Origin: Sphaerodactylus townsendi
Lineage: Eukaryota
Direction: 5' to 3'
DNA length: 64,000 nt
Assembly (NCBI RefSeq): GCF_021028975.2
Contig: NC_059434.1
Span: forward strand, 60,698,001-60,762,000
This document shows, in pieces, positions 1-64,000 of the stretch. Under the pieces are notes generated by a model. The model worked only from the letters and a program-made list of their open reading frames with translations. It searched no databases and had not been told where the DNA came from. The translations under genes were made by a program, and so were the position numbers. Every line of letters starts with the position of its first letter. The stretch's first letter is position 1.

Positions 1-119
1 ACCCACCAGGGCTCTGCCTTTGTCCCTTTGCCAGGAGTTTTCTTCTTGGCCCTCTTCTGCTCTTCTCGGGCTCCGGGTCTCTTCAGGAAGGGAAAAATTC
101 AAATAGGATAGAAAAATCC

Positions 120-800
120 TTCAGGTGACGGTGGGTGGGTGTGAAGAAGTTGTCGCGTGACAGGAGAAAGGTGACTTCGAAAAGAAAAGCGAAGTTGGTC
201 CCCCGAAGACTGGCCGGCCGGGCAACCGGCTGCCCCGCTCCTCTTCGCCGGCCAGGCGAGAGGCAGCTGTTCTCCTTGATCCAATTAGCGCGCCATCGCA
301 ATCCAGAAGGGCGCGCGCGCAAAGGGCCCGGACGGCGCCGTCTCCGGCTCGCGCGCCTGCTCGAGGGCCACGACTCGCCCGCCTGCGGTGCGTAGGTTGC
401 GCGCGGGCGCGCCGGGGACAGCAGCGGAGGCGGCGGCCGCGGAACCTTCTGCGCAGTTTGCAGCGCCGGCTGCGGGAAGCACAACGCCAGACGGGAGCCT
501 CCGCGGGCGCGTCTTTCTCTCTCCCTCTCCCCGCACCCGCAATGTAACTTTAACATCCCCTCCACCCACTCCTCCCCCCCCCCCCGCGCTCTCGCTCTCG
601 CTGGCTCTGTTGAAAGGGAGGGGGCGGGAGGAGAGAAGATGAAAGCGAAGCCGCCGCTCTGATTGACAGCGCCTTGATAGACGCTCTTGAGAGAGGGAGA
701 GGAAAGGAAATGGATCCGCGGCGGAGCAGGAGGGGAGGAAAACAACCCCAACCCGGCTTGGAAAGCAAACTGCACGGGCGGTTTGGGGGGTGGCAGCGCT
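120..800 (-). promoter_or_regulatory. CpG island; probable promoter/5' UTR of a minus-strand gene whose CDS lies left of the window
   Basis: Very dense CpG/GCGC content, GC box at ~621-628, PBX-PREP/MEIS decamer TGATTGACAG at 660-669, no credible ORF. Orientation is inferred. Confidence 0.6.
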
Positions 801-2659
801 GCTCCTAGTAAACCGCAGACCTTGGCGCAGAAATAAGCCTTCCAAAAGGAGGAGGGGAGTTAAAACAACACCCCCCCCGTCCCACCTAAGGGAAAGGTGT
901 ATGGCAGAGTCCCAAAGTAGGAGACATTGGGGATGTGCGGCGATTGAAAAAAAAAAAGAACCATTAAGAGTCAAAAAATAGGTCAAAAATGTAATGTTTC
1001 CCCGCCCTGCTGCAGACTGTGTGCAGGCGAATCCCTTTGATGATTGCCCCTCGCGTCCCCCTCCCGCCCCCCAAATCTCCTGGCATCGTTTATTATTATT
1101 ATTTGCTATATTTATCATTATGGCTCGAGATGGCTGTGTTCAAAACCGACGAGGCAGGGAATTGCCATTCCAAGGGGTGGAGGTTTCTAATTCGCTCTCC
1201 TTTCCTCCAAGGAAACCTCTCCAGAGAGGGCAAATAATAGTTATCTGAACATCTTCATACAAATCTGGAACAAGGATGTTTTTTTTCCAGGGCTGCTTTG
1301 TTGAGCCGGCCCCCTTTTCGGAGAGAAGGGGGAGCGAGTACATGGGAAATTTGTTTTGTTGATCTGAAAAGAGGGATTTTAATGTAGGGGGTGGGGGTGT
1401 GTCGTTTGTTTACAGTGTTCCAGCTGGGGGGGTGTTCTTTAAAAATTCGGATGGGGGCAACAGAGGAATCATGAACAGAACAATATAGACTTTCTGGTCA
1501 GTATAATGGAGATTTTTTAACCAGGAGGAGCAGAAAATTAAAAACTGGACCTCCACCCTTCTGTAACTCCGGGTTGCAATCGTGTGCAGGGATATCTGTG
1601 CATGTTTACTCGGGAGCAGGTCTCACGGAGGCCGAGTGGACTACACCTAGTAAATTGCAGCCTCTATTTTGGGCATATAAATGAGCGAGGAAAAAACGGT
1701 TCCTCCCGGCGTGCTGCTACGGAGAGTGAAGTACCTACTGTCTTGGAACAAGATTAAAATTGGGCTGAAAGAACCACCTGGGCCGTTTTCCTGACATCCT
1801 ATCCCGCCCACCATCAGTGTAGGTGCAAAGTCCACTTGGAAAGTGGGAGATGCTGGCTAGGGATAAGGCTACTGCACCCAGCTTTCGAAAAAGGAAACAG
1901 GGCAAAAGCGGACAAACCGAAGTCTGAAGTGGACCACATTGCAGGCCCGCCCTCTCTTCGTGTTTACTCAGAAGAAAGTCTTCCCGAGTTCCACGGAGCG
2001 CCTTCCCAAGTAAATGTTGCAGACCTGCTTGGACGTTTCCTCTTCGAATCAGCGGTGCTCACATTCTGAGTAAGGGCTGCAAACGTATTGAAGTTACTTA
2101 CTCCCACCCCCCAATTGTGTGCGGGATAGGGCAGGGGCGTCTGCTGTGCAAAACCACTTGGTTTGCTCCTTGGCACAGGGAGACGCTTAACGGGCGATTT
2201 GTTAAGTTTTGATCTTGTTCCGCCTAATTCGAATCCTATTTTCCCCTTCATGTTAATTGTTTGGACAGCCATTCTCATTTGCAGAATCCCTCCCTTTGCC
2301 CTGGAGATTATTGTAGTTTAAACTACCTAATGGGAGCCACTTAAGGGAGGGGGTGGGTGGGAAGAGAATTAGTGCATAAAGGGAGGGTCCATTTGATGTA
2401 TCCCAGCAGAGGTCTTCTGCCTTGGAAAACCAAGGAAGACCCTTAGATGAGCTCAGGATTTTCTTGAACAGGCAAGCGTGAGCCTAATAGTTGCTAAATA
2501 TAGTGTTTATAGTGTTGTTTGCACGGGGACCACCTTTAGGCATGGCAGGGCGAAGATAAGTTTTTTTGGGGGGGTCTAAAATCTTTGTATTGCCCGCCCG
2601 CCCCCCGGACGGAAATGGTCATCATCTAGGAAAAGACAGGCGTTGCAGAACTCCTTCAT

Positions 2660-2910
2660 CTGACGCAAGGATTAGCATTTGGGACTCCAATTAGCACATG
2701 CCTAATCGATTGGCATTACCATTAACAGCCAAGAAGGGCTGGCGAAATCCTTTCCAGCTCCAACGAGATTTGCGTCAATTTCAGCGCTGTTGACTGTTCC
2801 CGGCCCCGGGGGGCGGCCGGGGGTGGGGAGGAGGAGAGAGGCTTTCTCCAGGGAATGCTGTTCACACGGAGGTTTAGCATTAATCTGATCCTTCTAATAA
2901 AACAATTAGG
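2660..2910. promoter_or_regulatory. Candidate developmental enhancer (homeodomain/SOX motif cluster)
   Basis: Non-repetitive; GGATTA 2669, CAATTA 2688, TAATCGATTG 2703, TAATCT 2881, AACAAT 2901. Confidence 0.4.
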
Positions 2911-4589
2911 GGAAGGGGTTGCGCCTGTTTCTGCAACCGGCCCGAAACGTATGTCTCCCCCCCTCCTTCGCCTATGTACCCACAGGCTTATAAAAACGCT
3001 TCCCTCTTTCTTCCACCCCCATCCTGTCTTGCAAATGACACATTTAAATTTTGCTTTAAAAAAAAGAAGGAAAGGAGTCCCTGGGCGAGTGGACTTTCGG
3101 AGCTCTAGAAGGGCTACACTCCGAATAGCAACATTGGGGCATTGCCCAGCCAAATAAGTTGTGCATTAAATTCAAGAGAAGTTGTGCCCCTCCTATAGGT
3201 TTGTTTCTTTTTCTTTTTAATTGCAGCTCCAAACAGGAGGATGCCTTCGTTCTTCCCTTTCATGTGGGTGGGGGGAGTCTTCTAAAGAGAGAAAGGGGGC
3301 AGCGGCTGGAGGAAAGCGAAGCTTAAAGATTAATGACAAGCGGATAAAGTCAACCAAACCTCATCTGGAACACCAGATTTGACCGGAGACAACGAGAGGC
3401 TGACCGGACCCTGGGTTTAGAAGGAGGAATGCCAAAGTAAGGGAGTCTGTTTGCCCGGGCGGATTCCCCATAGTATAGCAAAGGAAAATGAATTGGGGGA
3501 AGACGGAAAGATATGACGTAGCAGAGTGCATTTATTTGGAGGAAAGAAGCCCCATTGGATTTTTTTTCCGACTTATTATTTATTAAGAAGCACTCATGTC
3601 TGCACGGGGACTTACTGGTTTAGTTAATTTATAGACCGCCTTCCTCATCTGAGACTCAAGGCGGACTACAGAGTTAAAAAAAAAACAGAGAAGGTAATCG
3701 ACTTCGAATGAACAGCTCAATAGAAGCTTGGGGCTAAGCTTCTTCTAGCCCAGTGAAATGGGGTGTTCTGAAGTCCCAATCACCCTAACACCCCGAAAGG
3801 GAGCAATTCCCCCCCCCCCCCATGGTGGGACCATTTGAGTTCAATGGGATCTTTTTTCCAGGGAGTGCGCTTGAAACGTCCTTTGTGGAAACGAGCTTCA
3901 TTAAACTCAGTCGGAGTTGCGACCAGACATGGACCGGACTGACAAAACCCGAAACGCCACGAGTGGGGTTTTGCACGCGCGCCGAGGACACGTCAGATCA
4001 GAGGCCCTAACGAGAAACGGGGGTGGGATCGTGGGGGCTGACTTATAAGGTCTTAGTACAATACCTTATCTAGAGCTGATCTGCATCTGCTGGGGCATTA
4101 ACGCAGGAATGCTAATTGGCATGCAAATTGTCTTCTATATCCCCTCTTCCTTCAAACTAGGCAGACAAGCTAGTCTAAGTATTTCTGCTACCCACCAGAC
4201 AAATATTATTCAGCTGAAAGCCGGCGCCAACTCTGAAGAATCACCTATGTCCTATCGGGATGCTCGTTGTGGGACGGATCTGTCTGGGAAAGTGCGGGTT
4301 GGGGGGGGGGGGGCGCATCAAATTGTGAAACTTGGGCGGGGGGAGTAATTCCGAGGGGAGCACGAACAGTTCCTTCTCTTGGAAATGAGGTGAGTAAATG
4401 TCTGTAAAATGGACACACGGGCCAGATTCAGCATAACGACTGGGCTGGTGTCCATGTCCATGGTGTCCACCTTTCTTTTGGGGCTCCTGGCCATGGACGT
4501 CCCTTCCCAGAGAGCCGCAGATCGCAGCCACAGACAGACATCAGGATGTGACTAAACCTGCTGTCAAACAGACACAGTGTGAAACAGAG

Positions 4590-4700
4590 TTTTCTCTGTG
4601 ATACACCTCTGAAGATGCCAGCCACAGATGCAGGGAAAACGTTAGGAACAAAATCCACCAGACCATGGCCACGCAGCCCGGAAAACCCACCAGAACCAGA
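4590..4700 (+). mobile_element. Penelope-like element terminal fragment
   Basis: CCTCTGAAGATGCCAGCCACAGATGCAGG...CCATGGCCACGCAGCCCGGAAAACCCAC; homologous to the arms at 12347-12536. Confidence 0.7.
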
Positions 4701-5299
4701 CACAGAGACGTCAAGGAGAGAAAAGTCTGCCTCTAAGCAGGCAGATGGGGGGGAAACGCGCCATCCCTCCCGAGAGAGGTACACCTGGATGGAAGCCACG
4801 CTCAGGTGGGGAGGCTGGGCGGTTGTTAGGGCCAGAACGTTCTGTCCATGCCCAGAAGCGGTCTCTGTCTTACTTCTTAACTAGCACAGTGTTGGGTCGA
4901 CAATATGCAGAGGAGGGGGTGGGAACGGTGTTTCCAAACAGGCACTCTCAACGGCTGTGTGGGGCCGCCGGGGTGAAATGCGTTGGATTGCACTGCAATC
5001 TTAGGCTGTGTTCCTACGATCTAAACCCAGTGATTTCAATGTGGTTTATACAAGAAGAACCCTGCGCAGGATTGCACGGTTGCTGTTCAGCAAGGGAGGC
5101 AGACCGTTGTGTATGCATATTTAGAGAAATCCAGCTGCGATTCGAAGTTACTCCCATGCATAGACGGAGGTACAGATCTTAGCGAAAACAGTTGTGGAGG
5201 AGGGGGGAAGAACAGTGAAATAAATTTGGGAACAAGACTGAGAATGCCCTCGGTCCACCTTCTCGCAGCTGCTTTGGAAAAGTTCATGTTTATTTTTAA

Positions 5300-6100
5300 T
5301 TTGGAAAGGCAGAGAAAAATCCATTTCACGACGAGCAACCCACAGAGTCTCCGCAGGGGAAGGGGCGAGGGGGCTTGCGTGAGAAAAAGCCCCCGCGGCG
5401 AGCTTGCCCTTATATAGGCAGAGGGCGGGGCTCCGGGGCGCGCTGGGGCGGGGCGGCGGCTCCCTTTGATGTCCCGCCGGATGTCTCTTTCATCCTCTTT
5501 TTCTTCCCCTTTCTGGCCTCTTTGTATGACTATATTTGGCAAGAAGATGGAGCCGGGCCAGGTTTTTCCACGTGTGCCGAGAGCTCCCAGCTGAGCAGGA
5601 GAGGGTTCTCTTCCGGGTAAGGAGACAGAAAGTAAGATCAAAGAGTTTGGCGAGTTGGATCTCAACTGCGAAGGGCGGGGGGGGGGGGGACCACAAGAGG
5701 AGAAAAGAAACCCGGAGCCTGGACTCTTTCCAGCCCCCGAACTGGCTGACTGGAGGGAGCTCGGAGCGCAGCATGCAAAATCCCCAAAGCCTCCCTTCTT
5801 CCTCGCCCAGCTTTCTGGTTGGCGTTTTGGCAATTATTCGAGGGGGAAGAGAAGAAGAATGGCTCGTTAGCCGCTCGCATTTGGTTCAGCTCCGTGTCTT
5901 CCTCTGTCAATATTGTTTTAACAACAAAGCTGTGCCTTGCCCGTCTCTCTTTTTTGCTCCAGCTGAAACGTGCAGAACAAAGGTGCCGCAGCGAGGGTTT
6001 ATGCCCCCCTCCCCCGCACCCTTTCCCCAGCGACTCGCTGCACAAGCCTTCCTCGTCACTGCCTCCCGGATTAATCCCTCATTAGGAGCCTCCTTTCAGA
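5300..6100 (-). promoter_or_regulatory. CpG island with GC boxes followed by TATATAA on the minus strand
   Basis: GGGCGGGG at 5423-5430 and ~5445-5454 lie upstream (minus sense) of TATATAA at 5416-5410; palindromic K50 homeodomain site GGATTAATCC at 6068-6077. Confidence 0.5.
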
Positions 6101-6539
6101 CGCCCTAAACCCCAGCAGAGCTGCAGCGGATGGGGGGGGGGGGGGGGGGGAGTCAGAAAAGACCATCTAGCAACAAACCATTTCAAAACAAGGGACGGGG
6201 CTGGGGGGAACTGGGCAAAGACCACGCAGAAGAGAAGCTACCCAAAAGGTTGTTGGTGCCCACAGCCTCTTCAAACGCAGGGAAGCTAGTTAGCTTTGGC
6301 TGCCACTGCGCATGGCAACCGAGGGCGGGGGGGGGGGGGGTCTTATAAATAAAAAGGGATCCACGCAAGGAATAACAAAATGGATTTTGAAATGGCAGCA
6401 CTGTCTTAATTTGCGTGCGTTACAAAAAAATGGAAATACATAAATTGAACTGCCCAAGATCCGCAACACAAACTTTAAAAAGTGTTCCTAGAATAAGCCA
6501 AAAAGATATGGTAAAATTCTCAGTAGTCAACCTGCTTTG

Positions 6540-6810
6540 GGATTGTTGGACTCTAATCCAGAGGACAAGGTTTGATTCTCCACTCCTCCACATGAGCTGC
6601 AGGCGCTTACCTGGTGAACTGCATTTGTTTCCCCGCTCCTACACACAAAGTCTGCTGGGTGACCTTGGGCTAGTCACAGTTCTCTCAGAACTAGCTCAGC
6701 CTCACCAGCCTCACAAAGTTTCTGTTGTGGGGAGAGGAAGAGAAGGAGATGGTAAGCCACTTTGCAGCTGTGAAAAGTGGGGTATAAATCCAGACTCCTC
6801 TTCTTCTTGT
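6540..6810 (+). mobile_element. CORE/MIR-derived tRNA SINE (Squam3-like)
   Basis: B-box-like GGTTTGATTC, CORE GCTGGGTGACCTTGGGCTAGTCACA, end ATAAATCCAGAC plus CTT-type tail. Confidence 0.8.
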
Positions 6811-7423
6811 AGTACTTGGTTAGGACAGAATGTCTGAACTCATAGTAGTAAGGAGGCATTTCGGCACCTGCTTCTTGGGAATAAAGCCTACTGAAATCAG
6901 TGGCTCTTTATTTTGAGTAAGCATGACTTGATCTGGATAGCCCAGGCTATCCTGAACCTGTCAGATCTCAGAAGCTAAGCAGTATTTTGATAGAAGACCA
7001 CCAAATATGTCCAGAGTCTACTCTCTCTCTCTCTTCTGTATTTTGGCGCACTTGTTTTATCACACACACCCTCAGTAAAAGCGTACTCCAATCTGGAATT
7101 AATGGTATCAAAAGCAAAAAAAAAATCTCTGTACAATTCTTGACTAGAGCAATGTAAGCTTTTGTCTGAATAAGAAATTATCTGTTAATATAATTACTGG
7201 GGAGAGAGAACGAATATCACCTTCATCGTATTAATCTTCCTCATAACTTTCAAATGAACATAATACTTTGGAATAAATACTACAGTAGTAATTAAGATGG
7301 ATAGAAGAATACGAATCATAAACTGAGTAAGAAATATAAACTAGCCCAATCTCATCAGAGTCTTAAAAGCTCCCCAGGATCAGCCCTGTTAATTACTTGG
7401 ATGGAGGACCACTAAGGAAGACA

Positions 7424-7757
7424 TGGTGTAGTGGTTAAGAGTGTAGTGGTTAAGAGCATGTGGTAACATGGTATAGTAGTTAAGAGCAGGTGGATTCTAA
7501 TCTGGAGAATGGGTTTGATTCCCCACTCCTCCACCTGAGTGGCAAAGGCTTATCTGGTGAACCAGATGTGTCTCCCCACTCCTACATCTCTGCTGGGTGA
7601 CCTTGGGCTAGTCACAGTTCTTCAGAATTCTCTCAGCCCCACCTGCTTCACAAAGTGTCTGTTGTGGGGAGAGGAAGGGAAAGGAGTTGCACGCCACCTT
7701 GAGTCTCCTTACAGGAGAGAAAGGTGGGGTATAAATCCAAACTTCTCCTCTTCTTTT
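7424..7757 (+). mobile_element. Squam3-like SINE with repeated 5' A-box, inserted in a 5S-derived SINE
   Basis: Three copies of GTRTAGTRGTTAAGAG (7424-7486), CORE, CT-rich tail. Flanks 7340-7420 and 7757-7830 resemble the 5S-headed SINE at 59737. Confidence 0.75.
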
Positions 7758-8771
7758 TCCTTGAAAACCTTATGGGGTCGGCTTAGTCAGCTATGACTTA
7801 ATGGCCCTTTGCACCACCAAAGCAGCAGCAATATGCACAGTAACTTGGGAGTACATTCCAGTAAGCAGGATGAAGCTGCAGGTTATTTTAGTTGCCCTTT
7901 CCCTACCTTATTATTTTCACAAAAGTCTTCTATTCTGGTGGCAATTACATCAGTTTTACAAAGAGGAAGGCATCATGACTTATCTGAACACAATAAATGT
8001 GTGTGAGGTGGTATTGAGGGCTGTAGTCGCTTTGTATTTGTCATTGTTCACACTTTATAACAGATCTCTTTTTACTTTTGGGGGCTTTTTATCCATGTAT
8101 TTTGGATTGGTGATGCCTCTCCTAACCCTTCTTTATAACATCTGTCCACGCCAGAAGTGCTCACCTGGCTCTGATCATTTGGCAAGTCTCAGTGGATCTG
8201 AGACTCTGTGGCCTCCCTGTTTGCTGCCCAAGGTCATCTTCTGCCATGGCAAGCTGGCTTGGGCACTAGAATCACCTGCCTCACCTGGCTCGGGCTACTG
8301 GAAGCACACACTGGTGAGGCGGCCACCTAAACCTGCTTAGAGGGGAGAATAAGAGGGATGCTTTCGCCTGCTGCACCATTTGAGTCGTGTTTCTACTTGC
8401 TTTTCCTGTTTGCTAGCAGTAGCAACATGTATTTGGACATGGTCATAGGCAAGAGGCCTTGGCTGTGAGCTTCAAGGTCTCTTTACCCATTGACCTTGGA
8501 CAAGCTGACTCATCTGGTCTCAGGACCAGCTCAAGATACAGGTGATGATTCTATTTGCATATTTTACTGTATTTCAATTTGGTTGCCTTTTTATTGTTGC
8601 AAGACACTTTTAGTCCCTTGAGGTAGAAAATCAGAGAATAATATATTAACTAACCATCTACAATCACTGCAGAGCGGCAGGACATGCTTGTGAATGGTTC
8701 ACCCCATGCTCCATCCATTGGCCAGCTGTCCTCTAGACTGTGGCTGTGTGCAGTGCTGCATTCCCATAAGG

Positions 8772-9000
8772 CAGGGGTGTAGCTAGGAAAAATGGAGCCC
8801 GGGGCAAAATCTGAGTTTTGCGCCCCCCCCGCCCATGTAGACGACCACCCTCCCCAACCACAACCAAACAACAATTTTTTGCACCAGGTCATTTCAGTCA
8901 CCATCACATTGTAGAACATGCCCCAGCTCACAAATCTGAACACAGCAATGGTTCATGCCACACAGTGGAAATATTTTTTTGACATTTTCAAAATGTTTTA
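8772..9000. mobile_element. End of a non-autonomous hAT-like DNA transposon
   Basis: Starts CAGGGGTGTAGCTAGGAAAAATGGAGCCCGGGGCAAAATCTGAG; related end at ~24459-24580. The other terminus is not resolved. Confidence 0.5.
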
Positions 9001-9660
9001 TTACTGCTGAGAAAAAATATATAAAAATAAAACAAAAGGGCCCAAAAAGGAACTTCTAAATGGCTTTCATTTGTTTTCCTGTATGACACTAACCCTAACC
9101 CTGTGATCCATGGGCAGGGAGGTGTGTTGGGGATGGAGAGGGGGGGGAGGCTGGCAGAGCTTGCAATTTGTGGGATGTGTTTGTATTGCAAGCTGTTCTG
9201 GAGGACTCAGATGGTCAAAAAGATGGCAGTACAATATTTTAACAGTACAAATCAATGTATAAATATTATATGTACTTAATCAGAAGCAGATAAACACACT
9301 CCGATACTATTACTCAGGATCAGACAAAATCTTGATTTCAATACTAATGTCTTAACACAGTCCACTATTTTCTTGATGACATTTCTGAACAATGGTTAAC
9401 CTCAAAGGCCAAAATATGGGGTATAAATACTTCCACAAAAAACAACCCTGGGCAAATACAGCACCTTCACCACAAGGTAAGGGGTGCTGTCTTTCCGAGT
9501 GTGTCCATGACCCTTCATATCCCTCTTAAGATCAGCATATGTTAAAGTTAATTGTAGACTTTCCTTCTTTTTATCACTTTTCTAGAGCAGCAGGTCCACA
9601 ATGATGCTTACTGAACTGATGCAAAATCACCTTCTAAAGGTGTTTTGGAAGTGAGGCTAA

Positions 9661-9809
9661 GGGCACTATCACACATGAGAATAATGCATTTTCAAGCCAC
9701 TTTCAATGCACTTTTCAGCTGGATTTTACTGTGCGAAAGAGCAAAATCCACTTGCAAACAATTGTGAAAGTGGATAGAAAATCATTATTCTGGAAATGCC
9801 AAAGTGCCC
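9661..9809. mobile_element. Palindromic MITE (PIF/Harbinger-like)
   Basis: GGGCACT...AGTGCCC termini, internal inverted symmetry, preceded by TAA. Confidence 0.55.
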
Positions 9810-10014
9810 CAAGAACAGTTCATACACTTCACGAAACCAACAGGATAGGCATTTGGCTAGCCAAAACACAACACATACGCACACAATGGATTGACCAAAT
9901 TGCCAATTTATCAGCACATCACAAAAAGAGAAAGACTGAAAAACCAACTTTAAAAAATACAGATAAAAACTCTCCTGGAGGCACAGCACTATGAAAAACC
10001 ACATGGACCCACAC

Positions 10015-10220
10015 AGGAAGCAGCCCTATACCAAGCCAGACCTTTTGGTCTGTTGGGGTCAGCACTGCCCACTCTCACTGGACACAGCTCTGCTGGGTCT
10101 CAGTTGGAAAGTCTTCCACATAACCTCCTACTTGATTTTTTAAACTGGAGATGCCAGCAATTGAACTGGGGACTTTCTGAATGCCAACTAGATGCTTTTC
10201 CACTGAGTCACGCCCCCAAA
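10015..10220 (-). mobile_element. tRNA-derived SINE with CR1-like tail (Squam2-like)
   Basis: Homologous to 33318-33523; tRNA-like head on the minus strand. Confidence 0.6.
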
Positions 10221-10999
10221 CTTCTCTCCTTCCCTCCCTTCCATAAAGGCAGAGGACTCCACAGAATCCTGACTTCTGCACACTTCTGATTGGGGGCAGG
10301 GGTGTGTGTGGCTTTTCTGAATGTGCAAAACACCTTCCTGAGGGGAAAGTGGAAATATTTTATATTACAACCAATTGGAACAGTGTGTTTCTTTTTTACT
10401 TACATTTCCCCCCTTTTCTTTTTAAGGGAAACACATCTATTTATTTGAACCCTTATTTATGTTGCTTACAAAGTGTAGCCTTGTGTGGAATGGGAGAGAA
10501 TGAAAGGAGAAAAGCTGACCCCCTCTTAACAGCCCAGCTCAATCTTAAACACACTTACTTGGGAGTAACTGCTACTGAATTCAGTGGGATTTGCTTCAGA
10601 GTATACGCTTCCAGGTTTGCACTTCAAGAGGTTCTTTTTAGTTGACTAGAAGAGGGATTTTTGGGAGGCAACTGTTTAATTGCAGTGGTTGAGTTTACCT
10701 TTGATGGGAATTGGTGAGTTCTGAGATAAAACTGAAATCCCAATTCCAGAAAATGTGAAGTTCTGCTGCCCAAAACAGTCCAGAGTCCCTTTACTCACAA
10801 GCCGGTCCTGCTGAGCTCAGTCGAGGCAAGCCCCCCCCCCCCTCTTGTCTGAGCAGCCCATGCACTCCGAGCAAGTCAGGGAGGTGAGAGGAAGAAGAGG
10901 ATCGTTCAAAAAAAGTTTAAACAAAAAAAAAGGCCAAAACAAAAGCAGAGGGCAGCTCTGGGAAAGGACAGGAAAGGGAAGTTTCTTTCTCCCCTGCCT

Positions 11000-11940
11000 G
11001 CAAGATCTACCGTGAAAGGCGAAGGCGCAGGGAAGGGGAGAAGTCCAAAGCCCTTTGCGCCCCAGTAACGTCCACAACAGCCAAGACACAAAACAAGGCA
11101 CCAACTTCTGCAAGTAGCAGCAGGGAAACTGCGCGGAGGGAGGCTCATGGGTCCCGGCAAATGGAGGGAAGCCTGGACGCCCCCCCCCGCATTCTCACAC
11201 ACATGCGCTCACGCTCACACACCCTCCTCCGGCTGAATCTCGCCCCCAACCAGACGCAAAACTGAAAGGGCTCCTTCCCCACTGTGGTCAGCCTCCCCCC
11301 TCCCCCCCCCCGCGCCCAGCACAACCCGGGAGACCCCCGCCTGGCCAGCACCCCCCTTCTCCCCATTGTTCCCATCTGGACGCCCCCTCACCGTGTGCTG
11401 CGCTCCTCTCAGCCCTTGATGGGGGCGGCAGCGGCAGGGCTGGCAACCAAGTCGGTGCTGTGGCCGCTGGAGGGTCTGAGCTATTAAAAGTGCTGGGAGG
11501 CGGCGGCGGCAGACACAGGAGGAGAAGGGTGGCGGTGGGAGCAGAGGGGGAGCGGCGGAGAAGGGTCGCCATGGCTAGGGCGAGCTCGCTGGCTCCCATA
11601 GGGAAAGTGGAGCCCAGGCGAGAAATGCGGGGCGGGGACGACGAGGACAGCCTCGCTGGTGAGAGAAGCAGGAAGTGGTCACTGCTGCTGCTCGTTGGCT
11701 GTCTCTCTCTTCCGCCCACCCCCAGCCGGCTGCCTGGAGGGGAGGAGGGGAGAGCACTCCCTCGGCTGGAAGCCAAAAGGAGCAGGCCTCCTCTCCGGCA
11801 TCGTGCAGTCAAACCAAGCCACGCCCCTCCTCCTTCCCAGAAGTGTGCAGGGAATTTTTCCGCCCCCCCACGTGACCTTGCAAGCCTGCGCCCGGGACAA
11901 GCCGCCCCGGATGTTCCCGTTGGCGCTTCGCCACTGCCAT
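11000..11940 (+). promoter_or_regulatory. CpG island promoter of a plus-strand gene
   Basis: CpG-rich; TATA-like CTATTAAAAG at 11481-11490 followed by a GGC-rich leader. Confidence 0.6.
11571..11658 (+). CDS. Candidate first coding exon, MARASSLAPIGKVEPRREMRGGDDEDSLA (phase-1 intron follows); protein not recognised
   Basis: Strong Kozak context GTCGCC-ATG-G at 11571, donor CTG/GTGAGA at 11658/11659, located in a CpG island ~90 nt after a TATA-like box. Confidence 0.5.
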
Positions 11941-12075
11941 AAGGGGGCAGAGAGGACTTGTTCAAGGACACTTATGTAAAATAATATATTGTGTGAATTG
12001 GTTGCAACAGTTTCTGCAAGCATTGTGGCATGTTTTCCTCATGCTGTGTTAAGGAGCGATGCATCTGTGATTACT

Positions 12076-12310
12076 TGCTGTTGTGGGTTTTCCAGACTGT
12101 GCAGCCATGGTCTGGTAGTTTTTGTTCCTAATATTTCAGCCACATCTATGGCTGGTATCTTTAGAGGCATGTCAGGGTCAGATGTGTTTCTCTCTGTGGT
12201 ATAAAGATGCAGGCGAAATCATCAACAAAAACTATTAGACCACAGCCACACAACCAAGCAAGTCCACAACAGCCAGTTGATTCTGGCCCTGAAAGCCTTT
12301 GACAATACAT
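12076..12310. mobile_element. Older Penelope-like terminal element with inverted arms
   Basis: Diverged GGCTGGTATCTTTAGAGG arm and AGATGCAGGCGAAA...GAAAGCCTTTGACAATACA arm. Confidence 0.65.
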
Positions 12311-12315
12311 CTGTG

Positions 12316-12535
12316 TATTGTCGAAGGCTTTCACGGCCGGAATCACTTGGGTGCTGTGTGGTTTCCGGGCTGTATGGCCGTGTTCTAGCAGCATTCTCTC
12401 CTGACGTTTCGCCTGCGTCTGTGGCTGGCATCTTCAGAGGATCCTCTGAAGATGCCAGCCACAGACGCAGGCGAAACGTCAGGAGAGAATGCTGCTAGAA
12501 CACGGCCATACAGCCCGGAAACCACACAGCACCCA
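12316..12535. mobile_element. Young Penelope-like terminal element containing a perfect inverted repeat
   Basis: Flanked by the 12-bp direct repeat AATACATCTGTG (12304-12315 and 12536-12547); 12347-12536 is a perfect palindrome centred on GGATCC. Confidence 0.85.
12442..12484 (+). ncRNA. Minimal hammerhead-ribozyme-like motif (mirror copy on the minus strand at 12399-12441)
   Basis: UCCU-CUGAAGA-U-GCC(loop)GGC-GAAAC-GUC-AGGA: core CUGANGA/GAAA, GUC triplet, helix I UCCU/AGGA, helix II GCC/GGC. Penelope-like termini are known to carry minimal hammerheads. Confidence 0.55.
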
Positions 12536-14794
12536 AATACATCTGTGATTGACTGGTTTTTGCAAACTATCCTTGGTGATGGTTGCGATTGCTTATGCTG
12601 TTGGAAAAAGCCCCTTGGTGAGTAAAATAACCCTTCTTTGGGGTTCTAAAAATGAAGGATCATATTGAGGTACTTACTGCCTTTCATTTCACAGTGAGCC
12701 AAGCTTGCTTCATGTAGTAACAGCAGTGATTGGGAACAGGGTCCTTTCTGTTAGATCTCCCTTTTTAAAAATTGCAGATGTTGGCGCAGTATTTGTAGTG
12801 ATGATAAAAAAAAATCCTTGCACGCACCGCTGATTGTCAATTTTTAATATTCTCTTCCTCAGATCGCTCCCAGAAGGGAAGCTTGGCCTCTTTTCCTCAA
12901 TCGAGCAACCAAAAGAACCAACTGGTGTTTCTCAGTGTGATTGTAACACCTCTTTCACTGTTAAAAAAAACAACCCTACAGCTTCCTTGTTCATTTCACA
13001 CAGGCCTCTGAGCTGTCACCAGATGGTAGCAGTTTTCTGGCACCACAGAGGTGGGCCAGATTTGAACCTGTGTGACCTAAAGGTGACAGGCAACATCTAA
13101 AACACAAAGCTGGCCACCACGGAACTCTTTGATTTGGACTGAAATTGGTCTGAGCTCAGATAAGGAGGAAGCTGTTTTGACACATAGGCTCATCAGCAGG
13201 CCGGTTGGCATGAAGAATGGCACTGCCCCATCTGTGTCTGGAAGCTGGAAATAGGTGGGGTGGTGGCAGCGGCATGGGAACTTGCATCAAATGGGGATGT
13301 CTTAAGAAGAATGAGTAATGTTCCCAAAACCAGGACAAATGCTGTTTATGATGGCTGTTAAGACACAACATGCTTAATTTTCCTTAGCGCCCCCCTGCCC
13401 TTAATGCAATCAGTGTGATTTTATACATAAAGACATATTTTTCAGTGAGCAAATGGAGCTCTAATATTAACTGGAAGAGGGAGTTCAGAGAAATAGAAAA
13501 TGGGAAATAGATGTAGAAAGGTGGACATTGTCTAGCACACCCATCCTTCAAGAACCTCATAACAATGTATGTTGCTCTTTTCACCATAGCCCCACGAAGT
13601 AGACTGAGAGAAAAGTCAGTGACAAGCCCAAGATCACCCAGCAAGCTGTATAACAGAATTAAAACAAAGTTTTCAAGTCCAACACTCCAGCCCTGTGATG
13701 CCCAGTGTGGTGCTCATGGATGCTGTGAAGTCCAGCACATTTTCGGTACCCACTTGCTTCCTCCCTCCAAAACAAAAAGTTAATCCTGGATGTCCTCTCA
13801 CTGGAGCAGGGTTGGGAAGTACCTCAGATGACCCTAGGAGTCATCACAGTTGGTGTTCATTTGGAAATTGGAAATAGCTGCCCCGTCATAGAAATAAGAA
13901 ATAATTCCAGACGGCTCCTTCCCATGGCAGCCATCTGGAATGATCTCCCTTAGCTACCATTTTGTAGTGGCATGCACTATTCTCAAAATTCCAAAAGTAC
14001 TCATCAGCTCAACAGGACTGGGGAACCCTTCTCTAACCGCTAGATCACACTGGCTGTCTATGAAGGGAAATGCAGCAAAAAGTTGACAAGCTCTCTGCAA
14101 AACTTGTGGCTATACAGGTAGGCTAAGTAGTGCTGTTGATATCCTCTGTTCAGTATTCAAGGACCAGCGCTGTATGGAGGCTGCCAGAGCTAAGCAGTCC
14201 CCTGAGGGCCCACAGTTACCTACCCCTCATGCAGTGGTTAGCTGCAGATGTTGCAGTCTTCCCTGCCTTTGTAGGAGATGCTGTTGTGACTCTATGGCAA
14301 TCTCCCATTTCTTTTTGAGGGGGGCACCTAGGGGAACGGTGGATTCCAACTCCTTCACACTCTTCTTTCCAGCCTTGCCTGCATTGAAGAAGCTTAAAGG
14401 AGCAAGAAGGACTCATCCTGCACTCATTCCTCTTGGAGAGTCAGTATTCATGTGTTTGTGACTTGGGGGAGGGCATTGGAGGTGATCTTCCCCCCAAAAC
14501 TGGCCCCAGTCCCGCTCACATTTGTGCAGTCCTTCCTCTTTGGTTTGCACCATTAGAAACAGCCAGGAGTAGCAGTAGGGGATGCAGCTCAAGGCATGGA
14601 AACTCCGGAATCTTGAGCTTGTTAAACGTCAGCCATGCTGGGCCATGGAATCTGCAGGTTTCCTGTGAATCCCTGACCTCTCATCACTCCCAGTTAGCAG
14701 TTTCACACTTGAAGTTTCTTGAGCGCCTTCTGATCTAGTCCACTGTGTGGGTAAAATGAAGAGCTGATGTGTGAGAAAAATGTGCATACTGGAG

Positions 14795-15010
14795 TAAGAT
14801 GAAGAAGAGTTTATATCCCACTTTTCTCAACTGTAAGGAGTCTCATAATAGCTTACAAACTCCTTCCTCTTTCCACAACAGATATCTTGGGAGGTAGGTG
14901 GGGCCGAGACAGCTCAGAGAGAACTTTGACTAACCGAAGGTCACCCAGTAGACATCATGTGTAGGAGTTGGGGATCTAACCTGGTGAACTGGTCTTAACT
15001 ACCACAGCCA
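14795..15010 (-). mobile_element. Squam3-like SINE
   Basis: Reverse complement of the family at 56431 (GAAGAAGAGTTTATATCCC...GGTCACCCAG). Confidence 0.7.
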
Positions 15011-16083
15011 CAGCTGAGATACTGCTTTTCTTTGGAATTTACTTCTTTCTTCCTCCTGATGGAAAGAACTGACCCTAATGTTGCTATTTAGTGTTGATTG
15101 TGTCTAGAATTGGTTGCTGGATAACCGCATCAGCATAGCAGGGTGGCCTTCATTCACATGTTAAGTTGAAGAGATTCTAGATACGGGGAGACAACTAGGA
15201 AATTGTTACTGGAAGCTGATGAAAGGTAGTAAAAATTAGCAAAATGGGTTAGGTTTTTTCTAATCAACCATGAATCTCTGTAGATGAGTCATTCTCTCCC
15301 TCAGCCTAGTCTACCTTATAGAGCTATTTTATACAAGCTAAATGAAGGGAGCCATGCATATGCTGCTCTGAGCTCCTCAGATAAAGGGAAGGATAAAAAT
15401 GATTATATCATAAAATCAGGGCCAGATTAAGGTAGTACAAGGCCTGCACCATATGTTATAAAAGGGTTCTTGTTGCAGACTCACTGTGGTGGCAGAGGCC
15501 ACATCCTCTGGTGGCGTAACAGAGTATGCTTGGGAGCATGGGAGATAGCACAAAGAACACCATGTCTGTGCACACGAAACATCACAAACTCACAACCCTT
15601 AACACGTACGATGAAGCACGCAGCTCCCCTGACATGTAAACAACAGTTTTGCTAGACCATGATCATATGGTGAGATGCTGATTTCACTGGACAGCTTGTA
15701 AACATTTAGTGTGGGGGCTTTCAAAAATGCAGGGCCCGTCGCATATGCTGCTTTAGTACTAAGTTAATCCAGCACTGCGTAAAATAGGTATTAGATGAAG
15801 ACAATATCAGTGAAATGGTTGGACTGATACTAGGAATATGGAGAACCTTGTGACTTACAGATGTTATAGAGTGTTTTGGAAAGAGAGCTGCTAGAAAGCG
15901 GTGAGAATGATAATGGTCATGGGCCACACTCCTATGAACGATTAAAGTCATCAGGCCCTCAATAAGCCAAGGTTCCTAAGCGTTGCCCCTACCTATCTCC
16001 CTCTTGATTGCTGAGCACCACTGTAAGGCTGATGTATCTCTTTTAAATTAGCAAGAGGGGATGTTGCATCACACCTCTGTATC

Positions 16084-16249
16084 CAGGGATGGAGCAAGGG
16101 GGAACTGCTCCCGGTGCTCGCTTGCACCCTGCGCCCCTCCAAGCCCCCATCCGTCCCGGAACACCCTGCCACGCCTCCTGCCATGCCCCCACAGGGGCGC
16201 ATGCCCAGTGCGTTGCACACCCCCTCATCCCCTTGGTGCTACGCCACTG
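16084..16249. mobile_element. hAT-like MITE
   Basis: CAGGGATGGAGC...GCTACGCCACTG termini, degenerate 8-bp TSD (TCTGTATC/TCTGTGCC); same family as 45373-45521. Confidence 0.7.
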
Positions 16250-17366
16250 TCTGTGCCTCTCGTCTTCAGGTTAGCCAGCCAGGAAACAGATCTTTACAAT
16301 CCAGATCTACCCAAGTCCAACAGAATCTCCACTGCCCTTGTAGCTGCTTCAAATTGAAACCTTTGAAGGCCATGCACTTGTTCTTCCTACAAAGTCCAGC
16401 ATTCCCTGTGGCTTGCTGGCCGCCACCGGACCTTCCTGGGAACGCTTCAAAATGGTCTTTTACAGGAAGCTTTCTGTATTCCATTGGTGAAAATGCCCCA
16501 CCCCTTCACCACCTCTGGCATGAACTGCTCTACTTCCACGCAGGCTGACAGATATTGTAGAGACATAGGCTGTCTCCCCAAACCAATCCCACCATATAAC
16601 AATAAAGCCATTATTATACCACTTTATATATAAAGCTTCTGGCATTCTATCTCCTCAGGGTGCAATTTTGTCTACCCCTGAAGTTATTCAAGCTAACATT
16701 CAGATTTGTTGCTCTTTTAAATTAGCAAAGTTAAAGATCTGAACCCCAAGTCTTGGTTTCTGTGCCCCCAGCTACTTAGGTGAAGCAAATGGCAACTAGT
16801 GATGGGGCATTTTCAGTATCAGCACCTCCCATCCATGAGACTTGCCTAGCACCCTCACTGTCTTTTGGATGCCAGACCCAGACATTTCCTTTTTACACAA
16901 TTTTTTAAACAAAATTTTATCTTCTTCCTTTTTTTTGTCCACTTGCAGCTGCAGAACTGTTTGTGGACATTTTAAGGCCCTCCAGTGGTTGTTTTGTGCT
17001 GGTTTTATGCCCATGACTTTTTAATAACACTGTTGTCGCTTTCATGGTAATGTTTTACTTGAGAGCCATCTCAAGCAGGTGTCTTAAGAGTTGCATTTAA
17101 ATTCCTCAAATGAACAATATATGCCCCGGTAACTGTGGTTTAGTCAGCCAATTACAGTTAGTATAGCAGATGATCAAAACTAAGTTTGTTTGGCAATCCC
17201 AGGCTCTCTGCAGCTAGAGAGAACTACCTGCAGCAGTTCCAGTAAATCATTTTTGCCACATTGCAGCTGTGACTCTGTGCCCTGGGGAAGTCTGGATTAA
17301 GCAAGGATTAGGCACTTTATATATCTGTAGTAGCAGTAGTACTGTAGTAATGACTAGCAGCAACAA

Positions 17367-17418
17367 CTGTAGTAACGACTAGCCAGGGTCATCTGTAGTA
17401 ACGACTAGCCAGGGTCAC
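17367..17418. repeat. Short tandem duplication (CTGTAGTAACGACTAGCCAGGGTCA x2)
   Basis: Direct repeat visible in the sequence. Confidence 0.8.
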
Positions 17419-17447
17419 TACAAAGATTCACAAGATGGGATGTAACG

Positions 17448-17702
17448 AGGGAAGCCAGCCTCCAGGTTGGGCCTAGGGATCCTCCCAAATTACAGTTCAT
17501 CTCTCAACTACAGAGATCAGTTCACCTGGAGAAAGTTGATGTGTTGGAGGGTCAGCTCTATGGCATTGTGCCCCATGGGGCATTGTATCCCATTGTACCC
17601 CTGTCCTCCCCAGGTTCCATCCCCAAATCTCTAGGAGTTTCACAAGTTTGGATCTGGCAGCCCTATCCCCCATCAATGGCCAGTGGTGACCTGGCAACCC
17701 TA
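17448..17702. mobile_element. Non-autonomous DNA element with AGGGTTGCCA/TGGCAACCCT-type termini
   Basis: Related copies at ~24780-25320, 27250-27440, 51148-51290 and 63110-63210. Confidence 0.65.
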
Positions 17703-18015
17703 GATGTTACTCTGATTAAGAGCCCGAGCTTGTGACCCTTACTTGAAACATGGTGATTGTTGTGGCCTCTGCATCCAGGCATCACACTACACTAGCGTTT
17801 ATTGCAACCATGAAATAAACCAGTTTAGAGTGATGTCCAAATGCAGCCCACCCTTCTGCGAAAGGAAGGATTTCCATCCATGGGAGAAAATTTTCTCCCC
17901 TCCCCACAGCAGCCAAAATTTACCCAAAATGGTGCACCTGCAGGAACAATATCTTAGGGGACAGCTTGAACTGCAGTGGTTGAAAGTAGGCAAGACAGTT
18001 TTGCTCCATGGGTGG

Positions 18016-18535
18016 TGTTCTGCTCCCCAGGTGGTTATCTAGGTGCCCTGCACCCGGCCAAAGCAGAATGTAAGACTCACGGACTCAGTTAACAGTTCAA
18101 TACTTAAAGCTTTAATTGTAACAATGTTGACAGACCCTGACTCCTCCCGGGTCTAACTAAATAAAGGTTACTTTGTTGCAGAAACTTTCTGGAGTCTGGA
18201 ATTTATTGTAAATACTGTGAGACTATAACATCTATAACTGTTTAACTTAAATACTGTGAATCTATAACATCTTTGACTGTCTAACTTGTTGCTGTCACCC
18301 AGCTTCCGTTGGCACCTAACTGCTGCTGTCACTCAGCTTCCGTTGGCCCCTAACTGCCAAATCAGACAGGTTGCTGGGTAATAACTGCCGTAGAACACCA
18401 GCCCTAGGGCTTCTTAAAGGGACAGAACTAAATTCGGTTCCCTCCCACTGAATACTGTACAAAACATAGCTAAACCCATACTAACTGTGGGGAAACTAAA
18501 GGGGAAATAAACAAAGGCTCTGTGGGGGCATGACA
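18016..18535 (-). repeat. 3' LTR (520 bp)
   Basis: Matches 23929-24434 except for a 14-bp indel (ATAACTGTTTAACT) and one substitution that I could find by eye. Confidence 0.97.
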
Positions 18536-18544
18536 CTCCCGCCT
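18536..18544 (-). other. Polypurine tract
   Basis: AGGCGGGAG directly precedes TGTCATG of the 3' LTR on the minus strand. Confidence 0.85.
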
Positions 18545-18746
18545 AAAACTTCCTCTGGAAGTTTTACCTTTATCAACTTCCATTAACTATACTTAACTAT
18601 TCTTACTGTACTACTCTTAATAACTATCTATCCCTAATACATAATATCAACTATGCTAACTGTAAACTTCTATGCTAACTATAACTATAAACTTCTAACA
18701 ATCTTGATTGCAGAATTCAAACTGCTTGTGGTTCACTGCTTGTGGT

Positions 18747-19697
18747 TCAACGTTCAGGAACTCTGAATAAAGAAGAATCTCCATCTTCATTCTTAAAATC
18801 AGGGTTAAAGTCATTAAGAAGCAGAAAATGGACGTTTTCCACAAGACATTTATCCACCGCTACAAAGAGAGGAGTCTCTCCTTTCATGTTTGTCTGTTGC
18901 CACTGGCTAGGTGTGGTGATCTTACGTATTTGATCCACTCTATTACTCACATATACGTAAAATCTACGATGTATATTGTTAATATATCCTAGCACTACTT
19001 TGCTATCTGTATAGAGCACTACATCCTGAAAGGACAAGTCCAATTCCCTTTGGATAATTTCTAAAAGTTGTGTGGCTAGCACTGCGGCACAAAGTTCAAG
19101 GCGGGGTATGGTATGGCCCTGCCTCGGTGCTAGCTTAGCCTTTCCTAAAATAAAACCTAAGTACACTTGATCACCTCGGATCACTCTAAGATAGGCCACT
19201 GCAGCAATCGCTTGAACTGAAGCATCTGAAAATATATGGAGTTGCAGATGTTCTGAACTGGGTGAAATGAACCCATAACTCCTTGGGACACTGACTTGTT
19301 CCAAAGCTGAAAGAGTTGACCTCCAGGGTTCCCATTTGGACCTTTCAAGGTCTGACAAAGGTTGATCCCAATCTTTAATGTCCTGAGTTAGCTCTCTCAG
19401 CAAGCATTTACCTTGAATAATGACTGGTGCTGCAAACCCAAGGGGATCGAAAATACTGTTGATTGTGGATAGCACTCCTCTACGTGTGCAGCTCTTCTTT
19501 GAGTCTGGAACTTGAAAGGTAAACTCATCCTTTTTAACTTTCCAGCACAAACCCAAACTTCTTTGTATTGTTGAGGACTCCTGTCCTAATTCTAAAGTTT
19601 CTATTTCCTTTACTTTATCTTCTTCGGGAAAGGCTTGCAGCACTTCTGGACTATTCGAAACAATTTTGTGTAATCTTATGTTGGCGTTGGCCAACAT
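18747..19697 (-). CDS. BEL/Pao Pol fragment: RT C-terminus/tether and RNase H (Pao peptidase A17 family), ending in an ankyrin repeat instead of integrase
   Basis: [60 protein letters not shown] motifs. Confidence 0.93.
18762..18902 (-). pseudogene. ASB14: Captured host ankyrin-repeat fragment, ASB14-like, fused in frame to Pol
   Basis: [46 protein letters not shown] fits the ankyrin consensus. It closely parallels my recollection of human ASB14 ([46 protein letters not shown]). The paralog assignment needs BLAST. Confidence 0.8.
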
Positions 19698-20400
19698 ATG
19701 CTGAGTTTTGTTTGAGAAGATTGATTGCTTCTTGCGGGGTGGGTGTAGATTTTAAAGCATCATCTACATAAAAGTCTCTGTGAACAAATTGACTCACTTC
19801 TGATCCATATTGCTGCTCTAAGAGTTTTGCAGTCTTCTTAAGTCCATAGTTTGCAATAGCTGGTGAGGGGCTGTTTCCAAAAACATGAACACACATTCTG
19901 TACTCTTGCACCTCTGACATCTGATATGGATCCTTAAACCACAGAAAACGAAGATAATTTCTATGGTCTTTTCTGACCCAAAAGGAATAGAACATTTGTT
20001 GAATATCTGCCATAATTGCAACAGCTTCCTTTCTAAAACGCAACAGTACTCCGATAAGATTGTTAATTAAATCCGGTCCTGTCAGCAGAACTCTATTAAG
20101 AGATGTGCCATTAAATAATGCACTAGAATCAAACACCACTCGTACCTTATGTGGCTTCTGGGTGATAGACTCCAAAAAAATGGTAAATACCAGCATTCTT
20201 GATGGTCTTCAATGTCAGGCGCTTTTCGGCATGGCCCTTCTCTATCATGGTGTTAATGAAGGCAATAACATCCTCCTTTAACTGTGGTTTTTTTTTCCAT
20301 GTTTCTTTGGAGTGCTTTCCAACGTTACAGTGCCATGAAACGATTATTTGGTAACTTGTCCCTGGGTTCATTGAAGGGTAAAGGTCGCGATCCAATTTCC
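19651..20400 (-). pseudogene. BEL/Pao reverse transcriptase (frameshifted)
   Basis: [43 protein letters not shown]. Confidence 0.95.
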
Positions 20401-20435
20401 TTGCTCATCCTGCTGACACTCTCTTTCCATTATGG

Positions 20436-21150
20436 CTAGAAGCGTTTGTCTTCTATGGACAAGGCTGGCTGGTCATCATGGACTGTAATTTTAAACACTG
20501 ATGACTCCAACTCCTCTATGCTATGATGTTGTATCTGGATGTGATTTGGGCAGTCCAACATCTGCGTGGGTCGTCCATTTGGCATAAACCCCATGCAGAA
20601 GGTGTGTGCATGTTCAGGTATTCTTTTGTGGTTCAAACAAACTGGGCCTAGAATGGCCACCCCAGCCCTAACCTCTGAGCAAATGGCATTCCTGGGGGAC
20701 CTTTCACTTGTTCTTTGACTACGAACACCTCTGGACAATCTGTGCCAATAAGCAGCAGAATCTTAGCATTTGGGTCAAGCTCTGGTATCTTGTCTGCTAT
20801 AGACTCCAGGTGCTTGTGATGCGTGGCGATGCTTCTTGTTGGGATTTGTCTTTCGTCTTTAGGAATATGTTGACATTCAAGGAGAGTAGGTAGTTTAAAT
20901 TGCTCTGTCCCATCAGTTGATTGCAGAACAAATCCTGGTGCTGTTCTTCCTGTCATGATTTGATTTCCACTACATGTGGTCATGACATATTCTATCTCTT
21001 CTGAGTGTATGTTAAACATCTCAAAAAAACTCTGGAGTGGCTAATGAAGTATCGCTTTGTGCCTAATGCCACATTCATACGTTGGGCTTGATGCGGTGAA
21101 GCTTTTGAGTAAATATTCTGCGAGACAAATCGGATGGCAAGTACGTATCT
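20436..21150 (-). pseudogene. BEL/Pao aspartic protease region (frameshifted)
   Basis: LPTLLEC..IP, HLESIADKIPELDPNAKILLLIGTDC, GPPGMPFAQRLGLGW; the catalytic region is disrupted. Confidence 0.8.
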
Positions 21151-22170
21151 TTTTTTGTTCCATCGCACATGGCAGTGCATGTCGCTGTTGCCGTTCTGTC
21201 CTCCTTTGGTTGTGATGGTTTCTCCAGGATATTTTCTGCCTCTTTGGTCTCTTTCTTTGGTAACTGAAGTGGTTTTGTGCGATGTAATGCTGAACAATGC
21301 TGTTCACTGGAGCATTCTTGGCACTTTACCTTTCTTTTGCATTCGTTGGCCATATGGTTCTTGAAAGAGCAACATTTAAAACACAGTTTCTGTTGCTTTA
21401 TGTAGGACTGGCGCTCTTCATAAGGCATTTCTCTGAACTCTTTGCAGTCACTGAGGTTGTGCAATTTTTTATGAACTGGACACATAATTTCCAATGGCTT
21501 ACTTGAGAATTGTTTAACTGAGTTTGTATTTGTCTCTGTCTTCCTAACCATAACTTGAGGTTTACCTTTAAACTCTTGGAACGACTTCTTCTCTTCTCTA
21601 ACACCTTGGTACAAAGAAGGGAATCCTGTTTGAGGATCATTTCTTTCTTTAGCCATTCTTGATATAAATCTTACAAGATATGAATATGGTGGATACCTTT
21701 GCTGATGGTTCTCTTTGTAATTAAAAACTTCTTTACCCCATTGCTCTTTCAGGGGGAAGGGCAACTTGTCGATAACTTCTCTTTGAGTCAAATGCTGATC
21801 CAAACATGCAAGTCCTGGCAGCTCGGGGTTTTCTTTTGCAGACTCCATCTCTGAAAGCAGATCTGTCAAATCCACAGTTTCTTGCAATCTTTCATTGCAA
21901 GTTTGGGGAAAGAGTTTTAAGCCTTTGTAGAAGTGAAGCTTCTATTTCTGAAGATGCTCCATATCTTTCGTCTAATCTACTCCATGCTTTCGTTCTAAAG
22001 CCATGTGAGGGGTTCTTACATGTGCTGCATAGACTCTTCTTATTTCTAGCTGACGATGTTGTTCCCAACCAAGCTATAAGCAAGGTCAGCTCTTCCTCGG
22101 CATCTAGTTTCAGGTCTTTGAGAGCTCTCTGGAATGTAATTTTCCAAAGTAAGTAGTCTTCTGGCTTATC
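21075..22170 (-). pseudogene. BEL/Pao Gag core with three zinc knuckles (frameshifted)
   Basis: EELTLLIAWLG, AWSRLDERYG, CPVHKKLHNLSDC, CFKCCSFKNHMANEC, CQECSSEQHCSALH. Confidence 0.9.
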
Positions 22171-23656
22171 AGAAAACTTCTGAATGCCTCTTGTCTGCTA
22201 AATCTCTTCTAGGATTTCTGGAAAGGGTAGCTTTCAAAACATCTGACAAATTTGGGATGTCAGGTTGCATAATGGGATTTGTTGCCTGATGATGCGGAGT
22301 AGAGTATAACTGTGAAGCTGATACTCCAGGTACAACTGTGTCTTCAGGAGACTTCTGCTCCTGTCTAAAAACTGTAGAGTCGAAATTGGGCATCCCAACT
22401 GGATTTGTAAAGGTTTTCCTCCCCTCATTCTGTTCATTTGCTAACTGACTTTGCTTGTTGATTACTTGGGGCAGCTCATTTTGTGGTACTGTCTGCTGAC
22501 TCACCACTACTGGCGCAACCATGCTATGCTGTGGTTGGAACTGGACCATGGATTGCTGCACTCTGGACATCTGGGACATTAGTTCTGCTGATTCTGCAGC
22601 TGCCAGATGTTCTGTCACTCTGAATTCTTCCGAATCAGCAGTCACTTCTCCAAAGTTGGATGACTGTTGGATTAAATAGGAAGATACCTTCATCATAGGG
22701 TCTTCTTCCTCTATTTCCTCAGAGCGGAAGGTAAATAAACTCTCTTTAAGGCCTTGCTCCAAAACTTGAGCTCTCGTTATCAGCTTTTCTGCCTTTGCTC
22801 TTTGTTTTAGTGTTGACAAGGCTGCTTCTACTTTTGCTTGTCGAGCCTCTTCCTGAGCTTTCAACTGTGCCTGATGGGCCGCTTCCTGGGCTTTCAAATG
22901 AGCTTGTTCTTCAATGATTTCTTCTTTTCGTTTTAAGAAATCTACTTGTTTTGCAGCCGCCGCTGCATCAGCTTTGGCTTCCAGGATCTTCATTTCCATA
23001 GCCAATCTTTGGGAACGACAAGAGGCACTGCTATAATTTGAGCCTGACTTAGTGCTTCTTGTTCTGTGGGATGTGTGGGAAGACGAGGTTTTAGTTGCAG
23101 ATTTACTGCCACACTTGCTTGGCACTTCAGGTGTAACCTTTCTTGGAATGTGAGGTGACATTCCTCTTCCTATTCCTCTGCGTGGGGATGCAGTGTCTAC
23201 AGTTGGTTTGGTGGATTGTTCTTCTTGCGCGTGCTGGATCTCTGATTGTTGACTTGCTTGCAACCCCTGCAACTTGCTGGATAAACCACACATAATGTTG
23301 TTAAAGAAGTTTGCCTTTTCTCTCTGATCCTTCTCCATCTTTGTCTTGATATTCAAGGCTTCTGATGTATTCATACGCTCTAGGAGGGAAATCGTATCTC
23401 TTAGCTGACCTTTCCATAAAAGGTACCGTTGTTGTAAGGTCTCCTTACAACTTAATATTTCTTCTTCTTGTACAAGGCATTTTCCAGATTGATAAATTGC
23501 TAGGAGGTCTTGCCACGCCTTAGAGCATTTGAGCTGCAATACATTCACCTGATCTTGCAAAGATGCTAACATTTTGGTAGTGGGCTTTTTATTTCTAGCA
23601 TTGCTTTGTGAAATAGAGCTTGTTGGCTCTGAGTGAGTTTCTTCTCTTTCTTGCAT
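22169..23656 (-). CDS. N-terminal part of Gag (coiled-coil, Ser-rich and Gln-rich)
   Basis: Open frame of ~495 codons from the first ATG at 23656; Ser-rich tract then an A/E/K/Q-rich helix, ending in the RRDL motif before a frameshift into the Gag core. Confidence 0.85.
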   Translation of the reverse strand: MQEREETHSEPTSSISQSNARNKKPTTKMLASLQDQVNVLQLKCSKAWQDLLAIYQSGKCLVQEEEILSCKETLQQRYLLWKGQLRDTISLLERMNTSEALNIKTKMEKDQREKANFFNNIMCGLSSKLQGLQASQQSEIQHAQEEQSTKPTVDTASPRRGIGRGMSPHIPRKVTPEVPSKCGSKSATKTSSSHTSHRTRSTKSGSNYSSASCRSQRLAMEMKILEAKADAAAAAKQVDFLKRKEEIIEEQAHLKAQEAAHQAQLKAQEEARQAKVEAALSTLKQRAKAEKLITRAQVLEQGLKESLFTFRSEEIEEEDPMMKVSSYLIQQSSNFGEVTADSEEFRVTEHLAAAESAELMSQMSRVQQSMVQFQPQHSMVAPVVVSQQTVPQNELPQVINKQSQLANEQNEGRKTFTNPVGMPNFDSTVFRQEQKSPEDTVVPGVSASQLYSTPHHQATNPIMQPDIPNLSDVLKATLSRNPRRDLADKRHSEVF

Positions 23657-23812
23657 TGCCGGTGCTCCTAGCAAAGAAGACTTCAACTTTCCTATGCCCA
23701 GCTTCTTTAGGGCTTATAGGAACCAATCTCTCTCTTCTGCCAGTGCTCCTAGCAAAGAAGACTTCAACTTTCCTATGCCCAGCTTCTTTAGGGCTTATAG
23801 GAACCAATCTCT
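23657..23812. repeat. Tandem duplication with 81-bp period in the 5' leader
   Basis: 23657-23731 and 23738-23812 match with one mismatch. Confidence 0.95.
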
Positions 23813-23928
23813 TACTGTTGCGAGGCAGACTTTCTTTGTTCCTTTACTGCAAAGGCTCCCTGCCTTGCTTCTCACCGACTGAAACTTTCAATTCGGCCTT
23901 TTGGAAACTGGAAACATTCAAGTTAGAC

Positions 23929-24434
23929 TGTTCTGCTCCCCAGGTGGTTATCTAGGTGCCCTGCACCCGGCCAAAGCAGAATGTAAGACTCACGGACTCA
24001 GTTAACAGTTCAATACTTAAAGCTTTAATTGTAACAATGTTGACAGACCCTGACTCCTCCCGGGTCTAACTAAATAAAGGTTACTTTGTTGCAGAAACTT
24101 TCTGGAGTCTGGAATTTATTGTAAATACTGTGAGACTATAACATCTTAAATACTGTGAATCTATAACATCTTTGACTGTCTAACTTGTTGCTGTCACCCA
24201 GCTTCCGTTGGCACCTAACTGCTGCTGTCACCCAGCTTCCGTTGGCCCCTAACTGCCAAATCAGACAGGTTGCTGGGTAATAACTGCCGTAGAACACCAG
24301 CCCTAGGGCTTCTTAAAGGGACAGAACTAAATTCGGTTCCCTCCCACTGAATACTGTACAAAACATAGCTAAACCCATACTAACTGTGGGGAAACTAAAG
24401 GGGAAATAAACAAAGGCTCTGTGGGGGCATGACA
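23929..24434 (-). repeat. 5' LTR (506 bp)
   Basis: Begins TGTCATG and ends GAACA on the minus strand; AATAAA at 24120-24115; short internal tandem repeat at ~24189-24255. Confidence 0.97.
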
Positions 24435-24854
24435 GGTGGAAATCCTTCTGTCTGAAACACAGGTGTCTCTCGGGAAAATGTAGCCTGGTTCAAAATCTGA
24501 GTTTTCTGCCCCCCTCTCCTGTATAGGCAGCTGCCCCCCCCCCCCCACGACCAAACAATGTTTTTTTTGCGCCAGGTCTTAAAGACAGTGTACGGACCCA
24601 AGAGGAAGGAGGAGGGGTGTGGGGGCGATGTTCCACCCCCTACATGACTAAATGGCCACAGCCCGGGGACATTTGAAGATCTGTCTAGGAGACCTAGGTT
24701 CACATTTTTACTTTGCAGTAAAGCTTGTTTGGTGACCTTGGACCAGTCATACTCACCAGTCATTTCTCTACTTATAGGTTCCAATCTTCAGATTAGACCT
24801 GGAGTTCTCTAGAAATTGCAGCTTCCCAGACTGCAGAAATCAATTCACCTAGGG

Positions 24855-25002
24855 CAGGGGTAGGGAACCTGCGGCTCTCCAGATGTTCAGGAACTACAAT
24901 TCCCATCAGCCCCTACCAGCATGGCCAATTGGCCATGCTGACAGAGGCTGATGGGAATTATAGTTCCTGAACATCTGGAGAGCCGCAGGTTGCCTACCCC
25001 TG
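24855..25002. mobile_element. Palindromic hAT (Charlie-like) MITE
   Basis: CAGGGGTAGG...CCTACCCCTG, near-complete hairpin, perfect 8-bp TSD ACCTAGGG (24847-24854 and 25003-25010). Confidence 0.92.
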
Positions 25003-28000
25003 ACCTAGGGGAAATGACAGCTTCACAGGGCAGATTCAATAGCGGCTGAGTTCTCTCTGCTTCCAAAATTCCACTACCCACAAATCTCCCTCCTTCCCAA
25101 CCACCTAAGATTGCAAGGTCCCCACTGGAAACTGGCAGGGGGCGCAGCTAAGCTTGCCAACTCCAGGTTGGGAGATTCTTGGAGATTTGGGACTTCAGTG
25201 AGGCACAGTGCCATACAGTCCACTCTCCAAAGCATCAATATTCTCCAGAAGAAATGATCTCTGTCGGAGATGACCTATAATCCTGCAAGGCTTCAAGTCC
25301 TACCTGAAAGCTGGCATTCCTATGAACCACCAACCCTCAAATATCCGGAAATTTCCCAAGCTAGTGTCGACAACCTTACCTCTACTGCAGTGGCTTGCTG
25401 TAAGAATAAAATGGCAGAGGATATACACAGCCCTAATCTCCTTGGAAGAAGGAATGGGTTGGATTTATTTATGTAATGCGTCTTCGGGTGTTCAAAAAAA
25501 TATTAAAAGCAACCTAGGTTTAGAAAGGCCAATTAAAATAAAGGGGCTGTAGGCCAGCATGCCAGAGCAGTATAACTATCACTACTCTTGTAGTTTAAGC
25601 TACATCTTAATTAGTAGACCCTCCACTGGGACCTATGAATAGTTAATTTGTTAATTCATCTTGCATGTCAGTGCAGTTTGAGGTCACTCAAGTCTGCAAC
25701 AGTGTCATTGTTACTACTGAAAATTTCATTGCATTTTTAGCATTAGTGTTTCAGAGTCAGTCATTTGAATCCCAGGCACGCCCCTCTCCTCCCCACCCCC
25801 GAAGAGAAGATCAGTCAGTCATAGGACAAGCCAGCCTGGACTGGAAGAAGGTCTCCGCAAATGTAGCAGTGGGTAGATATTTAGTCTGCCAAGACCATCA
25901 GGTTTTGTGGTAAGCATTCATGCACGCACTGCCAAGTATTATGTTACACTTGGGAACAGTAAGTATCCCTTCCCAAAAAGCAGATGCTCACAGTGTTGGC
26001 TATTCTAACAGGAATTCTTTTTATTCTGGCAATAAGCAGGCAGCCTCCAAAGAGCACAACTCAGCAGTTACTGGAAAACAAAAGTAAAAGATAAGAACTG
26101 TGTAGGCTAGAATTTGCTTTTCATAGCGGGCCAGTTGGTTAACCTTTTCCTAACATTTTACTACAAATTAGATTGAGTTGCCAGATTTGTTTGATATTTT
26201 GTATTTAAAAATTGCTAAATCCCAATTAGCTTGCATATTAAAAAATGATACACATACAGTTTCTGATGTGTTTCTGTCTCTCTTTCTTGCTAGGTACTCC
26301 TCCCTCTCCTCCTCCCTTACCCAGGGTAGGTGTGTCTTGACCAGATGCCAGGCTGTCCCCTCCCCCTCCCCCTCCTTCCTTCCCAAGGTGGGCTGCAAGC
26401 CAGTCAGATTGGAGATTGTCGGGGAGATGTGTCACCTTTTGGCTGGTACAAGAATTCTGCCCACCTGCACTTTTGTGTCTACATTCTGTTGTTAGCTGGA
26501 CCTCTACAAAAGAACCTGAAGGCCTTATGGCAAGTCTGCTTTGGGAGAGGCAATCAACGAAATGTAGATTAAGACAAATGTTAAAATGACCTCAGGTTCG
26601 GGTAATAGAATCTTAGAATCTAAGATTATTGCTCGGCTTTTGGGTTTGAGTGGGAACGAGTTTCAAAAGAAAGCAATATGTTGCCTTCTTGGATTTAGAT
26701 TGTAGCCATAAAAATGAGACATCGGAAAGGCTTTAAAATGATTACTTCACCTGCAATTTCCCTCCTTAGCCTAATCTTTATGGCATACAAATGTCAGACT
26801 GTTAATTCAGTTTATAGTTGTATGGACCCTGAAGCTTGAATGAGTTCTGTTATCTATTATATAAATGCAAAGATGCTCTTTGATGTGCAACACTTGGTGA
26901 CTTGGGAGAATAAATATGGAATACTCTGTGGACATTTATAAAAAGAAATCCACACATTACAAGTCTACTAGGATTTCCCTTTTTAAAATAAACATTGCCC
27001 ACTGACTTTGTCTTACATGGTGGACTTATGCACTCAGATAAGCACCATGGAGAGCTGATATTTCTAAGACAGACATTCTACTGGGTCCGTTTCAGGCTTT
27101 TTGTAATTACAGGGGAATATTAATGAAAGGCATTATTGCACTGGTTACTTCTACATTATAAAAATTATGATCTGAAGTTCTGGGAGTGATGAGCCTCATA
27201 TCTACTGTCAGTGCTCATATTAACAAAGAAATGAAGTGTGAAGTCAATCTACAGGTGGAATCTCCTGGAATTACAACTGATTTCCAGACAATAGAACTCA
27301 GTCCCCCAGCTGAAAATAGCAGTTTCAGAGGGCAGAATCTGTGGCATCACATCTCTGTTATGCTTGCTGAACTCCACATTTGCCTGGCATTTTCCCCCAA
27401 GCTCCAGGAATTTCTCAAGCCAAAGTTGACAAATGTAGATACCAGTAAGCAAAATAAATACCCAACAAAATGTAGAAATTATGAGATTCAGAGTTGGGCT
27501 TACTGTGAGTCCTAGTGGCCCAGGTGGTAGATTTCAGATATCGTTTAGGATAGCAGATTTTATGTATCTCTAACAAGGTTTTTCGAAAACAACATTTGAC
27601 CTAGGATATCACAATGCTTTAACTCTTTCAACTCTTCAAAAGTTTAACTCTTTAGGCTGGTAAGAACCTCAGAACTAATTTCAAGATTAAAAACAATGGC
27701 TTGGGTGTAGGGACTCTTGTGCACAAGGGGGTGGTTTGCGAATTTCTAAGGATTTCCCCCATGCTTACAAAATACAGCTCCCAAAGAATCTTCCAATCCA
27801 CTGTAACACCTTTTCAAGAAATACAATAGGATGCCATGAAGCAGGTGATAGGGAAGCTTTACTGGCTTAGTTCTTTTTGTTGAAAAGGGTATAGGCTTAA
27901 GCATTGATAAACAATATTGATACAGGTTTGGGTTCTTTTAACCTGGAATTTTTATGGCTTCTACTGAAAATATTTGGGTTACAAAACTTGAACCTGAAAT

Positions 28001-29024
28001 TTTAAATCCTTTGGATGGAGCTGTGAGTAAGCTATTAATAGACTTTAAGGCTATGATCTTATTTGAACACGATAGGCAGTAAGTGTCACAGAAACCAATG
28101 AAACCCAATTAAAATCAATAGGAAGTAGGCATGTATACAGAACAGCCTTTCAAATTTTACTTCAGGTGACCATGTGGACTTTCCATTTTTGACTTCCATT
28201 TTTACTAATGAAGGCTAAATGACACCGACTAAGGAATGAGCGAATGTGGGTGTTCAGCATTTAACTTCCAAAAGTTCAGGAGTAACACTACCAGAGTCAC
28301 TGTTGTCTCAGAAGAGAGCAAGCCCTGGCATAAGCCAAAAGATGAGGTAAAAAAATACACTGACTTTTTTACTGTGGTAGTTGATAAGAGGCGATGCAAT
28401 CTAACTGGTAGACAGCACAGTGTATTTGGTTTGCAACAATCTGAATAATATGTGAATTGGGTTGCCTAGATATGGGAAACATCAATATGGCAACTCTATT
28501 ATCAGGCACTGTTCTTAGACTGAAAAATGTATTCATTCTCCTTTGTGGCTGACATTTTAACCATAGAAGCCATCTTGGTGTGCAATGGAGCACAGGGTCC
28601 ATGTGCTATGCTAATACAATCCCTCCCTCACCTGCCTTTTAATCATGGCTGCCAGATAGATGGTCAAACTTAGAGGTTTCTGTTACCGTGACAGTTCCCT
28701 TGCAGTAAAGAAGGGAATGGGCAGCCCAGCTCAGTTTTTTTTCTTGCCTCTATTCTGCTCATACCCTTCCTGCCCAGGTATCTCGCTGTTAACAGTGTGC
28801 CAAGTTTACTCTTGCTGTCCAGCAAGGAGCAATAAGCTTGACGTTGTTGTGTGGAAACTGGGTGCATTGATAGGAGCTTATACCACAGCTCGCTGAAGGC
28901 ATAGTCGAGCTAGACTTGAGTCCAGTAGCACTTTAGAAACAAGATTTGGGGGCATAGTCTTTTGAGAATCAAAGTTCCCTTTGTCCCATTTGGGTGTAGT
29001 TTGCGTGCATAAGTTGAATGAGTT

Positions 29025-29460
29025 TTATTTATTTCTTTACAACATTTGTATCCCACCTTTCTGCCCTTATAATGGCCAACAGGACAGCTGACAATTTAAA
29101 ACATGCATGATACAATGACATTTTAAAACCATTAAAAACAATGCCCCCCCCCCCAAAAAAAAACTTCCCACACATAATTAAAACAACTATGGGCAGAGTT
29201 AAAATGCATACAAAACATAAAAATGGCAGTTAAAACATTGGTTGGGAAGGAGGAGTAACAAATGAAGCAAAAAAGTTTTCACCCACTGATATAAGAAGAG
29301 GACAGATGAATTTCCCTGGGGACGGATTTCCATATCACTGGTGTCCTGACCAAAGAAGCTCTCTCCTGGGATGCCACCTTCCTGATCTCAAAAGACACCC
29401 AAAGCAGGACTGCAAAGGTTACCACAGTGGTTAGGTAGGTACATAAGGGAGGTAGTTGCA
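29025..29460 (-). mobile_element. L2-like LINE 3' fragment
   Basis: TTTATTTATT tail, TATCCCACCTTTC end motif and degenerate RT C-terminal remnant. Confidence 0.5.
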
Positions 29461-30532
29461 TATTACAGTATGACTTAATTCTCATCCATTCAGCATAGCT
29501 CTAGTTACGGTTTTATATTATCAGGAAAATTGATAACAAAATGGCCTTGCTGCTGTAGTTAGAAGTTTTAATTAAGCAAATGTGTATCAACCGAAGCTTT
29601 TATTAAAAGTTGCATCAACTCTTCCTTTTCAACAAAGATTGATTATGATAGTGGGAGAGCTCACTTGAGTACTTGAACAAAAAAAAGTGTTGGGGGGGTA
29701 TAATTACAAATAGGTGAGTCTACAGAACTTTGCCTAAAGGTATAGTGCAAAATAAATGCAACTTTGGTGTGCTCAGAAGTTTTTATTGGCATGAGGTTGA
29801 GATGGCGGTATCACCCAGGTGCAGGGAATCCATGATTGAGTTACGGCTGTCTTGTCGAACGAGTGCCAATACGATCCAAACTGTCATAGAGTCTGTACAC
29901 GCCACATATTTTACAAGGGGGAAAAACCCCCATGATTTTAGACACTATTTAAAAATATCAGCAGAATGAACTTTGATAGCTTCTGCTTGATCAGACAGGT
30001 TCTCAGTACAGTCAGTCCAACCGTACAGATCAAAGAAGCAACAAAAAAAAACACACTTAGCACATTTGGGGGGTAAACACTTGAGTAAATTACTCTGTTC
30101 ATAATTTGCCTGCTGTGACATTATATCTCATTCTTAACAGCCAAATCTGAGGATACTTAAATCCACAGATTGAAGCTATGAACACATAAGATAGATCTTT
30201 CTATAAACCTGAAAAATGCCTAGGTTTTCAGAATCCCCACCCCCCAATCTTAAAAAAATTAAATTGGAGGGAGTTTAAAAAATCCAGATAAGGGAATATC
30301 TGTAAGTTTAAGAAATGGATGGTATCAGTGTTGGTTGTTAGTCAATCACAATAGTTTTGACACTGTTCTAGGCTTGATTTCTGTCAGTAAAAGGTAGGGG
30401 AATGGGATTTCCAGGGTTGTTTTGGCCTTTGAGGGAAACTCACTGGGGCCAGACCTCTTGGCAGTCACTGGCTGACTTGCTACTACTTATCTTATGTGAC
30501 TCACCTAGGACTGGCAGCATGCTACTCCACAA

Positions 30533-30925
30533 AACCCAGCTTGTTATAGTAGGTAGAGTTTCAGAATAGGATCTGGGTGTCCCAAATTTGAACCACTACT
30601 CTGCTCAGTAGAAAGCTCATTAGGTGACCTTAGTCAAGTCACACATTCTTAGCTGAACTTACTTCACACTGTTATTGTTGTTGTGAGGATAACATGGAGG
30701 AGAAATGAATGATGTAAGCAGCTTTGGGTCCCCATTGCAGAGAAGTAGTTGAATAAACTAGTCTAGCCCTATTTTGTCAGGGTTTGGAAACTAAGCAAGA
30801 TTGGCCATGGTGAGTACTTGTATGGGAGACTGCCAAAGAGGAAGACAATACCACCTCTGATCATCTCCTGCCTTGAAGACCCATTGGGGTGTGTTATAAG
30901 TCTCTTGTGACTTAACAGCACTTAT
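30533..30925 (+). mobile_element. Degenerate CORE SINE followed by a 5S-derived SINE
   Basis: GGTGACCTTAGTCAAGTCAC core, then CTAAGCAAG...TACTTGTATGGGAGAC 5S-like head. Confidence 0.6.
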
Positions 30926-33317
30926 TATTCTGTTCCCACTCTCTAGCACAGCCATGGGAATCAAGATTTTTGCTTCCTCCCTTCCTATCAAATTATCTGG
31001 GAAAAACAAAGTGTTTATATTTGGATGGGGAACATCAATAACATAAAATATTTGCAAGAAGTAATCAAGCTAGCTGATTGGCCAGAACAGTGAAGATATT
31101 AGCCCAAGGATGCCTGGTCTGCTGGTTTTGAAGTTCACAGAGTCAACAAGTACACATGATAGTGCTTATTATGGAATTTTGTGCATGTGCCTACAAAATG
31201 GTTGACTTTGAATGCCTAGTTTGTTATCGGTATGCTCAGAATCTCATTTTATAGACCAACCCTCCCACCAAAAAAACCTTCTCAAGAAAATGGCACTGAT
31301 TTGGGGTACAGCCAAGCATGAGGTGCTGGATGAATCCGGGTGCCTAGCGAGATAATTTAGCATTTCAGCAAATATGCTATCAATAACTTCTGAAATAGTC
31401 ATAGGTACTTTTTAGAGACAGTGAATCACAAATGCATACAGGCTTCTGATTTCAGAATTGGCTAACCCTTGATTACAATTGCATAAGTGTATGAAATGCT
31501 GCTGAATCATCCATCTTACCTCTACTGTGGTTAGATGAAAAAATACTGTGTGTATTGAACAAATGAACTGGTTCTGCTTTGCCAACGCTTTCAGTGCAAT
31601 ATTCATTACATAGATTCCTGGTTACCTCTGCCTACGTTGCTGCACTAAGTTGATTAATCTCTATTGTGAATATTTAAGAGTTACCAGCAGCAAACCACAT
31701 CAAAATTTGTTATTGATGGGTTGAGCTGACCTGAATTCTGATTGTTCATTTTTAAAAAAGTAACACAGAGGTGATCCAGAGACCTGGACAGTCACCTATC
31801 AGTGTATACGTGTTGCTAGATCTGCCTCCTGTCTATATTAGGTGGGGTTCCAGCAGTATCTATATCACATTAATAAAATTGACCATTGCCTTATTAGAAT
31901 GAAAGCAACCTTAATTATGTTATTAGTTGTCTTAAAGCACATTATCTTCAATGCTCGAAACATAGGATATACATATTTTATACATTTTTATCCTGCCCTT
32001 TCTCCAAGGAGCTTTGGACAATGTACCTCTTTCTCCCTTCCCAATTTCATCCTTACAACTGTTTTGTGAAGTAGGTTAGGCTATGAAAGAGTGATTATCC
32101 CAAACTAACCCAGCAGGCTTCATGACAGGGGCTACCCTGAACCTGGATCTCCCAGACTGCCGTGTAGATTGATCCACCACATCATAATCCTTCCGTAAAT
32201 CTGATAAAATAAGGCAGTATTATTAGAGATGGGAAAACGAGACTGAGAGACTATGGCTTGATAAGATCACCCAGCAAACTTGTGGCTAAAGTGAAATTTG
32301 AATCACACTTCCCAGATTACTTGCTGACAGTATATCTTTGTGCTAGATATGAGTGATCAAGGTTTTTCAATACGGAAATATAAATAAATCAACAGTGAAT
32401 AAATTAGGGTTACAAGTATCTGAGGGCTTTCTGTAAGGCAAACTCTGTCCTGAGAGTCCAACAAAGCTACTGCAAACAGATGTTTTCTTTTTCTTCAGGA
32501 TTCTGAGTGTGCCACATCTGTTACTCCAGCCACCGGCAGTAAGGGATTGAGGAAGAATGTTTCACGCTGCTTTTTAAACAGGAGAACTACTGGAATATAG
32601 TTCAAGCTGAGAACTACCATTCTACCACTTGGTTGCTTTATGGTCTCATAAGGCAACAGGAAGTGACTCTTTTCTTTGAAGAAATAGAACCTTTGTTTTG
32701 TCTCAGATCCTTCCAACTCCTTATTAGTTTGGACGGCATGCTGGTTGTAGCTGTCAGTCCTGTATTCCTCCCTATTCTTTTTGTTGGCTGCCTATAGAGA
32801 CTTGGTTTAAAATCACACTGTTGGCACTTGTAAATATGTAGGCCATGTTTAGTGAAATCTCAACAGCAGAGGAAGAACAGAGCACTTACTGTTTGAGGGT
32901 TGGGGGGGAAGAGAGATTACCACAGAATCCTTGTTCTTCTTGCACCCGTTCTTTTCCCTGGACACCATCCCAACAGTGAATTTATCCACAACATTCATAG
33001 AGTTTCCTCCTTCTCTAAATAATGGTTTAAAAAGTTCATCAAAGCTCTTTATTGAAGTGGAATAAGTGAGGAAAAACAATCACACATGTTTGCTTGAATG
33101 TTCAGTTGCCTTGGTATAGAATTTTAGGAAGGGGTCATTAAACACATACAGTCATGGAAGCAGTCATATCCCTTTGCTATCTATGCTAGAAGACATCTGC
33201 CAAAGGATGAGTCCACTGGATTGGATCCAAACAGCTTTTCACCTGATGAAAAAGGAAGAATCAAAATGATGGCCGAAATGGCTCCAATGAGAATCAGACA
33301 ATCTCCATCAACAAAAC

Positions 33318-33523
33318 ACATGAAGCTGCCTTATATTGAGTCAGGCCATTGGTTCATTAAGATCAGTGTTGTCTACTCAGACTGGCAGCAACTCTCCAAG
33401 GTCTCAAGCAGAGATCTTCACATCACTTCCTACCCGAACCTTGTAACTGGAGATGCCAGGGATTGAATCTAAAGCCTTCTGGATGCCAAGTAGATACTCT
33501 ATGACTGAGCCATGGCTCCTCCA
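33318..33523 (-). mobile_element. Squam2-like SINE
   Basis: tRNA-like head on the minus strand with a CR1-like 3' end. Confidence 0.65.
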
Positions 33524-33794
33524 CATAAAGAAGTCGTATGGGACAAGGATTGTTATAGAGGAACTGATTGCTGACTGGATTCAACCCACTGTAATAGTCC
33601 CAGTTTTCAGCGTGGTTTTATGCTTTGTGTTATGTACTTGTATGCTTTGTGTTATTTATTGGCTGACTTTTTAATGGTCACTTTAATAAGTCTGGTTGAT
33701 GAGTGTGAGGGTGTCCTATATTGGGATCTTGGTGAACAGGAAGAATGCAGCAAAGCTGACCAGTTTGTTGTTGGGGCTGAGTTTGCGGGTACAG

Positions 33795-34500
33795 ACTGAT
33801 CAGGTTTGATGTGACGTTACCAATAAAGGATACCTTTGCACTCATCAATCAGATCTTCCTGACTGATTTCACATCCCTGTTTCAACGTTGTCTGACAACC
33901 AGTTATTTCCAATGGGACTAAGGTTTCTATGAACAGATGGATGGGGTGGCCCTGTAAAGTCCCCTCAACCGTGTTATAGCTAATTTTTACATAGAATACT
34001 TTGAAAAACAATCCCTAGACTAGGCCCCTCAAAAACCAACTATATGTTTCTGGTTTATGGATGATACTTGTACAATTTAGTGCCTTGGTGAGGAGGAGTT
34101 GATGAAATTTTTGGACCACCTTAACAACATTAATCTTATTCCCAATTCATCTTAGTCCCAATTCACTCAAATCATTCAAATCATTCAATGGAAAAGGAAA
34201 AAAGAGAGGAAACTGCCATTTCTGGATGTCATGAGCATCCATACAACAAACCAACAATTGGACCACAGAGTCTATAGAAAACTGATCCACACAGACTGAT
34301 CTCTACACAAAACTCCACTCACCACCCACAACAAAAAAGGGGGATAATCAAAAATTTACTAGACCATGTAAAATGGATCTGCGAACCTCTCCTTCTCACT
34401 GATGAACTGAATCACCTAGATTAGGTAAGCAAATGGCTACCCCACAACGGAAATCCAAAGAGCTATAAAACCAAGAGAAAAACACATGATGGAGGAAGAC
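33795..34500 (+). mobile_element. Penelope-like reverse transcriptase remnant
   Basis: Decayed frame reading CLTTSYFQWD*GFYEQMDGVAL, VIANFYIEYFEK, FMDDT, FLDHLN, LPFLDV, VYRK. Confidence 0.85.
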
Positions 34501-35775
34501 ACCTAGGGAAATCACCCCTTTTTCATGATGAGATCCCCCCCACAGCCCAGTATTGGGTAAATGGATGGATGAAAGAGATGGTCATGGAACATTGAGTCAA
34601 CCAGGAAAGAAGGGCTAATAGAAAAACAAGCCCATGCCTCACTGAGAATAAGCCTAACTATATGATATGCCTTTTCTCAGAATATTCTGGTCCCAGTCAA
34701 CAAATGTGATCTGGGAGTTCCATTCATTCCAGGCACGGATGGGGCCCAATTCAGATCAGGTCTGCAGCATGCTGGAAGGGGTCTAAACCTTCCAACACTA
34801 TTTTGCTGATCCAAAACAGCCCCAGGTAGTTTATAACCCATTGGCCCATATTAAGTGTCCTTGGCAAGAAGTCTTATTTGGGCCACTTCATGTTGGGAAA
34901 ATGGTGTGGAAACTTCCAGACCACATCTGTCTACTGTACCCAGGTACATACCTGGGGGAAGAGTATCATGTAGTTTGGACCAAATTAGTAGGTGTTTCTC
35001 CTTCAGTGTTTAATGAATCGAAACAATAGCCCATTAAAAGATTAGGGCAGGAGAGGCACATGAGGATAGAGTTAAGTCCTTAGTATACAAGCCTCTGATA
35101 TTTATCCTATAATGTTTTTGTCTCAAAGGAATTCATTGCTTACTGCTGATGTTTATACTTGTGCTGTGTGGTCATACATGAGCATAAACACAGACAAGAT
35201 TCCACAGTTCAAGATTCACTGGTTCATTTATTTAAAATACTTATACCCTGCTTTATCTCTTTAGAATTAAGGCTACCACAAGATGGAAGCTGGTTAAAGA
35301 ACAGAGCTGACACATGCGGAGATGCAGTTATTTTAAAAGCTAGATCATTGGCAAGTTGAGCATTTTAAAAGTGAATTACATAAATAATATTTTTGTGGTG
35401 TGCATACATTTAATCTTTTATTCAGATAAATTATTCTGAAACATTAATGCAAAATAAATATAAAAGATATGACGTGCTGCAGTTTCTGGAAATGGATGAA
35501 TTTGAAAGTAAAATATGTAGCTGGAAAAATATGGAAAAGGATCATTCCAATCAAATTAGAATGAGGAAATGTGAGATTAAAAACCTCAATGCAGAAGTTA
35601 CCTGGTGAAGAAAATTATAAACAACTAAACACCATATAACTTTGTGGGAGATGTTTTCATTTAGGTTTAAGTTTGAATAAGCTCCTAAAAACATGTAATT
35701 TCAAGACAGAATAACTACTTCAAAATTAATATAATTGATTAACAATTAAAATTATAACAGAAGTAGAATGAGGTT

Positions 35776-35997
35776 NNNNNNNNNNNNNNNNNNNNNNNNN
35801 NNNNNNNNNNNNNNNNNNNNNNNNNNNNNNNNNNNNNNNNNNNNNNNNNNNNNNNNNNNNNNNNNNNNNNNNNNNNNNNNNNNNNNNNNNNNNNNNNNNN
35901 NNNNNNNNNNNNNNNNNNNNNNNNNNNNNNNNNNNNNNNNNNNNNNNNNNNNNNNNNNNNNNNNNNNNNNNNNNNNNNNNNNNNNNNNNNNNNNNNN
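35776..35997. other. Assembly gap
   Basis: Run of N. Confidence 1.
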
Positions 35998-36290
35998 ATT
36001 CGAGAGTGGGGGTGAGGGAAGGTTTTCTGTCACTACTGGATATAAAGCCAAGGTACTGATTTCTTTCTGAAATAAATTTTTGAAAAGCAGGATGCAAACT
36101 CCCGCTGCCAGGAAACTAAAGTCCTGGTTATAAGTTACAGTGAACACATGTACAATCTGTGTACATTAGACACTTGATTCCTTTTTGTATGAGCAACGTC
36201 TCCCACATTTATCCAGGTATTGGTCCCTGATTTCCTTTGTTAAAGTGAATGCATGTTGGCTCTTTCTTACAAAGTTATATGCGCATATGG

Positions 36291-36806
36291 CAGTGGTGGC
36301 GAACCTATGGCACAGGTGCCAGAGGTGGCATTCAGAGCCCTCTCTGTGGGCACACGCACACAGAGTCACCCCCACCCCCACATCTAGGCTGGCCTGGGCC
36401 ACTGGGCTCGATTATTGCCATTAAACCTAAGACCTAGTTTTGGGGAAGTAGGTAACCCTGTTAAGCGCTGCTAAACCCCACTGATTTTCATGCGCAGAAT
36501 TAAAGCGCGATTCTTTACCTGGGAGTAACATAAAATATTACCATCGGGTGCCTCGGTTGCTGGCAAAGGGGCTTGCTTCTGAGGGTCATGATTCACTCAT
36601 TGGAAGAATTGCATGGCTGCTTCAAAGCATAGCCACTGACTACCACTAAGCTTATTCCCGAGTGACGCACACCTCGGAGCCAACCGTTTTTTCCATACAA
36701 AAACCTCAGTATTCAGGTTAAATTGCCATGTTGGCACTTTGCGATAAATAAGTGGGTTTTGGGTTGCAATTCGGGCACTCGGTCTCGAAAAGGTTCGACA
36801 TCACTG
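36291..36806. mobile_element. Non-autonomous hAT transposon (516 bp)
   Basis: TIRs CAGTGGTGGCGAACCT / AGGTTCGACATCACTG; 8-bp TSD GCATATGG/GGATATGG. Confidence 0.9.
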
Positions 36807-39800
36807 GGATATGGGCTGGATGTACAATGCTTCACTATAACATGTGAACAGAGCTAAAACCTTGATTCTTTGGAGAATCATGGGATATATATCCAATTTG
36901 TGTAGAATTATCAAACTGGGGTGTTTTTGCTATGACTACTTTCTAATTTCTGCTGGAATACAACAACATTTCATACATAATATATGTAGCACACTTTTCT
37001 GGAAGATTTCTTTTTCTCTATATAGCACACTCATCCAGGTCTTCTGACAGAAGCCATTACTGGATAAATCTATACTTCTGAAAGCAGTAAATGTGATCTT
37101 TTCTTAGGCTCAGCGCAGGTCAAGGAATCTCCAGCAGGTCTTGCAGATTCCTACTTGCAGTGCCACAGTTGTGGTTGAAGCTGTTCTGTGCTAGTGGCAT
37201 TTCCCCTGTACATCGCTGCTGTTGCTTCCACTCTGGAGCTGGTGGAGATAAAGTCTCCATACCTCTTTGTTGCCTGTGCATGCTATGAAAATAGAGCTGT
37301 GGGTTGCATATGTTCTATAGGGCCTTTGTAGTTCTCATGAGAGCACTTGTTCAGCTACCATTTTGTTTTCCCTGGCAGAACATAGGCGAAAATGGTGGTC
37401 TTTAGGCAACAAGAAGGAATCTTTTCAGAGATTGGGAACTGGTATGTGTAGCTTGCTGCACTGTTTTTAAAGAGGGATGCTGGTTAATTCTTTTAAAACT
37501 TTCATGAGTTTGGGGGAGTGAGAAAGACCAGCACTTTTACTCAAAAATAGTATCATAATTACTGGATTTTATTAGAGCAAATACCTGTCCATTCTATAAC
37601 GATGGGAGGACCTACACATGGTTGGATATTATTCTGTTGCAATGGGAGAGAAGGTGGCATGGTATAGCCTGTTTTTGTTGGATCCTGGAATCCAAGCAGG
37701 GTCAGTGTTTGGAAGGGGATTAGTAGATCTTCAGCTCCTCATTTGCTGAAACCAGCTTGAGACCAGAAGTCCAGGTGGAAATGTAAGTTATGCATGCAAG
37801 CTGCTCCTTTTTTTATTCAATGACATGTCACCATATATGTGACATGATGGTGACAGATCAGTGTTTCAGACCATGGATCTGCCGCAGAACTGTGGTGGGT
37901 GCAGGAGGGTCTGGGTTAAAATAACAAACGGCCTTGTGAATGGAACTAGTCAACCTTCCTCTCACTCCACTTGTCCTTCTCTACAACTCTGGAATTGGGG
38001 GCACAACTGCAAGATGATCAGTAGTAAGCAGGGTAGTAGTGATAATTTATCATCTGCACATCCCTTCTGCTCTTTAAACTGGACACTCGCTATGTTATTA
38101 GGATAGATTCAAGTTTCAGCAGATCATTCCACTTTTGCTGTTCTAAGATTCTATAATATAAATGTTTTCTGAGTGTTGAAAACTTCTTTTATCTCTCACA
38201 TATGAGGGGGATGGAGGAAGCTGGATATGTGCCCAGTCCATCTATTGATTTATGGATCTTGAAATATTTTTCAAAGGAGTGTCGTGAATGCACGTAATGT
38301 CTCCGGATGCTGAATTTTGTATTTGCATCTCTGAATAAAAACATACCAAGCTAGAGAGAGCTCCCAATTGGCAGTACATCAGAGGATAGAAGAGAGCATG
38401 ACTTATTCTAGCAGGGGTCTGATATACATTACGTCACAGTAAATTGGCTCCAGAGAGGCCTATTTCAGATGATAAAACAGGGAGAGTTTGATTGGTGTGC
38501 AAAAGCCTCCAAATTTTTGCCCTGACCCTGTCCACTGGGTGAGGAGGAAACCTGTCTCCATAAATGTAGAATACCAAGTTGGTATAACCCCTACAGCTGT
38601 CCTGTTTACTGGAATTTATAAAAAATATTTGTGTGTTTCTATAGTTCTCCCTCTCTAATATTTCAGAATAGGTTAAAGTTTGATTCAAAGCTTTCAGTCA
38701 AACCAAATGTGAACACTTTTATCTTTAATGCTAGGAAGCATTTGGTTTTTTCCTTTAATATTGGCAGGGGAGGGGCCTCGAGATGGTGGCCATGTGTTTT
38801 GCAGCTGGGATCTAGGCTTGTGATTTGGATTCAAGTCTCAAAGGCTTTTTCTCAGGAGCAGAATAAGAAAGTGCAACTTCAGTCATTTCAATTGGCAGGC
38901 AGGATGAGGCTGTTGGGTTAGCCATGAAGAAGAGGATAGTACAGTTGTGAGAGGAGGAGAGTGTAGTTCTCACCACTTGTTCTGGAGGGGGAGCAAGCAA
39001 CCAGGAGCAATGAGCATGACTGGCCAATGAAGGAAGTGAATGATGGCCGACACCTACCACAGTTCTTGGGAGAGAAGTTGCTGCATCTCAAGGCATCTGA
39101 CTGTCTTTCCTCCTTGGGTTACAGATGAGGAAGTGAGGAAGCAGCTACTGCATATGAAGGAGTCAGCAGGTTCTGTCCTTATGCCAATTTGTGTGGAGGA
39201 AACAAACTCCATTTTGCCCAATCACCACGGTGAGTTGGCAGTTGATCCCTAGTTTCCCAAATATAGAAAGTTTAAACTGTGTTCAAAGACGGGATCATCA
39301 GACCATCTATATTCCTGGCCATCCTGGACAAGTCTTTGTTCAGTCTGTGTGCAGTTCTTGTGTCTGCACCATCCAAACTGGGCATAATTGAGGCATGCTA
39401 AGACGTACTGTTTGTGCCTTCATATTTGCTTGGTCAGAATTCAGCAGTATACTGAATAAAATAGGAGTGCTTCTGGAATTTTAAAATTTTATACTTTTAG
39501 TGGGATGCTGGATATCTGTCTGTCTGCATCAACTATCTATCCAATGAGGATCCGTTCTGTTTTATTCTACAGGCCCATATAGTCCAGCATCTAGTTGTCT
39601 ACACAGATTCCTTAAAAGGCTACTTAGAAGTGTGCAGAAACCAAAGCTTCCTTATTTTGTCACCCACTTGAGCAACTGGCATTCATGGATCCAAATCTTT
39701 GGGGTTCCTGGGCTATTCTGATACTTCCACATTCTTTCTGAAATGCTCTACTTTCCACCCCTCCCCCAACCCAAGAATTGGCTCTTCAGGTTAATCTGTG

Positions 39801-39958
39801 CGGTACACCTGGATTACAGCCAGCAGGTGGGCACTAATTGTTATAGCACACTTCATAGCACACTGTGAAAACAAAGGCTAGGCTCTCAGTGTTCCTTGTT
39901 TGCTCAGCTCTGTTTATGAAAAGGGAGGCGATTTTTACTGATGGCCCCCACTGACCCT

Positions 39959-40672
39959 TATGATGTTCCTAGGGGTCCACTGACCCATGAGGACACAGTT
40001 CCAGGGGGCAAGCATAGCAGCAGCAGCAGGAGGGGAAGGCAGAAAGTTCCCATTTTTGCAGTGTGTGCTGCAGGCAAGCAGGAACTAGAGCGGGAGAGGA
40101 CAAGCCAGAGTCAAGGCGCGCAGCTCGTGAAGCATAGTCAAACAGTCCAGAGTCAGGGCAGGCAGCAGGCAAAGACGTGGTCAAGGCAGGCTAAAGTCGA
40201 GGCACAGGCAGGATATCAGGCAAGCTGAGAGCTGGAGGTCAGAGGGAGACCAGCACATGGAGTTTATCAGGAAGTACACTCACTGCACCCAGGCAGAGCC
40301 AAACCCAAGGCAGGGTTTATATAGAAAATGCTGGCTGATGAGGCTGGGATCCTGCAAGAGCTCGATCCTCATATGTAGATGCCTCCATCTTGCAGAGCCT
40401 TCTTGCTGTACCTTGCAGCAATGCGAGCACTTCTCCTTTGTCTCTGCAGCCGCAGCTTCTGCCTCCCTTGAACAGCTGGCTCTTTACTCACCTCTTCTGA
40501 GATTCTTGAAGGCTCTCCCAGTTGCGTGGCATCAGGCTCTTCTTGAGCTTGCAAGGAAGGGCTTGGAACTAACTCTACTGCCTGCATTTCTTCGTGAGGA
40601 GCCAGCTCTGAATGCACAGTGCCTTCAGAGTCTATGTCAGAGTCCTCAGTGCCCAGGAATTGGCTCATGACA
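39959..40672 (-). mobile_element. Probable Gypsy-type solo LTR
   Basis: Starts TGTCATGAGCC on the minus strand, with TATATAAA at ~40323-40316 and a pyrimidine-rich U5-like part. TSD not recovered. Confidence 0.6.
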
Positions 40673-42576
40673 CAGTGCAACTCAGTCCATGTTGTATAGG
40701 AACAAAGCCAAAATTGCACTTGTTTATTTAGAGCATTTTTGTCTTACCCTTTCTGTAAAGAACTCAGGGCAGGTCGCTTGGCTCTGCTCATCTTCACTGT
40801 ATCTTCCCAACAACCCAAGTTTAGTCTGAGAACGAATGGCCCAAGATGACCCACTAAATATCAAGTAAATGAGGATCCTGGCACAATACTCCATCCACTG
40901 TCCCAGTCTTCAAGGATTTCTCCAACACAGGGGTTTTCTGGATATTCATTTTTTGAAACATTCTGAATATCAGAGTTTTTTATTGGAGGGAGGGCGATAA
41001 TGTTCTATTTCTTCTTCTTTCAAAGTCTTTTCAATCTGCCTGTGAAATTAAAATGGAAATGACATGACTCTACAAGTAACACAACTGGAGTCTGGAATCA
41101 TAAGGCACAAAAAGACAGATGCTTTTGCCCTGAAGGGAACTTGGAAAGATTAATGACTGTGTACCTAGTAATACAAAATTAGAATAAAGGTTTTCAACCC
41201 ACTGGGCATGTGTTATAGACACTCCCTCTCCAATCTGCAGAACAAGTCCTTTGCAGTCTTACATAGCTTTCTTGAGACAACATGACCACACAACATGACC
41301 ACAGCTGGGTTTCTCTTCTCTTCTTACGGTTAACCTGCACCCACTCTTTATAAGGAATGTGAGGTCCTTAGTGCTCTCCATCACAGAAATGTTCATTTTT
41401 GTACAAAGTGCAGGAAAAGTTCACTATCAACACCTATCTGAAGACTTTACAGGTGAAGGCACCTGCCCTAAACTGGATGCTCTTCTCCACGTATGAGATA
41501 GTGAATGCTGGCTTCTGAAGAATGATGGCAAATTATTTTGTACTCAGATGACATACTCATCTCTGTGTCTTAGCAAGATAGGGTAGCACGTAGTTTCTGG
41601 CAGTTCCTAGGGCCATCATACACGTTGGGTGTCCTTCATGTTCAGCATACATTCTCTTTGGGTTGGATTCTTGGTTATGCATGTTTCCCCCTTTTCAGAG
41701 CTCACTGCACTCTCTGGTCAGACTCTTACTGCAGTTTCCGAGACTGGTTAAAGAATGACTTTTCAGTGGAAGTGAAAGGAAAGGAAGGGGAATCAACACG
41801 TCTTTTGCTGCTTTGGGGTTTCCTCGCTCCTCCTGGCTCTCCCCGCCCACACAACAGCAGTTCCTCCCAATTGGACAAAATAAGGAAGTTGGGGGCAGGG
41901 AGGCCAAGTGGTGAGTCAGATGGGCTATGGCCACTTTGCAGCGGGAGAATCCCGTTCAAACAAAAAACTGTGGGAAAAACCCACTGTGAAGCACACAACT
42001 ACAATGTAAGCACTGCATTCATAAAAGCCCCTGGAGTACCCTACATCACTTCTGTGTTTTCCTCAGATGAGCCAATCAAAGGCAGCCATCATTCCGTCCA
42101 TCCCAGTGTTTCATCCTTCCACGTTCCTGCCTGGCAGCCCGGCCCTCCCATTCCTGTCCCCTTTCCTCTCCTGCTGTTTGCCAGTTAATGGCCATTTGGC
42201 AAGCCTATCCTGATGAAGGCCCAGATTCCTCAGAAATGGCTCCATAACGGAAAAGACCATTTTTTTGTACTTACCCAGCCTTGTCTTGGAAGACAAGGGA
42301 TGCCATTTGGGACAGTCTCTAGTCTTGCTGTCAGTATCCTAAACTAGTGGAGGTGGTCAGGGGGAAAGTGCTCACTAAATATGCTAGACTCATTCAAATA
42401 TTAGGACTGCGGTGTTATCAGTTCCTAAGTTTTAACTTCATGAGAAGTAAACAACAAACTTTTATGCCTCATCCCCCTTGACACTTGTTACCATGTTAAA
42501 CAGTATGAAGAGGCTACTTACTTCAAAAATACCCATTTGGTGCCTTGTACATACAACTGAACCATATACTACTTAA

Positions 42577-42880
42577 GAAGAGAAGAAAAAGAGTTTGGAT
42601 TTATATCCCCCCTTTTTCTCCTGGAGGAGACTCAAAGGGGCTTACAATCTCCTTGCCCTTCCCCCCTCACAACAAACACCCTGTGAAGTAGGTGGGGCTG
42701 AGAGAGCTCCGAGAAGCTGTGACTAGCCCAAGGTCACCCAGCTGGCATGTGTGGGAGTGTACAGGCTAATCTGAATTCCCCAGATAAGCCTCCACGGCTC
42801 AGGCAGCAGAGCAGAGAATCAAACCCGGTTCCTCCAGATTAGATACACGAGCTCTTAACCTCCTACGCCACTGCTGCTCC
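42577..42880 (-). mobile_element. Full-length young Squam3-like SINE
   Basis: Head GGAGCAGCAGTGGCGTAGGAGGTTAAGAG, CORE, CTT tail, flanking CTTAA repeats. Confidence 0.9.
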
Positions 42881-43087
42881 CTTAATAGGTTAAGGTTTAA
42901 ACAAGCTGACTGTATTTTTATTTTAATCGGTTTAGAGGCTTCTGCTGAGTCAGAGACAATTAGCAAAAGGAGTAGCTTATTTTAATTAAGCTATACCTAT
43001 AACATGCTCATAATGTGAACCATTCAGAAAAGTGCAAAGATTATAACAAGAAACTGTGCAGACTTCTGCCAACTTCAGTTTTATATC

Positions 43088-43390
43088 AGAGGAGGAGGAG
43101 TTTGGATTTATACGCCACCTTTCTCTCCTGTAAGAGGTCTCAAAACATCTTACGCACACTTTCCCCTTCCTCTCCCCACAACAGACACCTTGTGAGGTAG
43201 GTGGGGCTGAGAGAATTCTGAGAGAACTGTGGCTCTCCAGATGTTCATGGACTACAACCTGTGGCTTTCCAGATGCCTGCAACCTGTGGCTCTCCAGATG
43301 TTCATGGACTACAATTCCCATTTGGCCATGCTGGCAGGGGCTGATAGGAATTGTAGTCCATGAACATCTGGAGAGCCACAGGTTGCAGGT
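43088..43390. mobile_element. SINE 3' half joined to a rearranged copy of the palindromic hAT MITE
   Basis: 43088-43226 matches the SINE tail; 43227-43390 repeats CTGTGGCTCTCCAGATG and ends in a hairpin. Confidence 0.75.
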
Positions 43391-45023
43391 ATAACCCTTC
43401 TTACATAGCCACAACTCCCAGATCGCCAGGGATTTCCCAAGCTGCAGTTGACAGCCTAACTCCTTATGCCTATTTTAGCATTTATTTTCTGATTACAGAG
43501 GCTTCCAGGATGGAAATGACACCTTCTGATCCAGCATTAGACAGTGCAGAGGGAAAGGCCCTTGATGAGAGGCACTTTCTATGTATTCCCAACCTCCACT
43601 AACTGCTTCCAGAATTGCTTAAAATTGTACCTCATTCTTTAAAGTTTTAGGCACAAAGTAAATTATCCAGTGCTTCACATAAGGATAAGAGGTTGCCTGT
43701 ATTGTGAAGAACAGGATCCTAGAACATTTCCTGTTCCATATGAATAATGTTGTGTTTGGGGAGGTTTCTTTGCATCGTTGGTATATTGTCTTCCAGAAGT
43801 CTGGTTTGCAGATTGTTTACCTTTTCCTCATCCTAGCCATGGCAGACTGTCTTTTGGCCTGTATAGACTGGCCAGAAGTTAGAGATGAATAATCCCACAT
43901 TTTGGGGCTGGATAATCTTTTGGGCTTTCCATAGTCTATTACATTCAACTGCATAAACTCTTTTTTTATGTTACACTGAGCAGAGTTTTGTTTTGATTGG
44001 AAAAATGCCATTGATTTGAGTCCCTTTCCACACAAGCCAGAGAAAGATGTAACATTATCTTTATACTTCTGGTTTTGAGGAATCCTCTTTCATCTCCCAA
44101 GTGCTAGAATTCTAAGATTTATATGGCTTGGCTAACTGATTCAAGGCCGCTACCAATATTCTTGTCAGTCAAGCTTTGGGGCAGAATTCAAAAGCAAACT
44201 TGTGTCTTAAGGATAGATAGAAAATGTAGAAAACCTAACGTTCAGAACAAAATGGTTAGGCGCCCCCTCAAAAAGATGGAAGAGAAACCTCCAAGCAACA
44301 GAAAACCAGAAAACGATTATAAAATGTGCTTACATACATATAAACTTCAGCTTCTGCTATCTTCGTTTCAAATTATCAGCAATCCCTGGATTTACATTTA
44401 TATTTCCTTACTAAGTCTACACATTCAAATCTATTTGTTCCAAAGTTTCCTGTTCTATCCACATGGCTTGCTCCTTTCCTGGTCATGTTTTTCTTAAGGT
44501 ACCCTTCAGAATAATTCTTTTCATCATAATCATGCAAGGACTTGTCCTATAAATCTTTATCAGTGTGAGACAACAGCTGATATGGCAATTAGGATTTAAA
44601 TAAATAAATGAAAACATGAATAGCTATTATTAAGTTAATGTTATGTTGCAAAGTAAGCGAGGCCTAACACAGTAAAAAATCCTATAGTTGGAAAGTTTTT
44701 TTTAATTAAATCACTTGTGGTTTAGTGGTTTTCCTCTAGCAGGATAAGGCTTTTAAGTGGGATCTAGCAACCTTCCTCAGAAGAGCTAAATATTAGACTG
44801 AGCCAAAAATCACTTTGGAATTATATTTAGCAAAAGGTTGCCGTCCGTGCAGTGCATGAAAGGATAGTGTTTCATCTTCTTCCATTTCCAGCTTTTAATG
44901 GTACATTTGTAAATGGCATTATTTATTTGTATCTGAGCCCCATATTTGTTTTTATTTTCTTCACAGGGATGAAGTGGTTAGATGCATCATTCAGTGCCTC
45001 TTCCATGTATTGATGATGTACAA

Positions 45024-45550
45024 CAGGGGTTCCCACCTTTTTGAACCTATGGGCACCCATGGTAATTTGACATAGGGTAATGGGTAGAACCACAAAATGG
45101 CCACTGTGGGAGCAGAAACACACAGAGAGGAAGCCCAAGTGCAGGGAATAGGTAAAATATTTTTAAAAAAGATCCTGAGAAAGGGCAGTGAGTGAGGGAG
45201 AATAAAACTAATAGTGTTGTGGCAGCATCTGCTAAAACAATGTTATTTAAATGTATACAGCCAATCAGATGTCCGATGCAGAATTAGAAGCTCTGCTGGG
45301 CAGGAGCCCCACCTGGCTAGGCCCACTTTCTAAAAACACTTGGAAAGTGCTGGGAAAGGTATCAGTGAGCACCAGGGGTGGAGCGAGGGGAAACTGCGCT
45401 CTGGGCACACATGCTCCTGTCTGCCCCCACCCTGGAACACCCCCGGAACGCCCCCATCACTCCCCCACAGAGCCGTGCGCCTGGTGCGTTGCCCCACTGC
45501 CCCCTTGGTGCTATGCCACTGGTGGGCACGAGGGTAGGAGGTCTCCCCAG
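45024..45550. mobile_element. hAT-like non-autonomous element
   Basis: Starts CAGGGGTTCCCACCTTTTTGAACC; related copy at ~55665-56020. Confidence 0.6.
45373..45521. mobile_element. Nested hAT-like MITE
   Basis: CAGGGGTGGAGC...GCTATGCCACTG; TSD GTGAGCAC/GTGGGCAC. Confidence 0.85.
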
Positions 45551-46557
45551 CCCACAGTGAGGTAGGGAGGATCATCCAGGTTTAAAATGAGCGTCTAGGC
45601 CTTGATGTCTCCTGCATGATTATGTCACTTCTGAAAGTGACACATGGCTTGCTCCTTTCTGTGACATCATCACATTGACAACTATTGAGAAATATAAACC
45701 TGATCATTGGTGATACGAAACAGGATTTAAACAAACATATTTCTTTTCTCAGATCTTCAAAATAACAGTCCTTCATGAACTTCCTATGATAATTACTAGG
45801 CATTGCTTCAGAGACCCTCTTGCTCTCTTGACCTACCGAGGCAGAACATCTGTGTGGCCTTGTCATGACACATCCAGGGAACAGCTCTTGATGCCTGTCA
45901 CCCACAAAGCAGGTACTGTATCAGTGTTATCATCAGTAATACTGCTTCTGGTCTCTTGTCTCTTATAATTCGGCTTTCCTGGGTTAAGGCTTCAATTGGC
46001 AAGTTTGGGCCAATGTGAATAGGATCCATTGTTTCTGTCTACATGTCTTGAAGAGCTATATTCATAAACCTTCCTCTTTAGTCTAGCTTACTCCCACTCC
46101 AGACAGCTGTGTTTAAATGAGACCTCCATTTGAAGATATGAGAAAATGCCATTTCATCTCAGAGTTGTGGGGCTGGATAGAAGACACAATAGGAGCGGTT
46201 GCCTGACTGACACTTTTGAAAACATCCTAATTTTTAGTGGAGAAATATTTTCAAATATTCCCACTTTACTTTGAGATTGTGAAATGTGAAGCATAAAACA
46301 AACACAAAACTTTCAATTCTTGCTCTTTGATTTGTAAAACACACACACCAAAAATCACATGAAAAGTAAATGCTGAAAACTACCTGTGACTTCTTAAAAA
46401 TATCCCTTGGTAAAACTCAGGCATTCCAAGTGTCATCCACAAAGGGACAACTTCAACCTCATTTTTTATCACCTAGCAGTTAATGTCAACACCTATGGAG
46501 TATATAACGCCATAACATAGAAGTATTTATTGTTATAAATTCAGTTAGATTGGAAAC

Positions 46558-46800
46558 AGAGCCAGCATGGCATAGTGGGTAAGAGTGGCAGACTCTAATT
46601 TGGAAAATCAGGTTTGATTCTCCACTCTTCCATGTGAAGCCTGCTGGGTGACCTTGAGCCAGTCACAGTTTTTTTCAGAATTTTTTCAGCAGAGTCAGGC
46701 AATGACAAACCCCCTCTGAATGTCTCTTGCTTTGAAACTTGTGGCCAACCTACAGGATTGTCATAAGTCACCTGTGGCTCGACAGCACTCACAAACACAA
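46558..46800 (+). mobile_element. tRNA/CORE SINE with a Sauria/Bov-B-like 3' end
   Basis: A and B boxes, CORE, then GGCAATGACAAACCCCCTCTG...CATAAGTC. Confidence 0.65.
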
Positions 46801-47099
46801 ACTGGAAACATCAAGTATCTCTGCTCTTCATCCATTCATTCTAGTCTCTTTATTCAAAATATTACATATCTATAGATCAGAGTTAAGCTATTAACCTGAA
46901 TGATCTGGGTTGTTAGTGTTGATCATAAATTATTATGTATGGGGAGGCTCTGTGAAGCTGGTGCCTCCAAAATGTGAATAAGTCATATTCACCTACCACC
47001 CCTGTTGCTCTGCTTCATCCAGTTCTGTCCATTAACAGCCCACAAGCCTTCAACGTGATGGGCAATAAATTGAGCGTGCATAAAAAGTAGTCCTTCTTT

Positions 47100-47420
47100 A
47101 CTCAATAAAAAGTAGTTTTCCAAATTGTGCAATTCAGTGCCAGTGAACGTAGTGTTCACTACTACCATGGGCTTTAAAAGGGATTTTGACAGATTCATGG
47201 ATGATAGCTCCATCAGTGGCTACCAGCCATAGTGCCTAAAGGGAACCTCCACATTCAGAGGCAATAAACCTCTGAATACCAGTGCTAGGAGTCACCATCA
47301 GAACAAGGCCTTGCCCTCTATGCCGTTTGTTGGCCCTCCAGGGCATCTGACCATTGTGCGTAACAGGATGCTGGACTAGATGGACTACTAGTCTGATCTG
47401 ATAAGGATTTCTTATGTTTT
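47100..47420 (+). mobile_element. CR1 LINE 3' end
   Basis: GACAGATTCATGGA...GCTGGACTAGATGG...TTCTTATGTT. Confidence 0.85.
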
Positions 47421-47879
47421 TTTATCAGCCTTGATTCCTAAATGGAATTCCGTGTTTTGATGGGGTATAACTTTGATGCCGTGGAGAAAGAACAGGAAAA
47501 TGCCCCCTCTTTAGGGAAAACCTTCCATAGGCACTTGAAATTTAAAAATGGTGGAGTAGGAATTCAAACTCAAATCTCCTTGTTCCAGCATTACAGTCTT
47601 TGCAGTACACTGTATATAGATTGGTTTCCCCATTCAATAATCTTCCCCATTCAATTTCTCACATGGATTTCCCCATATTAATCTATCTCCCATGTCCCAT
47701 TCCAATGTTTTTCTCTCCAAAGTCATTCCATTTACCTTCCTATTTTCAAGATGTGTGATTGAGCTCTCATGGGGAGGCAAAAGGGAGACTCATCCCCACA
47801 GCTCATGTAGACATTGCCCAAGATGCTAAGTAAGATACTAATGCAGTCTACTTTAGGACTAAGCCAAGGTAAGATGTGC

Positions 47880-48690
47880 AATGTAAATATATATTAATGG
47901 GTACCAGCTGTCAAAGCAATGAGCCAGCCTGTCTCCATCCTTAAATGTTTTCTGAGATGTACCTGGGCTCTGGCATCATCGGTTGGGAAAATCAGGGATT
48001 AAACAATCTTCATTTGTATAAGTACAGTGGAGTAGTTTCTCTTGCAAGGAAAGAAGTTTGGCATAAAATATTCCATGATCCATCTTTTTTCATAATGTTA
48101 TGCAATATCCCAGCTATTGACGAGGGCATGTTTCCCATCAGCATGAGGCCTTCACTACCCTGTTTCCCCTAATATAAGACATCCCCGAAAAATAAGACAT
48201 AGTAGAGGTTTTGCTGAAGTGCGAAATATAAGGCATCCCCCGAAAGTAAGACATAGCAAAGTTTTTGTTTGGAAGCATGCCCGACGAACAGAACACAGAA
48301 AAATAAGACATCCCCTGAAAATAAGACATAGTGCATCTTTGGGAGCAAAAATTAATATAAGACACTGTCTTATATTTGGGGAAACACGGTACTACCAAAA
48401 ATAATGTTGACATTTTCTACACAGGTTATTTGCTCTGGGTTCAGTGCTGTTCGGAAGTGGATTGTTTCCCCATGTCCTTATAGCATTATTGTGTATTCAT
48501 GCATCTCCAGGATTTCCCCCAGCTTTTCTCCTATTTTCCCCAAATTTGCTTTACTTTGCAAAGTTTGGATGGCTGCCATGTGGGCAGATAAGTTTGTATT
48601 TTCCCAGTTTGAATCACGCACATCCATTTCCCCTGCCTCTGATTCCATGATGGCAATTGCCCTCCTTTGCACTACAGGAGAGACTTTCTT
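47880..48690 (-). pseudogene. Unidentified decayed coding sequence interrupted by a MITE
   Basis: After removing 48158-48391, one minus-strand frame continues for ~190 codons without frameshift and with only a few stops. Confidence 0.4.
48158..48389. mobile_element. Tc1/mariner Tc2-type MITE
   Basis: TIR CCCTGTTTCCCC...GGGGAAACACGG, TA TSD on both sides, internal AATAAGACA repeats. Confidence 0.9.
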
Positions 48691-50912
48691 TTAAAGTAAT
48701 AATTGTCATATTGACATACTGATATATCAGTATTTTGCAATATGATTGACCAGTAAACAAAAGCCTCAAAATACTCTGGGACTATAAGGGATGATCACCA
48801 TAGGATACCGAGAAGAAATATAGAGATAACCACCATCTGGAAGCAGATGCAAATCTTGGGGAAGTGGGAGGGGGCTCTCTCCCCAGGCACCACTTGCTTG
48901 GGTTGTGTGGAGGGTGCACTTGGCCACCCCCTCCCTTTCCCCTGCTCCCAGCGAGGAAGGCAGCCAGAGATTCCCCGGAGGAGAGTTTGTGAACCTAACA
49001 TGGTCAGTCCACCCAGTGAACTGGCTACAGCACTGTATTACCTGCAGCCCCATTCAGAGAACTTCATCATGCTTCTACATGCTCTCGCCTCACCCGCCTG
49101 CTGGCAGTTCACAAAAATTGAACTGCCTGGACCTTGTGGCTGGCTCAGTAAAAATCAGCCCCGTCACAGCTGCTACTTCTGAACTGCAGCTGAAACAGCA
49201 AGGAGGGATAAAAAGGTGGATGGAAAACTTTAAAAGGTTTAGTTTAGGTAGGAGACAAGAAGTAAGCCTCAGAAATTGGTAAAGGATGGCTTCCACTCAC
49301 CTGCTTCTTCCACACACCTGCTGACCCACCTCTTCCCTAACCCTAACCTAGCCCTTACCGCCATCCAGCTGCTAAATTTTTTGACAAGGCAGCAGCCCCA
49401 CTCACAGCTGAGCTTTGCTTTCCCTCTGCACCTCCCTGGCGGGGGAGGGGGGATGTAATTTCAGTATTTGGGGGGGATGTAATTTCAGTATTTGCCCCAG
49501 GTGCCATTTTCTGTAGGTGCACTCCTCTCTGAAAGCTCTGTTGCCACTGCACTGAATGGGCAGTTGCATCAACAATGGGCTTCTACAGGAAAGTGAAGAC
49601 TTGTTGTGATGGAATGTGCTGTCAAGTCATTGTTGACTTATGGCAACCTCCTAGGGTTTTGAGACAAGAGACATTCAGAGGTGATTTGCCATTGCCTGGG
49701 TCCCCATGGGCCACGAAAGTTCTGAGAGAAATGTGATGGGCCCAAGATCACTAAGCAGGCTTCATGTGGATAAGTGGAGGTTCATGTAGAAGGCTTCTTT
49801 TTCCTTCAAGTTCAACCATCTAAAGAACAAAGTAATTACAGGAAGTATAGAAGCTAGTCATCTCTGAGACACAAGATGTGAGCCTGCAATAATGCACAAG
49901 AAAGAGGAACAATGTGCAAATTCTTCAGCATCCAAATTCCCACCATCAAGATTCTTTCCCAAATTTCAGAGACTTGAGCAGTCCTATTTCCCACCTGCCC
50001 TAAACTGATTCTCAACATTCCCTGCATCCTGCAGCATGTTCAGTGTTCAATCCTTTGGGTTTTGTACCCTCCTTTTGGTTAATTTACAAAGTCTGTTTTT
50101 TTCTACACCTAAGTATGCAGCAACACCTGTTTTTATCAGTATTTTACTGCTTAGGCCACCAAGCCACCTGATTTACAATTAAAAACAATTGATAGATGGA
50201 TCTTAGTTTACGTGCTGTTCTCCACTTTATATTCTGCATGTTTACATAGAAGTAACATACACAAATGGAGCTGCTCCTAATAAACTTTCCATACAATTAA
50301 TATGAAACAGAAATTAATATATTGTAGTTTATTGAATTTTACATTTGAATATACAAAGCAAGCCCATAAAAACAAGGCAAATCTCCAGATATTTCCTAAC
50401 ACAGAGCTGGCAACCCTATCCTCTACAGGAACCGCTTCCCAAAGCCTTGGGTATTTTCTAACATGGAGTTGACAACCCTAATAAATGTAGTGCATCAAAA
50501 CGACCCTCCCCAATCCCAGACTTCAAATTACATTTTGAAAAGCCTTGCTCTTCTTTTAACGCTGTTATAAAAACAGCCAGAGATGGAGAAGTATGTAATT
50601 AAAAAACTGTGAACCCTGTCAGGAATTGTATAACAAGAGCCAAGTATTTATGTTTAATACCTGATGTTATCTCACAAAAGAACAGCCCAGGAGCTTGAAT
50701 GCATTTCATGCTCATTTGGTTTCATCCCATACAGAAATGATATTGATGGGCTGGAGATAAAGTGTGACTGTTGCTGACTCCGTGTGTATGTTTTAATGGC
50801 GCTACAAACTAACATCTGAGGAAATTATTCTGTATTCCACAAGAGAGATGAGAATGGATTGTGATCACAAGAGAACGAATGATACCAGAGTTTGCAGTTG
50901 ACTAATATTACA

Positions 50913-53019
50913 TGGCAGCAGAAGAGGAGGCGAAAGCAAAACAGCGAAGCAAAAAAAATGACCTGGCTAAAGCCTTCCAGAAAGTTGGCATTTGAAAGAA
51001 ATGTGGTAGAAAATTAAGAGAATGTAGAAATGAGAATGTGAGTTGTGTACAGTATTGTATCTAAGTAGATGTAAGAAAGATTACTGTTTCTTCATGAGGC
51101 ATGTGAAGAAGCCAGAAAGATATTAATACTTTTTAAGGTTGGTATCTAGGGTTGCCAACCTCCTGATTGGGCCTGCAGATCTCCCAGAATTACATACGAT
51201 CTCTAGATAACAAAGATCACTTCTCCTTGAGAAAAGGGTCGCTTTGGAGGGTAGACAGAATGGCCTGTGGTCCCTCCCCTCTCCAGACTCTGAGGCAGAT
51301 TCTGCATGGGCCAAAAACAGTGGTGTGAAAACAATGTAAAAGGGCTGTTTTTTGGACCATGCGGAATCCGCCTGAATTTCTTCCTCCAAATATTCTGGAA
51401 TTTCTCAACACAGAGCTGGAGAGGAGGATCACGTTTCAATTAATAAATTTGAAATTTATTGGGCACCTAAGAAAAACGTTACATATTAAAAACACAATTT
51501 CTTCAGTAGTGCTCAAAGTGAAATTGAAAACAACCTATGACAGATTTTAAACTGGCTGACAAACGTATGAATCTGGAGAGCTATTGCATTATTTATAAAA
51601 GTTGCTGAAAGTCAATGAAACTGAGAGCCCTGTTACTGAAAAAGGCTGATTTAACCTGGAATGTACAGTAGATATATGCAAAGTATAGGAGATAACTGTG
51701 AAATTGCTAGGGCAAGAGAAAAATGTGGATGCCCTACAGTCCAAACATACTTTTCAAAGCTTAAAGACAGACAGCTTTGGAGGAAAGGAAGCTCTTGCCT
51801 CAAATAGAAACTAGTGCCTTACAAACTGCAGAAGTGGCAAAGGCATCCTCTGTGTTGGTTACACCATAGCATAAATTCTTGCCCAGCCTTTGGAAAAGAG
51901 TCCAGAAAAAAAGCAAACTAAATTGTTTGTGAAAAAACAGAGAACCTCAAGACAAAGAAACAGGTGGGAATCAACAGGATCCTTTTAGTAGTCCTTCAAA
52001 TTATTCAGTCCTTCAAATTCTTCAGATGAATGCAGAATGTTGATGATATCAATTATTCTATAGGTGGAATCCTGGTGTGAAGACCACAGTAAAAGATAGA
52101 ACGGGTCCTAGACATATGTAATCTCAAACTCAATAAATGGAAACTTGCCATGTTAGAATTAAAATATATAGGAATGTCTTAAGCAGAAATGGATCTAAAT
52201 GTGATAAATGTAAATAGAAGCTGTGGCTGAAATGTTTTGTCCTGATCTATGAAGATTTCTAGAAACAGCCAATTATCTAGCAAAGTTTACTCCACATGTC
52301 AACATGAAGAGGATATGCCAGAAGAGATCCATGCTGCAGGGAAACAAGGGATGGTTCTGCTGAGGTGCTGCCCCACTGACTCCAGAGAACTTTCTGATGG
52401 CATGGGAAGAAAGAAAAGGCCAACCCCCACCATAGGGCTTAATGGACTTAAGCCACCCAAATGACTAATGTTGGCTACACTGACTAATGTTGGCTCTACC
52501 CTCAGGAGCACCCCAACCCACACCCCTACACCAGTGTTTGGTTGGGGCCCAGTGCAGCTTCGTGGCAGCTGGCCACCAGCTCCTTTGCTCCCTCTGCTGG
52601 TGCAGGTGCCCCTTGCAGCAGCAGGGGAGGGTAAACACATTGGTACAGCCCCGCACCATCTCCTCAGATGAATTCCCCCCATCTGGATTGGGCCCCAGAT
52701 GGGAACCTGGAGTATTGAATGAAAACCAAGATCATATTTGATTCAGATGGCAGATGCAGCTGTTTCCAAGAAAAGAAAAAATCTGTAAATTATTAAAATC
52801 TTGAGCCAATTGTGTATGAAACACCTGAGAATGCAGATAGACCTATATCGGATACAGACAGGCTACATTCTCCAGATAGTATAAAAGAAATGAAGTAGGA
52901 AGTGACAGTAATTCTACACAGAATGTTTTGGACACTGAGATGCCTGTAGTGACTTAAAGAGGCCAAAGAATTAGAATACATACTAAATTCAGCAAATAAT
53001 ATTTTCTAAGCAGGGGAGA
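50913..53019 (+). mobile_element. Highly decayed, internally deleted Gypsy (Mag-like) internal region with nested insertions
   Basis: ACA|TGGCAGCAG PBS-like at 50913; Gag-like remnants MTWLKPSRKLAFERNVVEN, FEIYWAPKKN, KLRALLLKKADLT; PPT-like AAGCAGGGGAGA at 53008-53019. Confidence 0.5.
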
Positions 53020-54828
53020 TACGCCTTTCTGTTCCTGTGATCCAAAATATGGGGTATTACAAAGCACTGAGAGAAATCAAATAGTAGTAATCAAACTTGA
53101 TAGAATTAGCATGGAGTTTCAAGCTCACCTTGTATCCTCAACCATAATCCTTGGAATCTCTTCCGCAGGAGTCTTTCTCCATATTTAAAATACATTACTG
53201 TTCCTAGCAACCACCATCTATTTGTGCACATAGACCAAATGCTTTATCTATAGGCTAACTGATGGGACGATTTGCTTATATTCTGTTCTCTGGAAACCTA
53301 TATCATTGTGTCTCTGGCATGATTGAGACCATTGATCATATTCTGTTTTTTTTTTTAAATGAATGGTCCATTTTGGATTTTGCCCATTTTGAGCAAGAAC
53401 CAACTTGCCATCGAACCTCACAGTTTCCTTTTGGTTGGCTGATGTTAGTCCTGTAGTTACATGATCTGTGACCAAATTCATGTCCATTATAGTATCTTTA
53501 AGACACTCTCCTACTATGTATTAATGTGGCATTCTTTCCTTTTATCAGTTTTTCTGTAATTTTTCTGGATATGTGAATTGTGATTTGATTGGACAACTCA
53601 AGACCTTTGTTGAAGCAGCTTATTGCTGAAAGGAAAGGAAAGGAAGATATAGTGATAATAGGAACCAATGTGTTTTATGAGTGGGTACACAGAGGGCAAA
53701 ATTTCTAGTGAGTACCAATAGAAAGTTGAGAAAAGGGCTACATCTATGTTGAGATGTTATAGCTGTACAGAATTAAATTTTATACACACTTCAGCTTTCT
53801 ATGACATTGATTTACAAGGCTTGTAACAACAGAAAATACAACTTACATGTTCATTTAATTTGTTCAAGTGCAGGAAGGATAATCTTATTCTAGCTAGAAT
53901 GAACTAACCTGTGTGACCCATGGATTTTAAAAAATAGTTGTAGAGAAGGGCACAGAAAGTTAACTTCCAGCCCTTTCATAATGGAACTCTGTGCAAGTAT
54001 TGGGGAGCATTAACTTGCCTCAAGGTAAACACATGTGGTTGATAGAAACCATACTTAAAGAGAAATTAGTATTATCATGATTTTGAAGATACACCCTTAA
54101 CTTTCCATTACTTTTGAACCTAATTCATCTTTCGTTTATCCCAAGGGCATTATGCAAAGAGCTTTTTAAATTTATGGGGAAGACATTTAAAGAGAAAAGA
54201 GATGCATGAAGGGGGGGAATTGAATCCACACATAGTTGTAAAAAATGTGGAAGACAAATTGTGATCAAGATTATGTGAAATATTTTTTGTCAGGTATAAG
54301 ATCAGGTCATGTAATGCAACAGCAAATTGATAACCTAAATTATTCCCTGGTTCAAGTAAACAACTCAAAGCTAAAAGCAAGTGCCCTGATCAAGTTACAT
54401 ATGCACAAAAATGAATACACATTCAAAGATGCATTTGTATATGCATTCAATCTTTGCAGTTCTTTGAATGAGATGCACATTCTAATATTAATTCAAATGT
54501 GCATCTCCGTTCAGCTTCCTGTGCAACTAGTTGTCTATTAGCCAGACTGGATTTGGCCAAAGGTTATTAGTTGTCATTCTATCCTGTGGTAAGAAGCTTG
54601 TAAAATTATGGACCTTATATGAAAAGTAAAAACAGAGAAATTATTCTATTCATACAGTACCAGGAATCAAACTCATCCAGAGCAATTGCTTTAAAATAAA
54701 GTCCAGAGAAACAAAACAAATAACATATTTATGCAATAGGCAGAGAAATGCTCCCCTCACCTAGAATTCACTTCAATTTTTAAAATTGGCACTACACTCT
54801 AAACATGCTCCAGAGGCTATGATGCTAA

Positions 54829-55147
54829 TGTAACCCCCATGCTCAGAATGGGTTGAGTTCTAATGGGTGAGAGTTCTCCTGGAAACCTTCATCATGTTGA
54901 ATCCTGTTCACCAAGCCCTTGGAGTCTTCAGGAGCCAACCCACTTGCAGGAAGAATTGGACTTGGCAATATCAGAAGACTGTAACTAGAAGGACTTGAAA
55001 TGAAACCTGAACAGGACCTTGAAGTGTGATGTTAAATGTTGATGTTTGATGTTATATGTTAAGAAAGTAAACCATTTTGTTTTTAAAATTTGTTGTTGCA
55101 AACTCATTCCAAGTTCTGCCCCACAGAACCCACAGATAGAGGTTACA
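54829..55147 (+). mobile_element. Solo LTR (319 bp)
   Basis: TGTAACC...GGTTACA termini with 4-bp TSD CTAA on both sides; AGTAAA signal. Confidence 0.85.
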
Positions 55148-56428
55148 CTAACAAAAGACTAACAAAAGAAAAACTATAGGAGATGTGCCATGTAACTCTC
55201 CCAAGCACTAATCGCCACAACTATTAGTTATGTTAATAGTTCTGGCCTGGGTAAGAAAAAAGGACTTACCATTTCCCATCTTGCTGGTATGTCACACCTA
55301 AAGGGGACTGAGAGTGGTGAGACAGCCAAAAGGTCAGACAATATTTTATTCTTCTTGAGGCAGGAAGATCAGGATTGATCCTGTAGGATGAAGATACTCC
55401 AAGGGGAGATTATAAATTACTGGGACACGATGAAGAAGCTGTCTCTTATCTTTGGGCTTATGGCTAGGGAGGTGTAGGACATGAAGAACTAAACCTCTAC
55501 CTTGGGACTCCATCTTGTCTATGTGGCAAAGGACAAAGAGGAGAAATCCCGACTCTGAAAATTAAGGTAATGAAGGACTTTTCACTAATATAATGAAGGA
55601 CTTTTCAATGCTGCAACTGTAAAATTTACTATCCTATCCTAATAAATATTGTTTATGATTAGTTTAGGGTTTAGAACAACCTATCTGAGCCTGCGGGCAC
55701 ATTTGGAATTCTGACATGTCATGGTGGGTGCAGCCACAAAATGGCTGCAAAAAAATTGCTGCTGCAGGAGGTGAAACCAGCCACAAAATTATTGCAACAG
55801 CTTAACTACAACAATACAGCATAGTTTCTGGTGCTGTGGTGGCAGCTGCTGCCAAAGCAACATTTTAAAAAATCTGCACAGCCAATCACATCTCCAATAG
55901 GCAATCAGGAGTACTGTTGGGCAAAAGCTCTACTTGACCCCATCTACCTCCTGAATACACTTGGTAAACACTAGGAAAAGTCTTGGCGGGCACCATGGAG
56001 ACCACATTGGTGACCCCTGGTTTATTGAACCACTTATTCTCACCTTTCCTTTGTATCCCTCAGCCTGATGCTTGATAAAACCATGTGTTTTACCTTTTTA
56101 TTTTGGTTCATTAAAACTTACATTTTGAATACACAAAGCCTGATTTCTGTAAATGCACCCTGCCTTGCTAGAGACCAGTAATGGGGAACGGCAAGGATTG
56201 AGCTTGAAATTTAAAAGGGGCAACAGATTGGCCCCATGCTAGTTACTATATCCTTCCACAGAACTGTGTGAGAGGGTAGCTAGTTTCCTACAGGGTGCTA
56301 CAAACATTCGTGTTGTCAGGAATAAGTGTTGTTTTAGGTATCGTAAAACATATAGTATATGTACTTAAATTTGTTTTCTATTTCATTTTCTATTGGTTTT
56401 TAATGTTAATCAACTGTGTCTCCTTTTA

Positions 56429-56799
56429 AGCAGTGGCATAGTGGCTAAGAGCAGCGGCTAAGAGCAGTGGCTAAGAGCAGGTGCATTCTGATCTGGAGGA
56501 ACCGGGTTTGATTCCCAGCTCTGCCGCTTGAGTTGTGGAGGCTTATCTGGGGAATTCAGATTAGCCTGTACACTCCCACACACGCCAGCTGGGTGACCTT
56601 GGACTAGTAGTCACAGCTTTTTGGAGCTCTCTCAGCCCCACCCACCTCACAGGGTGTTTGTTTTGAGGGGGGAAGGGCAAGGAGATTGTAAGCCCCTTTG
56701 AGTCTCCTACAGGAGAGAAAGGGGGGATATAAATCCAAACTCCTCCTCCTCCTCCTCCTCCTCCTCCTCCTCCTCTTCTTCTTCTTCTTCTTCTTCTTC
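56429..56799 (+). mobile_element. Squam3-like SINE with (CCT)n(CTT)n tail
   Basis: Triplicated GYGGCTAAGAGCA head, B box, CORE, long microsatellite tail. Confidence 0.9.
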
Positions 56800-56838
56800 A
56801 TTATTATAATGGCTTATATTTTTGATGTCAATAAAGAC

Positions 56839-56839
<1 letters not shown>

Positions 56840-56869
<30 letters not shown>

Positions 56870-56915
56870 TGTATGTATGTATGTATGTATGTATGTATGT
56901 ATGTATGTATGTATG
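56840..56915. repeat. (TATG)n microsatellite
   Basis: Seen directly. Confidence 0.98.
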
Positions 56916-59736
56916 TGCAACACACAGGAACAATTAGTTAGTATGAGAGAAGCAGAAGATGCAGCAACTAGGTGACGCCTCCAAATGGCAGCACAGATAT
57001 AGAATGCCAGATGAGCAAATCAGTCTAGCAGAAAATACTTTCACATTTGCTGGTGGCAGGGATTACTCCCCAGTGAAAATTTTGGAACCCCCTGGAAGTA
57101 AGGGAAAGGGAAAATGTTGCCAAGCAGAGACTTGGGACAGCTGTGGGTTTTTTCCAAACTCCTGAAACCAGGAGAAAACAAGACATGTGAGTCTGTTTCT
57201 TCAAACAAGATATAATTAACTTATGGAATGAACTGCCACAAGATATTAGTGATGATGACTAATTTTTTATGGATAACTTAATTGGACTGGGTTTTTCCAA
57301 TTACGAACAAACACTCTCTGCAATGAGTTTCTTTCAGAAATCCATATTTTAATATTCATTCCTGCACTTTTCACCTGTTTTAGTACTATATTAGGACTTA
57401 ACCAGTCTATGTGTAAGCTACTTACTTTTCTAAAGAGGGAGTGTGATGGCCTGCATTCTGTGTCATCAATATCTTTTTGTTTGCGACATACGTTACAATA
57501 CATAAAAGTCACAGGAAAGAACTGAAACACTTCTTATGCACGGAATTAGGAATATGACCCAGATGCAATATGACCCAGTCTGAAATTTGGGTTCACAGCC
57601 TGAATTTGGTATCCAAAATGTGCCCAGCTTTCTATTGTTCAAGGCATTTGCAACAGTTTTTCTCCTATGAATAGCCAAGTCTTTTTGTCCATTCAGCTCC
57701 TACTGATATAAGATTATACAGAATTTTTCAGCAGGCATGATAAGCAAGAGGAATTTTGTGCTACCTGAAAGTCTGTACACTTATATATGAAGCAATTAGT
57801 TCATAAATATTTTATGTATTTATTTTAGACAGTCAGATTTCACCTTCTATGCATTGTCTCTAACTGAATGAAAAATCAATCCATAGAATGTTCCCTAGAG
57901 CTAGGGTTTAAGAAGTTTGTTCTTCTGAAATTATCAGATACTTTTCTTGACATGAAGATCAATTAGATCAAGATGCAGGCAAAATCATTCCTGGGGGCAG
58001 CTGAAAATCTTTAGAAACAATTGTTACTAAGATTGGCTGTTTTGAGAGCCACTGTCATGTATTGGTTGAAGTGGAAGGACCTAATTCAAATCCTTATTCA
58101 GCCATGAAGCTAATCAATTACTCTTTCACATTCAAACTTCCCTCTCAGGATTATTATGAATGTACCATGGAAGAGGAGAAAACCTGAACTCCAACAGGAA
58201 ATATAAGAGTGGTGGTAGTGGTTGTATCTCGGGAAATATAGTACTATAAGGGATGACTTTGAAGTTTCCATTCAGAGGGTCACCATATTGATTTCCTTTT
58301 TAATATGTTTACTCACAATTAGAGCGGCGCCAGTTTGTCCCACCTTCCTTGAGACTGTGCCAGCATTTTCACTGTAAACCATCATTTCTTAGTTTTATAT
58401 CTTCCCATAAAACGCTGCTTCAAGCAGATCCATAGCTGTGGCCTACTTGGTCCAAATGCGTAAGATGAAAGATGAGCAGTAATTATGTAGAAAATTCTAA
58501 GACGGCAAACAAATTTGTAATGAGAATGTTTCTGCCTGGACTGCAACAGTGAGTTTGGGGAAAGGTCGTAGAATCCCAACAGTTTCTCCTGTCACTGGCT
58601 CCTTTACTGGGAATTACACCTATTGAATTTTCCCTCTGGCACTGTTAGTAAAGACACTGGAGTTGTTATCAGGAAGGGGATGGCAACCCAACCACAAAAT
58701 CTCCTGCTCATAGACAAAAGGTTTCAACATCAGGAGAACAGTTCCAGTACTGAAGCTCCAGTAGTATCATTTAGTTCCTGATATGGGAAGTCATTGAGGA
58801 CTGACATGAGTCAGGAAAGGAATAGTTCAATGTGGTACATCCAAACAGCCTGAAGTGACTCATCTGGGAAACTACTGGAGTAACCTTCCTTCCATACTGT
58901 TGTTTGGCAGGAGCAAAAATGCAGAATTATGCTGGCAAGAAACTCCATTCTGGATACAAGTCGCAATCTTTCACTTGTGGCAAACCAACCTTTTTATTTG
59001 GGGGTGGGGGTGGAGGGAAGAGGTGATTTCACGTTGGCCCCTGTGTTCCCAGTTCATCTTTCTCTCCATATATATAATTGCCATACACTCTGATCTATTG
59101 ATAAATAAGATTTAACAAGGCAAACACAAACATTAGTTCAAAAGGGTTTCATTCCAACTCCTTAATTAAAGGGCACGAATCCATTAAAAACGTACATGCC
59201 TGCTACCCCAGGGCCAGAAGAGCAGGCTATCCATCCTGCTACATGTTTGGCTGGTTGTCATCCATCTTTCCTTTTGCTTATCTTCTCAGAAATAGAGTGT
59301 GCATCATTGCGTGTCTTCCATACAAGGCTGGCAGATGCATGAACTGTTGCTAGGAAAAAAGAACAACCCCATTGGTGAGACCTACAGAGGCAAGTCTTCA
59401 AGCATGTCTTAATACCAATCCACTTTAGCCCTGTTCAGATGTTTAGCTTTTGGCACAGCTACCTTGAGTACTGGGAGAGCACATTACGCGTGTTCCTCAT
59501 TATGTGCAGTCTCCATTTTGTGAAAATAGGACAACACACAAATGTCAAGCTTCAGTGTGTACAAATGTATACTTGCAACAAATATGCCGTTAACTTTCCA
59601 TTACAAATCTGGGTTTCCAAAGTTGCAAAATCCCACTTTCCTCCAAAAAGCTCAGGGCAGATGGATCTTTCCTCCTCCATTTTATCCTCCCAACATTACT
59701 TTAAGGTAGGTTATAGAGAGAATGGAGGGAAGACGA

Positions 59737-59919
59737 CATGGCATATCCTGATCTCATCAGATCTCAAAAGTTAAGCAGGGTTGATACTTGGAAGGGAGAC
59801 CACCAAGAAAAACTCTGCAGAGGAAGGGAATGGCAAAGCACTTCTGCTCCTCACTTGCCTCGAAAGCCCCTGCTGGGGTCGCCATATGTCGGCTGCAACT
59901 TGGTGGCACTTACACACAC
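59737..59919 (+). mobile_element. 5S rRNA-derived SINE with a Sauria/Bov-B-like tail
   Basis: CCTGATCTCATCAGATCTCAAAAGTTAAGCAGGG...TACTTGGAAGGGAGACC resembles the 5S internal control region; similar heads at ~6950, 7340, 30770 and 37660. Confidence 0.7.
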
Positions 59920-61739
59920 CAGTTGGCCAGGGTCACCCAGTTAGTATCATGGTAAATGGGATTTGAACCCAGGTCTTCCTGATCCCTAGCCCAGCCTTCT
60001 AACCACTACATAGTGCTGGTTCTCTTAAATCTCAAAACCACACTTCTTTCACTTCCAAAGAGCTGATCATTAAAGGGAGAAGGAAAGAGATGAGATTCGT
60101 GTAGCTGTAATTTGTAAAAATGAAGGAACAGTATAAACAGTGTGCTTTCTCTTGTCAGACAACAAATCCTTCTGCTGTGTGTGTGGTTATGAGCCAGTTG
60201 GCATGGTTCCAGCCAAGGGAAGAATAAGTCAGGGATGGGCATTTGGGCCTCAAGCGATGGTTTTGACATAATCATTGTGTAGCACATTTTCTGAGACAGT
60301 CCTATTAGCTGAGCTTTCATGCACTGCTTTGCCTTCTGGAAAGATACGTTGGTAGAACCAATGTGAAACTGCCTCTACCTTTGAAAGGTAGGATGTTACT
60401 GTTAATATCAACAAGATATGGGAGGGAAAGAGACAGGAACCACCTACTCTTGGGAATAAAATATGGAACTCAATCTGACGGGCATGGCACTCTTTTTCCA
60501 GGATCAACCACACACATCAGGCAATTTATGTGAGTGTCTTTGGAATGGTCCTGCCCATAGCATTCCACACCCATCCATCACTGACAAAAATAATTATGGC
60601 AAAACTATTTTATTTATCACATTTTCATCTCACCCTCTGTCTGAGGAGCTCAGGCCAGCATGCTTCCCCCATAAAAGCCAGTCAACCGTAGTCCAATCTG
60701 GGCATCTGCCCTCAAACTTCTGCGGGGCATCTGACCACCCAAGTGCTGTTCACTGCTGCAACCTTTCTTGAGTTCTGGCAGCCAGCAGCTGCTTCAGATC
60801 AGCACTGGCCCCATCGCCTAAGAAGTGATACATTCTCTCCAAACGTGGCTCTGTCCTCCTAGTGCGGAAGGTTCGTGCCCAGAAACCGTGTTGTCTCTTT
60901 GAGGAAACTAAGGTAAGGGAGCACAGGAGGGGGAGGTGTTTGTGCCATCTACAGGAGCTGCAAGTGGATGTGCTGCCGCAGATCCAGAAAGTGCTGCACA
61001 CTTGGCTGAACCATCTCAAGGTGGAGGAAGCAGACAGGCATTGTCCATAACCACAGCAGATGCTCACTTCTACCTACTTGCCATGGCAGTGACTGAGCGT
61101 CACCCATCCTGTCTTAGGACTCAGGCTTCCTGTTCATCATGGTGGTTGAGTCATGCCCACTCCATTTGGGTTTCAGGCCAGCTGCTTGCCACCCCAGCAG
61201 ATGGGTCACTCCCACATCATCTGGGGCTCAGGCCACTCACATATTATGGTGGCTGGTTCATGTCCAGGGCTCAGACCACCAGCTTTCCATGTCAGCACTT
61301 AAGTTATCCCCCAAGAACGGCCCCAGAGGGGAGGCCAGAATTACCTGGGCTTCCCCAATCCAGTTTATACTCATAGCAGCCCTGTGATATAGGTGAGTTT
61401 GAAAGGTTAGTTCAGGGTTGCTCAGAACCTGGGTCTTTCTACTCTTAGCTCAACATTCAGACCTTTACACAATGGTATTACAAAACCAGCGTCTTGCTCT
61501 CTAGAGGGAGAAAGCTTACCTGCTTTTTTTCAATGTGACTTTACTTTTACAGAAGTGCTGTAATAACTGCTTGTATGTGACCTAAATATCAGGGCCATTC
61601 TTCAAAAGGCATAAGCAATGTACTACCTTCCTTCTAAGGGAGGAAAATAAATATGTAGGATTGAAAAGCAATCCAGGTGTGCAGGAAATTCAATTATGGA
61701 GTAATTAACAATTCCAGTTGTTCCATATCCAATAATCAG

Positions 61740-62450
61740 ATGTTGCTACAGTCTGAAGGATCAGAGGCCACTAAAAAAAAACCTTTTGAGTTCAAATAGG
61801 AATTCCACACAGAGTCTGATCTGACATATGAGGAATAGCTTGAGGAAGAACCCAAAGAACCAAAAGGGTTTGCAGAATCCAGAAGGTGGATGACACTTTC
61901 ATAGCATTTTGAAATACCATTGGATCTGGCAGTCTGATGGAACATGAAGATCTTAGAGAGCAGGGCTTATGCCAATTAGAGGACTGTGGAAGATCCCACT
62001 GAGAAACACTTAGAAACAGAGAGCCAAACTGAGCTCTTATTTCAGTGTCATTCTTTTATGGAGACAGTGGAGCCCAATGGATATTTTGTCTGACCACTGG
62101 AAAATTATATTCTTTGGGAATTATATGGTTCATTCATGAACATGTCCATATTCATGATGAAGTTCTCTTTGCAGACACTGAAGCACTGCAGAAGGCTAGA
62201 GATTTATAAAATAAAACCCAGCTTGTGCTGTTTGAGATTTTCAACTCCTTGTGACAGGCAGATACGTAGTACTGCTAATCCTCTTTTGGTGTCTTCCGTA
62301 GAGGTTTTTTGACAAGGGTGTGTATGCAGGACAGGAAGTGCCTGTCAAGATTCAGCTGCAACTTAATTCCTTCCACCATAAATGAAGGAAACCAAGAAAC
62401 CATCATCTTCATCCTGAAGACCAGATGAGCAGGGCAACTACCCCTGATTA
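61740..62450 (+). mobile_element. Decayed Gypsy Gag remnant
   Basis: Fragments LFQCHSFME, SDHWKIIF and FADTEALQKARD resemble retrotransposon capsid motifs; many stops. Confidence 0.4.
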
Positions 62451-62635
62451 TCAAACACAGGAAAAAAATTTCCCTCTCCTTAGAATCTCAGGCATCTTGC
62501 AGGAAGCAGAGAGGATAGAAATGAAGGATTTATATAAGCTTATATTTATATTTTAGACTGTGACTATTCTGTGCTCCATCTGTTTATGTTATTTTATGTT
62601 GTGCACCGCCTACAGCCCTTCGGGGGAGGGCGGTA

Positions 62636-62822
62636 TAACAATAACAACAACAACAACAACAGCAACAACAACAACAACCGCACAAATACTACGCCGATAC
62701 ATTACAACTTCCTAGGCCTCTGGGTGAGGCTCAAATTGTAATGAAGGCCAACAACCAGCTAAAGATCTGGCAGCTGTGAAATCTACAACAACAACAATAA
62801 CAACAATAACAATAATAATAAA
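62636..62822. repeat. (AAC)n/(AAT)n microsatellites
   Basis: Seen directly. Confidence 0.9.
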
Positions 62823-62826
62823 GATC

Positions 62827-62964
62827 NNNNNNNNNNNNNNNNNNNNNNNNNNNNNNNNNNNNNNNNNNNNNNNNNNNNNNNNNNNNNNNNNNNNNNNNNN
62901 NNNNNNNNNNNNNNNNNNNNNNNNNNNNNNNNNNNNNNNNNNNNNNNNNNNNNNNNNNNNNNNN
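62827..62964. other. Assembly gap
   Basis: Run of N. Confidence 1.
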
Positions 62965-64000
62965 AAATTTGGCTACATGCATGAAGATGTAGGGTCCTGT
63001 TCATAGATGGACAAACATCCTAAGAGCCTCCATTTAGCAACAACATCCCTTCATTGGTTTGTAAAACAAGAGAATGTTAGTTCATTGGAAATGTGGTTAC
63101 CAACCTCATAGTTTGGCCTTGAGTTTTCTTAGAATTACAAGGGATTTACAGACTACAGAAATCAGTTCCCCTGGAAGAAATGGCAGCTTCAGAGGATGGA
63201 TTCTATTGTACATTATGCAGTAGAGTCTGGGAGAAATAGTAGTCCTAGAGTGGCTATAAGGATTAGGAGCTTTAGGGTTTCTATCTCCTATGGTATTAGG
63301 GATTCTATGTATACCATAGTACTAGTAGAAACTGGGTGTTGCCTTCACAAAGGCTGGTTGAGGACTGAAAGAGAGAGAAGGACTGGCATTTGGCTGGCAT
63401 ACTTCTGTTGATATGCAGAGTGGATTCTTTTTAATACATTGAAAATCTGAAGTGGATTTGATAATTTTTTGTTTTAGTTGAATGGAACATAACTGGCCAG
63501 TTATACCAGTGTAAATATTTAGGATCAAGATGACATACACATACATGCAAAAGCCTACAAATAATATAAAATAGAATAACAAGGCAAGGGGAAGTGATAT
63601 GAGGTAGGAAACTTATAAGGAATTTAAGGAAATATGAGGTAAGAAATTTAAAATTTGAATATTGGTAGGAGGAAGTGATCTCTCAGGAAGGGGAGAAGTT
63701 GGAACTGATCTTTGACCTGGACATGTCATGACAGGATGTGACATCACATTCCCACTGAGCTCAAAATGGGAATTGAGTTGTGTGGGTGACTGCTCTGTGA
63801 CAACTGCGAGTGATGCCACTTTGTAAATTGTAAATTGCTTACAGAGCAACCTTGCACAGAGCTGATCCAGAGGCTGTTTTGGCTCTGCAAATATATTCTT
63901 TGGCTCCTCATGTCTGTGGCCAATGTTTTGTGGTTGAACCGCCTATATGGAACCACCCAGATTTCATCATTGTAATCTCCTCTGTCTAAACCAGTCAGCT

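Follow-up and report, generated by a model that had tools for sequence, protein, structure and literature searches.

The locus analysed here raises the question of how the pol gene of a BEL/Pao retrotransposon can end in an ankyrin repeat, and by which route this repeat reached its present position. The window, a stretch of 64,000 nt from the genome of the gecko Sphaerodactylus townsendi, contains on its minus strand a Pol frame that runs through RNase H to the residues SQW, continues without an intervening stop into 46 ankyrin-repeat residues ending in DGDSSLFR, and terminates with VPER*. The initial annotation had interpreted this arrangement as the replacement of the integrase by a fragment captured in frame from a host ASB14 transcript or exon. 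As set out below, we consider it likely both that this S. townsendi element, a non-autonomous LTR retrotransposon of the BEL/Pao type, was inserted recently and that it belongs to a family already carrying spliced ASB14 mRNA as cargo.

The element spans window positions 24434-18016 (6,419 nt, approximately 6.4 kb), and all features described below are read on the minus strand. It is bounded by a 5′-LTR of 506 nt (23929-24434) with the ends TGT...ACA and by a 3′-LTR of 520 nt (18016-18535); comparison of the pair revealed one substitution and one 14-nt indel. The target-site duplication, CCACC in the minus-strand reading, is located at 24435-24439 and is identical to the five nucleotides adjoining the 3′-LTR at 18011-18015. 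Between the LTRs we identified a gag-like open frame of 514 codons (22172-23713), which resembles the N-terminus of the chimeric gene model P0153 and yielded no Pfam match, a reverse transcriptase segment (19654-20208; Pfam RVT_1, E 7.6e-6) in a frame that differs from that of the RNase H segment, and a last open Pol stretch (18904-19751) comprising the Pao-specific domain PF05380 (E 5e-46) and RNase H and ending in TTPSQW. The segment derived from ASB14 exon 4 follows at 18766-18903 and encodes a single ankyrin repeat and the beginning of a second. The minus-strand ORF from 19697 to 18747 comprises 316 aa, and the open stretch from 19751 to 18750 comprises 334 codons. The TGA codon that closes the sequence RVPER* (18747-18749) lies within a 14-nt tandem duplication, approximately 190-210 nt upstream of the purine-rich tract that adjoins the 3′-LTR, the latter starting at 18535. 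This tract belongs to the 3′ internal region between the cargo and the LTR (18536-18760), which is joined to exon 4 in many copies.

Gag, reverse transcriptase, the PF05380 domain and RNase H are arranged in the order usual for BEL/Pao elements, the LTRs have TG...CA ends, and the 5-bp target-site duplication is within the BEL/Pao range of 4-6 bp. Moreover, the best protein matches of the element pol all carry PF05380. Relatives with a continuous pol frame align across three frames of the element, with shifts near 20160 and 19690; a continuous gag-pol frame is not present, pol being spread over several frames.

Several short repeats were observed within the element. A unit of 81 nt is present twice in tandem (98% alike) at 23657-23812, covering the leader and the start of the gag-like frame, and adds 27 in-frame codons upstream of the first Met. 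Both LTRs contain short internal repeats, at 18209-18357 and 24122-24256, with units of 39 or 25 nt and of 34 nt, and the 14-nt difference between the LTRs falls inside this repeat region. DNA contigs and RNA reads showed forms of the LTR repeat going back 35, 36 or 78 nt, indicating that the repeat number varies among family copies. Likewise, a 14-nt unit is repeated twice at 18721-18749, across the stop codon at which the chimeric frame ends. Deletions of 4 nt at 18739-18744 occur in other copies, and hence the last codons, VPER*, are not constant in the element family.

In BEL/Pao relatives, the tryptophan that ends the shared stretch is followed by the integrase N-terminus (QW.YV, four variable residues, NPAD) in nearly all rows examined; of 120 relatives surveyed for this motif, 74 reach at least 40 residues past the Trp, and 25 of these 74 were inspected. 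Reading of the ORF and alignment to these relatives revealed neither the NPAD motif nor an integrase after RNase H in the element, and the alignments to continuous relatives end at 18897-18900. In line with the initial annotation, the locus represents a BEL/Pao element without integrase, as judged by PF05380, the LTRs, the target-site duplication and the missing NPAD motif after the Trp, and the frame leading from RNase H through 46 residues to VPER* near the purine-rich tract was read correctly. Given the absence of the integrase, the element is a non-autonomous derivative. A protein search for pol relatives retrieved only distant ones from frogs, fish and molluscs, with at most 56% identity, and no family members with integrase.

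The ankyrin tail stems from the host. Positions 18903-18766 match exon 4 of the S. townsendi ASB14 gene at 133 of 138 nt (96.4% DNA identity; nucleotides 4728-4865 of the host locus), and the tail corresponds to residues 109-154 of the ASB14 protein XP_048343935. The match may extend to 18761, the last base of the exon, and then comprises 136 of 143 nt. The host locus used for this comparison (L004; GCA_021028975.2, CM037616.2:54138212-54163784) includes the ASB14 gene and 2 kb on each side. It did not match the rest of the element, nor does anything else in the window resemble it. The 3′ region at 18536-18760 was considered as a further part of ASB14 and dismissed, as it has no match to the gene or the 2 kb on either side. 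The host gene resides at a separate locus, at about 54.1 Mb of CM037616.2, whereas the tail sits between the element LTRs; the notion that the tail is flanking host DNA was discarded, as it lies within the LTRs and the target-site duplication. Host-derived sequence is therefore found inside an LTR-bounded element, away from its locus of origin.

The same exon is present with introns on both sides in geckos other than S. townsendi. In three other contigs the 138 nt form an exon with an acceptor and a GT donor, flanked by introns, at 83-91% nucleotide identity (91, 85 and 83% in L001, L003 and L002, respectively). At the protein level, the 52-residue tail scores as ankyrin repeats in a phmmer search against PDB chains (E 5.7e-9 to ankyrin-1/2); as a single repeat, it reached 15.4 bits with Pfam Ank, under the cut-off of 21.1. 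Among proteins of 174-553 aa, the tail matched only the S. townsendi ASB14-like protein (88%) and possum ASB14 (65%). Against 1.84 billion representatives it gave short single-stretch matches with 61-87% identity, three of them leading to the intron-flanked contigs L001-L003 and one cluster being named ASB14-like/DNAH12-like; DNAH12 is the neighbour of ASB14. The ASB14 part of the S. townsendi ASB14-like protein, P0153, was likewise compared with protein sequences, and its best 120 listed matches are nearly all named ASB14, a few being without a name or DNAH12-like; they include the S. townsendi ASB14 XP_048343935 (94%). The assignment to ASB14 is by nucleotide identity and by the names of these matches. 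An ORF of 210 aa from Logan, P0395, which falls into the ASB14 cluster, was examined as a candidate for an element-borne copy and rejected, as it is the host exon with intron read-in.

The tail is orthologous to ASB14 and does not comprise its full architecture of multiple repeats and a SOCS box: the SOCS box is absent, and one repeat plus 6-7 residues of the next are all that is present. The tail is thus an ASB14-derived fragment, not an ASB14 gene. The proposal that the insert represents one ankyrin repeat and the start of the next from ASB14 is borne out by the match to host exon 4, and the ankyrin positions pointed out at the outset as altered (G to D, P to S) do differ from this exon. In total, five of the seven nucleotide differences are non-synonymous, and the residues affected include the conserved Gly and Pro of the ankyrin repeat. 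The initial annotation had suggested comparing the ends of the insert with the exon boundaries. The host exon begins 16 nt upstream of the match, which places the 5′ breakpoint inside the exon and not at its border. The 3′ end of the match coincides with the exon 4 donor site or lies 5 nt before it, the last five letters agreeing at three of five positions.

One of the variable positions deserves separate mention. At 18784, corresponding to L004:4846, the S. townsendi host gene encodes Ala (NEAGD), while the element, ASB14 of Paroedura picta and one run contig encode Asp; two further contigs read Glu. The element here agrees with other geckos, so that the change occurred in the host gene, either after the capture or independently of it.

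Contigs from three DNA runs, together with the raw RNA reads from a fourth, were compared with window positions 17850-19650. In run X1, the depth of unique flank k-mers is 21-27, and contig depth served as a rough proxy for copy number. A contig of depth 1695, about 80-fold that of the flank, extends over 18531-18841, from the LTR border across the 3′ region to exon 4. Its only departures from the window are position 18819 and an indel at 18739-44, and it contains the five non-host bases of the window at 18811, 18784, 18773, 18765 and 18763. Many copies thus have the same join between exon 4 and the 3′ region together with the non-host bases of the window. A second X1 contig, of depth 492 (about 23-fold), covers pol and shares 99.6% identity with the window from 19650 to 18898, after which the reading frame goes on with HYVASELNPAD, the canonical integrase start. 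ASB14-bearing sequence is therefore deeper in the runs than pol-bearing sequence.

Moreover, contigs in two runs follow exon 4 to 18900/18903 and then continue directly into the spliced end of exon 3, encoding ITLK|ASDPTVW. The host ASB14 gene has an intron between exons 3 and 4, and the host protein reads ASDSTVW, as opposed to ASDPTVW in these contigs and in P0153. The latter, a S. townsendi gene model (UniProt A0ACB8FX93), consists of two gag stretches of the element family followed by the ASB14 5′ leader and many exons, its ASB14 part being 94% identical to the host protein. P0153 looks like an element-borne ASB14 that was annotated as a host gene. As to the loss of introns, the window copy contains a single exon fragment, the overlapping DNA contigs contain the spliced exon 3/exon 4 junction, and P0153 comprises multiple exons. 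Taken together, the deep contig with the shared join and bases, the spliced exon 3/4 contigs and the gag-ASB14 model suggest that ASB14 was probably cargo of the element family before the window copy arose. Sequence derived from ASB14 seems to have reached tens of copies as the family spread. The window copy is the one full family copy that was read, and the presumed parental order, integrase and then ASB14, draws on P0153, a gene prediction. Exact-sequence look-ups of the 316-aa ORF of the window, of P0153 and of P0082 found no contig.

The k-mer depth of the LTR (18016-18535) in X1 amounts to 20,000-48,000, compared with 21-27 for the flank and about 500-2,000 for the internal parts, which suggests very many solo LTRs or related families with the same LTR. 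A megablast search of the element against a phage collection, which is irrelevant to the question, gave no match.

We then return to the join itself. The pol copies read CAG TGG CAT and exon 4 reads GTG TGG CAA, and the element pol (QW|HY) and ASB14 exon 4 (VW|QQ) share the six letters GTGGCA at 18898-18903. The Trp codon has the same phase in both partners, and the product consequently runs in frame into the 46 ASB14 residues. The comparison with the integrase-bearing pol contig, as suggested initially, thus uncovered a breakpoint microhomology of 6 nt. Of the earlier proposal that the fragment was captured in frame at a shared TGG codon (18902-18900), the frame and the shared letters hold, the latter extended to GTGGCA, while a host transcript was probably not the donor: the contig at about 80-fold flank depth shares the 3′ join and the five bases, spliced exon 3 lies upstream of exon 4 in other contigs, and P0153 fuses gag of the family to an ASB14 copy. 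As pol is frameshifted upstream, the significance of the in-frame fusion is weakened.

With regard to the two chimeric junctions, the join of exon 4 to the 3′ region is found in a high-depth contig, while the RNase H|exon 4 join is rare in contigs. None of the listed contigs bridges 18903/18904, with the proviso that contigs drop rare paths. The window base at 18906, located 3 nt from the join, is missing from the pol-to-integrase contigs. Two of the three DNA runs show only the pol-to-integrase contig at this position, and in the third run a contig with a depth of about 6 (flank about 11) has the window base. At the outer border, a run contig spans the join of flank and LTR (17850-18044) with zero differences from the window. 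The RNase H|exon 4 join is rare and probably unique, and its support at the read level is partial.

Two further observations concern the flank. Reads of RNA run X17 fit only a 33-nt piece of it (17892-17924), with fixed unlike sequence on both sides and constant differences at 17904 and 17909; this is probably a short piece shared with an expressed repeat or a transcript from elsewhere. In run X6, which has a different organism label, a flank contig matches 17850-18012 with six differences, and the match ends 4 nt before the LTR while the contig continues, so that the insertion may be absent from this organism. Over the tail, the RNA run has few reads per bin, on both strands, and its organism label is unlike that of the two DNA runs with an exact flank match. 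The RNA reads therefore say nothing firm on expression of the chimera.

How the join was formed can be judged from these data. Had reverse transcriptase switched from element RNA to the host ASB14 mRNA or pre-mRNA at the shared Trp codon and then back, the microhomology and a 3′ end close to the exon 4 donor would be in keeping with an mRNA template. However, such a fresh capture does not explain why the five non-host bases and the 3′ join are common to the contig at about 80-fold flank depth, and near-identical LTRs would predict a tail almost identical to the host, whereas 7 of 143 bases differ. It also needs two switches, where the alternative needs one, and we regard it as unlikely. It is similarly improbable, if on other grounds, that the assembler joined a pol-bearing and a cargo-bearing family copy and that no such molecule exists. 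Each half indeed agrees with abundant family members at about 99% or more, no listed contig bridges 18903/18904, and two runs have only the integrase-continuing contig at 18906; but assemblers do not join on six shared letters, and absence from contigs is weak evidence where rare paths get dropped. Furthermore, the matched LTRs with a perfect 5-bp target-site duplication, the contig that spans flank and LTR without differences, and the window-private base at 18906, found at roughly single-copy depth in one run, all speak against an artefact of assembly.

The RNase H-ankyrin protein or the ASB14 cargo could be a selected fusion or accessory module that serves the element. Lacking the SOCS box, it might be a decoy for the ubiquitin-ligase adaptor ASB14, or it might give rise to small RNAs directed at ASB14. 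There are precedents of retroelements that keep host cargo (PMC4299795, PMC7785250), and the greater depth of ASB14-bearing over pol-bearing sequence in the runs would agree with such a role; nevertheless, the upstream pol is frameshifted, a single ankyrin repeat is left, and most of the differences from the host alter a residue, including the conserved Gly and Pro. Moreover, the RNA reads over the tail are few and come from a run with an organism label other than that of the exact-flank runs. We assign very little probability to this explanation. Hardly credible is an ankyrin repeat native to the transposon lineage or derived from another mobile element, which has nothing in its favour beyond the general abundance of ankyrin repeats. 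It is refuted by the 96% DNA identity to an intron-flanked host exon with orthologues throughout the tetrapods, and by the integrase that BEL/Pao relatives have at this position.

We therefore favour as the likely origin of the window copy a microhomology-mediated deletion or recombination within an ASB14-carrying BEL/Pao family. A BEL/Pao lineage would have acquired spliced host ASB14 mRNA and then spread. During a later round of reverse transcription, a template switch between two GTGGCA sites would have occurred, either as a jump within one cargo-bearing RNA or between co-packaged pol-bearing and cargo-bearing RNAs. This jump would have removed the sequence separating the Trp codon that closes RNase H from the one located 16 nt inside exon 4, and with it the integrase, as well as exons 1-3 if the parent contained integrase followed by ASB14. 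Finally, integrase from another copy would have inserted the product in trans; mobilisation in trans is suggested by the perfect target-site duplication and the near-identical LTRs in an element without integrase. The position of the 3′ join, which coincides with the exon 4 donor or lies no more than 5 nt away from it, is not predicted by a plain deletion and may point to a splicing step in the history of the family. As pol is already frameshifted, the in-frame tail is unlikely to be made as part of a polyprotein, and the ankyrin tail is probably a passenger without function.

That LTR retroelements can take up host mRNAs is well established for retroviruses. Like acute transforming retroviruses, the window element has host sequence in place of part of an element gene (in these viruses, of pol or env), an in-frame join at short homology and a dependence on a helper; unlike them, it is an endogenous element of the germ line without an oncogene, and its join is secondary in an already chimeric lineage. 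It resembles autonomous BEL/Pao elements (Belpaoviridae) in its LTRs, the 5-bp target-site duplication, and gag, reverse transcriptase, PF05380 and RNase H in the usual order, and differs from them in its frameshifted pol and in having a host exon fragment, not an integrase, after RNase H. A parallel in reptiles is provided by crocodilian endogenous retroviruses that captured the host mRNAs for KIT-ligand and nectin3 (Chong et al. 2014, PMC4299795). There, too, an LTR retroelement contains an intron-less host coding sequence between its LTRs and was amplified as a lineage, in one case with the cargo at the expense of an element gene. However, the crocodilian elements are retroviruses of the ERV4 type with whole host ORFs under purifying selection, whereas the gecko copy has a BEL/Pao carrier and part of one exon, with nothing pointing to selection.

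Our literature search, covering BEL/Pao with ankyrin, ASB14 with retrotransposon, and S. townsendi transposable elements, retrieved no report of such a case, and no host mRNA capture reported for a vertebrate BEL/Pao element or for ASB14. The carrier here is a vertebrate BEL/Pao element, observed in the form of a probable secondary deletion derivative. The window copy shows how a chimera is remodelled, in that a join at a 6-nt microhomology removed the integrase. In addition, element-borne ASB14 copies already contaminate gene annotation, as exemplified by the gag-ASB14 model UniProt A0ACB8FX93. In Drosophila, the element TART-A carries part of nxf2 (PMC7785250) and, like the gecko element, combines a retrotransposon with a piece of a host gene, to which small RNAs might link it; TART belongs to the non-LTR elements, and its cargo targets a gene of the piRNA pathway, whereas the gecko element is of the LTR type and known from DNA sequence. 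There is a slim chance that the ASB14 cargo of the gecko family was kept because it helps the element, either through small RNAs from tens of sense copies that cross-target ASB14 or through ASB14 fragments without a SOCS box that would be decoys of a cullin-5 ligase adaptor. If so, the family would be the vertebrate BEL/Pao counterpart of TART-A and nxf2.
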